Below, in pieces: positions 1 to 64,000 of a DNA stretch of 64,000 nt. Position 1 is the first letter of the stretch, and each line of letters starts with the position of its first letter. The stretch covers positions 32,001 to 96,000 of IMG/VR virus record IMGVR_UViG_3300031718_000001. The stretch is one strand, 5' to 3'. The notes beneath the pieces are model-generated. The model saw only the letters and a list, made by a program, of their open reading frames with translations, made no database searches and was not told where the DNA came from. The stretch is from a virus. Both the position numbers and the translations under genes were made by a program.

Positions 1-469
1 CCACCGTCAGCCCGGACAGGTCGGTCGCCCACCCCATCGAGGTGGCCTTGCCGTTGCGGTGGATGGTCGGGCACGAGTTCAGCGAGACGTGGATGTGGCC
101 GTCAGCGTTCAGGCAGGGGAAGTAGCGGGTCCAGCCGTGAGCGCGCCAGGTGGCCTCCATGGCATCGCTCAGGGCGTCCAGCCGGGCGATCTCGTGCAGC
201 AGCTCGGTGTCGCGAGCCAAGGCATCGGAGGGGCGGGCACCGTAGCTCAGGTCCTTCTCATCGCCCTGGGCGACGAGGCGGGCTATGACTTCCATGACCT
301 CGGCCCAGCTCAACTGCCAGACCTGGCTCTTGCCGATCCAGCGCTTGCGGTCCCCGGCCATGCGGTGCATCCGGTCGCGTCCGGCGAAGAGCTTGTCGCG
401 GGTGTCGCTGGCCTGGCAGATGATCGCGTACTGCCTGGCGTCGTGCTCGGCCGGGATGATCTCTGGCAT
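1..469 (-). CDS. Conserved actinophage hypothetical protein (partial, runs off window start)
   Basis: Not in the ORF track. ATG at 469 with GGGAG SD, downstream of the conserved promoter box; open frame MPEIIPAEHDARQY...GWTRYFPCLNADGHIHVSLNSCPTIH...LSGLTV to base 1. Confidence 0.75.
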   Translation of the reverse strand, partial: MPEIIPAEHDARQYAIICQASDTRDKLFAGRDRMHRMAGDRKRWIGKSQVWQLSWAEVMEVIARLVAQGDEKDLSYGARPSDALARDTELLHEIARLDALSDAMEATWRAHGWTRYFPCLNADGHIHVSLNSCPTIHRNGKATSMGWATDLSGLTV

Positions 470-535
470 CTGGTGCTCCCTCGCTGTCGTTCCCTTGCAA
501 GACCAACAATAGCAAGAAAAGCTGTATTGAGCAAA

Positions 536-793
536 TCAGCGCGCTGTAATCTCCGAGATCGCACGGTCGAGCGCCCGTTCGCGCTTGGCGTGGTTGCGGC
601 ACCAGGAGGAGCAGTAGCGTTCGCGCGGCCCGAGCTGGTCCGTCGCGGGGATGGTGCCTTCGGAGATCATCTTGGAGCGGGTCTCGCGCACAACGTCCAA
701 GTCCTCAAAGCAGTTCCGGCAGTGCCGGTCACACTGGCAGTGGTAGTCGTGGAAGCCGCCGGGTATCCCGTACATCCAGATCGTCTCGGCCAT
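536..793 (-). CDS. Small Cys-rich (Zn-binding) hypothetical protein
   Basis: CxCxxxCxxC and CSSWC motifs; TGATG coupling to the upstream ORF. Confidence 0.65.
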   Translation of the reverse strand: MAETIWMYGIPGGFHDYHCQCDRHCRNCFEDLDVVRETRSKMISEGTIPATDQLGPRERYCSSWCRNHAKRERALDRAISEITAR

Positions 794-990
794 CAGTGCA
801 CCGGGTACTTCGGCGAGTTCTTGAGGTAGTAGGTGTGGGCGCCGCTCCTGCTGCGGTAGCGCTGGAGGTTGGCCCGTGCGGCGGTCAGGAACTGCGCCCT
901 GGTGATGTGCAGCACGTCGCAGTAGAACGAGGCGGAATAGCCCTCGAAGAGCGTTACAGCGGCGATCACGCGCTCGGCTATGGTTTGCAT
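793..990 (-). CDS. Small hypothetical protein (MQTIAERV...)
   Basis: ATG immediately after the stop of the PAPS-reductase-like gene; coupled to the next gene. Confidence 0.55.
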   Translation of the reverse strand: MQTIAERVIAAVTLFEGYSASFYCDVLHITRAQFLTAARANLQRYRSRSGAHTYYLKNSPKYPVH

Positions 991-991
991 C

Positions 992-1963
992 TCAGCAGTT
1001 CCAGGACTTGGCCACGGCAACCTCGCCGCGGGCAGTGAGGGCTTCGGCCTCGGCGATGATGTCGCGCATCGTGAAGTCGCGGCCGAAGGTGTGACCCATC
1101 TTCTCTTCGGCCTCGGCCCGCTTGACGGCGCCATCGGGGTCGAGCTGCGCGGCCCGGACCAGGGCCTTGCGGCCGGCCAGGACGCAGAACCGGCAGGACA
1201 GCCTGGGCATCCCGGCGTCGTACACCCAGTGATGCCGGACCCCGCTGGCCTTGATGTCGGCCCACACCTGGTGCTCGGTGAGGCCGTGAATCGGCAGCCA
1301 GTTGTCGCAGTCCTTAACGGTCTCGTTGGTGACGCGCTTGTTCTTCTCGAAGGAGACGAGCTTCGCCCTGGCAGGGCTCTCCTGGGCGCGCATCCCCATG
1401 CAGTTCAGGATGCGTACGCGGCGGACGCGGGCCTTGCAACCTTTGGGAAGCATCGCCTTCCACGCGCTGCGCAGCTCGTCGCACAGCATGGTGATCACGG
1501 TGCCGATCGGGTCGCGCTTCATGTCAGAAGTGCAGAAGCGGTTTTCGAGGTTTGGCCACTTGCCGTGGTTGATGATGTGCTGGAGGAGCGTGATAGGTGC
1601 GTCGTTGTTCTCGCCCTTCTGCACCTTGATGAACCGCACGCCATAGTGCGCGGCGTGCTCCCGGGCCAGCTCCTCGGTGCCCGCCCACTCGTCCTCGGCA
1701 CCTAGGTCGGCGAAGACGCAGACGATCTTGCGACGGTCTAGTCCAAGGATGTCCACCAGGCGCATGAACAGCCGGAGCATCGTCTGGGAATCCTTGCCGC
1801 CGGAAATGTTCAGCACGTACAGGTCGTAGGTGGGCAGCATCAGCAGGTCGAGCCCGGCTAGCGTGGCCGCCGCGAAGATGCTCTCTATCTCAGCGATGAG
1901 TTCGAGGTCAATCGCCTGCGCGATGATCTTGTCGGTGATCTTCGGGTAAGTGGTGCTGCTCAC
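992..1963 (-). CDS. PAPS reductase-like / adenine nucleotide alpha-hydrolase (DndC/SspD-like) protein
   Basis: SGGKDS PP-loop, RFCTSDMK, GMRAQESPAR and RLSCRFC motifs; likely GTG start at 1963 after CAGGAGG SD. Confidence 0.85.
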   Translation of the reverse strand: MSSTTYPKITDKIIAQAIDLELIAEIESIFAAATLAGLDLLMLPTYDLYVLNISGGKDSQTMLRLFMRLVDILGLDRRKIVCVFADLGAEDEWAGTEELAREHAAHYGVRFIKVQKGENNDAPITLLQHIINHGKWPNLENRFCTSDMKRDPIGTVITMLCDELRSAWKAMLPKGCKARVRRVRILNCMGMRAQESPARAKLVSFEKNKRVTNETVKDCDNWLPIHGLTEHQVWADIKASGVRHHWVYDAGMPRLSCRFCVLAGRKALVRAAQLDPDGAVKRAEAEEKMGHTFGRDFTMRDIIAEAEALTARGEVAVAKSWNC

Positions 1964-2028
1964 TCGCTGCCTCCTGGCTGTCGTTCCTTGCAAGACCTAC
2001 ATTAGCAAGAAAAGCTGTATTCACCAAA

Positions 2029-2466
2029 TCAGAGTGACCAGTAGCCGTAGACGCAGCGGAGGCCGTCGCGCCGGGGATCGGCGATGTCGTAGACCACCCC
2101 GTCGATGACCGCCGCGTAGTGGCGGCTCAGTGAGACGATGATGCGCCCGGCAGGCAGCTCATCGGCTCGCAGGTGGACCTTGCATCCCTGGCCGACCAGC
2201 ATGGTCGGCGTCCAGGTGAAGCCGAGCGATGCCATGTAGTCCTTGAACCACTTGCGACTCACGTTGATCCCGTTGCTGGCGCTGCGGTGCCCGCTGATGC
2301 CGTAGCTGCGGCTCGTCTTGCGCTCCCGCGCGCACCCCTCGGCGAGCGCGTCATAGACCTGGGGATAGGGCAGTCCGGTGACGATGGCTATGGCCCGGGT
2401 CACGCAGTCGCTGGTGAGGCTTCCCCATCCCGCGGCGCTCCGGCCGCCGTCGTTGTACCTGTACAT
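2029..2466 (-). CDS. Conserved phage hypothetical protein (DCVTRAIAI motif)
   Basis: ORF coupled to the upstream gene; NDGG...DCV.RAIAI.TG..Y..VY motif. Confidence 0.7.
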   Translation of the reverse strand: MYRYNDGGRSAAGWGSLTSDCVTRAIAIVTGLPYPQVYDALAEGCARERKTSRSYGISGHRSASNGINVSRKWFKDYMASLGFTWTPTMLVGQGCKVHLRADELPAGRIIVSLSRHYAAVIDGVVYDIADPRRDGLRCVYGYWSL

Positions 2467-2468
2467 GA

Positions 2469-3385
2469 TCAGTCCTGGACCCAGCCCTGGTCACGGACGT
2501 AGCCCGCCAGCTCGCGCCAGTTCTCGCTGACGGCCGTGAGCACGGCCCGGTCGCCTTCCATCTCGTCGTGGTCGATGTCCCACTGGCCGCGGTCGAGGTG
2601 CTCCAGGATCTTTCCCTCGATCAGCGCGTCCAGGGTGGGCGGGTCCAGGGCGTCCAGCTCCCAGGACAGGTCGCCGTACTCGGCGATGTAGTCGTTCGCC
2701 CGGCTGTCGGTGACCTTGGCGTAGTTCGGGGGCGGGTTGTACGCCTCCACCTGGTCCATGTTCAGCGCGATGCGGTCGATCTCGACACTCGACCCGAAGG
2801 TGTACAGCCGGTCGCCGATGTCGCGGGTCATGTCGATCCCGCTGGGGTCGTGGTCGCCCAGGTGGATGATGAGGCACTTCTTGCCGGTGCGCTCCTGCTT
2901 GCGCAGCCGCATGGCGGCTCGCCACATCTCGGACTGGCTGACGTAGCCGCGGCACGAGAAGTACGGCACCAGCCAGCGGTCGGCCGGGCGGGACACCACG
3001 TCGGCCAGGCCTCCTTCTCGACCCACACCTCGACATACCACGCCTGGTTGTTCCACAGATGCGTGCGGTACTGCGCGGCGACCGCATCGACGATGGACTC
3101 CGGATCGTCCCACATGGCCAGTTGGGCGAGGTTGCGGGTGCGGTCCTCCAGGTGGTTCCAGTCGATCAGGCCAGCCAGCCGGGCATCATTGACGATCGAG
3201 CCCAGGCGCTTGTAGCTCTGGATGTTGTTGGTCAGCCAGTCGCGGCTGACGAACTGGTAGTAGAGCTGCCGCAGGGTGAGGTTGTATCCCTGGGCCGCGT
3301 AGTCCTCGCAGATCTGGGCGGCGCGCTCGATTACCTCCATCGAGCCGGCCGAGAACCTGGTGTCTGCGTACTTGATCTTCGGCAT
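2469..3385 (-). pseudogene. TOPRIM-domain (Topo VI-A/JetD-like) phage protein split by a 1-nt frameshift near 3010
   Basis: N-half TLRQLYYQ...EVWVEKEA (ORF 2828-3397) continues in another frame as LADVV...SCRGY...HLGDHDPSG...ELDAL (ORF 2469-3113); GAG GCC TG GCC lacks one C. Confidence 0.75.
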
Positions 3386-3402
3386 GATGGTCTCCATTCG
3401 GT

Positions 3403-4197
3403 TCAGTCGAGAGAAGCCACTGTCTCGGCACGCCAGTTAAGGGCGTACTCCAGGCAGTTGTTGCAGTGCTGATGGGTGTGTCCCTCGATCGGGGGCTCAT
3501 AGCGCGCGTCGAACGACCAGGCGGCCGAGTCCGCGCTCACGAGCATGCGGCCGTACATCGGCAGGCCGGTGCGCTTCACGCCGAATCCGTGCAGCCGCAG
3601 GTGCGACAGCTCGGTGACGATCCGCAGGATGCTTGTCGTGTTCGAGCGCCGGCAGATGCTGCCCAGGCCGACCACGGGGAACGTGGTGAGGTCGAAGCCG
3701 GCGTCCTTGTACATCTCCTCGTGCCGCAGGTACTCATAGCCTGCCCAGCCCTGGAGCACGGGGATGACCGGGCACGGCCCGTCGCCGACCTGCGGCCACA
3801 GCTCCAGGGCCTGGACGTAATTCTCGATGGTGAGGTGCTGGTGGACGTACGTGCTGAACCCGGTGGCCCGCCTGATGTTCTCCTCGCACATGTAGTCCAT
3901 GGGGGAAGCCCATTTGAGCTGGCCGATCTGGTCCTGGTATCTCGCCACCCGCTCCAGGTACTCCAGCACGGTGAACCGCCAGCCAGGCGGCGAGCCGAAG
4001 GTATGCAGGCGCTGCTCGTCCGTGTGCTTGAGCTGCATGAAGCCGCCCGAGTCGAGCGCCCACGGGCCGAGAGCCCTGGGCAGCGTAGCGCGCCCGGACA
4101 GGTTCTGGTCAGCCACGAACAGGGGCACGTCCGTCCTCGCGAGGAAGAACGGCTTGTGCGTGGTGAGCATGAACTCGCAGGGCGCGAAGCTGCCCAT
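3403..4197 (-). CDS. Queuine tRNA-ribosyltransferase-like / DpdA-like (deazapurine DNA transglycosylase-type) protein
   Basis: WALDSGGF, DYMCE, PVLQG, VGLGSICRR, LHGFGVK, SADS.AWS motifs and C-terminal HCNNC; ATG at 4197 after GGAGG. Confidence 0.7.
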   Translation of the reverse strand: MGSFAPCEFMLTTHKPFFLARTDVPLFVADQNLSGRATLPRALGPWALDSGGFMQLKHTDEQRLHTFGSPPGWRFTVLEYLERVARYQDQIGQLKWASPMDYMCEENIRRATGFSTYVHQHLTIENYVQALELWPQVGDGPCPVIPVLQGWAGYEYLRHEEMYKDAGFDLTTFPVVGLGSICRRSNTTSILRIVTELSHLRLHGFGVKRTGLPMYGRMLVSADSAAWSFDARYEPPIEGHTHQHCNNCLEYALNWRAETVASLD

Positions 4198-4300
4198 CTG
4201 CCCTCCAGTGCTATCGGTTCCTTGCAATGCCTACATTAGCAAGAAGCCCTGTATTGAGCAAATCAGGGTCCGGCCGCCGTCCAGCCGGTAGCTTGCTGGG

Positions 4301-5494
4301 ATGACAATCGCCACGCCGCTGAGCACGTCATCCCGCTGGATCGTGGACAGGAACGGCAACCGGGTCAAGCTGGCCGGGGCCAACTGGGCCGGAGCCCACG
4401 AGGACCTGATGGTGCCCGGCGGCCTCGACCGCCTGAACCGGTCGGCTATCGCCGGGCAGCTTGCGGCGTGGGGCTTCAACTCGGTCAGGTTCCCCTTCGC
4501 CGGCTCGACCGTCCAGGACACGGCACCCGTGATCCCCGCGGCCGTGGCCGCGAACCCGGACCTCGTTGGCATGACGCCATGGCAGGTCTACCAGGCCTGC
4601 GTAGCTTCGCTGACGGCCGCGGGCATCATGGTGATACCGAACTTCCACCTTCTCTACCGGGGGTGGTGCTGCTCACTTTCCGATACCAATGGCCTGTGGT
4701 GGAACAGCAACTGGTCATATTCGACGTTCCTGTCGATATGGCAGCAGGTGGCCACGGCGTTCGCGGGCAACCCGCTGGTCATCGGATTCGATATCAAGAA
4801 CGAGCCGCGGCAGGCGACGATCAACGGCCAGGTCCTCAACCCGAGCTGGGGCGACGGCAACACCGAGACCGACTTCCGCTGGCTCTACCAGCAGGCCGGC
4901 GATGCGATCCTGAAGATCGACCCGGCCGCGCTGATCTTCTGCGAGGGCATCAACAGCTCGGGCAACCTGACCGGAGTGGCCAGCTACCCGGTCCAGCTCA
5001 GCTCGCCCGGCCACGTTGTCTACAGCATCCATGACTACCCGCAAGGATGGCCCGCCACTGAGACCCAGGCCGCGTACATCGCGAGCCAGCACAGTAACGC
5101 CGGGTACATCACGAACACGGGAGAGCCGTACACCAGCCCGCTATGGGTCGGCGAGTTCGGGGTGGCGAACGACTCTATGGCCGCCATCGGCGCCGGGCCG
5201 GTGAGCTACGGCGACGGCCTGGGAGCCGGCCCGGTCAGCCAGTCCTACGGTAACTGGTGGTCGAACTTCCTCGCCTGGGCCTACGAGCGGGCTGACCTCG
5301 ACTGGTGCTGCTGGCACCTGAGCGGGACGCATGTCCAGGGTACGACCCCCTCGACCAACCAGCTCCAGTACAACCTGGGGGACAGGTGCTGGGACGGGCT
5401 CTATGCCCAGGACTGGAGCGGCCCCGCTAATCCCGCGGTGATCGAGGCGCTCCAGGCGATCATGGCGCCGATCTCGGGGCCGGGGGTCAGCTAG
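4301..5494 (+). CDS. Glycoside hydrolase family 5 (cellulase family)
   Basis: GFNSVR, catalytic NEP acid/base, YSIHDY and WVGEFG nucleophile motifs; no signal peptide visible. Confidence 0.88.
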   Translation: MTIATPLSTSSRWIVDRNGNRVKLAGANWAGAHEDLMVPGGLDRLNRSAIAGQLAAWGFNSVRFPFAGSTVQDTAPVIPAAVAANPDLVGMTPWQVYQACVASLTAAGIMVIPNFHLLYRGWCCSLSDTNGLWWNSNWSYSTFLSIWQQVATAFAGNPLVIGFDIKNEPRQATINGQVLNPSWGDGNTETDFRWLYQQAGDAILKIDPAALIFCEGINSSGNLTGVASYPVQLSSPGHVVYSIHDYPQGWPATETQAAYIASQHSNAGYITNTGEPYTSPLWVGEFGVANDSMAAIGAGPVSYGDGLGAGPVSQSYGNWWSNFLAWAYERADLDWCCWHLSGTHVQGTTPSTNQLQYNLGDRCWDGLYAQDWSGPANPAVIEALQAIMAPISGPGVS

Positions 5495-5534
5495 GAGCTG
5501 GCGACCGCGCCCCTGCGGCGGTCGCCCTCCCGGC

Positions 5535-7393
5535 CTATGGCACCCATACCTCGGCGTCGCACTCGGTGCTTCCGTCGGCCGCCCGGAACCACGGTGAGTG
5601 GTTGATCCAGGTCAGGTCACGGCCGCAGTGCCGGCATACGTAGGTGTCGCGCCAGGCCTTCATTCCGCCTTCGACATCGCGCAGCTCCTGGGCCGAGAAG
5701 TGGTTCCAGACCGAGCAGTCGTAGACCAGGTTCTCGCCTATGCGCAGGATGCCGCGCTCCTGGCGGGCACGGATCACGCACAGCTCGATCTCATCAAGTC
5801 GGCGCCCTGTCTCCGTCCGCTCGCCGCGCTCACGGGCCAGCCACGGAGTGGGCCTGCCCTCCCAGTTGCCGACCTGGACATAGCGGTAGACCTGACCATC
5901 CGAACAAGGCAGTTCGACCACGGCCGGCCCGGTGGCGCTCGTCGAGAGCGTCTCTCCGGTCTCGTCATTGACGAGGCACCAGCGGGTGATGAGCTGCATG
6001 GTACTGCCGCCCTCAAGCCGCAGCGTGGCCAGCTTGGCGGTGAATCGCGGCACCTTGCGGAAGAACCCGTACCGGCCCGGTACCAGGACGGCAGGACGGA
6101 TCAGCCGACGCGACCTGGCCGTGCCCCCGTTCATATCCAGGATCTCGCCGGTCACGGCGATGGCACCGGTAGCCTGGCTGACGGGCTCGCGGCTCACGAT
6201 CCTGAGACAGTAGGGCCGGTGGTTCCCGATGCGGGGGATGCGCACGATGGCACCCTTACGCACATCCGGATCGTCAGCGAATACGTCCTGGTCGGTGGTG
6301 CTCATCTGGTCTTCCGCCTCCTGCTCCGGGGGAAGTCTGCATAGCGGTGGGCTGCCGCGATCGGCGTCACCAGGTCGGCGTCACGCACGCTGTTGTACAC
6401 GTAGTCGATGCCGCCCCGGTCGATCACCCGGATGTTGATGCCCTCGGCCGACGAGATGACCTCGTAGCAGCCCTTGCACAGCCGCTCGCCCCTGTAGGCG
6501 ACCAGGCCGTCGAACTGGATGCCCTTGTACTCGTAGGGCTCGCCCGGCCGGTGGCAGTGCATGCACCGCTTGTGGTAGGGCTCGCCGCAGAGCGTGCACT
6601 CCAGCTCGTCATCGCGCTTGATGCCCGGCGGCCGGGTGTCGGCGTTCATCAGTTGCCTGCCATCAGCAGCTCGCCGCGGGTGAACCACTCGCGGCCGACG
6701 GTGTAGTGGAAGTCCAGCGCGCCCTGGGGCACGCCCTCGGGGAACCCGAGGGTCATCACGCGCACCTGGTCGTCCCTGACCTCGGTTACCACCCGGCTAG
6801 AGAACGGGCCGCGCTGGTAGTCCACGTGCACGCACCGGGCGCCCTTGATGCACGGCCGGGCGGCCTGCTCAGCCGCCACGATGCTGCGGCACTTGTTGCA
6901 GTACTTGTTCGCGCCCGACCTCTCGGACGGGAGCATCTGGGGCTCCATGACGATGAATGCGTTGCAGCGGGCACAGCCGGTCAGGCAGAGCGTCATCGCG
7001 AAGCCTCCTGGATCGCCTTGCGGCGGGTGTTGGAGCGGTCGGGGCGACGGCCGCGGCCGTGCGTGCCAGCCCGGCGGCCGTTGCGGTAAGCCATGATCTC
7101 GGCTCCGCGCGAGCTGGCGCTCTTCTTGCGGGTCACAGTTCCACCTCCAGCGGGCGTGCACGGGTTCCGGTGCGCTGGCCCTGGCGGGCGCACAGCGTGG
7201 TGCTGCCGGCTACGTGCGACCAGAGCTGCCAGGCCGTCATGTGGATCGGCTCGAAGCACTCGGCGCAGATGCAGCCGTTGAGCAGCGCAGTTACCTTCCC
7301 GATGGCCTCGATCAGGGGAACGGGCAGCTCAGGGGCGGAAACGAGCAGGTCCCCGAGGAACTCGGTCACCTGCTCGGCCGTTACGTCGCTCAT
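5535..7393 (-). other. Run of small hypothetical genes (5535-6305, 6302-6649, 6649-6996, 6993-7136, 7133-7393), several Cys-rich
   Basis: Head-to-tail ORFs with overlapping stop/start codons; CxxC pairs. Confidence 0.6.
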
Positions 7394-7457
7394 CGCCAGC
7401 TCCCTGCTCTCGATCCCTTACGAGATCCATAATACAGGGTTTCTTGCTAATGGCAAA

Positions 7458-8237
7458 TCAGTGAGGGAGGCGAACCTTGCCGGACACGGACTTGCCGGTG
7501 GCGATCGGGCGTACTCCGGGTGCGGCCGTGATCCGCACGTCGCCGGAGACTGACTTGCCGTGGATGAACACTGGCTCTACCGCGTGCACCTGGATGTCGC
7601 CGCTGACCGTCTGCGCCTGGACGACGCCGTGAGCGGCACCTAGCTCGATATCGCCGGAGGTGCTGCTGACGGTGGACGGCCCGGTCTCGTCCGCCTCGAT
7701 GTCCCCGCTGATGGTCATCGCACTGAGCTGGCCGACCTGTCCCTTGCAGCACACGTCAGCGCTCACGGTCTCGGCGATCACCCCGGCGAGCTGGCCGCTG
7801 GTATGCACCTGGCCGGCGTCCACCTTGACCTGGACGGCTGACCTGGCGGGCACGCGGAACGTAGCCCGCAGCGGTTCTCCCTTTACGCCGTTGATGAGGT
7901 CGGTCACGTCAACACCGTTGATGATGGTCCGGCCCGCCCTGCCGCTGCCGAAGCTGACCGACTGGAAACCGCCGGACTGGATCGTTATGCCCCCGCCGCC
8001 GCGGTTGCGGCCATCCCGTGGCCAGCGCAGCGACCAGGTAGGACCGTCATGGGTCTCCTGGATCCGGTCAAGCACCTCCTGGGGACCGGTCAGCTCGGCG
8101 GTGGCACGTGCCAGCCCCGCGACGGCCTCCACGGCCAGCTCCAGGTACTCGGCATCGATCTTGAGCCCGATCTCGCCCAGCGGGGCATTGCTGCCGCGCT
8201 CGGGCAGCCGCTCGGGTAGTGCCAGCGTCTTGTTCAT
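7458..8237 (-). CDS. DUF4097-like beta-strand repeat (adhesin-like) protein
   Basis: Repeated T/S-V/I-S-G-D-I/V motifs in the C-terminal half. Confidence 0.75.
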   Translation of the reverse strand: MNKTLALPERLPERGSNAPLGEIGLKIDAEYLELAVEAVAGLARATAELTGPQEVLDRIQETHDGPTWSLRWPRDGRNRGGGGITIQSGGFQSVSFGSGRAGRTIINGVDVTDLINGVKGEPLRATFRVPARSAVQVKVDAGQVHTSGQLAGVIAETVSADVCCKGQVGQLSAMTISGDIEADETGPSTVSSTSGDIELGAAHGVVQAQTVSGDIQVHAVEPVFIHGKSVSGDVRITAAPGVRPIATGKSVSGKVRLPH

Positions 8238-8298
8238 GTCCCTCGCCTTACTTCGTTCCCTGATGGCCTGTCTGGCGGCTACAATACAGGGTTTATTG

Positions 8299-9203
8299 CT
8301 AACTGACCAGACCCGTGCGGCGGGCCTTCAGTTCCTTGCTGGTCAGGAACCGCCACCAGCCGTCATATCCCTCGGGGATGAGCGGAACGCTGGCGAGCAT
8401 CGGCTCCAGGATGGTCATGTGCTCAGCCTGGACAGCCGGCACGCTGCCGTCGTGGCTGTAGTAGCTGTCCCCGTCCCAGCGGCCGTCGCAGTGCCCGCCC
8501 CAGGGGTCGTGGTCGAATGACGCCAGGAACTCCCTGGCGTCGGCTACAGGCGGGGTGACGATCTCGTGGAGGTAGCCGACGCAGGCCCGCATAACGCCCT
8601 TCTTGCGGCGGTACCAGACTGCCCGGATTGTGCACCAGGCTGTGGGGCTTCCGTCGAACCGGTGCTCAAGCGGCCCGAGCTGCAAGCTGGACAGGTCGAT
8701 GGCGTACTGGTTCTTCCACAGCACGAACTTGTCTTCGCGGATCATCGCTGCTCGATCTCCTCGACCAGGACCTGCACGCGGAAGCGCTTGACGATATCGC
8801 CATGCCGTTCCTTGCGGATGCCCAGGTAGAGCGTGTGGTTCGGGTCGTCGGAACGCTCCAGCACGATGTAGTGCTGGCGAGGCATGTGGCTGTCATCCGG
8901 CTCAGACCAGCCAGTGCCCCACTGCTGGATCGCGCTCACGGCCTCATCGCGCACGATGTCGCGCAGGTAGTCCGCAGCCTCGTCCAGGTGAGGGATCAGC
9001 TCGGCCGAGCGTTCCTCGCGTCCGCTCTGCCGGGCTGCGCGTAGCGCGGCCAGGACATCGGCCGCGGTCTCCGGCTTGATCTCGTCCGGCAGCCACAGCG
9101 CATCACCGAGCATTTCGCGGCCGTCAGCCGTCTGGGTGTACTCGGCGATCACGCGCCCCCGCTGGCCTGTTGAAGGGGCGCGCAGGATGTAGTCGCGCAT
9201 CAC
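8299..9203 (-). other. Two coupled hypothetical genes (8299-8745, 8742-9203)
   Basis: ATGA overlaps and GC3-rich frames. Confidence 0.6.
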
Positions 9204-9496
9204 TCACCGTCCAGGAAGAACTTGTAGTGGTGGTGGAACTGCTCGGCCAGATCCTGGGCAGCGCCCTGGGCCGTGTTCATGGCCTCTTCGACGTGACCGA
9301 TCTCCTCGCCGACTGTCTCTTCGAGATCGCCGCTCTCATCTGCATCCGCGAGCGCGCCGCCGATTGCGGAGCCGAGCTTGTCGAGCACATTGGGCAGCGC
9401 CTTGATGAAAGCCCACAGCTCCTTGCCGTCGGCGGCTTTCCAGCCATCCAGGTGGGCGCCGATTGCCTCTTCGATCGCTGCTGCCGGGTTTGCCAT
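9200..9496 (-). CDS. Small helical protein, paralog of 9883-10188
   Basis: MANPA...GKELW...YKFFLDGE; AAGGAG SD. Confidence 0.7.
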   Translation of the reverse strand: MANPAAAIEEAIGAHLDGWKAADGKELWAFIKALPNVLDKLGSAIGGALADADESGDLEETVGEEIGHVEEAMNTAQGAAQDLAEQFHHHYKFFLDGE

Positions 9497-9507
9497 GGGG
9501 GTGCTCC

Positions 9508-9710
9508 TTACTCGCTGGAGTCCAGGAAGAACCTGTACTCCTGGTGGTAGTCGGATTCGGCTTCCTGGGCTGCGCGCGATGCGGCCAGGAGGCTGCTGCG
9601 GATATCGTCGATATGCTCGTTACCGTCCTGGCCTGCCGCGCCGAATACCGCAGAGACAGCCTCGTCCAGGCCGTCAATCAGCACGGGCAGCTCCAGCAGG
9701 AATTCGCCAC
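9508..9710 (-). pseudogene. Degenerate third paralog of the MANP.../FFLD family
   Basis: GTG GCG AAT start with SD is out of frame with FLLELPVLIDGL...EYRFFLDSSE*, consistent with an internal deletion. Confidence 0.5.
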
Positions 9711-9882
9711 TACCTCTCTCCGTCCAGGCAGGCTGCTGCTGCGATGCCCAGGTGCCTGACCGGCCCCAGGTATCCGAAGCCGTGGCAGCGGAAACAGGCG
9801 CAGCTACGTGCGAACCACTGCCCCTCGCCTGTCCCGCGGCACCAGAGGCATCGCCACCGACGCGCGAATAGCCTTTTCATAG

Positions 9883-10188
9883 TCATCCCTCCTCTCCGTT
9901 CAGCCAGAAGTCGTTAGCGCGCTTGAAGTCGTCGCGGGCCTGCTCGGCGGCCTCCTTGGCCTGCTCCACCAGGCGCTCCATCGTGCCCAGCGCCTCGCTC
10001 AGGCTCTGCATCTCACCGGGTTTGCCTTCGAGGCGCAGTTCCAGCGCCATGAACGTGCTGGACAGGCCGGCCAGGATCTCAGGGAAGTCCTGAAGGAGTA
10101 TCCACAGCTCCTTGCCGGTCTCCGGGTCGTACGGGCGGAGCCCGTTGTTGATCAGCTCGATGATCTGCCCTGCTGGGTTCTCTGCCAT
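9883..10188 (-). CDS. Small helical protein, paralog of 9200-9496
   Basis: MAENPA...GKELW...DFWLNGEEG; AAGGA SD. Confidence 0.7.
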   Translation of the reverse strand: MAENPAGQIIELINNGLRPYDPETGKELWILLQDFPEILAGLSSTFMALELRLEGKPGEMQSLSEALGTMERLVEQAKEAAEQARDDFKRANDFWLNGEEG

Positions 10189-10660
10189 GGGTGGCGTGTT
10201 CCTTTACCTAGTAGCGGTACTGCTGCTGAGAACGGCCTGCTCGATCAGGCTGTCGATCACTCCGAGCTGCCCGCGCATCCAGGCCCGCTGGCTGATGCTC
10301 AGCGTTCCCGGGTGCTGCTCCAGCTCGGACCTGGCCTGCTGGAGCTGGGCGAGCGTCGAGGTCGCGTACTTGCCACGGGCATCCTCGGCAGAGGCCCGGT
10401 AGTCCTTCTCGTACCGCCTGATCAGCCGTGGGTGGATCTCGCGCACAGTCCCCATCAGTGCCGCCTCCCGGAGCACGAGTGAGCCTCGTCAACCCAGAAG
10501 ATCACGCCGCAGTCGGAGCACCGCCCGGTGAGGCGCGCACCCGGTTCGGGCTGGTCTTGTGAGCTGCTCATGATCACTCCGCGTGCATTGATTCTTGCTC
10601 TATCACCTTAGCAATAAAGCTTGTAATCAACAAGCGGAGCGGAATGGCGGGGAAAGGAAA

Positions 10661-11839
10661 TCAGGCCCCTGCGGTAACGCCAGCAACGTGCTCCAGATAG
10701 CGCGCCATAGCCGTCTGGAAGCGCTTCTCTTCCTTGTCCCTGGCCCCGGCCGGTGCGACCACGTACAGCCGCTCGTAACTCGGGAAGCCGGCGCTGCGCC
10801 GGGTCGTCCAGGCGCGGCTCACGGCCAGCTCGTCCTTCTCGATCACAGCCCCCTCGGCCGCCGCCAGCTCCTCCAGGTCGCCGAGCATCTCCTGGCGGGT
10901 GCCCGCGGCGATCGAGCGCACCGAGCGGTTCCACACGCCCTTGGACGGGTCATCACGGGTCGGCATGGCCACGCGCTGCACCTCGTAGATGCGCCACTCC
11001 ATGGCGGCCATCGTCTTGCCCCAGGCACGCAGCACCTCGTTGTGCTGACCCGTCCTGCGCAGCAGGTCGAGCAGCGAGCCGTACTTGATCAGGCCCTGGT
11101 TCGGGTTGAGCGAGATCGACCGGTACTCCATCACCAGCGCGCTCACCCCGGAGAGCGGCTCGCACGAGTACATGTCCTTGACCCGCTCCTGCCCGGCCTT
11201 GTTGGCCAGGGCGAACGGGCAGAATGTGCAGGCGCTCTTGACCCAGGTGGCGCCGGTCATCTTCGTTATGTAGGCCTCGCACGTCGCGCGGTCCCAGTCC
11301 CACTCGATCAGCGGATAGCTGCCGGTGCGCTGCGCAGTGTTGTACTTGGCATCACGCACGGCCCGGCCCAGCTCGTTGGCCTCGTAGCCGATCACGTGCA
11401 GGAACGGACGGCCGCCGAGGATCGCGGCCAGGAAGTCGTCGATGACCTCGCCCTTGGCCTTGATCGAGCACTTGCGGATCCCGCCCACCTGGGGCACGGT
11501 GCCGCTGACCGTCATCTCGTCTTCGAGCTTGTAGCAGCCGTCGATGTACAGCGTCTCGGGCCAGTTGGTGTCGCTCAGCACGATATAGCCGTCATGGGCA
11601 CGGCTCGGCCCGCGGCGCGCGAGCTGGCTGTAGCGGATGCCGTGCTCGCGCAGCAGGGGCAGGATGTGATCGCGGACGAGCTGGCCGGTCTTGTCCCACT
11701 CGTTGCCGGTCATGGCGGTGACCACGAGCAGCTCGCTGAGGGCGCACGGCCGGGTCTGCGGCTCGTGGATCCAGCGCAGCAGGATGGCCGTGCTGTCCAC
11801 TCCGAGGCCGTATCCCAGGACTACCTTGATCTCGCTCAC
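10661..11839 (-). CDS. Second PAPS-reductase-like / adenine nucleotide alpha-hydrolase protein
   Basis: GYGLGVDST PP-loop variant, RKCSIKAKG, YPLIEW and KSACTFCP motifs; GTG start after GGGAG. Confidence 0.75.
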   Translation of the reverse strand: MSEIKVVLGYGLGVDSTAILLRWIHEPQTRPCALSELLVVTAMTGNEWDKTGQLVRDHILPLLREHGIRYSQLARRGPSRAHDGYIVLSDTNWPETLYIDGCYKLEDEMTVSGTVPQVGGIRKCSIKAKGEVIDDFLAAILGGRPFLHVIGYEANELGRAVRDAKYNTAQRTGSYPLIEWDWDRATCEAYITKMTGATWVKSACTFCPFALANKAGQERVKDMYSCEPLSGVSALVMEYRSISLNPNQGLIKYGSLLDLLRRTGQHNEVLRAWGKTMAAMEWRIYEVQRVAMPTRDDPSKGVWNRSVRSIAAGTRQEMLGDLEELAAAEGAVIEKDELAVSRAWTTRRSAGFPSYERLYVVAPAGARDKEEKRFQTAMARYLEHVAGVTAGA

Positions 11840-11904
11840 TCGCGCTCCCTTGCCGTCGATCCCTTGCACTACCGACTATAGCAAGAAAAGCTGTATCGAG
11901 CCAA

Positions 11905-12276
11905 TCAGGCAGCAGCCTGGACAGAGGCCTTCTTACGCGCCTTGCGGACGCGCTCGCGCTCGGCCGCCCCGGGGAACTCGATGGCCCAGCGCTCGGCCGA
12001 GGTGAGGGCAGCCCGCACGCCGTAGCGGTACCGCTTATTGGACTCCTCCGAGTCGCCGTACCCGCGCTCCTCGTCCATCACGGCCGCGTAGCACTCGGCG
12101 AGCACCGGGCAGCTCAGGCACACGGCCTTGGCCCTGGACCTGGCGATCGAGGAGACGTACTCGTAGAACAGCTCGGGGTCCTCGCGCCGGCACGCCGCCA
12201 GCTCGCGCCAGTCGGCGGCAGAAGGCTGTGCCACCCTGGCACGCCGCTCCGGCGCGCGTTCCAGCATGACCGTCAT
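11905..12276 (-). CDS. whiB: WhiB family Fe-S transcriptional regulator
   Basis: W..AAC...DPELF, AKAVCLSCPVLAEC and YGVRAALT..ER motifs; GGAGG SD. Confidence 0.88.
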   Translation of the reverse strand: MTVMLERAPERRARVAQPSAADWRELAACRREDPELFYEYVSSIARSRAKAVCLSCPVLAECYAAVMDEERGYGDSEESNKRYRYGVRAALTSAERWAIEFPGAAERERVRKARKKASVQAAA

Positions 12277-15200
12277 CGCGGTGACCTCCTCACGAAGTCC
12301 AGGCACCCGCAGCCTGCGATCTCGCACGGGTGCTGCCTGGTGCGCTCCTTGTGCCAGACGCGGGCATGGCCGCACATCCGGCCATCGGCCTGGGCCTGGC
12401 ACGCGCTCGGGTGATCCGGCACGCGGATACCGCGGCCGAGCAGGTCGAGGATGATTCCCTCGTAGTGCTGGAGCGGGGTGTGGCCGAATGGCACGGTCAC
12501 CAGCACGGGCCAGCCGGTCAGGCACCGGGCGGGCAGCTCATCCTGGGCCTCGCCGAAGCGTGCCAGCTTCATGTCCACTGTGCGCTTCCTCCCTCCGGCA
12601 CGGCCCAGGATGAGCCTGATCACACAATACAGGATTTATTGCTATGTGTCACTTCAGCGGGCCAGGCGTGCCATCGCCGGCGCACCACGTGCCAGGCGCG
12701 TCTTCGAGCACGTGCATCATGGTGATCTCGGCCGCGCCGAACGAGATGCACGAGCGCAGCTCGGCCTGGGCCTGCTCCGGGGTCATGCCGGGCGGCAGCT
12801 TCAGCGTCACCATGTACGCGGCCGAGGTCACCGGGTGATCCTTACCGGCAGGCACGGTACCACGGTGATGTAGACGTACTCCGAGTCCCAGTACAGGCCG
12901 ACCCAGGCGTCGCGGGGCTCCAGGATCAGCGCGACCCGGCCGCGCTCGCCGAGGATCCTCATAGCGGCCTGGTCAGCAGGTCGTAGATTTCCTCGTGGCC
13001 GCGCTTCGCCAGGTCGGCGATCTGGTGGTAGCCGTAACCGCAGCGGTACAGCCCGTGCGTGGCGCGCAGGATGTCCTCGTCTGAGATCCCGTCCTGGTAC
13101 GGGATTCCCACGTGGTCCAGGACTCCCTCCATCTCGTGGCGGGCGGTGTCGTCGAGCGCGGGGTGGCCGCGCGCCTTGCCGTCCTGGGTGCAGAAGCCGG
13201 TGCAGTTCGGGCTGACCTCCGGGTCGTTCACAGCCTGCCTCCCAGCAGCACGTCCTCGGTCACGATCACCAGGCGCCAGGTGTCGGTGGATATCTCGTGC
13301 GTGACCTTGACCTCTTGGTCACGTCGCGCATCTCCTCGGGCCACAGGTAGTGCTCGGGGTCGCACCTGATGTGCCGGTACACGGCCGGGTGGATCTCCAG
13401 CCGCAGTCCGGGGGGCAGCCTGCGGAGCTGGGGCGGCCCGTAGGTGTCGCTGAGGTACTGCTCGACGCTCGCGATCAGGTCCTTAATGTTCGTGTGCAGG
13501 TCACCTCTGGGTGCAGGCAGGTCGCTGCGCGCCTCGTCGCTCAATTTCTCCTCCTGGTCTTGGTCCATATCGTGCCCTGTCCAGCCCAGGAGCAGGTTCA
13601 GGCCCCCGTAGAACTCACTGGTCCGGATCAGCCAGATAGCGTGCAGCGGCAGCAGGATCGCGGTCCCGAGTGCTATCAGGAACCACGCCCTGGACAGCAT
13701 GGCGAGTTCTCGCCTCGTAGGCGCGGATCTCTTCATCGACGGCCTCCAGGTCGGCGAAGTGGCCGTGGTACGCGGCCGGGCGGCGGTGGTCGCTGCTCTC
13801 GTACGGACCCCAGTACCTGTGCAGGCCGTACCCGCCGCCGAGCTGGATCCGCCAGCAGCCGCGGTGCCAGGCGACGGTATAGAACTGGATTCTGGAGCTG
13901 CCGCGGATAGCCGTCCACCCGGAGGATTCGGGGTATACCTGTGCCTCGCTCATGAGCCCGGCCCGGTGGTCACGTACAGGCCCGAGCCGTCCCCTCGCTC
14001 GCACCAGCCTCCGGCTGAACTGGCACCTGGTCGGCTGACGAACTCCAGCCGCCTCCAGCCGCTCGCCTTCAGCACCGCGGACAGGTTCAGCATCACGGGG
14101 GAGTACCGCCCCTCGCGGAGAGCCTGGGCGGTATCTACTTCCAGCCCGGCCGAGGTGATGCAGTACCCGCCGATGATGCCGTCAGTGCCGTAGCCGATCT
14201 CCAGCCGCCGCCACCGGCTGGAGCGCCATACCTGTGCCAGGGCACGGCCCACCTGCGCATCGGTCATGGGACTTGCCGGTACCTCCCCGTTGACCGTATC
14301 GTGCCCAGAACTTAGGTTCTGCGTCATCTGTCCGTTTCCTCCTCCTGATGTCAGGTACGCGCGGCCGTCTAACGCGCGTGGGCCTTGCACTCTTCGCACG
14401 GTGGTGCGGGCGGCACCTCGTGGCGCTCCCCGCTGTAGTGAAGGGGCAGCCCGCACGCCGGCTTAGTCCACAGCACGATCCAGTGCGACTCGCCGCCGGA
14501 CGGCTCGGGGTCACTCCAGCCGGGCGGAGGAGGCTTCTGGGCCAGCTTCTCCCTGAGCACATCGGCGTTGCTCATGCTCGGGCTGTCTCCCTTTGCCAGC
14601 GCTTCGCCCACACTCGCAGCGCGTCGTCTCTCGTGGCCGCGATCTTGCAGCCCTCCGGGCACGGCATCGTGCTGCAAAAGGCCTCGTGCGGGCTGGCCCA
14701 GCCTGCGCCGCAATCGCAGCCCGGCTGCATAACCACGCCCGTACGGTGGCAGATCGTGCAGCCGAACACGTGCCGCCAGGCTCTCATCAGCATCTTCATG
14801 GCCACATCTTAGCAATAAAAGCTGTATTAGGTAACTACTGGACCGGGCGGTACCACGTTGCCGAGGTAGTCCTTGTGCTCATCGCCCGGGTGACCGCGCT
14901 CCCGCTCGCACCAGCCGCCAGGCTGCTCGCCGCAGCGCAGCAGTATTCGGTTGCGGCGGAACGCCTCAACGATCGCTGCATCGTCCTGGAACTCCCCCAG
15001 GGACTCATCCTCGGTGTCCCAGCCGCGCTCCTGGAGCCCGTCGATCAGTACGGCCAGGACCTCGGTCACCTGTTCATCTGTGCTGCCCAGCTCGCGCATC
15101 TTCCGCGCCACAGGGTCGAACACATCGCCACCGCTAGCCCATCCCATGGTGGTCCTCCTCGGGTACTGCGTCCGCATCGGCGGCAATCGCCGCTATGCGC

Positions 15201-18200
15201 TGGTCCTCGGCAGGGTCCTGCCGCATCTGCGCCATCTTCACCCGGAGGCGCTCCGCTCCGGCCTCGGCATCGAACCCGGTGTCCAGGGGCAGGTCTCCGA
15301 GCTGCCGGTACAGCGACCGCATGAAGGCGTCTTCCTCCGGCGTGATCTCGCTCATCACCACAGCCGCTCGATCGTGACGATGATGTCGGGCTGACGCCGG
15401 ACGAGCGGCTCCAGCCTCCGGCGTGCCTCGGCCGCCATGGCCGTGCAGTGCTCCCAGACCACGCCGTGCTCGACCATCAGGTGCAGCGCGTACTCGGTCT
15501 CCAGGTCGTCGAGCGCCTTCTTGAGGTAGTCCATCAGCTCTCTCCCGGCGTATCGCTGAAGATCGCCTCAACCTCGGAGACCAGCTCCGGGTCAGCCTCG
15601 ACGCCGCCGGTCTTCTCGTGCAGCGCTGTCTTGACCTGCTGGATCAGCTCGGGCGGGATCAGCTCGGCGATACGGCACGCCAGGCACGTACCCGGATCGC
15701 GCAGCAGTGCCTCGATAGCCTGCCTGGCCGCGGCTGCCATCTCATGAGCCGCGCGCCACGGCACTCCCCGGGCTACCAGATCGCAGGCCGCTCCGGCCAT
15801 CCACCAGTCCAGCTCCCGGGCCAGCCTGTCATTGCCCGCCATGTCGCCTCCGCTCGCCTGTCTCGTCGGTCACGATGATGACCCTGGACGGCCCTGTGAC
15901 GGCCTCCATGGTCGTGGTGATGTCCGGCGCACCGGCAGAGCGCCGGGAGCCTCTCTGGAGCCTGTGCAGCCGCCTGGCGCCGTGCAGGGCGCCCCACGGC
16001 GTGCTGTGGTAGTGCACCGCGCAGTGGCCGAGCGTTCCGGCCGACCACGCAGATACCCCGAGCGGCCGGATCTTCAGCCAGCAGCGCACATCGCCGAAGA
16101 TCTTCCCGTCAGCCTTCGGCATCCCTCGACCCTTCGTCCGGCAGACCCAGGGATCCGGCAGGAGGATTTGCGGCAGGCCCCTCAGACGGGGCGCGCTGCT
16201 CGTCCTGCCCGTACGGGAAGTGCGCATCGTCTGAGCTGCACTTCGCCGCATGCTGCTGCCGTATGCGGAACGCGCTGTCGCCGTCGCCCATCAGGTCATA
16301 GAAGTCGGCGAGGGACATGGCCTCGTCGCACTCCAGCTTGCCGCCGAACCCCCCGGCCAGGCCCGTGAGCCGGCGCCTCCATACCGCGGCGAAGCGGTAA
16401 TCGGCGAGGGCGAGACGGGCAGGCGGAGCCCCGGATCCGGTCTCCCCGGCGCGCTCGCGGACCTCCGCCAGGAACCCGGCGGCCCGGTCCAGGTCATCCA
16501 GATCACCGTTCTTCTTCACGCCGAGCACCAGCCACTTCACGGCCTGGGCGGCGTGGAAGCCGAATCCGCACTGCGCGGTCAGGTGGCTGAGGAGCTGTTC
16601 TTCAGGCGAGGGCGGCACGAGGCGGCTCCTGTTCGTAGATGTGGCGGCACTGCGGGCTCGCGCACTCGTAGCCGTGGACGTGCGGTGCGCTCCCGCCGGG
16701 ATGCCTATGAGCGTAGAAGCACCCGTCATGGTGGGCGTGCTCGTGCTGGTCAGGATGGAATTCCTCAGAAGGCCACATGCCCAGCAGCACCTCGGTCCCG
16801 CCGGACCAGGTGTCGGTGACGTGCGCCGGGTCAGGAGGCAACGGGCTCGCCCTGCTCGTGGAGCGTCACGGCCGCCTGCCACGCCTGGGTGATCCGCTCG
16901 CAGCGCCGCCGGAACGTGTCGCCCGGCCCCGGATCGCATGCGTTGCCGTATGACCTGCTGAACATCAGCTCCCACCACCACCCGGACCCGGCCGCGGCGA
17001 ACTGCCCGAAGTTCGCGCCGGCCAGCCTGGTGGTGAGCGGCTCGTCCTGGGCGCACGTGATCGCGTCGGAGAGGACCTGGATCTTCGAGCGGACCTGATC
17101 AGCCATGAACGTTTCCCATCGCGTAGCTCGTCCCCCTGACCGTGCCGTCCGGCCGGTGCTCAAGATCAGCCTCAGCCAGCAGCCAGCCGAACTCGGCCAG
17201 CCAGTCGCGCATCTTCTCGAACTCCTCCAGGTCCCAGGCCCGCATGGCAGCAGCAGCCCCGCGGATGCCGGGCGTGGCCGCGGTCACCGTAGCCCGGCGC
17301 TGCATGCGGCGTTCGCGGACGGCATCGCGGCGCTCCTGGTGCACTGCCGTCGGCATGACCTCGCCCTCGTGGTGCAGGCGCTTCCCGCTCAGGTCCGGCC
17401 AGGAGTCGTAGGTGTGGTTGTCCGTCGTGTAGAGGCATCGGTGCCCGGCGCCCTGGCCGCACTTCGGGCAGTCCACGGCCAGGGCGTCCTCGACGCTGAC
17501 GGGGCCGATGTCAGGCGGGTACCACCTCACCTGGCCAGCGCCTTGCGCTCGTTCTCGCGGTAGGCATCCCACATGGTCAGCTCGCCATCGACCTTCATCC
17601 ACGGCAGCATGATCTCAGCCAGCTCGGCCAGGCCCGCCTCGATCAGCGCGAGCTGGGCCTCGATCCAGACCTTCATCACGCGCCAGGCGACCCGCCGGGC
17701 ATGCTCGGGCTGGGTGTGGCGCCGCTCGACCAGGCGCTTGCCGTAGGCCGCCTGGAGCGCCTTCTGCGTGCCCAGGACATTGACTGGCAGCGTGAACTGG
17801 CGCTCGCCGTACGGTGTCTCGATCACGAAGCTGAGCCCGTCCGGCTGGCGCTCTTTGGTGTACTGGATCGCCACGGCGCTTGCCCCGTGCTTAGCCAGGA
17901 TCGCGAGGCACTCGGCCGCGGTCGTGCCCGGGTCGATCGTCGTGGTGTAGTTCAGCGGTCCCTTGCTAGCGCCCATCCTTGTCCTCATCCAGCAGTCCGG
18001 CCGCCCCGAGCAGCCGGCGCACGTTCTTCACCGTCAGCTCCTGGCCGGTCATGCGCAGCGCCAGGCAGGCGTAGGCCGTGCGCATCCCGCCCGGGACCGC
18101 CGCGCCGTGCTCATCCAGGAACGCCTCGCGCTCGCCCAGGAACAGGTCGCGCTGGTACGCCTCGTCGAGGATGTCGGTGATCTCGGCGCTGCCGGGGTAG

Positions 18201-18634
18201 GCGTAGTCGTCCATGAGCGCTTCGCGCTCGCTGCCGATCAGCGCCGCCGCCACGACTCTCAGCTCATTGACCTTAGCTATGTCGTCCACCTCCTTCGGCC
18301 GCACCGCGGTGACCCGCCAGGCATCCGCCCAAGGCGTGTCGGTGCCGTCCTCATAGTCCTGGGCGATCTGCTGGCCCTGCTCGTGGCCGCTGACCTCGAT
18401 CGTGGTAGTCACGGCCTCGCGCAGGTCCTCCAGGTGCGTCGGCCGTGCTGCCCTCCACCGGCACAGCAGGATGCGGCCGTCGCGCGACCTGGTGATCATG
18501 TAGGTATGGGCCTTGGTATAGCCCATCAGCGCGGTGACCGCGCGCATCGGCGGTGTGGTGTGGCTCCTCCAGTCGATCGCGGTCACGGTGCAGACCCTTC
18601 CAGCAGCGTCATCAGCTTCCGGGTCGGCCGCCAC
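12273..18634 (-). other. Dense run of about 18 small hypothetical phage genes
   Basis: Tightly packed minus-strand ORFs with overlapping start/stop codons (e.g. 14572-14805, 14827-15147, 15534-15842, 16831-17106, 17966-18634). Confidence 0.55.
17527..17976 (-). CDS. Conserved phage protein (VAWR..K.W.EAQLA motif)
   Basis: Widespread phage-family motif recognised by eye. Confidence 0.7.
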   Translation of the reverse strand: MGASKGPLNYTTTIDPGTTAAECLAILAKHGASAVAIQYTKERQPDGLSFVIETPYGERQFTLPVNVLGTQKALQAAYGKRLVERRHTQPEHARRVAWRVMKVWIEAQLALIEAGLAELAEIMLPWMKVDGELTMWDAYRENERKALAR

Positions 18635-19314
18635 GGGGCGCCTTGCTGCGGGTCGTCAGACTCGACGAGCCCGCGGTTCCTGTCGAACACGAGCCACCTG
18701 GCGATCGTCTCCTCCGACGTAACGGACATGCCGTGCATGGCCATGGTCTCCTGGATCACCTTGACGGTTAGCCCCTCTGGCGGCCCGCTGGAGACGATCT
18801 CGCGGATGAGCTTCCGGGTCTGCTCACCAGGCCCTCCGTCGAGCGGGCTCGCCGTGCGAGTCTCGGGCGACGACTCGGAGATGTAGTCGCGCCAGGGCAC
18901 GAACGTGCCCTCGCGCCAGAACCCCCACTCAGCACGCCTCGGGCCGGTGAGGACCAGTGTCCACAGCGGGCCGTCGATCCTCTCGATGATGTGCGCGGCT
19001 CTGCGGCTTGTCCGGCCGAGCGACCAGCGCATCCGGTGGCGCAGTACGGACTCGCCCGGCTTGCGCTTGTCCGGCCACGCGCGCTCGCGGTAGTAGCCCG
19101 CCAGGATGACCGAGGCGAATGCCCACGGGTGATCGTGCGGGTCGCGGTCGATGTCCGGCCGGTGGATGTGGTGCAGGTAGATCCCGAACCACGGCGTCTG
19201 GACGATGCGCAGCCGGTCGAGGTACGGGTCGCCGTCAGCGCCGATGTCAAGCCCTTCGAGGAACGCCCATCGCATCGAGTCGCCTGGTCGGCCGCCCTGG
19301 ATCTTCTCGGTCAT
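18583..19314 (-). CDS. Phage cupin-fold protein with C-terminal extension
   Basis: YLHHI...D..PHDHPW.F.S.IL.G.Y.E and WTLV.TGP...WGF motifs; AAGGA SD. Confidence 0.72.
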   Translation of the reverse strand: MTEKIQGGRPGDSMRWAFLEGLDIGADGDPYLDRLRIVQTPWFGIYLHHIHRPDIDRDPHDHPWAFASVILAGYYRERAWPDKRKPGESVLRHRMRWSLGRTSRRAAHIIERIDGPLWTLVLTGPRRAEWGFWREGTFVPWRDYISESSPETRTASPLDGGPGEQTRKLIREIVSSGPPEGLTVKVIQETMAMHGMSVTSEETIARWLVFDRNRGLVESDDPQQGAPWRPTRKLMTLLEGSAP

Positions 19315-22300
19315 GTCCTGTCCTTTCTGCATATGTCGCACCTGCGTCGCAGGTCGTCTACGTAGCCCTGGCGGCAGAACACGCACAGGTGGCGGCCCTG
19401 GTCATCCACCGGGGGCAGCGGCGCCGGGTGCAGCTTGCGGTACTCGGCCATCGCATCCTGGGCCTCCTCGACCGCCCGGCCCAGCTCGGCGAACTCATCC
19501 GCGGTGAACCCGGCCTTGCCGTTCATCGACATGACGACGCTGCCGTCCTCGTGGACGATGAGCAGCACCTGGGCCTGCTGGAAGCGGTCGCCCGTGGTCT
19601 TGCGGACCTCGACCCTGAGCCGGGCACCGCGCTGGCCGCAGGCCTTCGCCTTCCAGCGTCGGCGCCACTCCTCGTCCATGTTCGGCGAGTAGTTGCCGGG
19701 CGGGCAGTCGTCGGACTGGTACGCGGCCCATTCGTGGTAGGGCTCGGCTTTCGGGGGCTTCTCCCAGCACAGCACGGCGTCGGCCATCAGGTTCTCCGGT
19801 ACGGCTTATGCGGGATGACCACGCCCAGCGCGCGGCAGCGGTCGCAGTTCCCGTCCTCGGCGGCGTACAAGCTCCTGCTCACCATCCGGATGCCATCGAC
19901 GTGCTCGTCCTCCGGCGCCGGGTTCTCGTGGTAGTGGATGCCGTACGGTGAGCAGACGGGCATATCGCGGCGGGGAGCCGAGGCAGCCCGCAGGTCGCGG
20001 GCGAGCTGGTCCCAGCCGGCGCTGAACTCGGCCATCGTCACCCCGGTGAAGAGCGGATCCGGGCGCAGCTCCAGCATCATCAGGGGCCGCGGCTCCGGCC
20101 ATATCCTGCGGTCAGCCGCTCGCTCCCGGTTGGCCTCGCACGCACGGCGGATGGCGATGTGCACGCTCAGGCACAGGTTCCACAGCGCGCCCAGCGCCAG
20201 CACGCTCGATATATCCGCCAGCCATCCTGGTACCGGGTGCATGCTGAGGCAGACGATCATGAGCACGGTCGCCAGGCCGAACATCCTGAGCGCGGCGGCC
20301 GTGAGGGTCCTCACAGCACGATCTCCGGCTCGAAGTGCGGCACCCGGCTGATCTCGTGCAGGGTGAGCCCGCAGACAGCCAGGCCGTCGCGGAACGAGGC
20401 GAACTGGTGGTGCGCGAAGGTCATCACCACGCGGGTGGCCATAACCGGGAACAGCTCCTGGATGCTGGACGGAGCCTGGGATCCGGCGTGCACGGTGAAC
20501 TCGTAGTCCCACTCCCTGATCGCCGAGCGCAGCGCCTCGCCCGCGCCCGCCCGGTCAGTGTCCGGTATCAGGCGGTAGCAGGTTGCCATGCTGTTCGTTC
20601 CCTGGGTGACCGGCTCGGCCAGCCCCGCCGAGCGGAGATCGGCGATCCAGAGGGCGACCGTGTTCCGGCTGACGTTGTGCCCGCGGTGCGTCACGTGCGC
20701 CAGGAGATGATCTATGTCGGAACCTTCCGGCCCGCTGGCCCGGATGTAGTCGGTAACCGCCTGGCGCGCGTCCCGGAGCGCCTGCGGGTTGCGCTCGGCC
20801 AGGGCCACCTCGGCAAGCCATGCCGGCTGCACCATCCGCTTCACGTCGTTGTCACTGGCCGCCAGGTGCTCCAGCAGCGCCCACTCCATCGCCTCGCGCT
20901 GGCGCCCGGCAGTCCACCGGGCGATCTGCTCCTGGGTCACGGTCAGGCCAGCCAGCAGCAGTGCGGTCTCGACGTTCTCGGGGGACAGGTCCTCGTCGGG
21001 GATCTGACTGGTCATCGTGGCCTCCTCAGCCATCGCCAGCGCTGGTAGCGCGGGCACTTCTCGGGGCCGCACGGGCCACAGTAGGTTCCGCTGCTGAAGT
21101 GGTCGTGGACGGCCCGCAGGCACCCGCAGCGGGCGCAGCGCCTTATCCGGGCCGTCCTGGTCATCCGGCTGCCCAGGTCTGGTCCTGCTGCGTGGCGAGG
21201 CGCCACATCTCCTGCTGGAGCGCGGTGATCTCCTCGTGCAGCGACAGGATGCGGCTGTAGACGCGCGCCGAGCGCCGGAACCCCCACCACGGGACCGACC
21301 CGGCCTCGGCGACCGCGGCCGACAGGTCGCTGATCAGGTACCGGACGTGCTGCATGTCCGTCGCCATCAGCTCAGCCGCATGCATGGCGGCCATGCTGGT
21401 CTTTCCCCTGCCCGGCTGGCCGATGGTGATCTCCGGCCACTCCGTGATCTCCGGCTGCTCAGCGCTCATATGATGCCTGCTCCATCTCTATCTGCGCGAG
21501 GTACGCGCACTGGTTCTCCTGGATCGTCTCCCAGACCCGCATGACGCGGGGAGCGACGATCCCGGTCTGCTTCCACTCCTCGTACTCGCGCTGGCTCATG
21601 CCGAGCCAGTCGATCCGGGTGCACAGGCAGGTCCAGTCCGGCGCGTGATCCTTCAGGTGGCGCTCGTAGTCAGCCTCGCGCTCCGCGATGAACGCGGAAT
21701 CACGCTCCTGGCCGGCCTTTATGTCGGCGTTGCCCTGCTCGTCGTAGCGGTGGTCCCACACGGCATCCTCGACGCTGCGCCGGAGCGCGCCGCCGGTCCT
21801 GCTCTGCCAGGCGCCGCACGAGCACATAGCCTCGTAGCCCATGCCGGCGTAGGTGCGGCCGGACTGGACAGGCTCCAGCTCGCCGTAGGGGCCGCTGTAG
21901 ACGTACCAGCGCACCCGGTGAGCCCTCATGGTGTCCGGGCGGATCATGTACTGGAGCGGGTGGCGGCTGCTCACAGGACGACCTCGACCGTGTTGACTGC
22001 GCGGCCCGTGAAGTGATCCTCGCCGCTGCGCGGGCGGGAGTAGATACTGAATATGACCTGCTTGACCTGCCCGGCGATGCTGTGGGAGAGGCCATAGACC
22101 TCGCTGGTCCCATAGTCTTCGGGATCCGGGTGGTAGATAAAGTCGCCCTGGCGCGGGATCGGGCCGTCGTAGCTCTCGACCCGTGCAACGATCCTGTTCT
22201 CCTGGGTGACGATTAGCGTGATCATCAGTTACCTCAGCTCGACGGTGACGGTGTAGCGGGCGTCATCCCAGTCCTGGACGTTGCCGATGAACTGGCCGCC

Positions 22301-23674
22301 GTCGGCGGAGGTCAGGCTCACGCCGGTCTCGGCGTCGATGTCCTGGAGCAGCTCCCACGAGCGAGCGGTCGGCGGAAGCCGGACGGTGATGCCGTCCTCG
22401 TCCGCCCTGATCTCCGCCGTGGTCATCTCCGTGCTGAGTTCGATGTGCATCGCGGCCTCCTGATCGATTGCCTTGCAAGAACCACGATACAGGGTTTCTT
22501 GCTAATCGTCTACCGGAGAGAACAGCCTCATGATGTCCGCTGTGCCCGCGGCCTTCGGGTCGAACCCGAACAGCCACGCGGCATCGCCCCAGTCGGCCAG
22601 GAGCTGCGCCGGCAGGTCCTCTTCCGTGACCGGCAGCCCCGAGGCGTCGAATTCCGGCCACGGCAGCAGGGCCTCGTTGGTGCCGGTGACCGCCGCCTCG
22701 TCCTCCCACGTGCCGCAAGCCGCCGTCCAGGTAACCGGATCCGACCGGAGCACGTTCACCTGGGCGCCGCACGCCTGGAGATACGCTGCCCGCCTGTAGG
22801 CGCCGGAGGACGACAGGAACACCCGCTCGCGCGGCCACCTGAATCCCGGGCGCCGCAGGCCGAGCCGCGGCTTCCAGCCAGCCGGGCGCCACCCCCGCCG
22901 GCTCGATCCCTCCGGGTAGGCGATCTCCAGGCACCAGACATGGGCCACCCGGCCCGTGCCGGGAACGAACCGGGCGGCGTAATCGGTCACGCTGCTCATG
23001 ACTAGCCGAGGTCTTCCTCGTCGTCGTCATCGGGCAGGTTGTACTGGATGTCCGCCATGGCGATCAGCCGGTCGGCCACCTCCATGCGGGCAGCCCGCAC
23101 CTTGTCGTTCTGCTCGCCGGCGCCATCGGCGGCAGCGGCCTGGTCGATGCCCTTGATCACCTTCGCGAGCTGGCTCCAGGCCAGGCCCAGGAAGTCCGGG
23201 GGCTCCTGCGGGGGCACCGGCCCGCGCGCCGCGCCTGGCTGGCCCTGCGGGCCGTAACCCGGCTGCGGGTAGCCCTGCCGGTAGCCCGGCTGCTGTCCTC
23301 GTCCGTCGTTGCTCATCGTCGTTCCTCTCGTCGCCGCTCACGCGGCTAGCCGGTCCCTACTGTATATAACCTTGCTTGCTATTCCTGATTCCGACTCCGT
23401 TAGAATACGGGGGTCAGAAGAGAACGTCGCCGTGCGGGAGGGCGTCGCGTGCCAGCAGCGGAGCCGGGGCGCGCATCGCCCTGGTGGCCACCCACATCGT
23501 GGCGCCGGTCTCGGCATCGATCACGGTTACCGCTTCGGAACTGGCGATCCGCATGGCCTCGTCCAAGTGGAAATCGGCTCTGTGGGTCACCGGGTGCGCG
23601 TACGGCGCCTGCGTGTCGGTCCACATCAGGTGGTAGACCCGCATGTTGGGGTGGTCTTCGTCCGTTACTGTCAT
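19311..23674 (-). other. Run of small hypothetical genes (e.g. 19311-19787, 21459-21974, 21971-22225, 22229-22450, 22502-22999, 23002-23316, 23414-23674)
   Basis: Coupled minus-strand ORFs with SD sites. Confidence 0.55.
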
Positions 23675-24075
23675 GGCTGTTCCTCCTTGACCTGCATTCC
23701 GTTGGCCAGCCGGCGGTAGGTCCGCTGGCTGTTGACCCGCATCTTGCGGGCGACCGCCAGCGCGGCGTCGAAGCCGAGCATGTCGGTCAGGCTGAGCATG
23801 AAGATGAGCACGTCGCCGATCTCGCCCTCCACGTCGCCGGTCACCACGAGGACGGCCGGGGGCCGCCGCAGGCGCAGCGCGATCAGGATCCGGGCGAGCC
23901 TGCCCGGCCGCGGTGAGCGGCTCCGGCGCCAGGCATTGTGCAGCTCGCCCAGCTCCTCCAGCAGCAGCCCGAACTCGGACTCGATGTCGGTGACGTTGAA
24001 GCCCATCCGGCGCTTGTGCGCCATGATCTCCTGCTGGGCCGCGGCAAAGGTGATCAGCTCGTCGTATGGTGTCAT
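23671..24075 (-). CDS. MazG-like nucleotide pyrophosphohydrolase
   Basis: EELGEL and EIGDV motifs, K...N..R; start MTPYDE at 24075. Confidence 0.8.
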   Translation of the reverse strand: MTPYDELITFAAAQQEIMAHKRRMGFNVTDIESEFGLLLEELGELHNAWRRSRSPRPGRLARILIALRLRRPPAVLVVTGDVEGEIGDVLIFMLSLTDMLGFDAALAVARKMRVNSQRTYRRLANGMQVKEEQP

Positions 24076-24776
24076 CGCGCTCTCCTGTCCAGCGCGAGCA
24101 GCCACTCGCGCGCCTGATCGATGTGGGCCTCCTGGAGGCCCTCGTACTCGCTTGTCAGGATCACCAGGTGCGGCTGGCCGCCTGCCAGGTCCGCGGCGTC
24201 CTGGACGTTCTCTTCCTCGTCGTCGAACCAGGCGAACGGACGGCCCCCGGTGAACGGCACGATGCCCGCGGACTTGCACACGCGGTCCCCGTCCTCGGTG
24301 AGGTAGCTCCCGGCCGGGCTGACCGGCATGACGGGCAGGCCGAGCGCGGGCGCTGCCCACACGGCCGCCCACTCCTCGCGCATCGTGCCCCAGGCCAGCT
24401 CGGCTCCGGTTTCCAGGGCGAGCCGCTGCAACGACACGAGCACCGCGGGGTTCCAGAAGATCACCTCGCCCCACGGCCCGAACCGGCGCTGCCGCCAGCC
24501 GTGGTGATAGCACATGTGCCTCCGCCGCTTCGCGCTCGCGGTTACGCTCACCACGCCGTCGAAGTCGAGCAGCAGCCACGGCCGCGCTGAGCCCAGAGTC
24601 TGTCCGGGGCACTCAGGTGCCCTGCCGGGGTGCCAGGTATCTTCCGGGCCGAGGCGCCAGTCCCAGTGCCGGCCGGTGCCGACGCCGTACGTCTTCTGCT
24701 CCATGGGACAGCGCCTGCACGCGCGGTTCCTGGCAGCGTAAGGATCGCTGCCGAGGTAGTCCCAGGAATGCCGCAT
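24072..24776 (-). CDS. HAD-family (HAD_SAK-like) phosphatase
   Basis: LLLDFDGV motif I, LAWGT, FAWFDDE and GL motifs; probable leaderless ATG 7 nt after a TATCGT -10. Confidence 0.75.
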   Translation of the reverse strand: MRHSWDYLGSDPYAARNRACRRCPMEQKTYGVGTGRHWDWRLGPEDTWHPGRAPECPGQTLGSARPWLLLDFDGVVSVTASAKRRRHMCYHHGWRQRRFGPWGEVIFWNPAVLVSLQRLALETGAELAWGTMREEWAAVWAAPALGLPVMPVSPAGSYLTEDGDRVCKSAGIVPFTGGRPFAWFDDEEENVQDAADLAGGQPHLVILTSEYEGLQEAHIDQAREWLLALDRRAR

Positions 24777-24778
24777 GC

Positions 24779-27254
24779 CATTAACGATAGCAATAAAGCC
24801 TGTATTCGGCAATCTTCTTGCCAGCCCCACTGCCGCGCGTCCCTCCGGCCCGGATGCGGCCGGACGGCAACCCGCCCGGCCGCGGCCAGGTTCGCGAGGA
24901 TCGAGGTGATGACGTTCGTCCTGCCGTAGTGGCAGGCACCGTGCGACTGCGGGACCGGCTCGCCGAGGCGATCCCGAATCACCCGGGCCAGCTCGACCAC
25001 CGTGAACCAGCTCTGCGGGTACGCGCGCAGGTGGGACTCGATCATCCCCTCCAGCTCAGCCCGACGGCGCCGCTTGGCACACGGGCCGCCCAGGCGGACC
25101 CGTCCGTCGGCGAGGTCGCCTTTCATGCCCCGGGGAGATGGTCCACGTAGGCGGCCTTAGTCCGCCAGGACCGGTTGCAGCCAGGCGCGTTGCAGCTCAC
25201 ATGGGAGTAGTCCGAGGGCTGCCAGCGGTAGCCGTTGAAGGCGCTCGCGTTGCCTTTGCGCTGCACGACCACCCAGTGCTCGCGGTGCTCGCGCTGGCAC
25301 AGCCTGTGCGCTGCGGCCTCGACCGGGGTCATCGCGTACGGGTGATCGTCCCACATGGCTACTGGTCCTGCTCTCCGGCGATTATGAAGGCGTAGTGCAC
25401 TCCGGCGTCATCGACGAACTTCCCCGGGTCGCAGGGCTCGTCGGTCGATGAGCGGAGATTGGCGTGCTGCCGGGACATGGCCCGCATGCGCCACCGGAGG
25501 TCATCCGGGTCCTCGGCCTCCTCGGCCCATTCCAGCAGCGGCAGCGCCGCGGCGCCCACGGCCACCGGGTCGGCCCGCTGCTCGCGGGTGACCAGGTTGG
25601 CCGCGTACATCAGGATGGTGCTCCGGTTCTCGGCTCCGATCAGCACGCTCACATCGAGTTCCCTCCGGGCTCTTCATGAATCCCGCGGCCGGGGCGGACG
25701 CGCACGTCCACCTGCACAGGATCGTCGGAGTGGTACGCAAGCGTCCGATCGCCGAGCAGGATCTGGGGCGGGCTGGTGACTTCCCAGGCCGTGCCGCGGT
25801 AGACGATCACGTCGCCCTGCCTCGGGATGAACGGCACGGGGATCCCGAAGGCCACGTTCCGGTCTTCCTCGTCGGCCAGCGACAGGTGAGCGACTACTGC
25901 TGCCATCACTTCTCCTCCTCGGTGGTCAGCAGGGTGAACTCCTTGACCCCGGCGGGCCGGAACAGGCGCCAGCCCTCGCCGCGTATCACATAGGCGCACG
26001 GCACTTCGCAGTGCCCGAGCAGCAGGCCTTCTGTCGCTGGTCCGTGCGAGTCGATCCAGGCCTGGGCGTCGGCGACGCTGACGGGCCTCAAGGTCACGGT
26101 GGCCATCAGCCTGCTCCCTGGCTTGCCATCTGGTACTCGGGCAGCGGGATGCCGGGCTTGGCCTCGAACGCCCGCAGGTTCTCCTCGGCCGCCTCGTACT
26201 CCCGCTCGGCGTCGCGCAGGATGCGCACCGCGTCGATCCTGGCCTGGGCATAGGCCGCTGTCGCGGCCTCAAAGCGGTCACGCGCGGCTTCGTACGGATT
26301 GACCTCCCGCGTCTCCGCGAGGAGGGCCTGGGCCTCGTCAGCCGTCTTGAAGACGGCCGGGACCTTCAGCTCCTCGCCATCGTGCGGGTCGAACTCGAAG
26401 TCGCAGGAGCCAACCCAGCAGCAGTACGCATCGTCGGGGTTGATGACCAGGATGTGCTCATGGTCCTTCACAGTGACTCCTCGGAGTTCTTGGCGGCCTT
26501 GAAAGCCTTCAGCAGGTTGTCGCCGGACATCCAGTGCCCGTAGACCGAGTTGAAATACCAGGCCGAGGTGATGTGCTCCAGCGGGCAGCCCAGCTCGGTG
26601 ACTGCATCGATCGCGTTGTCGAGGCCGCCGGCCTCCAGCTCGTGCTGCATGCCGTCGGCAGTCGTGATCCGGAACTCCATCAGCTCTCCCTGGCCTCGTG
26701 CAGCTCGCACCGGCCTGGCCCGCCGCACCCGCCCGGGTGACGGGCCAGGTGCACCGCTGTGCCAGCGGCCAGCCAGTCGTCGCCGGCGGCCAGATCGGGC
26801 CTGGCTTCCAGCCAGTAGCCGCGTGCGATGGCGATACCGGCATCTTCCGGACGCCCGGACCACGGCACGGCGTAGCCCCACTGCCCGATGTGGCGCAGCC
26901 AGCTATCCCGCACCGACTGGTAAGCGCGCTCGGTGTGGTCGTAGCCGAGTGAGCTGATCCGTTCGATGGGCACGCCGTGCGCCAGGCACAGCGCCGCCCT
27001 GGCATCCGCGCGGGATGTCTCCCAGTCCGGGCCTTTCACGGCGCACACGTGCATCAGCCGGATCGCGGCGGCCATGGTCATCTTCATCCTTCGCCGCCGT
27101 CGCGGCAGATGCGGCGGCCGGCCTGGCGGGTGCGGCGGGTCACGCGGTTGCGGATCTCACGGCGCTCGCCGGGGCGGTAACGGCCGCGGCGGCTGGCGCG
27201 GGTGGCCAGGGCGTCCTTCTCGTCACCGGAGATCATCGGGGTGGTGCTGCGCAT
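24779..27254 (-). other. Run of small hypothetical genes (25123-25356, 25359-25652, 25906-26106, 26468-26680, 26680-27087, 27084-27254 etc.)
   Basis: Coupled minus-strand ORFs downstream of the promoter box at 27290. Confidence 0.55.
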
Positions 27255-27355
27255 CTCGGCCTCCTCGTCGCTTCCTTGCAAAATCCATCTTAGCAAGAAA
27301 ACCTGTATTGATGCAACTCCCGTCTGCCCCCGGAAGGATCAGGAAGGGGGACAAG

Positions 27356-27862
27356 TTGTTGAGCGAGGATCCCGACAGGCCCGGCATGATTCCTCCGTGG
27401 TGGACGGACCCCACCAAGAACGTCGAGACGCTGGTCGAGGCCTCCACCCAGAGACAGGATGACCTGCGGGAGGCCGGGATCAGCGCGCTGCGCCGGGAGA
27501 TGGAGCTGCGTGCCGACTACGAGGACAAGCTGCGCAGTGCCGAGTCAGCCCGGATCGACGCGATCCGGTCGGTGGACGTGGGGAACGTCGCCGCTGCCGC
27601 CCAGGTGGCGGAGACCCGCGCGAACACGCTGGCCCAGCAGGTCATCACGACCGCAGACGCCTTCCGGTCGGCCATGGCCGCGGCCCTGGAGCCGATCCAG
27701 AAATCGATCGAGGACCTGCGGCGGGCGCAGTACGAGGCCCAGGGCCAGAAGAGCCAGGTAAGCGACACCAGGCTGAACATGAACGTCATCATCGGCATGG
27801 CCGCGCTGGTGCTCAGCTCGATCGTCGTGGCCATCGCGCTGTACGCGGCCTTCCACAAGTAG
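27356..27862 (+). CDS. Coiled-coil protein with C-terminal transmembrane helix
   Basis: C-terminal part of ORF 26966-27862; TM IIGMAALVLSSIVVAIALYAAF; first gene of the plus-strand module. Confidence 0.65.
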   Translation: MLSEDPDRPGMIPPWWTDPTKNVETLVEASTQRQDDLREAGISALRREMELRADYEDKLRSAESARIDAIRSVDVGNVAAAAQVAETRANTLAQQVITTADAFRSAMAAALEPIQKSIEDLRRAQYEAQGQKSQVSDTRLNMNVIIGMAALVLSSIVVAIALYAAFHK

Positions 27863-27887
27863 CACCGCAGAAGGATTAGGAGGCGGC

Positions 27888-28508
27888 ATGCACACGGCAC
27901 CAGCGGGCCTGGGGACGCGCACAGCGCACGACCCGGGCGACCCCCTGATCACCTCTCACTGCCCGTTCTGCGGCTCCGGCCAGGTCGTCGGGCGCTCAGA
28001 CGGGACTATCTCGTGTGACTTCTGCGGCCAGAACTACATCGTCAGGGTCCAGCCTGCGTTCCCCGGCATGCCCCAGATGCCGAACGGGCCGGGTGCGCCC
28101 TCGGACATCGGTCCTGACGGCGGACTGGTTGATCCGGGCATGATCGGCCCAGACGGGATGCCTATGGACGAAGGCGGCATTCCGGGTGATGATGAGGGCG
28201 AGGACCCGGGACTCGCTGGCCCCGATGAAGGAGATCCTCTGGACGAAGGCGGAGGCGACGATAACGCGCCTCCGCCTTCGGGACCGCCTTCAGATGATGG
28301 CGATAGCAAGAAAGATTCTAAGCCATCATCCAAGGACAAAAGCAAGAAGTCCGGTAAGCCGCCATTCAAGAAGAAGTCGATCCGCACCTATCACGGCATC
28401 GGAGGCCAGGTCCTGACCGAGGACCAGTTCACCCGGCACATCGCGGTCGCCCTGTCCGGCGGCGACCCCCGGGTCCTGGCGGCCGTCCGCGCGGACGCCA
28501 GCCGGTGA
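27888..28508 (+). CDS. Zn-ribbon protein with acidic/Pro-rich linker (head-module hypothetical)
   Basis: HCPFCGSG...CDFC; AGGAGG SD. Confidence 0.75.
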   Translation: MHTAPAGLGTRTAHDPGDPLITSHCPFCGSGQVVGRSDGTISCDFCGQNYIVRVQPAFPGMPQMPNGPGAPSDIGPDGGLVDPGMIGPDGMPMDEGGIPGDDEGEDPGLAGPDEGDPLDEGGGDDNAPPPSGPPSDDGDSKKDSKPSSKDKSKKSGKPPFKKKSIRTYHGIGGQVLTEDQFTRHIAVALSGGDPRVLAAVRADASR

Positions 28509-29442
28509 GCGGCAAGTCCACTTCGACCGGCCTGCCGCCCGGCCTGCGGGTGCGCGGCGACATCGGCGACCGCGTGATCCGCAACGCCATGGAGATCCCG
28601 GTGCTCGCCGAGGTGACGGACGGGGTGTGGATGCCGCTGATGCCCTGCTCGACCTGGGAGCAGTGGCGCCAGCTCGCCCAGGCCATCCTGGATACGCCGA
28701 TGCCGGAGCTGGAGTAAGTACGCCCGTGTACGGTTACTGCCGCGATGATGACGTATTCATCGGCTTCGGTGCTGCCGGAGTGATCCGCCCGCCCGAGGAG
28801 CACGCCGGAGATCCAGCGTGGCTCGCTGACCACTGCTGGGTTTGCCTGCGGTCCAGGGCCGAGATCCAGGCAGCCTCGGCCGTATGATCAGCGGGTGAGC
28901 AGTCCGCTGAAGCTCTGCATCGCCACGCTGGCAAAGGACGAGCCGCGCGGGTTCGACAGCGCCATCATCAGCGTTCCCCGGCGCTGGTACCTCACCGTCG
29001 GCGACGAGCTGTGCTTCGTCGCCCAGCTCGCCGGGCGCGACCTCCGCGGACTGTCGGAGCGGCTTGCCGCAGGCATCGGCGAGCGGCTGCATCATGCTGA
29101 ATGGACGATCACCAGCAGCCCGGAAGACGTACGCACGCTCGGCCTGATGCACGACTGCACTTCATGCCGGGCCGGGGTGGACCAGGCGCTCGCGCTCCTT
29201 TCCGAGCATCCTGACACAGAGGTTGCCGTCGGTCAGCTCTGGTGGGCGTGATGGACCCGATCGGCCGGTTCATCGCCACGCTGCACAACCTCATCGGCCA
29301 CGACAAGGCCGCGGCTTATCTCGGCCAGCCCGCCGGCGATAAGCGCGACTGCGTGATCTGCCGCTACGAGAACCGCCCCGCCGACGCGAACCGCGCTGCC
29401 GTCATCGCGGCGCTCGCTCCTCCGGCCGCCCCGCAGAAGTAA
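28505..29442 (+). other. Small hypothetical genes (28505-28717, 28895-29251, 29251-29442)
   Basis: Coupled plus-strand ORFs. Confidence 0.55.
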
Positions 29443-29478
29443 TAGAGGGCAGGGCGCCCTCCGAGGAGGGCGCAGCCG

Positions 29479-31785
29479 GTGAGGATCGCCTACAGGGCCG
29501 GGGAAGGCGCCGCGCGCACCGCGAGCATGCAGCAGCTCTCGCGCGGGTTCGCCTTCGGGGCCAAGGGCCTGCGTGACGACCAGATGACCGATGAGGTCCG
29601 GGAGGCTCGCAAGAACCGGCGCGTCAACGCCCGACAGGGGATGCTCGCGCGGCGTACCGCCCTGGCCGGCGGGGCCTCGGCCGGGTTCTCGGACATCCAG
29701 TTCGCGACTGGCAGGCCGCGTGACCCGCTGTTCTACTGGCGTCAGAACAACTTGCCGTATGACTTCAGCCAGAACGAGGAGCTATCGAAGGTCCGGGCGT
29801 TCTGCCGCCTGCTGTACCAGACCGACCCCATCGTCGGTAGCTGCGTCGATATCTTCTCCAAGTTCCCGGTCATCGGCGCCCACCTGGAGTGCAAGGACCA
29901 GCGGCTCACCGAGTTCTACGAGGGCCTTTTCTTCGACGAGGACGGCCTCGACTACGAGGAGTTCCTCGTGGACATGGGCCGCGAGTACTACACCTCCGGC
30001 GAGGCGTGGCCTTTCGCGACGTTCAACGAGGACCTGGGGATCTGGGACGACGAGGAACTGCTGAACCCGGACGACATCAAGGTCGAGCGCTCCCCGTTCC
30101 TCAAGGAGCCGCGCTACTTCATCCGGCTGCCCTGGACCATCCGGCAGATCCTGACCACCCGGCAGCCCGCCTGGGAGTACAACAAGCTGATCCAGGAATA
30201 CCCGGAGCTGGCCGCCTACACGGCCGAGAACGCGTTCATGCCGGTCAGCAACATCCTCCTCAAGCAGCTCAGGTTCAAAGGTGACACATTCAACCTCCGT
30301 GGCCTGCCCCTTCTCACACGTGCCATGCGGTCAATGCTCCAGCAGGAGATGCTCAACACCGCGCTCGACTCGATTGCAGACCGGCTCTACACCCCCCTCA
30401 TCCTCTGCAAGCTCGGAGCCTCAGCCACAGACCTCGGCACTTCCGTACCCTGGATTCCCACCGACGATGACCTGGAGAACTTCGAGCTTGCCCTCGACGC
30501 TGCTCTGGCAGGCGACTTCCGAGCCCTGATCCACAACTTCGCGGTCGATATCCAGCCGGTGTTCGGCCGCGAGAACATGCCCGACCTCACCCCCGACTTC
30601 GAGCGGATCGAGGACCGGGTGCTCCAGGTGTTCGGGCTGAGCCGCACGTTCCTGATGGGCGCCCAGGAGGGCCAGACGTACGCGGCCGACGCGCTCAACA
30701 AGCAGCTCGTCGAGCAGCTCATGACCCAGTACCAGAAGTACCTCAAGAAGCACTTCCGCCAGCGCGCCATGGTCGTCGCCGAGGCCCAGGAGCACTACGA
30801 CTACGAGGAGCGCAACGGGCGCCGGTTCGTGGTCATGGAAGAAGTCCTGGAGGTAGACGAGGAAACCGGCGAACGGCGGATCACCGAGCAGCCCAAGCTG
30901 CTGGTACCCGAGCTGGGCTTCGCGGTGCTCAACTTCCGGGACGAGGACACCACCAGGCAGTTCACCGAGGCGCTGCGCGCATCCGGCATTCCTATCTCGG
31001 CCCGCACCCGGACCCGCGGGCTCGGCATGGACCTGGACGAGGAGCGCGAGCGGTCCCAGGACGAGGCCATCGCCGACATCATCGCCCAGGCCCGGACCAG
31101 GCGCCAGGCGTTCATCGAGCTGCGCAACGAGGGCCTGCCGATCCCGGCCGACCTCATGGCCGACTTCGCGCCGTTCGCCCAGCAGGAAGGCGTGCCCCCC
31201 GCGCTCGCCGCCGAACAGGTCATGATCGACCGGATGGGCATCCAGCCCGAGTCGCTGCCCGACCTCGCCCCGACACCCGAGGACATGGCCCAGGGCGAGA
31301 TGGCAGACGAGGAGATGGGCAACGCCCCGCCCGAGGGCGAAGGACCAGAGCCCGGCGAAGGCGGGATCGAGGACGACCCGCAGCGCCCGCCCGAGTCCGA
31401 CCAGGAGCGTGATCAGATGCCCAAGGCTGCCCGCAAGCGCAGCATGCCCAGGCAGGGCGCGCTGTTCCGGCGCACCGGGCGGGTCCGCCAGATGGCCGCG
31501 CTCGCCCGTGCCGTGGACGAGTCGGGCGAGGATGCCGAGCGCGCCCGGCGGATCGCCGCCGCTGCCGGAGAGGGGCAGGACGAGCAGGACCTGGCCGGGT
31601 TCATCCTCGAAGCGCACCTGCCCGAGTCCGAGGACCAGGCCCGCCGCGGCGACGCCTGGTACTCCGGGCCGAGCCTGCGGGCTTACCAGGCTCCTGCTCA
31701 CGTCGGGATCCGGTCACGCCTGGGCGTCACCGAGGAAGACAGCGACCTGCTCGACTACGACAGGTACGTCCCCGCCGCGCGCTAG
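29479..31785 (+). CDS. Portal protein (Bxz1/cluster C-type)
   Basis: Size, position upstream of the protease/MCP, and motifs FATGRPRDPLFYW, DIFSKFP, ADRLYTPLIL.KLG recalled from cluster C-like portals. Confidence 0.8.
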   Translation: MRIAYRAGEGAARTASMQQLSRGFAFGAKGLRDDQMTDEVREARKNRRVNARQGMLARRTALAGGASAGFSDIQFATGRPRDPLFYWRQNNLPYDFSQNEELSKVRAFCRLLYQTDPIVGSCVDIFSKFPVIGAHLECKDQRLTEFYEGLFFDEDGLDYEEFLVDMGREYYTSGEAWPFATFNEDLGIWDDEELLNPDDIKVERSPFLKEPRYFIRLPWTIRQILTTRQPAWEYNKLIQEYPELAAYTAENAFMPVSNILLKQLRFKGDTFNLRGLPLLTRAMRSMLQQEMLNTALDSIADRLYTPLILCKLGASATDLGTSVPWIPTDDDLENFELALDAALAGDFRALIHNFAVDIQPVFGRENMPDLTPDFERIEDRVLQVFGLSRTFLMGAQEGQTYAADALNKQLVEQLMTQYQKYLKKHFRQRAMVVAEAQEHYDYEERNGRRFVVMEEVLEVDEETGERRITEQPKLLVPELGFAVLNFRDEDTTRQFTEALRASGIPISARTRTRGLGMDLDEERERSQDEAIADIIAQARTRRQAFIELRNEGLPIPADLMADFAPFAQQEGVPPALAAEQVMIDRMGIQPESLPDLAPTPEDMAQGEMADEEMGNAPPEGEGPEPGEGGIEDDPQRPPESDQERDQMPKAARKRSMPRQGALFRRTGRVRQMAALARAVDESGEDAERARRIAAAAGEGQDEQDLAGFILEAHLPESEDQARRGDAWYSGPSLRAYQAPAHVGIRSRLGVTEEDSDLLDYDRYVPAAR

Positions 31786-31824
31786 CCCCAGAAGGTCTGA
31801 GGAACCGACCGGAGGGGAGCGCCC

Positions 31825-32016
31825 GTGATCCACGCGCAGTGCAAGAACTGCGGCACCTGGGCCATCATCACCGACGGCAGCGACGTGCACGCGGCCGTCG
31901 ATGCGAAGGGCTGCACCTGCTGCCCGATCGATCACGCCCACGGCCAGGCGGCCAACGAGACCGGCACCCCGTGCCGGCCGCTGCTGATCACCGCCATGGA
32001 GCCGGTGGAGGCCTGA
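31825..32016 (+). CDS. Small Cys/His-rich protein
   Basis: CxxC and CTCC..HAH motifs; strong SD. Confidence 0.6.
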   Translation: MIHAQCKNCGTWAIITDGSDVHAAVDAKGCTCCPIDHAHGQAANETGTPCRPLLITAMEPVEA

Positions 32017-32019
32017 GTC

Positions 32020-32430
32020 ATGACGATGATGGACCAGAACCGGGTCGCCTCGGTAATGAACAACATCCTTGAGGGCGGGTCGTTTTCTGCTTGGCCGACC
32101 GCACTGCACCTGCGGCTGCTGACCGCGATCGGCAGCAACACCTCCAACGGCACCGAGGCCACCTCCGGCAACTGCCCCGGCTACGCCGCCGGCGGCAACG
32201 CCATCACCTTCGGCGCTAACTCCTCCGGAACCTCGGCCAGCTCCAGCGCGCCCTCCTGGACCGCCACCGGATCCTGGGCCACGATCACGGCGATCGAGAT
32301 CTGGGACACCGCGGGCACGCCGCTGCGCTGGTTCGAGGGGGCGCTGACCGCCTCGATCACCGGAGTGGCCAACGGCGACACCGTGCAGTTCGCCACCGGG
32401 GCGGTCACGCTCAACGCCTCTACCTGGTAA
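32020..32430 (+). CDS. Virion structural (fibre-base-like) protein
   Basis: L.LLT...E...GY...ITF...IWD...G pattern typical of small beta-rich virion proteins. Confidence 0.65.
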   Translation: MTMMDQNRVASVMNNILEGGSFSAWPTALHLRLLTAIGSNTSNGTEATSGNCPGYAAGGNAITFGANSSGTSASSSAPSWTATGSWATITAIEIWDTAGTPLRWFEGALTASITGVANGDTVQFATGAVTLNASTW

Positions 32431-32446
32431 CGAGAGGAGCGCTCCT

Positions 32447-32794
32447 ATGGCGACCACCCCGCCTGCCCAGGCAGATATCGATGCCTGGTTCCAGGCAGCC
32501 GTCATCAACGGTGCCGTGAATCAGGTCTCTGAGAGCGCCGGCAGCCTGGCGTCGTTCTGGGTGGCTGCCTATACCCAGGACAACGGAGACGCAGAGTACG
32601 TCACCATTAACGACCCGACGCAGGACCCGGATTCGGCCACGACGTGCATCGGATTGGTCCAGCAGTACGGTGCGATCACCGTCAAGGCGTATGCCTTCAC
32701 GGTCTCGGTCACCGCCCCGGCCGCGGCGGATGCGGCGCTGGCAGACGCAGTACAGGCAGCACTGAACGATTCTGCCAACTGGGTCACGGAGTAG
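32447..32794 (+). CDS. Hypothetical virion-module protein
   Basis: GAGGAG SD; operon context. Confidence 0.65.
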   Translation: MATTPPAQADIDAWFQAAVINGAVNQVSESAGSLASFWVAAYTQDNGDAEYVTINDPTQDPDSATTCIGLVQQYGAITVKAYAFTVSVTAPAAADAALADAVQAALNDSANWVTE

Positions 32795-32829
32795 CCCCGG
32801 GCTGCACCAGCCTGCTGCGGAGGTGAGCG

Positions 32830-33672
32830 ATGTCCATCCTGACCGAGCTGTGGGCCAATCCCGAGTCGTCTACGACGGTAGCGGCGGCACAGACTGCCGT
32901 AGCCCAGGGCACCAGCCAGAACTGGACTATGGGCGGCGGGTACGCCGGCTTTCCTTCGGCCAGCTCCAGCGCTAACCCGCCTACCCAGTTCCACGTCATC
33001 GACCCCGCCGCACCGACCGAGATTATCGCGGTAACCAACGTGTCAGGCACCACCTGGACTGTCACCCGCGGAGCCGAATCCACCACCCCGGTCGCGCATG
33101 CGGCCGGGTTCTCCGTCCAGCAGGTAGTGACTGCCGGCGGCCTCAAGCAGCTTGTCCAGGGGCCGCCGTCCGGCGATGGGCTGGCACTCGGGACCGCTCA
33201 GGCGAACAGCTCGATCCTGTCCGTCGTCAACGCGACGACTACCCTGACGCTGGCGCAGATGACGGTTCCTGCTAACGAGGCCACCGTCAGCTCGATTTAC
33301 GAGATCGAGTGCTGGGGCCTGTTCACCACCGGGTCGAGCAACACCGTTCTCACCTGGACGCTGAGCTGGGGCGGCGTCACGCTGACGACCAATGCCTACA
33401 CGATGCCGGCCAGCGTGACCAACGGGCGGTGGCGGTTCAAGGGGTCCATCCAGGTATTCCCCGGCCCGCTGGCCGGAGTGAACGCGCGGCTGGAGATCGC
33501 GCCGTCCAGCTCGGTGGGCACTGCCGTCGCGGTCTACCTGCTCGGGAACAACTCGGATACCGGCCTTTCCATCACGACCAGCTCGTCGGAGGTATTCGAG
33601 CTGACGGCGGTCTGGACGACCGGGACGAACAGCCTCTACGTAACCGGCGGTAAGGCCTGGAAGGCGGCGTAG
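32830..33672 (+). CDS. Putative fibre/minor virion protein
   Basis: EII.VT......TVTRGAE.T...AH.AG motif; Ser/Thr-rich beta C-terminus. Confidence 0.7.
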   Translation: MSILTELWANPESSTTVAAAQTAVAQGTSQNWTMGGGYAGFPSASSSANPPTQFHVIDPAAPTEIIAVTNVSGTTWTVTRGAESTTPVAHAAGFSVQQVVTAGGLKQLVQGPPSGDGLALGTAQANSSILSVVNATTTLTLAQMTVPANEATVSSIYEIECWGLFTTGSSNTVLTWTLSWGGVTLTTNAYTMPASVTNGRWRFKGSIQVFPGPLAGVNARLEIAPSSSVGTAVAVYLLGNNSDTGLSITTSSSEVFELTAVWTTGTNSLYVTGGKAWKAA

Positions 33673-33673
33673 G

Positions 33674-35581
33674 TTGCTCACCTCCGCCATACCCGGCTAC
33701 GCCGAGCCGGGTGCGTTCGGCCCAGGACTGCTCGCCTTCGTCCCGGGCGCAGCCACCCTGTCGGGATCAGGGTCGCTCAGCGGTGCCTGGTACTTCGGCG
33801 GGGCAGCGTCGCTGTCCGGGTCGGGCACGCTCACCGCCCCGCCCAGGATCATCATCCCGGGCGTAGCAGTCCTGTCGGGGTCCGGAACGCTCACAGCCGC
33901 GGGCGACCTGGAGGGCGCAGCCAGCCTGTCCGGATCGGGTTTGATGTCCGGAACCGGCCAGAAGGAGGTGCCGGGGGGCGCCGCGCTGTCGGGCTCGGGC
34001 ACCCTCGGCGCGACCGGTGCCTTTGCCGGATCGGCGTTGCTGTCGGGCTCCGGCTCGATGACGGCGGCCGGCCAGAAGACGGTCCCGGGTGCTGCCGGGC
34101 TGAGCGGTGCCGGCTCGATGACGGCCGCAGGCTCCTTTGCCGGCGCAGCCAGCCTGTCCGGATCAGGGTCGCTCGCGGCCACCGGGCAGAAGAAGGTACC
34201 TGGCGCGGCTGCCCTGTCGGGGTCCGGCACGCTGGCGGGGAGTGCGGTCTTCACCGGGTCTGCTGCGCTTGATGGCACAGGCTCCCTGGGCGGCACTGGC
34301 ACGACCGGGATACCTGGCGCGGCAGCGCTGTCGGGCACTGGCACGCTCACCGGAGCGGGCCAGCTTGCCGGAGCGGCTGCGCTGAGCGGCACTGGCACGC
34401 TGAGCGCAGCCGGGCAGAAGGCCGTACCCGGAGCAGCCGGCCTCAGCGGTACTGGCACGCTCGGAGCTGCCGGCTCGTTCGCTGGCGCAGCCAGCCTGTC
34501 CGGTACTGGCACGCTGGCTGGCACGGGCCAGAAGTCCGTGCCAGGAGCTGGCGCGCTCAGTGGCACGGGCACGCTCGGGGCGGCCTGGGAGTTCGAGGGC
34601 GCGGCCTCGCTCAGCGGCTCCGGCTCGGTATCTGCGGCTGGGCAGAAGGCCGTGCCAGGCTCGGCCGGGCTGTCTGGCACGGGCACGCTGACGGCCGCGG
34701 GCCAGAAGCTGGTGCCGGGCGCGGCGGCACTGTCCGGGTCGGGCACCCTGACCGCTGGCGTGAACGCGGCCACCCCCGGCGCAGCCGCGCTGTCCGGGTC
34801 CGGGTCGATGCTGGCTGCCGGCGGCGTCATCATCCCCGCCAGCGCCGCCCTGGCGGGCTCTGGCAGCCTCAGCGCGGCCGGGTACCGGACTGTCCAGGGC
34901 ACGGCCGCCCTGGCTGCTGCGGCCGTGCTGACGGCCGCTGCGGCACGTACCGCGGAAGCCGCTGCCACCCTGGCGGGTAGCGGCTACCTCACCGGTTCGG
35001 GTACCGAGGACCTGCCGGGGGCCGCGAGCCTGGTGGGTAACGGCAGCCTGGGAGCTGCCGGCCAGAAGTCCGCGCCCGCTTCGGCTGCCCTGGCCGGCAC
35101 CGGGTCGATGGCGGCCGGAGGGCACCGGACAGTTCCCGCCCAGGCGGGATTCCAGGCCACTGCGACACTGACGGCCGCCGGAACACCAGTGCGCACGGCG
35201 TCGGCCGCGCTGTCCGCCATGCCCAGGATGACCGGGACGGGATCGATCGCCGCCCGGTCGGACATGGCCGCGAGCCCCCGGCTGACTGCCTCCGGGCAGG
35301 TCCTGAAGGTGGCCCAGGCCACCCTGGCGACGGTAGCCGGGCTGACGGCTACCGCATCAGGCGGCCCGGACGTGGCATCGCTGTGGGCCGTATATGCCCA
35401 GGCTGCGGCACGGGCCGCGAGTGCCTGGGAGGCCTGGAGCGAGATGAAGCTGGCAGGCGGCACAACCGGATCGGCGGGCCAGCTCTACGGGACCGCCTAC
35501 GAGGCGCAGATGGCAGCAGACCAGGCCTATGCTGCGTACGTGACTGCCCAGGGTCAGCAGACGGCGGGGGCCAGAGGCTGA
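33674..35581 (+). CDS. Gly/Ala/Ser repeat fibre-like virion protein
   Basis: More than 20 tandem GAA(A/S/G)LSG(S/T)G(S/T)L repeats. Confidence 0.75.
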   Translation: MLTSAIPGYAEPGAFGPGLLAFVPGAATLSGSGSLSGAWYFGGAASLSGSGTLTAPPRIIIPGVAVLSGSGTLTAAGDLEGAASLSGSGLMSGTGQKEVPGGAALSGSGTLGATGAFAGSALLSGSGSMTAAGQKTVPGAAGLSGAGSMTAAGSFAGAASLSGSGSLAATGQKKVPGAAALSGSGTLAGSAVFTGSAALDGTGSLGGTGTTGIPGAAALSGTGTLTGAGQLAGAAALSGTGTLSAAGQKAVPGAAGLSGTGTLGAAGSFAGAASLSGTGTLAGTGQKSVPGAGALSGTGTLGAAWEFEGAASLSGSGSVSAAGQKAVPGSAGLSGTGTLTAAGQKLVPGAAALSGSGTLTAGVNAATPGAAALSGSGSMLAAGGVIIPASAALAGSGSLSAAGYRTVQGTAALAAAAVLTAAAARTAEAAATLAGSGYLTGSGTEDLPGAASLVGNGSLGAAGQKSAPASAALAGTGSMAAGGHRTVPAQAGFQATATLTAAGTPVRTASAALSAMPRMTGTGSIAARSDMAASPRLTASGQVLKVAQATLATVAGLTATASGGPDVASLWAVYAQAAARAASAWEAWSEMKLAGGTTGSAGQLYGTAYEAQMAADQAYAAYVTAQGQQTAGARG

Positions 35582-35587
35582 ACATGG

Positions 35588-35620
35588 AAGAACCCCGGTC
35601 CCCTCTAAACCGGGGTTCTT
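35588..35620. terminator. Bidirectional hairpin terminator between convergent genes
   Basis: AAGAACCCCGGT...ACCGGGGTTCTT inverted repeat. Confidence 0.7.
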
Positions 35621-35636
35621 TGACTAGCTAACGGGC

Positions 35637-36404
35637 CTATTCAACCTCCAGGACTACGAGCCGGCCCCTGGGCATCATCTGCGCGAAATACTGGGGCCAC
35701 GTGCTCATCGTCGGGTCCTGCCAGACCACCTTCCCATCGTGCTTGACGGCGATGCCGCCCGAGTCGGGGTCGTGCAGGACAAAGGTGATGGTTACCGGCT
35801 GGCTGCCTTCTTCTGGCGGTCTCGTGCTCTGGCTGCCTGCCATTTCCCTCCCTAGCTACCCTTCGGCGCCGGACCTCCCGGCGCGTTCCACATCGGCCCG
35901 GTGCCATTCCTCCAGGCACTGGCGCGAGCAGAACAGGTAGGTCTCTTCCTGGCCATCTTCTCTTTCGACATCAATCGCCCACGGATGGTCACCGAGAATC
36001 TCGTAGCAGGAGATGCCCTTGCAGATGTGCACGGGGCGGGCTTCGCGCGGTCCCCGGCGCAGCAGCTCGGCGCGCTCTTCCTCCTCGACAAGCTGCGCCC
36101 AGGTCTTGCCGTCGGCGGAGAACGGGTCCATCCGCTGGACTGGCGGGGCCTGGGTGACCCGCGGGGTTGCCGGGGCCGGCAGTTGCGGCCGAGCCCGTGG
36201 CGGCTCGATCTCGCGGATGACCATCCTGGTGTGGTGACCGAGCCCGCGGATGAACGCGAACAGGATGGCCGTCATGGCGATGATGGCGGCGAAGATTCCG
36301 ATCACCACGATCAGCACATGACCGTGGACCATGCGCAGAAGGCCCTCGGCCGCCATGTAGACGACGAGGGCCACGATTCCTGCGACGGTGAGCCAGAGCC
36401 TCAC
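35637..36404 (-). other. Two minus-strand genes inserted in the structural module (35637-35843; 35856-36404 with 2 TM helices and a TRASH-like YLFCS..C motif)
   Basis: Own promoter box at 36461. Confidence 0.6.
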
Positions 36405-36536
36405 GATTTGTCCCTTAATGCCGGGTTTCCGGCTGTCCGTTCCTTGCTCCTCTCCTTAAGTTAGCAAGAAAGCCTGTAACGAGCAAGTCTCCGCTGCCAT
36501 TCCGGCTGAGCCCCGGAAGGATGGAGGAGGCGGTCA

Positions 36537-41201
<4,665 letters not shown>

Positions 41202-41208
41202 GAGGCCC

Positions 41209-42434
41209 ATGTTCCCCTACCGCATCGACATGGCGACGCAGGAGGAGATCGACGGCGACCCGTTCGGCGGCGCCGGGGTGTTCCTCTCGCTGCCGGGCGC
41301 CAGCGGCGAGGACATCCTGGCGGCGCTGGAACGCGCGTTCGGCCGGGTAATCCCGGCCGTGGCCTGGGCTGAGCACGGCGCCTGGGCAGACTCGGGTACC
41401 GCCGGGCTGGGCAAGGACGAGCTGCTCGCCGCCTGGCACGCCCTGGTCGCCCCGTGAGCAGCACCGATGTCTTCATCGCCGCAGTCGGCGCCGTAGGCGG
41501 CCTCGGCGGCTCCTACGCCGCGATCATGTCGTACCTGAGCACCCGCGGCGACCGCCGGACGATGATGCGCAAGGAGGCCGTCGATAACGCGATCTCTGTT
41601 CAGCTAAAGCCGGTTACGGACCTCACCACTAAGCTGAGCGGGGATATCGGCACGCTGTCCCTGGACAGCCGGCGCATCAGCAGCGTCGTGGACAGGAACT
41701 CTACGGCCGTCACCGGCCTGGGGGACAGGATCACCGTCCTCGAAACGAAAATGGATGTCTTCTGGCGCAATGTCGGAGTGGAGTTGGCTCGCGTGCTGCA
41801 CAGCCCGAACCCGGCCAGGGCGCACGTTGATGCCCTGCTGGAAGCCCTGACGGAGGGGCGCCTGACGCCCGTCGAGCGCGAGGAGCTGAAGGGGCTGCTT
41901 CAGTACATCCGGGACTACCACTCAGGCGACAAGAGCGATTTCCCGATCTACGCCGGGGATCAGGTAGCTGCCGCCATCCTGCTGCAAACGATGCTCTTCG
42001 TCGGAGCCGGGAAGACATAGAAAGTCACTTAAGGGGGACTGATGGATCACGGAACGGAGCAGGACGAGTCCGTCCTCGCCAGGACCGCCACTGCGCAGGT
42101 GGCCACGCTGAGGAAGGCGGTCAACCGCTACCGGATATTTGTCATCTTTCTCGGCGTGGTCTGTGCCGCCCTGCTCGCCGGCGGCCTCCTGCTCTGGAAG
42201 ACGTACGACAGTACCCAGTCCGTGGTGGAACGGCAGAGCCAGCAGGACTATGCCAGTTGCGTAGCCGGCAACACCTACCGCTCTGGTAGCGAGCAGATCT
42301 GGGATCATTTCTTCAGCCTGCTCGTGACGAAGAGCACCCCGAAGTCGGCTGTCGCAGAGGTGCACGGGTTCCTGTCCTACATCGCCAAGGTCGAGGCGCT
42401 GCGCGACTGCAAGCCGCTGCTCAACGGGAGCTGA
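41209..42434 (+). other. Three genes (41209-41457; 41454-42020 and 42042-42434, each with a TM helix); possibly lysis/membrane related
   Basis: Hydrophobic segments; coupled starts. Confidence 0.55.
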
Positions 42435-42531
42435 CTGGCCCTCTGGTCTGTATTGCTCAATACAGGGTTTCTTGCTATTGTTAGGCACGTAACCACGAGT
42501 AGCGAGCACAGCAGAGACGAGGAAGTTCCCG

Positions 42532-43170
42532 ATGATCAACGAGATCCAGGACCAGATGGCGGAAATCCGCCGGCTAGCCGGCATCAAGCGCCACAGCCTC
42601 CAGCGGGACATGGTAGACGGATCCCACACCCTGAGCAGCGCCCAGATGCGCATGGTGCTCGCTCACCTGAGCAAGTGCCCGGACCTCCCGATGGCCCCCA
42701 AGCCCGCAGTGCCGGCCGCCCAGCCCCCGGGTAGCGCCTACATCTCCGGCCCGGCCGGGTCCGGCGAGGCCCGTATCCGGCAGGGGCCGGCTGCCCGCAC
42801 CACCCTGCCGACCCTGGCCGACCTCAAGGACGTTCCGGCCGGCTACTTCGCCACCGACTCGCGTACCGGCAACAACGACCTCGACTTCTGGCGGGTGGAT
42901 AAGCCGGCGAAGGGCAAGTGGGCCGGCTACTCGTTCGCCGTCCGGATCCTCGGCGGCGGCGACGGCAGCTCGATGCGCACCATCAAGCTGGACAACATCC
43001 AGATGCGGCTCGCCCTGGTGGCCATCCGCGCGGCCGGGTTCGAGGAGGCAGGCGACGCGTTCGCCGACGCCATCCGCCGCTGCAAGAAGTGCGGCCTGGT
43101 CCTTACCGATGAGCTGTCGCGCGAGCGTCGCATGGGCATGAGCTGCTGGAAGAAGTACGGCCAGAACTGA
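42532..43170 (+). CDS. DUF6011-like Zn-binding protein
   Basis: C-terminal CKKCG..LTD..S...MG..C; own promoter box at 42459. Confidence 0.7.
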   Translation: MINEIQDQMAEIRRLAGIKRHSLQRDMVDGSHTLSSAQMRMVLAHLSKCPDLPMAPKPAVPAAQPPGSAYISGPAGSGEARIRQGPAARTTLPTLADLKDVPAGYFATDSRTGNNDLDFWRVDKPAKGKWAGYSFAVRILGGGDGSSMRTIKLDNIQMRLALVAIRAAGFEEAGDAFADAIRRCKKCGLVLTDELSRERRMGMSCWKKYGQN

Positions 43171-43244
43171 GCAACTAACCCCGAGGTGATGCCCACCTCC
43201 CGGTCGCCCCCAGAAGGAAAGAAGGGCGACCGGGAGGTGGGCAT

Positions 43245-46200
43245 TTGCGTAAGTACGCAAGCCTGGAAGTGCTGGAGTCCTGGCGGGTTCCGCAGCAGGC
43301 AGGTCCCGCTGGCCTGCGGAAGGCGGCCCACCGGGTCGCGTTCGACTACACGCCGCGGGCCGGGTATCTCTACGTCCGGTCGAGGATGATCTCCTCCCGG
43401 ACCAACGACAACCATGACACCTTCCCCGCAGGCGAGATCGAAAAGGGATACCGGACGTTCCTGGGCAAGCCGGTATTCATCAACCACCACAACGCAAATC
43501 ACCGGCGCGCTCGCGGGGTGGTCGTCGCTGTCGCCCTGCACCGTGACCGCAACCCGGACAAGAGCCCCGACACCTGGGTCGAGGGGCTGATGGAGATCGA
43601 CGCCCAGCGCTTCCCGAAACTGGCCCAGGCAATCCTGGCGGGCAAGGTCAACCGCACCAGCATGGGCGTCGATGTCGAGTGGTCGCGCTGCTCAGCATGC
43701 GGGAACAAGGCCACCTCCCCGGCTGAGTACTGCCACCACCTGCCAGCACTCAAGGGCAAGAAGATCCGCAAGACCAACCCGGCTACCGGCAAGGTCGAGG
43801 AGCGGCTGATCCACGAGATCTGCGCCGGGTTGTCGTTCTTCGAGAACTCGCTGCTGGTCGAGGAGCCGGCTGACCCATCGGCTTATGTCCTTGATGCACC
43901 TGATGCACGTGGTCTACGAGGTATGTCAGGGTTCGACGTGACTCCACGTACGGCCAGCGCGGATCGAGGCGATGGCCTGGTCACTCACTCCGTACCGGCG
44001 GCCAATGTCCCCCAGGGTGAGCTGCCCTCTTCGTGTGCTTCCCTTCCCAACCGCCACCTGGGGAAGCAGTTCACGCTTGATAACCCGAACGTCTGCTTCG
44101 GTAAGCGTGGCGAACGGGTTCCTGGAGCCCGGCAGGCTGCGCCCCTTGGCCACCATGTCGGCGGAGTTGAAGGCGTTGGTGCCCAGGAGCCAGTGCAGGG
44201 GGTTCATGCACGGTTTCCAGTCGCAGGCGTGGCAGACCACCTGGCCCGGCGGAATGGGACCGCGCACCAGTCTCCATCCGTACCGGTGAGCACGGACACT
44301 CGACCGCTTCGAGTCCGACAGCGAGAAGCGCGGGTATCCGCTGTCAAAGAATCCTCCCGTCCACGGGTTGCAGAATCCCGGTCCAGCCGTGAAGTCGATC
44401 GAGGCGAAGTACCGCTCGATCTCCGGGGCCGTCCTTATGAAGCGTCCGTCCAGTTCGGACCTGCTGACCATGGTGTTAATACTACCGCCTACTTCCTGGG
44501 CCGGCCCGATGCCCGCGGCCTGGACAAGACGGCCGCGGCCAAGCGCGAAGGCGGCGACCACCCGTTCTTCAAGGAACACCCGGTAAGCGCTGCCAATATC
44601 GTTGCCGCTTACCACGACACCACCGACGACGAGAAGTCCCTCGGCGACCGGTGGTATGCCGATGCCCACCACGTCGCAAAGGGGATCGCCGGAGGAGATG
44701 CAGCCAAGGGAGCCGGGCTGCTGTCCGCCTACTCACCGCAGACGGCATGGCCGGTCAACATGTTCAACGCCAGCCGGGCGGCTCAGGGCGATCCGCCTGG
44801 ACCCGGCAGCGGCGCCATGGGCACGCAGCAGAAGTCGGCGATGCACATCCTCGGCGGCGAGCATCACTCGCAGGTGCTGAAGGCCCCGAAGACAGCCGCC
44901 TTCGCTCACCTGATCGAGCACGGCGGAGATACGGCGGCCGACGAGAAGAACGGCACGCACAAGGTCGTTGTTGACCGGCACGCGCTGTCGGTCGCCGTCG
45001 GCCGCCGCCTGGGCAAGGAGGAAGGCAGCAAGGCTCCGCTCGGCCAGACCCAGCACTACGAGCACGTCGCCCAGGCCTACCGCGATGCAGCAAGCCTCCT
45101 GTCCGATGCCACCGGGCGGAAGATCAGCCCGCACCAGGTTCAGGCCGCTACCTGGCTGCGCCAGATCCGCAAGAACCATGAAGAGGACAACTCCGGCAAG
45201 GGCGGCGGAGGCCTCGGAGCCGGCCGCGGCCGGGTGCAGATGCAGAACAACTCCAAGACCAGGTGGGAGCAGCATCACAAGCAGCACCATCCCGGCGGTA
45301 TCGCCGAGGAGAACATGCACTATCACGGCAGGCGGGTGCTGGCCTACGGCGAGACCCGGGTGCCGCCGCAGGTGGACACACTGCGAATGGAGGAGTGCCC
45401 GGTCTGCGGCGAGCACGACGTGTGGTCCGGCGAACGCTGCCCCGTGTGCGGATTCATCGTCCCGCCCAGCCTGTTCCGCGATCCCGACGTGACCAAGGCC
45501 CAGCAGGTCCGCCAGGAGCTGGACCAGGAGGGCGAGGTCGTCACCCAGCCGGGCGCTCCCGGTGACCCGGCCACGCAGCAGATCGGCTCCGGCGAGGATG
45601 CCGACAACCAGCTCATGAACCCGGACCAGGTAGCCCCCGACGGGACGCCAGGCGTCCAGGGCGAGGGCGGCCCGGTGCCCGCGGCTGACACAGACGGGCT
45701 GCCGCCGCTAGCCCAGCAGGGCGAGCCAGGTGACACGGGCGAAGAGGCTCAGGACGAGCAGGCCGAGGAGGACGAGGAGGCTGACGCCGAAGAGGAGGCC
45801 GAGGGCCAGGAGCTGGAAAACCAGGGCGAGGAAGCCCAGCCCGGCGTGCAGCCGGACCTCATGTGCTCCGCGTGCGGGGCCGCTTTCGCGACCGATATGG
45901 CCGCCCAGCCGGGTACGCCGTGCCCGGCCTGCCGCCAGGGGTCGCTGCAACCTGCGGGTGGACCCCCAGAAGGTACAGAAGACCCCGACGCCGAGGACGA
46001 AGAGGACGAGGACGAAGAGATGGCAGGAAGCAAGACGGGCGCCGCGCTCGCTCGCGCTCAGTCGCACCGTATCGCCGTCCTGACCGCCGAGAACGAGGTC
46101 CTGACGGAGCAGCTCCGCTTCCTCGCCTCGGCCGCGGGCGTAGACCGGCACCTGGACGCGATCCGCTCGCAGGTGCTCCGCAGGCACGCGGATGTGCTCA

Positions 46201-46985
46201 ACCCGGCCAGCCCCGTGCCGGACCCGCCCGAGGCCCCGGCAACCGAGAGCACCGAGCAGGCGCTCCAGCCGCTGGCCCAGGATGACCCGTCGCGGCCGGG
46301 TGCCACGCCGGGCGCCAACGCCGGGGTCGCAGCCGAGCAGATGACTACGGCGATCACGCCGGGAGTCGAGATGCAGACTCCGCCGGCCACCAACCTGATC
46401 GACGTGACGGCACCGGTCACCGGCACCAACCCGAGCCAGGACGGCGGCGTGCCGATCCAGCAGCGGCGGATCGAGACCGATGTGAGGGTCGATCCTGATC
46501 CGCTGAAGGCTCACGGGCCTGGCATCGGCGGCCTGGGCGACAACGGCGCCGCCTTCCCCTGGATGCTGGAGGCCCAGCAGCCGCAGGGCCAGCAGCGCCA
46601 GGGGGTTCAGACCGGCCAGGGGATGCGCGCTGCTGCGCTCAATGGCGGCAGTCACCTCGCTCCGCCGGATGAGGCAGCCACCGCCAACCGGACGTTCGCC
46701 TCGATCCGGCTGGCCAGGCTGCGGATCGCCACCGGCTCGGTGCAGGGCGATGAGCTGATGGTCGCCGAGCGGATCGAGAAGGACGCCTCGCTGCCGACGG
46801 CGCTGATCGAGCACGAGATCGCGGTGCTGTCCCGGATGCCGCAGCAGCCGGCCTACCCGCAGCAGCGGCAGATGCAGCGCGCCGGGGCTGCCAGGCAGGC
46901 ACCGTCGCTCGCCTCGGTCGGCGCCTCGATGGGATACGCGCCAGCGGCCATGGACGACATGGACGGCGCGGACCTCTTCCTCTGA
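43245..46985 (+). CDS. Capsid maturation protease / scaffold polyprotein with an internal DUF7178-like domain and an in-frame insertion
   Basis: N.N.D.F, F.GKPVF.NH, TSMGVDV..S.CS.C and FFENS.LVE.PADP protease motifs; position before the decoration protein and MCP. Confidence 0.85.
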   Translation: MRKYASLEVLESWRVPQQAGPAGLRKAAHRVAFDYTPRAGYLYVRSRMISSRTNDNHDTFPAGEIEKGYRTFLGKPVFINHHNANHRRARGVVVAVALHRDRNPDKSPDTWVEGLMEIDAQRFPKLAQAILAGKVNRTSMGVDVEWSRCSACGNKATSPAEYCHHLPALKGKKIRKTNPATGKVEERLIHEICAGLSFFENSLLVEEPADPSAYVLDAPDARGLRGMSGFDVTPRTASADRGDGLVTHSVPAANVPQGELPSSCASLPNRHLGKQFTLDNPNVCFGKRGERVPGARQAAPLGHHVGGVEGVGAQEPVQGVHARFPVAGVADHLARRNGTAHQSPSVPVSTDTRPLRVRQREARVSAVKESSRPRVAESRSSREVDRGEVPLDLRGRPYEASVQFGPADHGVNTTAYFLGRPDARGLDKTAAAKREGGDHPFFKEHPVSAANIVAAYHDTTDDEKSLGDRWYADAHHVAKGIAGGDAAKGAGLLSAYSPQTAWPVNMFNASRAAQGDPPGPGSGAMGTQQKSAMHILGGEHHSQVLKAPKTAAFAHLIEHGGDTAADEKNGTHKVVVDRHALSVAVGRRLGKEEGSKAPLGQTQHYEHVAQAYRDAASLLSDATGRKISPHQVQAATWLRQIRKNHEEDNSGKGGGGLGAGRGRVQMQNNSKTRWEQHHKQHHPGGIAEENMHYHGRRVLAYGETRVPPQVDTLRMEECPVCGEHDVWSGERCPVCGFIVPPSLFRDPDVTKAQQVRQELDQEGEVVTQPGAPGDPATQQIGSGEDADNQLMNPDQVAPDGTPGVQGEGGPVPAADTDGLPPLAQQGEPGDTGEEAQDEQAEEDEEADAEEEAEGQELENQGEEAQPGVQPDLMCSACGAAFATDMAAQPGTPCPACRQGSLQPAGGPPEGTEDPDAEDEEDEDEEMAGSKTGAALARAQSHRIAVLTAENEVLTEQLRFLASAAGVDRHLDAIRSQVLRRHADVLNPASPVPDPPEAPATESTEQALQPLAQDDPSRPGATPGANAGVAAEQMTTAITPGVEMQTPPATNLIDVTAPVTGTNPSQDGGVPIQQRRIETDVRVDPDPLKAHGPGIGGLGDNGAAFPWMLEAQQPQGQQRQGVQTGQGMRAAALNGGSHLAPPDEAATANRTFASIRLARLRIATGSVQGDELMVAERIEKDASLPTALIEHEIAVLSRMPQQPAYPQQRQMQRAGAARQAPSLASVGASMGYAPAAMDDMDGADLFL
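43878..44483. mobile_element. 606-nt in-frame HNH insertion carrying a recoded duplicate of its target
   Basis: AYVLDAPDARGL (A/T-ending codons, 43881) and AYFLGRPDARGL (G/C-ending codons, 44487) are 606 nt apart. Confidence 0.75.
43926..44471 (-). CDS. HNH homing endonuclease (HNH_3 type + C-terminal HTH), antisense inside the protease gene
   Basis: C..W.G....GY, AHRY.W....GPIP.G..VCHACD...C.NP.H...GT...N..DM..KGR motifs; TAGTAT -10 box 7 nt before the ATG at 44471. Confidence 0.9.
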   Translation of the reverse strand: MVSRSELDGRFIRTAPEIERYFASIDFTAGPGFCNPWTGGFFDSGYPRFSLSDSKRSSVRAHRYGWRLVRGPIPPGQVVCHACDWKPCMNPLHWLLGTNAFNSADMVAKGRSLPGSRNPFATLTEADVRVIKRELLPQVAVGKGSTRRGQLTLGDIGRRYGVSDQAIASIRAGRTWSHVEP

Positions 46986-47082
46986 TGACCTACGCCGACG
47001 TGATGCCTTTCCCGCCTCCGGCCCCGGAAGGAATAGCAGGAGGCCGGCAGGCCCCGGTCCTTGAAGAGATGAGGAAGACGCC

Positions 47083-47685
47083 GTGATCCGCACGTACCTG
47101 TCGAACGACTACGTGAAGCGCACGATCCGGCCGCTGTTCGCGTGGACGCAGGCGACGCCAAAGCCATGCTTCCTGGACCCGGCCTGGACCCGTGCTATCC
47201 CGATCTGGCCCGGCTTCGGATTCGTCCGTACCGGAGGCGACCTGGTTGCGCCGGCTGGCGCTACCAGCTCCCAGATGGGCGGCAAGACGATGAACGCCGC
47301 CACGACCCAGACCCCGGTCTACGGGCTCGGGGCGCTGTACGTCGGCGGCGACGGGATCGACGAGCTGCTGTACGCCGGCATCAATGCCTTCGCAGTCTGG
47401 GTGCTAGGACCAGATGCGGAGTTCGAGATCCTGGCTCCCGCGTTCGACGCCACGCAGACCTGGACGGACCCCTCGGACGGCTCCGGCGCCGCCCTGGTGG
47501 GCATCTCCCTGGCCGGCAGCAACCAGGGCATGCTCATCCCCTGGGCCTCCACAGGCAACGTGAGCGCGCCGGTCGCCCGGCTGCTCAAGGTCAACTCCTC
47601 CACCAAGCTCACCATCGGGGGCCTGACTGCGTTCAGCGCTGCCGAACTCGCCCTGGCCACGTCGAGCGTCACCGGCCGGGACTAA
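47083..47685 (+). CDS. Capsid decoration/cement protein
   Basis: Position immediately before the MCP; KRTIRPLFA.TQATP motif recalled from cluster C-like phages. Confidence 0.7.
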   Translation: MIRTYLSNDYVKRTIRPLFAWTQATPKPCFLDPAWTRAIPIWPGFGFVRTGGDLVAPAGATSSQMGGKTMNAATTQTPVYGLGALYVGGDGIDELLYAGINAFAVWVLGPDAEFEILAPAFDATQTWTDPSDGSGAALVGISLAGSNQGMLIPWASTGNVSAPVARLLKVNSSTKLTIGGLTAFSAAELALATSSVTGRD

Positions 47686-47722
47686 GACCCCACCACGCGG
47701 GAACGCAGGAAAGGACCCCCAG

Positions 47723-48751
47723 ATGACAGAGCTGGCCACTGTTTCGGCTGGCGGGCAGCTAGCGCTGGCTCCGCAGGGCGGCGGCCTGCGACCGCGTGTT
47801 GCCTCCCGGAAGAGCGACGACTACGTAGCCCAGATCGAGGCACGCCGCGCCCGAACCGGCGGCCAGAGCCTGACTCGCGAGGCCAAGGTCCGCAAGATGG
47901 CCTTGATCTTGTCGGACGAGATGCACGGCTTCCGCAGGCTGGGAGTCGGCATGGTCGGCCCCATCCAGCTCAAGCTGCGCTACCAGGGCATCGTGCGCAA
48001 TGTCCTGGTCGAGGACCCGGTGACCCCGGGTACCCCGGTCGAGTACGACGTGTGGGATGACCTCGGCCAGGCCTACATCCTGTCCGGAACCGAGGGCGAA
48101 GTCCGGGTCACCCCGTTCGAGGGTAAGCGAATCCCTGTCCGGTTCTTCCGCATCGCCTCGCGCCCGGCCCTCCGCAAGGAGGACCTGTTCTACCTGCGGA
48201 TCAACGCGGTCGAGCAGGCTCAGGACGAGACCAAGCAGGCGATCCTCAAGCAGGAGGACGCCCGGCTGCTCGTCCTGCTCCAAGCCGCGATCACGGACTA
48301 CGCCACCCGGCCCGACCATGTGGTCACCCCGAACCACAACATCACCGAGGCCAGCGGCTACCTGACCCCGGGCTCGATGTACTCGGCCGTGGCCATGACC
48401 GACCTGCACGAGCTGCCCAGCGCGCGGATCCTGATCAACCCGTTTGACTACCGGGACATGTTCCGCTGGGATATCAACCAGACCGGCTGGGCTTTCAAGG
48501 ACAGGGTGGTCGCCGGCGAGACGATCACCAGCTTCGGCGAGTTCCAGATTCAGCGTTCGATCATCGTGCCCCAGGCCAAGATCTTCCTGGCCCCAGAGCC
48601 GAATTTCCTCGGTGTCTTCCCGATTCTTTACTCGCTCGATGTCGAGGAGAATCACAACGTCGAGGCATTCTGGAAGGGATGGGTGTTTGATGAGATGGTT
48701 GCCATGAGCATCCTGAACCCCCGCGGGCTCGCCAGCATCACCAAGTCGTAA
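47723..48751 (+). CDS. Major capsid protein (Bxz1-type)
   Basis: GPIQL.LRYQGI.RNVL.ED, DDLGQAY.L.G.EGE.R.TPFEGKR, RWDIN.TGWAFKD and YSLDVEE motifs match the recalled Bxz1 MCP. Confidence 0.92.
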   Translation: MTELATVSAGGQLALAPQGGGLRPRVASRKSDDYVAQIEARRARTGGQSLTREAKVRKMALILSDEMHGFRRLGVGMVGPIQLKLRYQGIVRNVLVEDPVTPGTPVEYDVWDDLGQAYILSGTEGEVRVTPFEGKRIPVRFFRIASRPALRKEDLFYLRINAVEQAQDETKQAILKQEDARLLVLLQAAITDYATRPDHVVTPNHNITEASGYLTPGSMYSAVAMTDLHELPSARILINPFDYRDMFRWDINQTGWAFKDRVVAGETITSFGEFQIQRSIIVPQAKIFLAPEPNFLGVFPILYSLDVEENHNVEAFWKGWVFDEMVAMSILNPRGLASITKS

Positions 48752-48762
48752 CAGGAGCAGTC

Positions 48763-49140
48763 ATGAACGACAAGCACAGCGGGCACCGTCACGGGGAGGG
48801 CGGGGACCTGAGCGGGCTGCGCCAGGAGGCCGCCAAGGAGCTGGGGCAGGAAGAGGCCGAGCGCCGCGCCGATGAGTCGGCGCAGCGGGCCAAGGACGCT
48901 ACTGCCGCCCGCACGGCGTTCGAGGTCCAGCAGAAGGACCGGGCCAGGACCGAGGCCCAGCAGGACCTGGAGCGGCAGACTACCGACGAGAACGACCGGG
49001 AGCGCTACGCCGAACTCCAGCGGATCGAGGCCGAGGCCATCGAGCAGGCTGACGAGGACGCTCGGGCGGCCGGGCGCAAGACATCGACCGAGGCCGAGGC
49101 CGAGGCCGAAGAGCCTGACCAGGAGACGCCCGAGGACTAG
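48763..49140 (+). CDS. Charged coiled-coil hypothetical protein
   Basis: AGGAG SD directly after the MCP. Confidence 0.65.
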   Translation: MNDKHSGHRHGEGGDLSGLRQEAAKELGQEEAERRADESAQRAKDATAARTAFEVQQKDRARTEAQQDLERQTTDENDRERYAELQRIEAEAIEQADEDARAAGRKTSTEAEAEAEEPDQETPED

Positions 49141-49238
49141 GCTCGCCTGGGACATCAACCACACCTGAATTCCCTTCCCGCAAGGGAGTGCCGCATAGCG
49201 GCCGCATCTCCTCGGTTCCTTAGCCGGTCCCGGGAGAA

Positions 49239-49264
49239 CCAGGAGCCCCGTGCGGGGCTCCTGG
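49239..49264 (+). terminator. Hairpin after the capsid operon
   Basis: CCAGGAGCCCCG-TG-CGGGGCTCCTGG. Confidence 0.55.
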
Positions 49265-49299
49265 CCATTTCCGGCTTGCTCCTGTTACCGTCCCTGGTC

Positions 49300-52200
49300 A
49301 TGGCAGAGAGAGAAGACCGGGCCAGCCGGACCATCCAGGCGGTAGCCGACAGCCAGCAGTCCGGGCGCCGGGGTGCCCTGGCCCGGCTCCAGGCCCTGGA
49401 GGCGGTGCTCAACGAGGAGTTCACCGGCCAGGCACTGAACGAGGTCCTGCGGGTAAACGTCCTCGCCGTCTGCGGGACCATGATCCAGCCGCCCGCCGGG
49501 TACCGGTGGCAGGTCGAGCAGTACGACAGCCGCCTCTACCCGTACCTGGAACGCCTCACCGGCCTGCCGGAGGGATACCGTTTCGCGGCCCGGGTCACGA
49601 TCGGCTTCGACGGGGGCAATCACCCGCTGCGCGCCGACCTGTGGGGGTGCACCAGGTGCTCGTCCATCATCTTCCCTGACGGCCGCGAGGGCCATGACCG
49701 GTTTCATGCCGGGATCGACGGCCTGCTCGACGGAGCCAACCAGGTAGCCGTTACCGGCTCATAACGGGCCATTCGGGCCTTCTGATACTTTTCTTGCTAT
49801 GCCGAACAACGGGATCCTCGACCTGCTCGACCATAAGGCGCTGGAGTACCTGTACGGGCTCGACGATGACGTGGTGTCCTGCCTGGGCGATCACCACGAC
49901 TGGGAGAAGCTCAACCCGCGGAAGGGCATACCCGCCGTCGCCAACCACGACGGCAGCTACCAGCTCATCTCCACCTGCGGTGACTGCGGCCGGATCCGGT
50001 TCAAGACCACCCTGGTCGGCGGGGCATGGGATATGACCGCGAAGTGGGAGTACCGCGACGGCCCGAGGCCGCCAAAGGGCCTGGGCCTGACCAGGACCGC
50101 CTACGCCGCCGAGAACGGGCGGCGGATCAGCGAGGCACTCCGGGCTCAGGCGAGGGCGAAGAAGGCCGCCAGGCGTCGTCCCCCGAAAGGAAAAGCCCTG
50201 GCTGATAGCCAGAGCTAGTTCCTGTCTCCGGGAGACGTGCCCGGCCGGAGGGCTGTCTCGGTAGACCGGGCACCCTCATAATGACAGACTGTCGATCAGA
50301 TGTGAACTGATCGTAGGCGATTACCCGATGGTAAGTTTATTGCTATGCCACTATCGCCGCAGCAGGCAGCGGACCTCTACCGCTCCGGGCGCTCAGCCTG
50401 CGTCATCGCCGCCGAGCACAAGCTCACCCGCTCAGGCACCGAGGACAAGATCCGCCGCGGGGGCCTGCGCGGGCTTGTCTGGTGCGCTCTTCACCGCACA
50501 TACGAAGAGCTGCATTGAGCGAGATCGACTGGCAGTCGATGTTCGCCAAGTACGCCGATATCGTCGAGGACGCCGAGGGCGTCACCTTCCTCCAGCAGGA
50601 CCCCATCCGGCCGGACTCGCCAGGTTGGTCGCCCGGAGAGTGGGCGGCAATCAGCGCGCTGTACCCGCCTAGTGAATAGCCCGCAGCGCTGGGAATACAA
50701 GATCGAGCCGATCTTCAACCCGATCCGGGCCGAAGCCGTGCTGAACAGCTTCGCTGATCAGGGCTGGCGCCTGGCGGCCGTCTTGTGGCCCGGCCAGGAG
50801 CACCAGTTCGTTGACCCGGCGAACCACAGGTCCGTGGCAAAGGGGCCGTGGTTCATACTGGAGCGGGAATACAACGCAGAGGAGGAGGTGAGCCATGGAG
50901 ATCCTGGCGACTAAGGACCTGGAGCGGCGGCTGAACCGGCTGTCTATTTCTGACCGGTTCCGGCTGCTGAACTGGCTTGCCCGCCGGCATCCGGAGATCG
51001 TGAAGACCGGCCTGGCCAGCCTCGGGACCAGGGAGGACGTGCACATCCTCGCCTGGCACATCAACGACCCGGCCGAGACCACGGAAGGTTCAGCAGGAGA
51101 ACCTGATCCTCCTGCTGCCATGGGATAGAGAGCCCGTCCGGAATGGACGGGCTCTCTTCGTATACCGACATTACTGTCTGGTAGCCGGACAAAAGTGACA
51201 AGCGAGTCAGGCGGAAACCAACCCGGCACAGTAAGGTTGCCCGGGTGGATCAGGCAATGGAGATCATCCAGGATGAGCCGCTGATGGCGAAGCTTGCCGC
51301 GGTGCTCAGGGAAGTGTCCGATCAGGTCCGCACCGAGACCGGGTACGTCCCGGCCTTCATCAAGGTGGGGGTCCAGATGCCGGATGACAGCGTATTCGAG
51401 GCTAGGGTCGAGATCTGTCCCGACGGCTGCGGCCAGGTAATGGTGACGCCAGCAGTCCTCGGACGATTATGATCTCTGCGTGACTCAGGAAACAGCAGAG
51501 AAAAGCCCAGCCGACATAATAATCGACGCGCTCCGTCTCACCCGGGAGCGCGTGGTAGCCGATACGCTCACGGCCAAGCAGCAGAGCCGCGGCGCCCTCG
51601 ACGATGCCATCCGGCACATGCTCGTCTACAAGGACACCGGACGGGCCGGTCCTGATCCGTCGGTGCTGGCCGAGCTGCTCGGCGATCCCGATGACAGCGA
51701 GATCCGCCACGCCCTGGGAGAGTACGCCGCCGCAGTCGAGAGTTAAACCCGCAGGAGTACCTTCCTCCCGGCCGCAAGCGCGGGGGCTGACTCCGGCGCT
51801 GGCGCGGGGTGCCACCGGCACTGCCGACTGGCCGGCCGCTAGATCGGGTGCTACTGCCCGGGGCACCCCGCTGCAAGCGTGCTACCCGCCTGGCCGCAGA
51901 ATGCAACCGCCCCGGCCCGTGAGCCGAGGCGGTTGGGATGGTGGACGGGGTTCGGGGATACCCGCACGCTCCGGCCCAAGTTCCCGTATCAGAGGTTGCG
52001 GAGCGACCGTGCGATGGCGCTACCCGTGGCCAGCCCCAGGGCGGCCCCTGGTTGTTGCCTGTGCTTGGCCCTCCTGCGGTGGGCCACAGTTAGCCGCCCG
52101 ACCGGTCGAGAATCCTGCACAGCCGCTGATCTCGCACGTGCCTTAGAGTCCCCGAGGGCGAGGTCTCTTCAGCCACCACCACAGCAGGTGCCCCTGCTGC

Positions 52201-53558
52201 TTGCTCAGAAACGTAGCGTGCGCTCCCGGGCTGGCGCAACTTCATTCCCGGTAGGCTGCCCGTCATGACCACAGACCAGGCGGCCAGCCCGGCCCCCACC
52301 GCATACCCCCAGGCTCACTGGAAGATCGAGCGCGGCGATGGCGACCAGCTCTACCTGAGTATCTCGGTCAGCCCGGTCTACGCAGGCATCACTGATGAGC
52401 CGGCCAGCCCGTCCGTCGGCGAGATCTGGATCAGCTCGCGCGGCCGGATGGTCTGGAACGGCGAGGCGTGGTTCCTGGCCGAGGCTCCTCCGCTGCGCCT
52501 GCCGATGCAGGAAGAGGAGCTGTACGCCCTGGTGCACGGTGCCGACCGGGTGCAGGCCTGGGCGGCGGCAACGGCCGAGGGCACGTTCACCCAGACGCTG
52601 GCCACGGCCGAGCAGGTGCGCACCCACCTCGAAGTCCGCGGCTATGTCGTTATCTCGCGTGACCTGGAGACGCACACCAAGATGGTCAGGGACACGCCCT
52701 GGGCCAACTGGGTCGAGGAAGTCCCCGCCCCGCCCGGCAACAGCGGCATCGCCTGGTTCGTGGACGTGTTCGCGGCCGACGATCCGCAGTTCGGCCAGCT
52801 CTGCCTGGTTCACGGCGTGCAGCGCGTGCCCAGCTCCTACGCCGGCCCGGAGGACCCCGGTGGCGGAGCCTGAGACCACCCGGTTCGCGTTCCGGCTGGA
52901 GAGCGCCGACTTCAGCGAGGTGCTCCGGATCGAGAACCCGCACCACATGGTCGGCCTGGAGATCCCGGTCAACTGGGGCAGCAGGACCGCCACCGGCCGG
53001 ATCGTCCAGGTGGACGGAGACGAGGACGGGATCACGGTCACGATGGAGATCGACCAGCCGCTCGACGTTCCCGGGCCGTGGCCGTACGGTTGCGGGATAG
53101 CGTAGCTGCCCATGGTGCCGCGTCCACCTGGCTCCCGGCCTGGCTGGCCCCAGGCGAGCCCGCTTCAGCGCCGGGGGATCAGCCGCACCTGGTACGCCCC
53201 CACTGTCCAGGACCTCATCCGGCTCCTGCGGTATCGAGCCCAGGCCGGGGAGATCTACGCGATCATCGGGGACAACGACCGGGCCGACATCATGGTGCGC
53301 TCCATGGACGCCAGGCCCGACCGGTGGCTCCGGGCCTATACCTACCCGAAGGTCGGGCTGCACGCCGTGGCCGAGTCCGGGCTTATCGCCATGGAGGAGG
53401 TGATGTCCGTTCCCGGCTTCGACCCGGACACCCTCCAGCAGACGGCGGCCGACCGCAACCGGTTCGGGCCGTCACCTGAGTTCTGGCGGATCACGGTGCC
53501 CGACGATGGCTTGCCGGTTGGCTATCCACGTAAGCGCCCGTACCGCGGCCAGCGTTAA
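49300..53558 (+). other. Run of small hypothetical genes (49300-49764, 49799-50218, 50345-50518 HTH-like, 50672-50914, 50895-51128, 51245-51472, 51480-51746, 52265-52873, 53112-53558)
   Basis: Plus-strand ORFs; hairpin terminator at ~51127-51157. Confidence 0.55.
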
Positions 53559-53559
53559 G

Positions 53560-54215
53560 TTACTGGCCGGTAACAAGGCAGCCACAACAACAAGTGCACA
53601 ATAGAAGGTCAAAAACAATAATAGAAAAAGATTTTTTGGACTTTATGTATTTATGAGTTGTTGTAGTTGTGCTCTGGCGGGCCTATACGCGGCTGACCTG
53701 GGACAGTGCACTTGCACTCCGGCCCAGTGCACATGGAGTGCACATGGAGTGCAGAACTGAGGTGCCTAAAATCCTTTCTTACCAGCCAGCAGTGCAATAG
53801 TGCACATCCGGAGGCCGTTTTACGCGCACGCGATCAGTTGGCCCAAAGCTGTAATCAGATGAGCACGCTCTGTTCCTCCCTACGCGGGCGGTCCACAGCC
53901 GTGGATAACCAGTGGACAGCCGACGGCCCGCCCGGCCAGAATTTTTCTCGCGGATAACCCGGGTTTTATGTGCACTTGTGCACTATCGGCTGGTCAGATG
54001 CTATTATTCGAGCGACAGTTCTGCACTTGGATCTGCACTGTGCGCACTGGCGGGTCCAACATGTGCACTGGGCTCGGTGCCGGTATCCTTGGGCGGTCCC
54101 CGCCAATCCTTCCGTTCAGGTTGGTGCGCCTGCATGTTCGTTTGCAAGTTCGTTGGGGTTGCGGTTATTGCTACCGTTTGGTACGAATTGCCATCTATAG
54201 GGGGGCCGGCTCGGC
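53560..54215. repeat. AT-rich non-coding region with clustered (G)TGCAC repeats and DnaA-box-like motifs (origin-like)
   Basis: AT-rich tract 53580-53670; about 10 TGCAC copies; GTGGATAAC at 53901. Confidence 0.6.
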
Positions 54216-54230
54216 TTGGAGGGTTCTTCG

Positions 54231-54617
54231 ATGCTGTATGACCCCGCTCGCGCTGCCCGCGTCTGCTACGCGGCGATCAGGCAGCTCCGGGAGGAGCAGG
54301 GGTTCGACAAGGGGCCGGTCTGGCGCCTGCTGGTCGTGGCCGAGCAGGACTGGCTGTGCGAGGCCTGCAACCTCGCCGCCAACGGCTGGATGTCGTACGA
54401 GATCTTCGCCGAGTGGCGCCGCGTCCGCGAGCTGGATGGCTGGCGCCTCGGGCAGGAGATCGACCACGCCAAGAAGACGCATCCTGAGCTGGTGGACTGG
54501 AAGACGCTGCCGGAGGACGTGCAGCAGCGGTACTTCCTGCTCCAGATGATGACCTCTGCGCTGCACCTGGTCGTTCCGCCCGCATTGACCGGTTCGTCAC
54601 CTGTCGCCGCAGTGTGA
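54231..54617 (+). CDS. RyR-domain phage protein
   Basis: GW..G...D..KKTHP.LV.W..LPE motif. Confidence 0.75.
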   Translation: MLYDPARAARVCYAAIRQLREEQGFDKGPVWRLLVVAEQDWLCEACNLAANGWMSYEIFAEWRRVRELDGWRLGQEIDHAKKTHPELVDWKTLPEDVQQRYFLLQMMTSALHLVVPPALTGSSPVAAV

Positions 54618-54748
54618 CGTTTTGGCCTACCTGGGCGCTGTGACGTTCTGGTAGGCCCGTATCCGGTACTAGCTGCTGTATCTTTTCTGGGCATACCGTT
54701 GCCCATTGGTGACAATTGTCCCAATGTCCCCAGGAAAGGTGCAGTTTA

Positions 54749-54970
54749 ATGCAAGTACCTCTTCCGACACTGCCCGCCGAGACTGAGCCGCTGCTCACTC
54801 CGGCGGAGGTGGCGGCGCTCTTCCGGGTTGACCCCAAGACCGTGACAAGGTGGGCGCGATCAGGGAAGGTCCCCTCGATCCGCACGGCTGGCGGCCACCG
54901 GAGATACCGGGAGAGCACGATCAGGGCGATGCTCAACGCGCCCGAGCCAGAGTCCGGCCAGGAAAGCTGA
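54749..54970 (+). CDS. bldC: BldC-family MerR-like HTH regulator
   Basis: LLTPAEVAALFRVDPKTVTRWA..GK..SIRT.GGHRRY closely matches recalled Streptomyces BldC. Confidence 0.88.
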   Translation: MQVPLPTLPAETEPLLTPAEVAALFRVDPKTVTRWARSGKVPSIRTAGGHRRYRESTIRAMLNAPEPESGQES

Positions 54971-55299
54971 ATCTCCTGGCCAGAGGGGGGTGACGGCGGC
55001 CAGCTTTCCCGCTTGCGGGCCGCCGTACCCGTTCGGGGAGAAGTTAGCAAGAAAAGTTGTAATAAAACCATTGCCGGCCCGCCAGGGGACTGCTACCTTG
55101 GAAGACATGACGACCCGATTCAGCGCATCAGCGGACTACCAGCCGAGGAGCTGGCAGCCGATGGTGCATGCGACCACCTGCTCGCTGCCCGAGGCCGGGA
55201 AGCGCCGGAGGCTGCCTGGGTAAGGACCCCACAGGACCTGATCCAGGAGCCGCCAGCGGAGACCCGCAGGCGGCTCTTTCGTTTCCCACAACTGCACAT

Positions 55300-55376
55300 A
55301 GGGGCGTAGCTCAGTTTGGTAGAGCCCCGGTCTCCAAAACCGGGTGTCCGCGCGGGTTCGAGCCCTGCCGCCCCTG
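55300..55376 (+). tRNA. tRNA-Trp(CCA)
   Basis: Anticodon arm CCGGT-CTCCAAA-ACCGG. Confidence 0.9.
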
Positions 55377-55606
55377 CGACCGCCGGCCGAGCGAGAGCGA
55401 CGCGGGCGCATGTCAACTGGATCTTGTCAACTCAACAGCGGAACACAGCGGCGGGCGCCATCCCGCCGCGCGACGTGGCGGAAGATACCCGAGCTACACC
55501 GGGGGTTAAGGGAGTACCCGGCGCCACGTCTGTTTGACTCGGGGCGGCCTGGACGGAAGCTGATAAGGCATGCCGGGCAACCGGACGCCAGGCCGCCCTG
55601 TCAAGA

Positions 55607-55648
55607 CTTTTTGCGCAGGATGCAAGAGGTTTGCATCCTGCGCAAAAT
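55607..55648. terminator. Long near-perfect inverted repeat (bidirectional terminator-like)
   Basis: TTTTGCGCAGGATGCAA...TTGCATCCTGCGCAAAA. Confidence 0.65.
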
Positions 55649-55717
55649 GACCGGGGCCGTCGATTATGTCCCGGGTATGCAGGCAGTAAAAGAAGCGGAT
55701 ACAACAACTGCCTGCTC

Positions 55718-55791
55718 GGGGCCTTAGCTCAGTCGGTACGAGCGCTTGCGTGGCACGCAAGAGGTCACGGGTTCGAGGCCCGTAGGCTCCA
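55718..55791 (+). tRNA. tRNA-Ala(GGC)
   Basis: G3:U70 pair; loop GTGGCAC. Confidence 0.88.
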
Positions 55792-55931
55792 CAGGGCATC
55801 CGTCCGGCCGGGCGGTGCCTGAATATGGGCAGGATGGGCCGCGTTCAGGCGGCCTGGCGGAAACGGCAGCAGGGCGTGCTGGACAACGCACTGCTCCGGA
55901 CATCCTGGGGCCGGAGGGTACCTGGCACAGC

Positions 55932-56004
55932 GGGGCTATGGCGCAGTTGGTAGCGCGCTTCCTTCGCAACGAAGAGGCCGCCGGTTCGATCCCGGCTAGC
56001 TCCA
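55932..56004 (+). tRNA. tRNA-Ala(CGC)
   Basis: G3:U70 pair; loop TTCGCAA. Confidence 0.85.
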
Positions 56005-56134
56005 CGTGGTGAGCCGTGGCACGGCATCCGACGGGGTTGATCGCCCCGCGCAGGCTGATCACCTGCGTCAGCAAGGTAACCGGCATATCCGGGCGCGAAT
56101 CCCAGCGCCCCGGCCGGAGCAACTCACCACTCCA

Positions 56135-56208
56135 CGGGACGTAGCGCAGTCTGGCAGCGCGCCTGCCTTGGGCGCAGGAGGTCGCCGGTTCGGATCCGGC
56201 CGTCCCGA
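56135..56208 (+). tRNA. tRNA-Pro(TGG)
   Basis: CCTGC-CTTGGGC-GCAGG. Confidence 0.88.
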
Positions 56209-56352
56209 CAGCGCCCCGGGGTACGGTGATTACTTGTGCGTCCGCCAGGCGATCACGGAGTGTTCGGGATGTCATCAGTTCTCAGGTCAGTCACGGGCTG
56301 GAAGGATCTCTGCCACCCGGGTAAGCGCCGTCTACAGCCCCAGGACCGGTCA

Positions 56353-57564
56353 ATGGCCGGGCCGCTGGTGGCCGCGCCCTTCGAGCTTTCGGAGTTCCCT
56401 CCGGTCCCTGAATCGAGCCAGCTTCCCCCGCTCAACCCGGACCTGATCACCGGCTCCCTGGGCAGCATGACTGCCGGCCCTCAGACGTGCGCCGGAGACT
56501 TCTACGGCTACCTGTTCGCCGCCCAGCCGGGCCTGCGGGGGATGTTCCCGCCGCAGATGTCCGTGCAGAACGAGCGGCTGTTCGGCGCGCTCGTACGGAT
56601 TGTGAGCCTGCTAGATAAGCCGTACCTGCTGGCGGGCTACCTCGCCCAGCTCGGCGCCGACCACCGGAAATACGGCGTCTCCCCCGAGCACTACATGCCG
56701 GTGGGCGACGCGCTCATCCGGGCGCTGCGCCGCCACTGCAAGACATGGGACGAGTCCACCGAGCGCGCCTGGATGACGGCCTACTCCATGGCCGCGGACA
56801 TGATGATCACCGGGGCCGAGGCCCAGACCGGGCCGGCCGCCTGGCGCTGCCAGGTCGTCAAGCACGAGCGCCGCACCCACGACCTGGCCGTCGTCACGGT
56901 ACGGCCTGATCAGCCGCTGCCCTACGAGGCCGGCCAGTACGTGACGGTGCAGACCCCGCGCTGGCCCCAGGTCTGGCGGCACTTCTCGGTCGCCAACGCC
57001 CCGGCCGCTGACGGGCTGATCGACCTGCACATCCGGGCCGTGCCGGCCGGGTGGGTGAGCAATACCCTGGTCTCGCTGACCTCGCCGGGCGACGAGATCC
57101 TGCTCGGCCCGGCTGCCGGGGAGATGACGGCAGGCCACGCGAACGGCAGCGACCTGGTGTGCGTCGCGGGCGGCACGGGCCTGGCCCCGCTCCGGGCGAT
57201 TGTCGAAGATGTGCTGCGCAGCGATGAGGAGAACGTCGCGGCGGGCACGGGCGTGCGGCGCAACATCAGCCTGTTCCACGGCGCTCGCGATCCCCTCGGC
57301 TTCTACGACATGCCTCACCTTCGCGAGCTGTCCTCGTTCTACCCGTGGTTCCAGGTGGTGCCGGTTATCTCCGGCGATCACGATTTCGGCGGTCTCCGGG
57401 GCAATGTGGCTGAAATAGCCGTAAAGCATGGCGATTGGAGCGAACGGCATGCATTCATCTCGGGGCCGGAGGGAATGGTCCGGGATGCCGTTCTCGGCTT
57501 CCAGGCGGCTGAGGTGCCTGATGCACAGGTGCATTACGACGGCATCGAGGTGGGAGATGCATGA
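56353..57564 (+). CDS. Flavohemoglobin-like protein (globin + FAD/NAD(P)H ferredoxin-reductase-type domains)
   Basis: FYGYLF...P....FP, proximal LGADHRKYGV..EHY, RHFSVAN, GWVS, AGGTGLAP and SGP.GMV motifs; start codon uncertain. Confidence 0.9.
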   Translation: MAGPLVAAPFELSEFPPVPESSQLPPLNPDLITGSLGSMTAGPQTCAGDFYGYLFAAQPGLRGMFPPQMSVQNERLFGALVRIVSLLDKPYLLAGYLAQLGADHRKYGVSPEHYMPVGDALIRALRRHCKTWDESTERAWMTAYSMAADMMITGAEAQTGPAAWRCQVVKHERRTHDLAVVTVRPDQPLPYEAGQYVTVQTPRWPQVWRHFSVANAPAADGLIDLHIRAVPAGWVSNTLVSLTSPGDEILLGPAAGEMTAGHANGSDLVCVAGGTGLAPLRAIVEDVLRSDEENVAAGTGVRRNISLFHGARDPLGFYDMPHLRELSSFYPWFQVVPVISGDHDFGGLRGNVAEIAVKHGDWSERHAFISGPEGMVRDAVLGFQAAEVPDAQVHYDGIEVGDA

Positions 57565-58691
57565 CTCTGCGCGTGTTTCCCAGGCGCGTCCCGCAGGCTG
57601 GCGCGGCCGTGCTGGCCGAGGCCGAGATGTTCCTGGCTGAGTTCTACGCCGCCTGTCCTGCACCCGGTGAGGCATCCGCGCGGATGGCCCAGGTCCGCGA
57701 GTCCGTGCTCGCCACCGGCACCTACGAGCACACGCCGGAGGAGCTGGAGTACGCCGCCAGGATCGCCTGGCGGAACGCGGCCAGGTGCTCGGGGCGGGAC
57801 AAGTGGCGGACCCTGCGAGTGCGCGACTGCCGGACGGTATCGGACCCCAAGCAGGTCGCCGACGAGACCGTCGCCCACCTGCGCACTGCCACCAGCCACG
57901 GCCGGGTGCGATCCTGGATCACGGTGTTCGCCCCGGACAGGCCCGGTAATCCCGGCCCGCGGATCATCAACGGGCAGGCCGTCCGGTACGCCGGCTACCG
58001 CCAGCCGGACGGCGTGACCGGGGATCCGGTCAACGTGGCCCTGACCGACCTGGCGGTCAGTCTCGGCTGGCGGGGCCGCGGCGGGCGGTTCGACGTGCTG
58101 CCCCTCATAACTATGGACGGCAGCGGGGAGCTGTGCTGGTCGGACGTGCCGCCCGATGCGGTGCTGGAGGTCCCGATCAGCCACCCGGACTTCCGGTGGT
58201 TCAGCAAGCTCGGGCTGCGCTGGTACGCCATTCCGGTGATCACCGACATGTACCTGGAAGCCGGCGGCATACGCTATCCGTGCGCGCCGTTCAACGGCTG
58301 GTACCAGGCGAGCACAGAGGTCGGAGTCCGGAACCTCGGCGACGAGACCCGCTACAACGTCCTCCCCGATGTGGCCAGGGGCATGAAGCTGGACATGTCA
58401 TCGCCGAGCACGTTCTGGATGGACCGGGCCGCGGTCGAGCTGGCCGTGGCCGTCCATCACAGCTACCGCCGGGCCGGCGTAGTGGTCACCGACCACCAGG
58501 CCGAGACACGCAGGTTCGCCCACTGGGCTGCCCGGGAGGGCGAGGCCGGGCGCGAGGTGCCGGCGGACTGGGCGTGGATCGTCCCGCCAGTCAGCGGCAG
58601 CACGACCCCCGTGTTCCACCAGGAGTATCAGGCCGCGGTGCTGAAGCCCGGCTACTTCAGGCACGAGGATGGCCCGCTGATCAGCGGGTGA
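57561..58691 (+). CDS. nos: Bacterial-type nitric oxide synthase oxygenase
   Basis: Heme-thiolate AWRNAARCSGR, RYAGY, FDVLPL, WYAIP, PFNGWY..TEVG.RN and DWAWIVPP.SGS.TPVFH motifs. Confidence 0.93.
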   Translation: MTLRVFPRRVPQAGAAVLAEAEMFLAEFYAACPAPGEASARMAQVRESVLATGTYEHTPEELEYAARIAWRNAARCSGRDKWRTLRVRDCRTVSDPKQVADETVAHLRTATSHGRVRSWITVFAPDRPGNPGPRIINGQAVRYAGYRQPDGVTGDPVNVALTDLAVSLGWRGRGGRFDVLPLITMDGSGELCWSDVPPDAVLEVPISHPDFRWFSKLGLRWYAIPVITDMYLEAGGIRYPCAPFNGWYQASTEVGVRNLGDETRYNVLPDVARGMKLDMSSPSTFWMDRAAVELAVAVHHSYRRAGVVVTDHQAETRRFAHWAAREGEAGREVPADWAWIVPPVSGSTTPVFHQEYQAAVLKPGYFRHEDGPLISG

Positions 58692-58765
58692 CGGGACATG
58701 GCGCAGTCCGGCAGCGCGCGTGCTCGGGGAGCACGAGGTCGTCAGTTCAAATCTGGCTGTCCCGA
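58692..58765 (+). tRNA. tRNA-Pro(GGG)
   Basis: CGTGC-TCGGGGA-GCACG; abuts the nos stop codon. Confidence 0.85.
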
Positions 58766-58929
58766 CGGAGCCGGATGTACACCGGCTTGCTGGAGCCCGG
58801 CCTTGCTAACCGGGTGCGGTGCTGAGTGTTAGCAGCACGGTGATCCGGCTGGGCGGCAGCGCCGTCCGATGGTGATCCAGGGACGATGCGAGGTCGTCGG
58901 CACCACTGACTGAGGTTCGGTACACGGCT

Positions 58930-59001
58930 GCGGGTAGAGGGCAGAAGGCGCTGCCACCCCTCGCAAGGGGGAGACTCCCGTTCGATTCGAGGATCGCCGC
59001 A
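58930..59001 (+). tRNA. Degenerate tRNA-like element, possibly Cys(GCA)
   Basis: CCCC-TCGCAAG-GGGG arm and TTCGATT T-loop, but poor D arm and acceptor stem. Confidence 0.35.
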
Positions 59002-59110
59002 GACGCAGTGGCCGCGTTTCCCTAGCAAGCGGAGGCGAAAACCGCAGGACGGCAGAAGCTTGCAGGTGGCCAGGGTGGTATAGCCGCGCGGCACTACCCT
59101 GGCGCCGATT

Positions 59111-59184
59111 CGGGCTGTAGCGCAGCTTGGCAGCGCGCCGCGTTCGGGACGCGGAGGCCGCCGGTTCAACTCCGGCCAGCCCGA
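59111..59184 (+). tRNA. tRNA-Pro(CGG)
   Basis: CCGCG-TTCGGGA-CGCGG. Confidence 0.9.
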
Positions 59185-59223
59185 CCTAAGATCTGAGACA
59201 GACTGCTGGCGGAGGGAAGCGCG

Positions 59224-59430
59224 ATGTGGCTGTTCGAGGCCCTGACGGTCCTGGTGGCGGGCGGGGCAGTGAGCCTGTACCTGCTCCTGCTGTTCTGGGG
59301 CGTTGTCATTTTCGGCATGCGGGCGCGCGAGATTCCTGCCCTGGCCTGGAGCATGGTCGCCGGCTGGGAGCAGCAGAACCGGCTCAAGGCCATCCTGGCA
59401 GCCAGGAAAGGTACGAACGCGGTCAGGTAG
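59224..59430 (+). CDS. Small membrane protein
   Basis: GGAGG SD; hydrophobic N-half; 3' end overlaps tRNA-Phe. Confidence 0.55.
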   Translation: MWLFEALTVLVAGGAVSLYLLLLFWGVVIFGMRAREIPALAWSMVAGWEQQNRLKAILAARKGTNAVR

Positions 59431-59494
59431 CTCAGTCGGTACGAGCGCCTGCCTGAAAAGCAGGAGGTCGCCGGTTCGATGCCGGCCCTGACCA
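59421..59494 (+). tRNA. tRNA-Phe(GAA)
   Basis: CCTGC-CTGAAAA-GCAGG. Confidence 0.9.
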
Positions 59495-59829
59495 CGAGAT
59501 CGGCGATCGACGGTCTTTGGCCCCCGCGGTAAGCGCATCGGGGGGTAGAGCGGCGGCAGGTTTGCGGCCGGGTGATGAGCCTGGCCTGACCCTTCGATGG
59601 GAGCGCTGCGCGATGGGGCTTCATGAGGCCCCGTAAGTCAGGTAGCGAAGCGGTGTGACTCCGTACTGGGCGCGGCCGAGGCGTGCACGCTGAATCCGTG
59701 AGGGTCCGACTCCCGGCGAATGGCCAGCTACCTGGCGTAGGTCCCTGGGGAAGGTAACGACGCCCCTGTGAGCCGGGCCGCAAGCCCGGCAACAGCAGGC
59801 TCCGGCTCGACCAAGCCAGGGACCGCCCT

Positions 59830-59900
59830 GCGGGCGTGGCTCAATGGCAGAGCACCAGCCTTCCAAGCTGGCCACGCGGGTCCGATTCCCGTCGCCCGCT
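59830..59900 (+). tRNA. tRNA-Gly(TCC)
   Basis: CCAGC-CTTCCAA-GCTGG. Confidence 0.88.
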
Positions 59901-60150
59901 CGTATAGTCGGAGCATGATGCTCCGCCAGGTAAGGCTCCGGTCAGGCAGCACCGAGCTGACCTGCTGGATGGAATCCCGGGTCAGGATGGGAGATGTCAT
60001 CACGCTGAAGAACAGCGATTCCCCGGGGGTTCTCTGGTCCGTCGAATGGGCCGGCAGCCAGCTTCGCGAGCCCCTGTCGATCAACAGGGGCTGGAGCAAT
60101 AACATCTAGCACGCGCGCCGCTAGCTCAGAGCAGTGGTATCCTTAAACAC

Positions 60151-60585
60151 GTGCCAAGAGACCGTGAGCTGTACAACGCTTACATGGCGTCGTACATGAA
60201 GAGCTGGTACGACCGCAGGCATGCCGAGGCTGTGGCGGCTCTGGGCGGGCACTGTGCACATCCTGGTTGTTATGAGGTCGATGACCTTCAGTTTGACCAC
60301 ATCGACCCGCAAACAAAGACCATGACGATCGCTAGGATGTGGACTGCCTCAGAGGAGCGGTTCCAGACAGAACTGAAGAAGTGCCAACTCCTTTGCTGGC
60401 CGCATCACCTGGAGAAGACGCTCGCAGAGAAGAACCAGCGCTCTGCGCGCGGAACGCACGGTACGGTGACCGCTTACCGCTACTGCGGACCTCCAAAGTG
60501 TGAGGCGTGCAGGGCCGCCAAGCGTTCCGCGCCCAGCTACAAGGCACGCGCCGCTAACTCAACTGGTAGAGAGCCGCACTCTTAA
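60151..60585 (+). CDS. HNH endonuclease whose 3' end overlaps tRNA-Lys
   Basis: LGGHC..C....LQFDHIDP..K...EL.KCQLLC..HH..KT; C-terminal HGT...Y..C..C..C. Confidence 0.88.
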   Translation: MPRDRELYNAYMASYMKSWYDRRHAEAVAALGGHCAHPGCYEVDDLQFDHIDPQTKTMTIARMWTASEERFQTELKKCQLLCWPHHLEKTLAEKNQRSARGTHGTVTAYRYCGPPKCEACRAAKRSAPSYKARAANSTGREPHS

Positions 60586-60620
60586 TGCGGAAGTTCGGGG
60601 TTCAAGTCCCTGGCGGCGCA
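60548..60620 (+). tRNA. tRNA-Lys(CTT)
   Basis: CCGCA-CTCTTAA-TGCGG; its first 14 nt are duplicated at 60115-60128. Confidence 0.85.
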
Positions 60621-60775
60621 CGCAAGTCGTTGTCATTAGCAGGAAAAGCTGTATTATGGAGTCATCCCGGTTCCGCAGGGACAGAACGAAAGCTAGCGCC
60701 TCGCTCCCGGCAAGAGCGTTATAGGGCCTCCGCTTGCGGAGGTGGCGTTTCCCCTGCGGTGCCAGGATCTCCGGC

Positions 60776-60857
60776 GGGCGAGTGGCGGAATGCAGACGCG
60801 CCGGCCTCAAAAGCCGGTGTCCGCGAGGACGTGAGGGCGCGAATCCCTCCTTGCCCA
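60776..60857 (+). tRNA. tRNA-Leu(CAA)
   Basis: CCGGC-CTCAAAA-GCCGG; long variable arm; atypical T-loop. Confidence 0.82.
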
Positions 60858-61022
60858 CAAGCGCCGACGGCGAGCGCCGAGCAGACCAGGACGGGCAGCC
60901 CCCGTCCCAGGTGCCGGCGCGGGGCGCGGTATCAAGTACCGGATCGTCCGTCCGGGTGGCGCCCGGAGGAGGAGGGGACTACGCAGACCCGACCTGTCCT
61001 GAGTGGATCGGGCCGCGTGCCA

Positions 61023-61094
61023 TGGGGTATTGGGTAATTGGCAGCCCGCAAGGTTCTGGACCTTGTCGTCCTGGTCCGAGTCCAGGTACCCCAG
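61023..61094 (+). tRNA. tRNA-Gln(CTG)
   Basis: CAAGG-TTCTGGA-CCTTG. Confidence 0.88.
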
Positions 61095-61168
61095 CATGGC
61101 CGCGCTCTGCTTGCGGCCGAGGTCCCAGCCTCGGTTCTGGGCACAGGCGGAGACGGCCGCAGTACCAG

Positions 61169-61242
61169 GCCCCGATAGCTCAGTCGGCCAGAGCGTCCCA
61201 CTCGTAATGGGAAGGTCGCCGGTTCGATGCCGGCCCGGGGCT
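61169..61242 (+). tRNA. tRNA-Thr(CGT)
   Basis: TCCCA-CTCGTAA-TGGGA. Confidence 0.88.
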
Positions 61243-61375
61243 CGTGTGGACAGCTCGTATCGAGGAGTGCCCGGTCTGCCATAAGGGCGTGGCCGTACGG
61301 CCGCTGACCGGCCGGCTCTGGCGGCACGGCCAGGAGACATGCTGCCCTGGCAGCGATAAGACAGCAGGAGAACTG

Positions 61376-61460
61376 GTCCGAATGGCGGAAATGGCAGACG
61401 CGCCAGCTTGAGGTGCTGGTGCCCGCGCAGGGCGTCCGGGTCCGAATCCCGGTTCGGACA
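61376..61460 (+). tRNA. tRNA-Leu(GAG)
   Basis: CCAGC-TTGAGGT-GCTGG. Confidence 0.88.
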
Positions 61461-61557
61461 CGGTGAGGAGATCCAGGACTGGCGCTCCTGGCCGGTCCCC
61501 GGGGCCGGTAGCTCAAGATGCCGGCCGCCCGGGTGGCCAGAGCGCCTCACATGACTT

Positions 61558-61630
61558 GCCGGTCTAGCTCAGTTGGCAGAGCGCCCGTCTTGTAAACGGG
61601 AGGTGATCGGTTCGAGGCCGTTGACCGGCT
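61558..61630 (+). tRNA. tRNA-Thr(TGT)
   Basis: CCCGT-CTTGTAA-ACGGG. Confidence 0.88.
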
Positions 61631-61635
61631 CTCGT

Positions 61636-61708
61636 TCCGGGGTGGGTTGACGGTATCCCGGCCGGGTTTTGGCCCCGGCGCACGCTGGTCCGACTCCAGC
61701 TCCCGGAG
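61636..61708 (+). tRNA. tRNA-Gln(TTG)
   Basis: CCGGG-TTTTGGC-CCCGG. Confidence 0.78.
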
Positions 61709-61719
61709 CACAGTGACTT

Positions 61720-61793
61720 GCCTCCATAGCTCAGTTGGAACGAGCGCGCCCCCGGTACGGGCGAGGTCACCGGTTCGGCTCCGGTTGGAGGCT
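61720..61793 (+). tRNA. tRNA-Thr(GGT)
   Basis: CGCCC-CCGGTAC-GGGCG. Confidence 0.82.
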
Positions 61794-61806
61794 CGCAGTA
61801 AAGCAC

Positions 61807-61879
61807 GCGGACGTAGCTCAGTTGGTAGAGCGCTACCTTGCCAAGGTAGGGGTCGCGGGTCCGAAGCCCGTCGTCCGCT
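61807..61879 (+). tRNA. tRNA-Gly(GCC)
   Basis: CTACC-TTGCCAA-GGTAG. Confidence 0.9.
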
Positions 61880-61961
61880 CTGAGATCACGACCCGAGATA
61901 ACTGGTGCCGGGACGGAACTCCATGCCAATACCTAATCCGTTTAGCGGCGTGATCTCTTGA

Positions 61962-62047
61962 GTCCGGGTGGTGGAATAGGCAGACACGCACGGTTCAGGC
62001 CCGTGTGTCCCTCGCGGGACATGAGAGTTCAACTCTCTCCTCGGACA
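61962..62047 (+). tRNA. tRNA-Leu(CAG)
   Basis: CACGG-TTCAGGC-CCGTG. Confidence 0.88.
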
Positions 62048-62051
62048 CGTT

Positions 62052-62138
62052 GGAGCGGTCGCCTAGTCAGGCCTAGGGCGCGTAACTGCTAATTACGTAG
62101 GGGTAACACCCTCGCGGGTCCGAATCCCGCCCGCTCCG
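62052..62138 (+). tRNA. tRNA-Ser(GCT)
   Basis: CGTAA-CTGCTAA-TTACG. Confidence 0.88.
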
Positions 62139-62142
62139 CTCT

Positions 62143-62229
62143 GGGAGGTTCGCCTAGTGGCCTATGGCGCCCGGCCGGAAACCGGGTTGGGAGTAACGCC
62201 CCTCGCGGGTCCGAATCCCGCACCTTCCG
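62143..62229 (+). tRNA. tRNA-Ser(GGA)
   Basis: CCCGG-CCGGAAA-CCGGG. Confidence 0.85.
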
Positions 62230-62230
62230 C

Positions 62231-62425
62231 TCAGATCTCGATCCGGATCATCTGCTCCGGCAGCGGCCGGTGCACCACGGCGTCGATCTCGGCCGCGAAC
62301 TCATCCGGCAGTCCATCCACCCGGTACAGCGAGCGTTTCATGAACATGGCCACGTAGTTGGCTGCTTCCTCGGGCCGGGCCAGGCCGCGCATCCTGACCG
62401 TCACCGTCACCTCGGGATCGTCCAT
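62231..62425 (-). CDS. Small hypothetical protein inserted antisense between tRNAs
   Basis: Fills the gap between two tRNA-Ser genes. Confidence 0.5.
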   Translation of the reverse strand: MDDPEVTVTVRMRGLARPEEAANYVAMFMKRSLYRVDGLPDEFAAEIDAVVHRPLPEQMIRIEI

Positions 62426-62453
62426 GCGGCCAACGTACCGAGAGTCTCCGCCT

Positions 62454-62540
62454 GGTGAGGTCGCCTAGTGGCCTAGGGCAGCCGCCCCGAAAGCGGCCAG
62501 GGTGAAATACCCCTCGTGGGTCCGAATCCCACCCTCACCG
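62454..62540 (+). tRNA. tRNA-Ser(CGA)
   Basis: GCCGC-CCCGAAA-GCGGC. Confidence 0.85.
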
Positions 62541-62549
62541 CTCTGGCAA

Positions 62550-62632
62550 GGCAGGATCGCCTAGCGGCCTAGGGCGCTCGTCCTGAAAACGAGTAGGGGC
62601 AACCCTCGTGGGTCCGAATCCCACTCCTGCCG
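62550..62632 (+). tRNA. tRNA-Ser(TGA)
   Basis: CTCGT-CCTGAAA-ACGAG. Confidence 0.85.
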
Positions 62633-62634
62633 CC

Positions 62635-62796
62635 TTAACGGCGCAGCGTGATCGGGTTCCACCCGCCGGTTGCCAGGTGCAGCGCCAGGAAGAACAGGCC
62701 GACGGCGACGACGCCGAGGGCGGAAATGCCCGATACGCCAGCAAAAGCAATGAACGCGGCTATTGCGAACGCGATGGCAGCAAAGATAGCAAGCAT
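62635..62796 (-). CDS. Small two-helix membrane protein
   Basis: MLAIFAAIAF...GLFFLALHL. Confidence 0.6.
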   Translation of the reverse strand: MLAIFAAIAFAIAAFIAFAGVSGISALGVVAVGLFFLALHLATGGWNPITLRR

Positions 62797-62833
62797 GCCA
62801 GGGAGACTGCCCTGGCGATAGTGGTTCAAACGG

Positions 62834-62908
62834 GGGCCTGTAGCTCAGCTCGGTCAGAGCGCTTGCCTGATAAGCAAGAGGTCGCTGGTTCAATTCCAAC
62901 CAGGCCCA
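62834..62908 (+). tRNA. tRNA-Ile(GAT)
   Basis: CTTGC-CTGATAA-GCAAG. Confidence 0.9.
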
Positions 62909-62909
62909 C

Positions 62910-62983
62910 GGCGGTGTAGCTCAGTTTGGTAGAGCGCCGGACTCATAATCCGATGGTCGCCGGTCCAATTCCGGCCACCGCTA
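62910..62983 (+). tRNA. tRNA-Met(CAT), elongator type
   Basis: Loop CTCATAA; paired acceptor stem. Confidence 0.85.
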
Positions 62984-63047
62984 CTCAGTTGCCGCTCAGT
63001 GAGGAGTTAACCGATGGTCAACCTGAAACAGGCCCCGCTTAATGCGC

Positions 63048-63119
63048 GGGCCGCTAGCTCAATGGCAGAGCAGCCGACTTTTAATCGGCAGCGTCGGAGT
63101 TCGACCCTCCGGCGGCCCA
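63048..63119 (+). tRNA. tRNA-Lys(TTT)
   Basis: GCCGA-CTTTTAA-TCGGC. Confidence 0.9.
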
Positions 63120-63124
63120 CCCCC

Positions 63125-63197
63125 GCTCCGTTAGCTCAGTGGACAGAGCGACTGCCTTCTAAGCAGCAGGTCACGGGTCCGAATCCCCTACGGAGCA
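63125..63197 (+). tRNA. tRNA-Arg(TCT)
   Basis: CTGC-CTTCTAA-GCAG. Confidence 0.85.
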
Positions 63198-63288
63198 CAT
63201 GAACGGCCGCGCTTAAAGACGGCCCCGGGCATCTCGCGGCGCGCAGCGAGATCTCTCTCCGGCGGTCGGTCAAGCCGCGCGGATCAGC

Positions 63289-63363
63289 GGTCCTGTCGTC
63301 TAGTCAGGCTCAGGACGCCTGCCTCTCAAGCAGGTAACACCGGTTCAAAGCCGGTCAGGACCA
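63289..63363 (+). tRNA. tRNA-Glu(CTC)
   Basis: CCTGC-CTCTCAA-GCAGG. Confidence 0.88.
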
Positions 63364-63506
63364 CTAACCGGCCGGGCACTACGGGCACGGCCGCCTAGAA
63401 CCCCTGGACGCTGGCGGACCAGCATGGGGCGCTCAGGCCGTGGTGAACAAAGTCCGTGGCAAACCCAGCCAGCGAGTCCTCTGCCCGCCTGGCCGGTTCT
63501 TTTCAG

Positions 63507-63579
63507 GCCCCCATCGACCAGTGGCCAAGGTCACCGGCCCTTCAAGCCGAGGACGCGGGTCCGAATCCCGCTGGGGGAG
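63507..63579 (+). tRNA. tRNA-Glu(TTC)
   Basis: CGGC-CCTTCAA-GCCG. Confidence 0.8.
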
Positions 63580-63607
63580 CGAGGCCAGGTAGCTTATCCT
63601 GGCAGGA

Positions 63608-63683
63608 CGCGGGGTGGAGCAGCTCGGTTGTGCTCGCTGGACTCATAATCCAGAGGTCGCCAGTTCAAATCTGGCCCCCGCTA
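63608..63683 (+). tRNA. tRNA-fMet(CAT)-like
   Basis: CGCGGGGTGGAGCAG 5' end with an unpaired first position; the anticodon stem lacks the full three G:C pairs. Confidence 0.8.
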
Positions 63684-63687
63684 CCGA

Positions 63688-63760
63688 TCCGGCGTAGCTC
63701 AGTTGGCAGAGCGCCTCTCTGTTAAAGAGGATGCCACTGGTTCGAGACCAGTCGCCGGAG
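63688..63760 (+). tRNA. tRNA-Asn(GTT)
   Basis: CCTCT-CTGTTAA-AGAGG. Confidence 0.9.
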
Positions 63761-63770
63761 CGTTTCCCGA

Positions 63771-63845
63771 GGTGGCGTAACTCAGCCAGGCCAGAGTGCC
63801 AGCCCGTCAAGCTGGAAGCCGCGGGTCCGAATCCCGTCGTCACCG
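63771..63845 (+). tRNA. tRNA-Asp(GTC)
   Basis: CCAGC-CCGTCAA-GCTGG. Confidence 0.85.
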
Positions 63846-64000
63846 CGATCAGCGAGAGTCACCGGCAGAAAGACAAGCTGCGCTGCTGTCCGGCAGCGCA
63901 CTGCTCTCGCTGGCATACGTGCGGGCCTGCCCGCGCCGACACCGCCTGGGGCAGGCCAGGATGGGAAGCGCCCGCCGGGGTGCAGCAGGCAGAGGCTGTT

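Follow-up and report, generated by a model that had tools for sequence, protein, structure and literature searches.

A putative HNH homing cassette lying antisense and in register within a phage head polyprotein gene, probably read through by the host frame

The polyprotein gene and its insert

The window, a stretch of 64,000 nucleotides from an IMG/VR virus record, belongs to a 165-kb, Bxz1-like phage of soil actinobacteria, and it contains a long ORF for a head polyprotein whose homologue in Bixzunavirus LinStu is the 1286-aa gp97. Along this polyprotein a protease domain, an insert, DUF7178 (aa 449-639), a Zn-ribbon and an acidic and scaffold-like C-terminal part follow each other in this order (Table 1). 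The protease domain matches the head maturation protease family phrog_18299 (E 3e-22) and phrog_2774 (E 4e-56). Its AlphaFold model has pLDDT of 80-95 over about aa 30-200 and of 70-79 over aa 201-230, and the best Foldseek match of the model is the T4 gp21 protease (5jbl, prob 1.00), followed by herpesvirus assemblins; the E-values for the fold are weak (2e-3), yet the list of matches is consistent. Sequence family and predicted fold together point to a protease of the T4 gp21/herpes assemblin type. Some relatives (P0128, P0148) have stand-alone proteases of 241-260 aa. The insert is positioned where the conserved protease domain borders on hypervariable cargo modules.

Table 1. Coordinates of the features at the locus, in positions of the window
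Feature	Position	Strand	Remarks
Head polyprotein ORF	43245..46985	+	1246 aa; TTG start at 43245, stop at 46985
Prohead (capsid maturation) protease domain	43245..43877	+	ends with FFENSLLVEEPADP
Cassette	43878-44483		606 nt, interrupting the polyprotein gene at the PADP/TAY codon boundary
Segment missing from empty allele	43877..44483		607 nt versus a single G; net 606 nt / 202 codons
First, recoded copy of 13 host codons	43878..43916	+	SAYVLDAPDARGL; contiguous with the protease domain
Spacer RGM	43917..43925	+	three codons from the first copy to the HNH stop codon
HNH homing-endonuclease gene	43926..44471	-	181 codons + TGA; ATG at 44471, down to 43929, TGA at 43926-43928; codon-for-codon register with the + frame
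Read-through filler of the host frame	43926..44483	+	about 186 aa, R/A/V/G/P/S-rich
RTAS in filler	43947-43958	+	reverse complement of the A-G-R-T codons of HNH (conserved IRAGRTW segment)
Leaderless-type promoter of HNH (putative)	44472..44484	-	-10 TAGTAT at 44484-44479, 7 nt (44478-44472), ATG
Second, native-style copy of 13 codons	44484..44522	+	TAYFLGRPDARGL; 606 nt after the first
Native linker DKTAAAK	44523..44543	+	contains KTAA at 44526-44537

Most of the insert is occupied by a gene on the opposite strand. The first-pass annotation had described it as a complete minus-strand HNH gene of 181 aa with a TAGTAT -10 box, and its coordinates hold. The product matches phrog_1872 (E 9e-20) and phrog_826 (E 3e-19), with the HNH families of PHROG that it hits spanning E 9e-20 to 1e-9. 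Pfam HNH_3 (PF13392) is found at E 7e-5 with 22.8 bits, under the gathering cut-off of 24.8, and three of four family members scanned match HNH_3 at E<=0.01, none of them above 22.8 bits; since PF13392 is present in most homologues of 30-60% identity, the low score points to divergence. Residues H81, C83, D84, C88, H93, N102 and D105 are invariant and N90 is almost so, and on these sequence signatures the protein can be placed in a known homing-endonuclease class. Sequence and profile searches of the PDB and a search of NCBIfam with HNH gave no match, and its AlphaFold model is poor (mean pLDDT 53). No match to cultured phages was found by megablast, and the nearest HNH relatives in cultured phages are at most 39% identical by tblastn. 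Other members of the family lie among head genes, antisense without exception (L053).

How is such a nested gene expressed? Of 12 family members, 11 have TANNNT at exactly 7 nt before the start codon, the background frequency being 0.0013 per position. Scans for sigma-70 -35/-10 promoters and for intrinsic terminators found none, and the conserved element is the -10 only. Transcription of the HNH gene probably starts from this box of its own and yields a leaderless mRNA.

The empty site and the recoded copy

If the cassette is mobile, alleles lacking it should read DP/TAYFLG, as the first-pass annotation had expected, and such alleles exist. In a contig from an unrelated soil run, X5, position 43876 is followed by a single G and then by 44484, which is the exact empty site, and the insert-less homologues P0005 and P0007 (L020 and L019) read PADPTAYFLGKPDDRGL, i.e. 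PADPTAYFLG. The filled arrangement is no assembly chimera, because both of its junctions are bridged in contigs of a third sample with 0-4 mismatches. Among 24 related IMG/VR loci the cassette is found in four, and the ten HEG-bearing rows among the 32 of the protease tree require eight changes. Up to PADP, the DNA of HEG-bearing L012 matches that of empty L034 at 90-100% identity, and the foreign tract is sharply bounded both in the window and in L012. P0018 and P0056 resemble deletion scars, and truncated copies are also present. Patchy presence and apparent scars are as expected for a mobile homing element, and here sporadic presence among close relatives is accompanied by a precise empty site; together with the PHROG matches, this bears out the view of a homing-type HNH cassette at DP/TAY. 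Incongruence between the HNH and protease trees is a hint only, since the AU tests gave borderline values (p-AU 0.05 and 0.018) for groups that were picked post hoc from the tree. In P0139 a different HNH, in sense orientation, follows the same site.

It is also conceivable that the HNH is a domesticated phage gene, serving in competition with co-infecting relatives or in DNA packaging, and is not purely selfish. An HNH that is intact and under purifying selection in 11 of 11 lineages would suit such a role, as would the antisense relatives among head genes, but the patchy distribution, the near-identical empty alleles, the scars and truncated copies and the different HNH after the same site in P0139 speak against it. 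We regard domestication as unlikely, and note that domesticated and selfish roles are mutually compatible.

In the first copy of the 13 host codons, 11 end in A or T (GC3 0.15, against 1.00 in the 16 codons upstream), and 17 of its 39 nt depart from the insert-less allele consensus; the second has GC3 of 0.92 and only six such departures, and 16 of 39 nt differ between the two. The earlier description of A/T-ending codons followed, 606 nt later, by G/C-ending ones was therefore accurate. The same trend separates alleles in general, with a site GC3 of 0.15-0.77 and 15-30 mismatches to that consensus in HEG-bearing alleles versus 0.85-1.0 and 3-10 in typical empty ones. The recoded site is present in all nine HEG-bearing alleles examined. 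What had been called a recoded repair copy of the target stands as far as the recoding of the 13 codons in the window is concerned, but the duplication is not universal: in some alleles (L012) the native site is replaced, not duplicated. The three-codon spacer after the first copy is missing in L002 and L003, where CTA, the Leu codon of RGL, is itself the HNH stop. At the right end, PADH (CCT GCT GAC CAT) was considered as an extension of the target duplication and rejected, because lineages without a second copy have these codons too, as the conserved N-terminus of HNH (MVSR).

AlphaFold predicts the first copy as a strand (214-220) and a short helix with pLDDT of 70-79. The recoded copy may in this manner keep the strand beside the protease domain. 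Recoding would at the same time alter the DNA presumably recognised by the nuclease and lower homology with the native copy, and we infer from these sequences that it confers immunity on the resident allele.

An open host frame in eleven lineages

The HNH sequence was used as query, not the long ORF, and it retrieved embedded cassettes that, with the window, make 11 diverged lineages (window, L002, L003, L004, L012, L015, L018, L036, L050, L051 and L052), one carrier being a 152-kb contig of Streptomyces sp. NBC_01242 (JAPEOV010000003.1, 152,561 bp). Pairwise HNH identity is 43-80% among the first eight, and the other three share 55-79% identity with the HNH of the window. In the window the host ORF reads across the insert with zero stops, as had been claimed, and in all 11 lineages the HNH is antisense, in register and covered by an open host frame, so that plus-frame stops in orthologous inserts, looked for as possible counter-evidence, number none in 11.

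Is such openness just a by-product of GC-rich antisense DNA? If it were, the insertion would truncate the protease, and the downstream part would be made from an internal start or be dispensable. The caveat raised by the first-pass annotation, that in-register antisense frames are often open, is right for a single genome, as 33-45% of 181-codon gene stretches in this one are open in that frame. The excess over chance comes from the lineage comparison. TTA, CTA and TCA, whose avoidance had been suggested as a test, are absent from 11 of 11 embedded HNH genes, whose host frame thereby remains open, while five free-standing relatives, which as controls are few and distant (33-48% identity), have 7, 3, 3, 1 and 0 of them, that is, some in four of the five (Fisher p 0.003). 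In the first eight lineages CTA and TCA account for 0 of 168 four-fold Leu/Ser codons, although 13% of the codons in the other four-fold families end in A. Codons with a Cys or Trp complement are avoided in embedded genes as well: CCA, GCA and ACA (complement TGN) occur 0-2 times per embedded gene versus 4-13 times in free-standing ones (Mann-Whitney p 8e-4). Four-fold sites are 26-68% identical between lineage pairs, and these counts are not fully independent since the lineages share ancestry. Free-standing relatives L005-L009 were tried as codon-usage controls and rejected for their too low GC (57-59%).

The junctions tell a similar story. About 13 distinct right junctions and the modules downstream of them are all in frame, with the exception of L018, in which the frame ends two codons beyond the HNH start, at a stop overlapping the ATG of the next gene (TGATG). 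That the downstream part is a separate gene in L018, and that proteases stand alone in P0128 and P0148, would speak for truncation. Even in L018, however, the frame is open through the whole HNH, and a restart at TGATG requires that ribosomes reach that point. As L018 demonstrates, the fusion as such can be dispensed with. Against so many in-frame junctions and the complete lack of antisense-stop codons in the embedded genes, we find it quite improbable that the open frame is a by-product; it appears, as judged from codon usage, to be conserved and selected for in the 11 lineages. Third codon positions of the HNH differ at 0.30-0.63 and the first and second at 0.11-0.42, a pattern of purifying selection on the HNH protein but not on the filler. 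Two open frames, each with a selective signature of its own, would make this a case of antisense dual coding.

Our favoured reading, which we hold to be fairly probable, is that a mobile free-standing HNH cassette lies antisense and in register within the polyprotein gene and that host ribosomes read through it unspliced. The nuclease gene would share the codon register with the host from the opposite strand and use its own leaderless mRNA, while the host mRNA would stay unspliced and its ribosomes would traverse the complement of the nuclease gene, so that some 190 aa of structureless filler (aa 225-413) would separate the protease domain from the remainder of the polyprotein. Stops in the host frame would be selected against, since the 830 aa downstream have no other obvious route to expression. 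The proposal extrapolates from nucleotide sequence in having the filler translated and the empty site cut, and likewise in the timing of expression.

Fate of the insert and known relatives

If the filler is translated, what becomes of it? AlphaFold gives it no confident structure (pLDDT 30-47), and by comparison of substitutions at codon positions it is unconserved as protein. Searches of Pfam and PHROG with the filler found no family, including no Hint or intein family, and Rfam cmscan at E<=10 on both strands returned noise only, with no intron family. An unrecognised intron or intein that removes the insert at the RNA or protein level deserves to be considered since introns and inteins are the usual home of homing endonucleases, and Rfam is limited to described families. 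But no group I intron covariance model matched, neither a Hint fold nor splice-junction blocks were found in the translated insert, the insert ends differ between lineages, and an open in-register frame with in-frame junctions is needless for an intron. We take this explanation to be extremely improbable; the cassette seems to lie outside any intron or intein, in agreement with the splicing-free arrangement first proposed.

A further possibility is that the filler is translated and then excised by the phage's own protease at RTA/S and KTA/A. The first-pass annotation had placed RTAS near the start of the insert and KTAA just after its end, which is correct, and had made them the cleavage sites. 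The motif class [KR][TAKS]A[AS] occurs five times in the polyprotein and four times in a neighbouring 1554-aa protein versus 0.8 +/- 0.9 in shuffles, an enrichment that makes cleavage in these head polyproteins possible. In 75 of 100 homologues, among them some without an insert, RG[LM] is followed by an x-[KM]-[AT]-A-[SA] motif, which in x-K-A-A-S form was counted in favour of excision. Herpesvirus assemblins cleave at Ala/Ser, and the protease has a fold of gp21/assemblin type. But RTAS is dictated by the conserved C-terminus of the HNH together with its codon choice, and is missing in L004, L012 and L018; KTAA belongs to the native linker, outside the element, and insert-less alleles have it too; and the protease family has no known mapped cleavage site. 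Excision at these motifs, as originally described, is not supported by these observations, and we consider it rather doubtful, if less so than the other alternatives discussed above.

To our knowledge, homing-endonuclease genes have been thought to persist in essential genes only by means of self-splicing introns, inteins or gene splitting. Our literature searches turned up no relevant description of a homing endonuclease gene that is antisense and read through. Alongside introns and inteins, the cassette may represent a third strategy by which such a gene can live inside essential coding sequence, with codon choice shaped for host read-through, and to this we lean by a narrow measure. Like an intein, it is an in-frame insertion translated together with the host protein, but it has no Hint domain or conserved splice residues, its nuclease is outside the translated insert, and the insert probably has no structure and does not excise itself. 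I-HmuI-type enzymes are HNH endonucleases encoded by group I introns, and share with the present one the HNH class, the homing logic and a phage host; here no intron model fits, and an in-register open frame would be pointless in an intron. Sense-oriented LAGLIDADG and GIY-YIG ORFs likewise lie inside a coding region and carry an imperfect copy of the displaced host segment, but those are fused to the host frame or in introns, whereas here it is an HNH gene on the other strand whose complement is read by the host. Rickettsia palindromic elements are short, non-autonomous repeats, in frame within ORFs and with no gene of their own; they too are selfish DNA tolerated as an in-frame peptide at a permissive site, unlike them the cassette carries its own gene.

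Closer in some respects are free-standing homing-endonuclease genes that split phage genes, such as mobE in Aeh1 nrdA, mobA at T4 gene 60 and seg at gene 43 (PMC2988022). They resemble the present case in the lack of an intron or intein, in a critical conserved phage gene as host, in their own expression signals and in sporadic distribution, but differ in leaving two separately translated halves, while here the nuclease is antisense and the host frame is one ORF; among the lineages only L018, with its TGATG restart, resembles the split solution. T4 segD is a free-standing endonuclease gene in antisense orientation (PMC2988022). The nuclease described here is also antisense to its surrounding genes, but is nested in a coding frame. 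segD sits between genes.

Such an arrangement needs no splicing, as the element would pay its way by keeping its own complement translatable, and the nuclease codon usage is marked by this constraint, codons complementary to stops being absent and those complementary to Cys or Trp codons nearly so. It would be a naturally occurring case of antisense dual coding over a long stretch, and one whose reason is plain. Because the cassette sits where the conserved protease meets hypervariable cargo, its breaks may drive module shuffling there, and its place where head-cargo modules vary most suggests a part for nuclease-driven recombination in determining the set of enzymes packaged by these phages. 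The carrier in a named Streptomyces strain assembly makes bench testing possible, if the strain is obtainable and yields phage. For annotation the locus holds a warning, as gene callers miss the nested HNH in L018 and truncate the host gene in L051.

The cassette and its host gene

The virus record of the window (165,085 bp, direct terminal repeats, 68% G+C) carries a polyprotein gene whose first ~211 aa match two head-maturation-protease families (phrog_18299, E 3e-22; phrog_2774, E 4e-56) and share ~45% identity with the N-terminus of gp97 (1286 aa) of Bxz1-type mycobacteriophages. The AlphaFold model of the host protein is confident at about aa 30-230, and the modelled protease domain is best matched by T4 gp21 protease, next by herpesvirus assemblins. 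Downstream of it come DUF7178 and a long acidic, scaffold-like part. Soil metagenomes contain hundreds of homologues, which have the protease domain and the motif PADPTAYxLGxPDxRG(L/M) in common; 3′ of the motif the modules are very different, a variation resembling that of head-packaged polyvalent proteins (PMC5512222). After RG[LM], modules of the homologues P0002-P0120 vary widely even in close relatives (Zn-ribbon EPDFRDH units, NUDIX, GNAT, Arr-ms and others), and the nuclease insertion site coincides with the boundary of this variable region.

Positions of the cassette features in the window and of the nested nuclease gene in L050, a Streptomyces assembly contig
Feature	Position	Strand	Remarks
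Host ORF	43245-46985	+	1246 aa
First copy SAYVLDAPDARGL	43878-43916	+	directly after PADP; 11/13 codons A/T-ending
HNH ORF	44471 down to 43929, stop 43926-43928	-	181 codons; between the two copies; in codon register with host frame
Second copy TAYFLGRPDARGL	44484-44522	+	exactly 606 nt on; G/C-ending codons
DUF7178	aa 449-639 of host ORF	+	downstream of protease domain
L050 HNH	3501-3998		inside 1376-aa ORF 510-4640; nested as in window

The first-pass annotation had described the two copies, their 606-nt spacing and an antisense, in-register HNH ORF, and all of these are found in the sequence. The ORF matches HNH endonuclease families in PHROG (E 9e-20) and Pfam HNH_3 (E 7e-5, slightly below the curated cut-off). 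The empty site predicted there, with PADP joined to TAYFLG, is read in insert-less homologues. An empty allele is also present in a contig of another soil study, in which 43876 is joined to 44484 via one G and the sequence runs on into that of P0002, an 86%-identical relative. Both junctions of the filled allele are bridged by contigs from a third sample.

The open host frame across the nuclease gene

Could the open host frame have arisen by chance? The in-register antisense frame is open in 33-45% of 181-codon stretches of the window phage's genes, and the remaining two antisense frames in 1-2%. Judged on this genome alone, the open host frame is no more than chance, just as the first-pass annotation had cautioned. 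Therefore, relatives were collected for comparison with the nuclease as the query, which kept the sample free of bias from the state of the host frame; protease-based loci were also added. The embedded HNH gene was found in 11 lineages (pairwise HNH identity 43-80% among the first eight; the other three 55-79% identical to the window's). Every lineage has it antisense, in register and in the same position, with no stop in the host frame anywhere along the nuclease gene. As to the avoidance of TTA, CTA and TCA for which the first pass had suggested looking, these codons are absent from 11/11 embedded genes and number 7, 3, 3, 1 and 0 in five free-standing relatives from G+C-rich phages (Fisher p 0.003), although the lineages are related (four-fold sites 26-68% identical) and the free-standing controls few and distant. 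None of the 168 four-fold Leu/Ser codons of the first eight lineages is CTA or TCA, against 13% A-ending codons in the other four-fold families. CCA, GCA and ACA, which give Trp and Cys on the complementary strand, occur 0-2 times per embedded gene versus 4-13 times per free-standing gene (p 8e-4), while GGA and CGA, which give Ser there, are common in embedded genes. About 13 different right-hand junctions lead into different downstream modules, all in frame except in L018, where a stop lies two codons beyond the HNH ATG and the next gene (1308 aa) begins in an overlapping TGATG. A frame open by chance, with internal initiation downstream, is disfavoured by the comparison of lineages.

The nuclease codons differ between lineages at 0.30-0.63 of third positions and 0.11-0.42 of first and second positions; it is thus the nuclease protein that is conserved, and H81, C83, D84, C88, H93, N102 and D105 are invariant. 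The filler, namely the host-frame read-through of the nuclease gene, lacks such conservation; it abounds in R/A/V/G/P/S, gave no match when searched against protein families, and has a pLDDT of 30-47. A TANNNT hexamer (background 0.0013 per position) stands exactly 7 nt upstream of the start codon in 11/12 family members, the free-standing L053 of another phage included. Leaderless genes of actinobacteria are laid out in this way. A scan for a -35 element and a terminator of the HNH gene found neither.

Is the insert removed? Removal as an intron or intein is unlikely: neither model matches, the filler lacks both conservation and predicted structure, and an open frame would be of no use to an intron. 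It is possible that the phage protease excises the filler. The head polyproteins contain about six times as many [KR][TAKS]A[AS] motifs as expected (4 in window 36537-41201 and 5 in 43245-46985; 0.8 expected), and in 75/100 homologues the protease domain is immediately followed by x-K-A-A-S; this is a candidate maturation cleavage motif. The RTAS and KTAA proposed earlier as excision sites are not well supported: the conserved HNH C-terminus dictates RTAS, which several lineages lack, and KTAA belongs to the native linker.

The recoded copy

Over the 13 codons after PADP, the examined nuclease-bearing alleles have GC3 of 0.15-0.77 and 15-30 mismatches to the insert-less consensus, and typical empty alleles 0.85-1.0 and 3-10. 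Recoding starts sharply at the insertion point, upstream of which identity to empty relatives is 93-100% at the DNA level. Recoding may shield the site from the nuclease, or it may keep deletions from forming between the copies. That the first copy completes the protease domain, as proposed from the sequence, fits the model, in which it forms a strand (214-220) adjoining the domain (pLDDT 70-79). A native second copy, full or partial, is kept in the window, P0003, L002, L003 and L052; in other alleles, among them L012, the native site is replaced and there is no duplication. Two empty alleles, L033 and L042, also have a partly recoded site (GC3 0.62; 14 and 25 mismatches to the insert-less consensus) and may either have carried the cassette in the past or be resistant.

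Mobility, known systems and a Streptomyces carrier

Across 32 protease sequences with ten nuclease-bearing rows, at least 8 gains or losses are needed, no fewer than with shuffled labels. Protease homologue P0018 keeps the first copy, the filler start and part of the second copy with the nuclease gone, and P0056 keeps a shortened insert; these, P0013 and P0026 (L023) look like deletion derivatives. The ORF of P0139 (401 aa, on a 51-kb contig) ends in an HNH domain of another kind, sense-oriented and joined in frame after this protease site (…PADPTAVVLDVDSSQLSKAAAK…). Apparently the position is a hotspot not limited to one nuclease family. The free-standing relative at L053:3501-4160 (48% identical) sits in an unrelated phage, antisense and flanked by the capsid gene and other head genes; like the embedded genes it has TANNNT, 7 nt and ATG, but it contains 7 antisense-stop and 13 NCA codons.

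The closest known precedents are free-standing nuclease genes splitting T4-type phage genes (PMC2988022) and, in fungal mitochondria, in-frame nuclease fusions that partly duplicate the host exon (PMC12308204). Literature searches for an antisense nuclease gene read through by a host frame found no report. L050 is a phage-sized contig (JAPEOV010000003.1, 152,561 bp) of the Streptomyces sp. NBC_01242 assembly GCA_026340885.1 with the nested arrangement, and it points to a Streptomyces host; this carrier, possibly culturable, may offer a bench system. The NCBI annotation of L050 also places the HNH gene within the 1376-aa ORF. Automatic gene callers mishandled the nesting elsewhere: the nested HNH gene was missed in L018, and in L051 it was called and the host gene was started downstream of it despite a frame open for 1586 aa.
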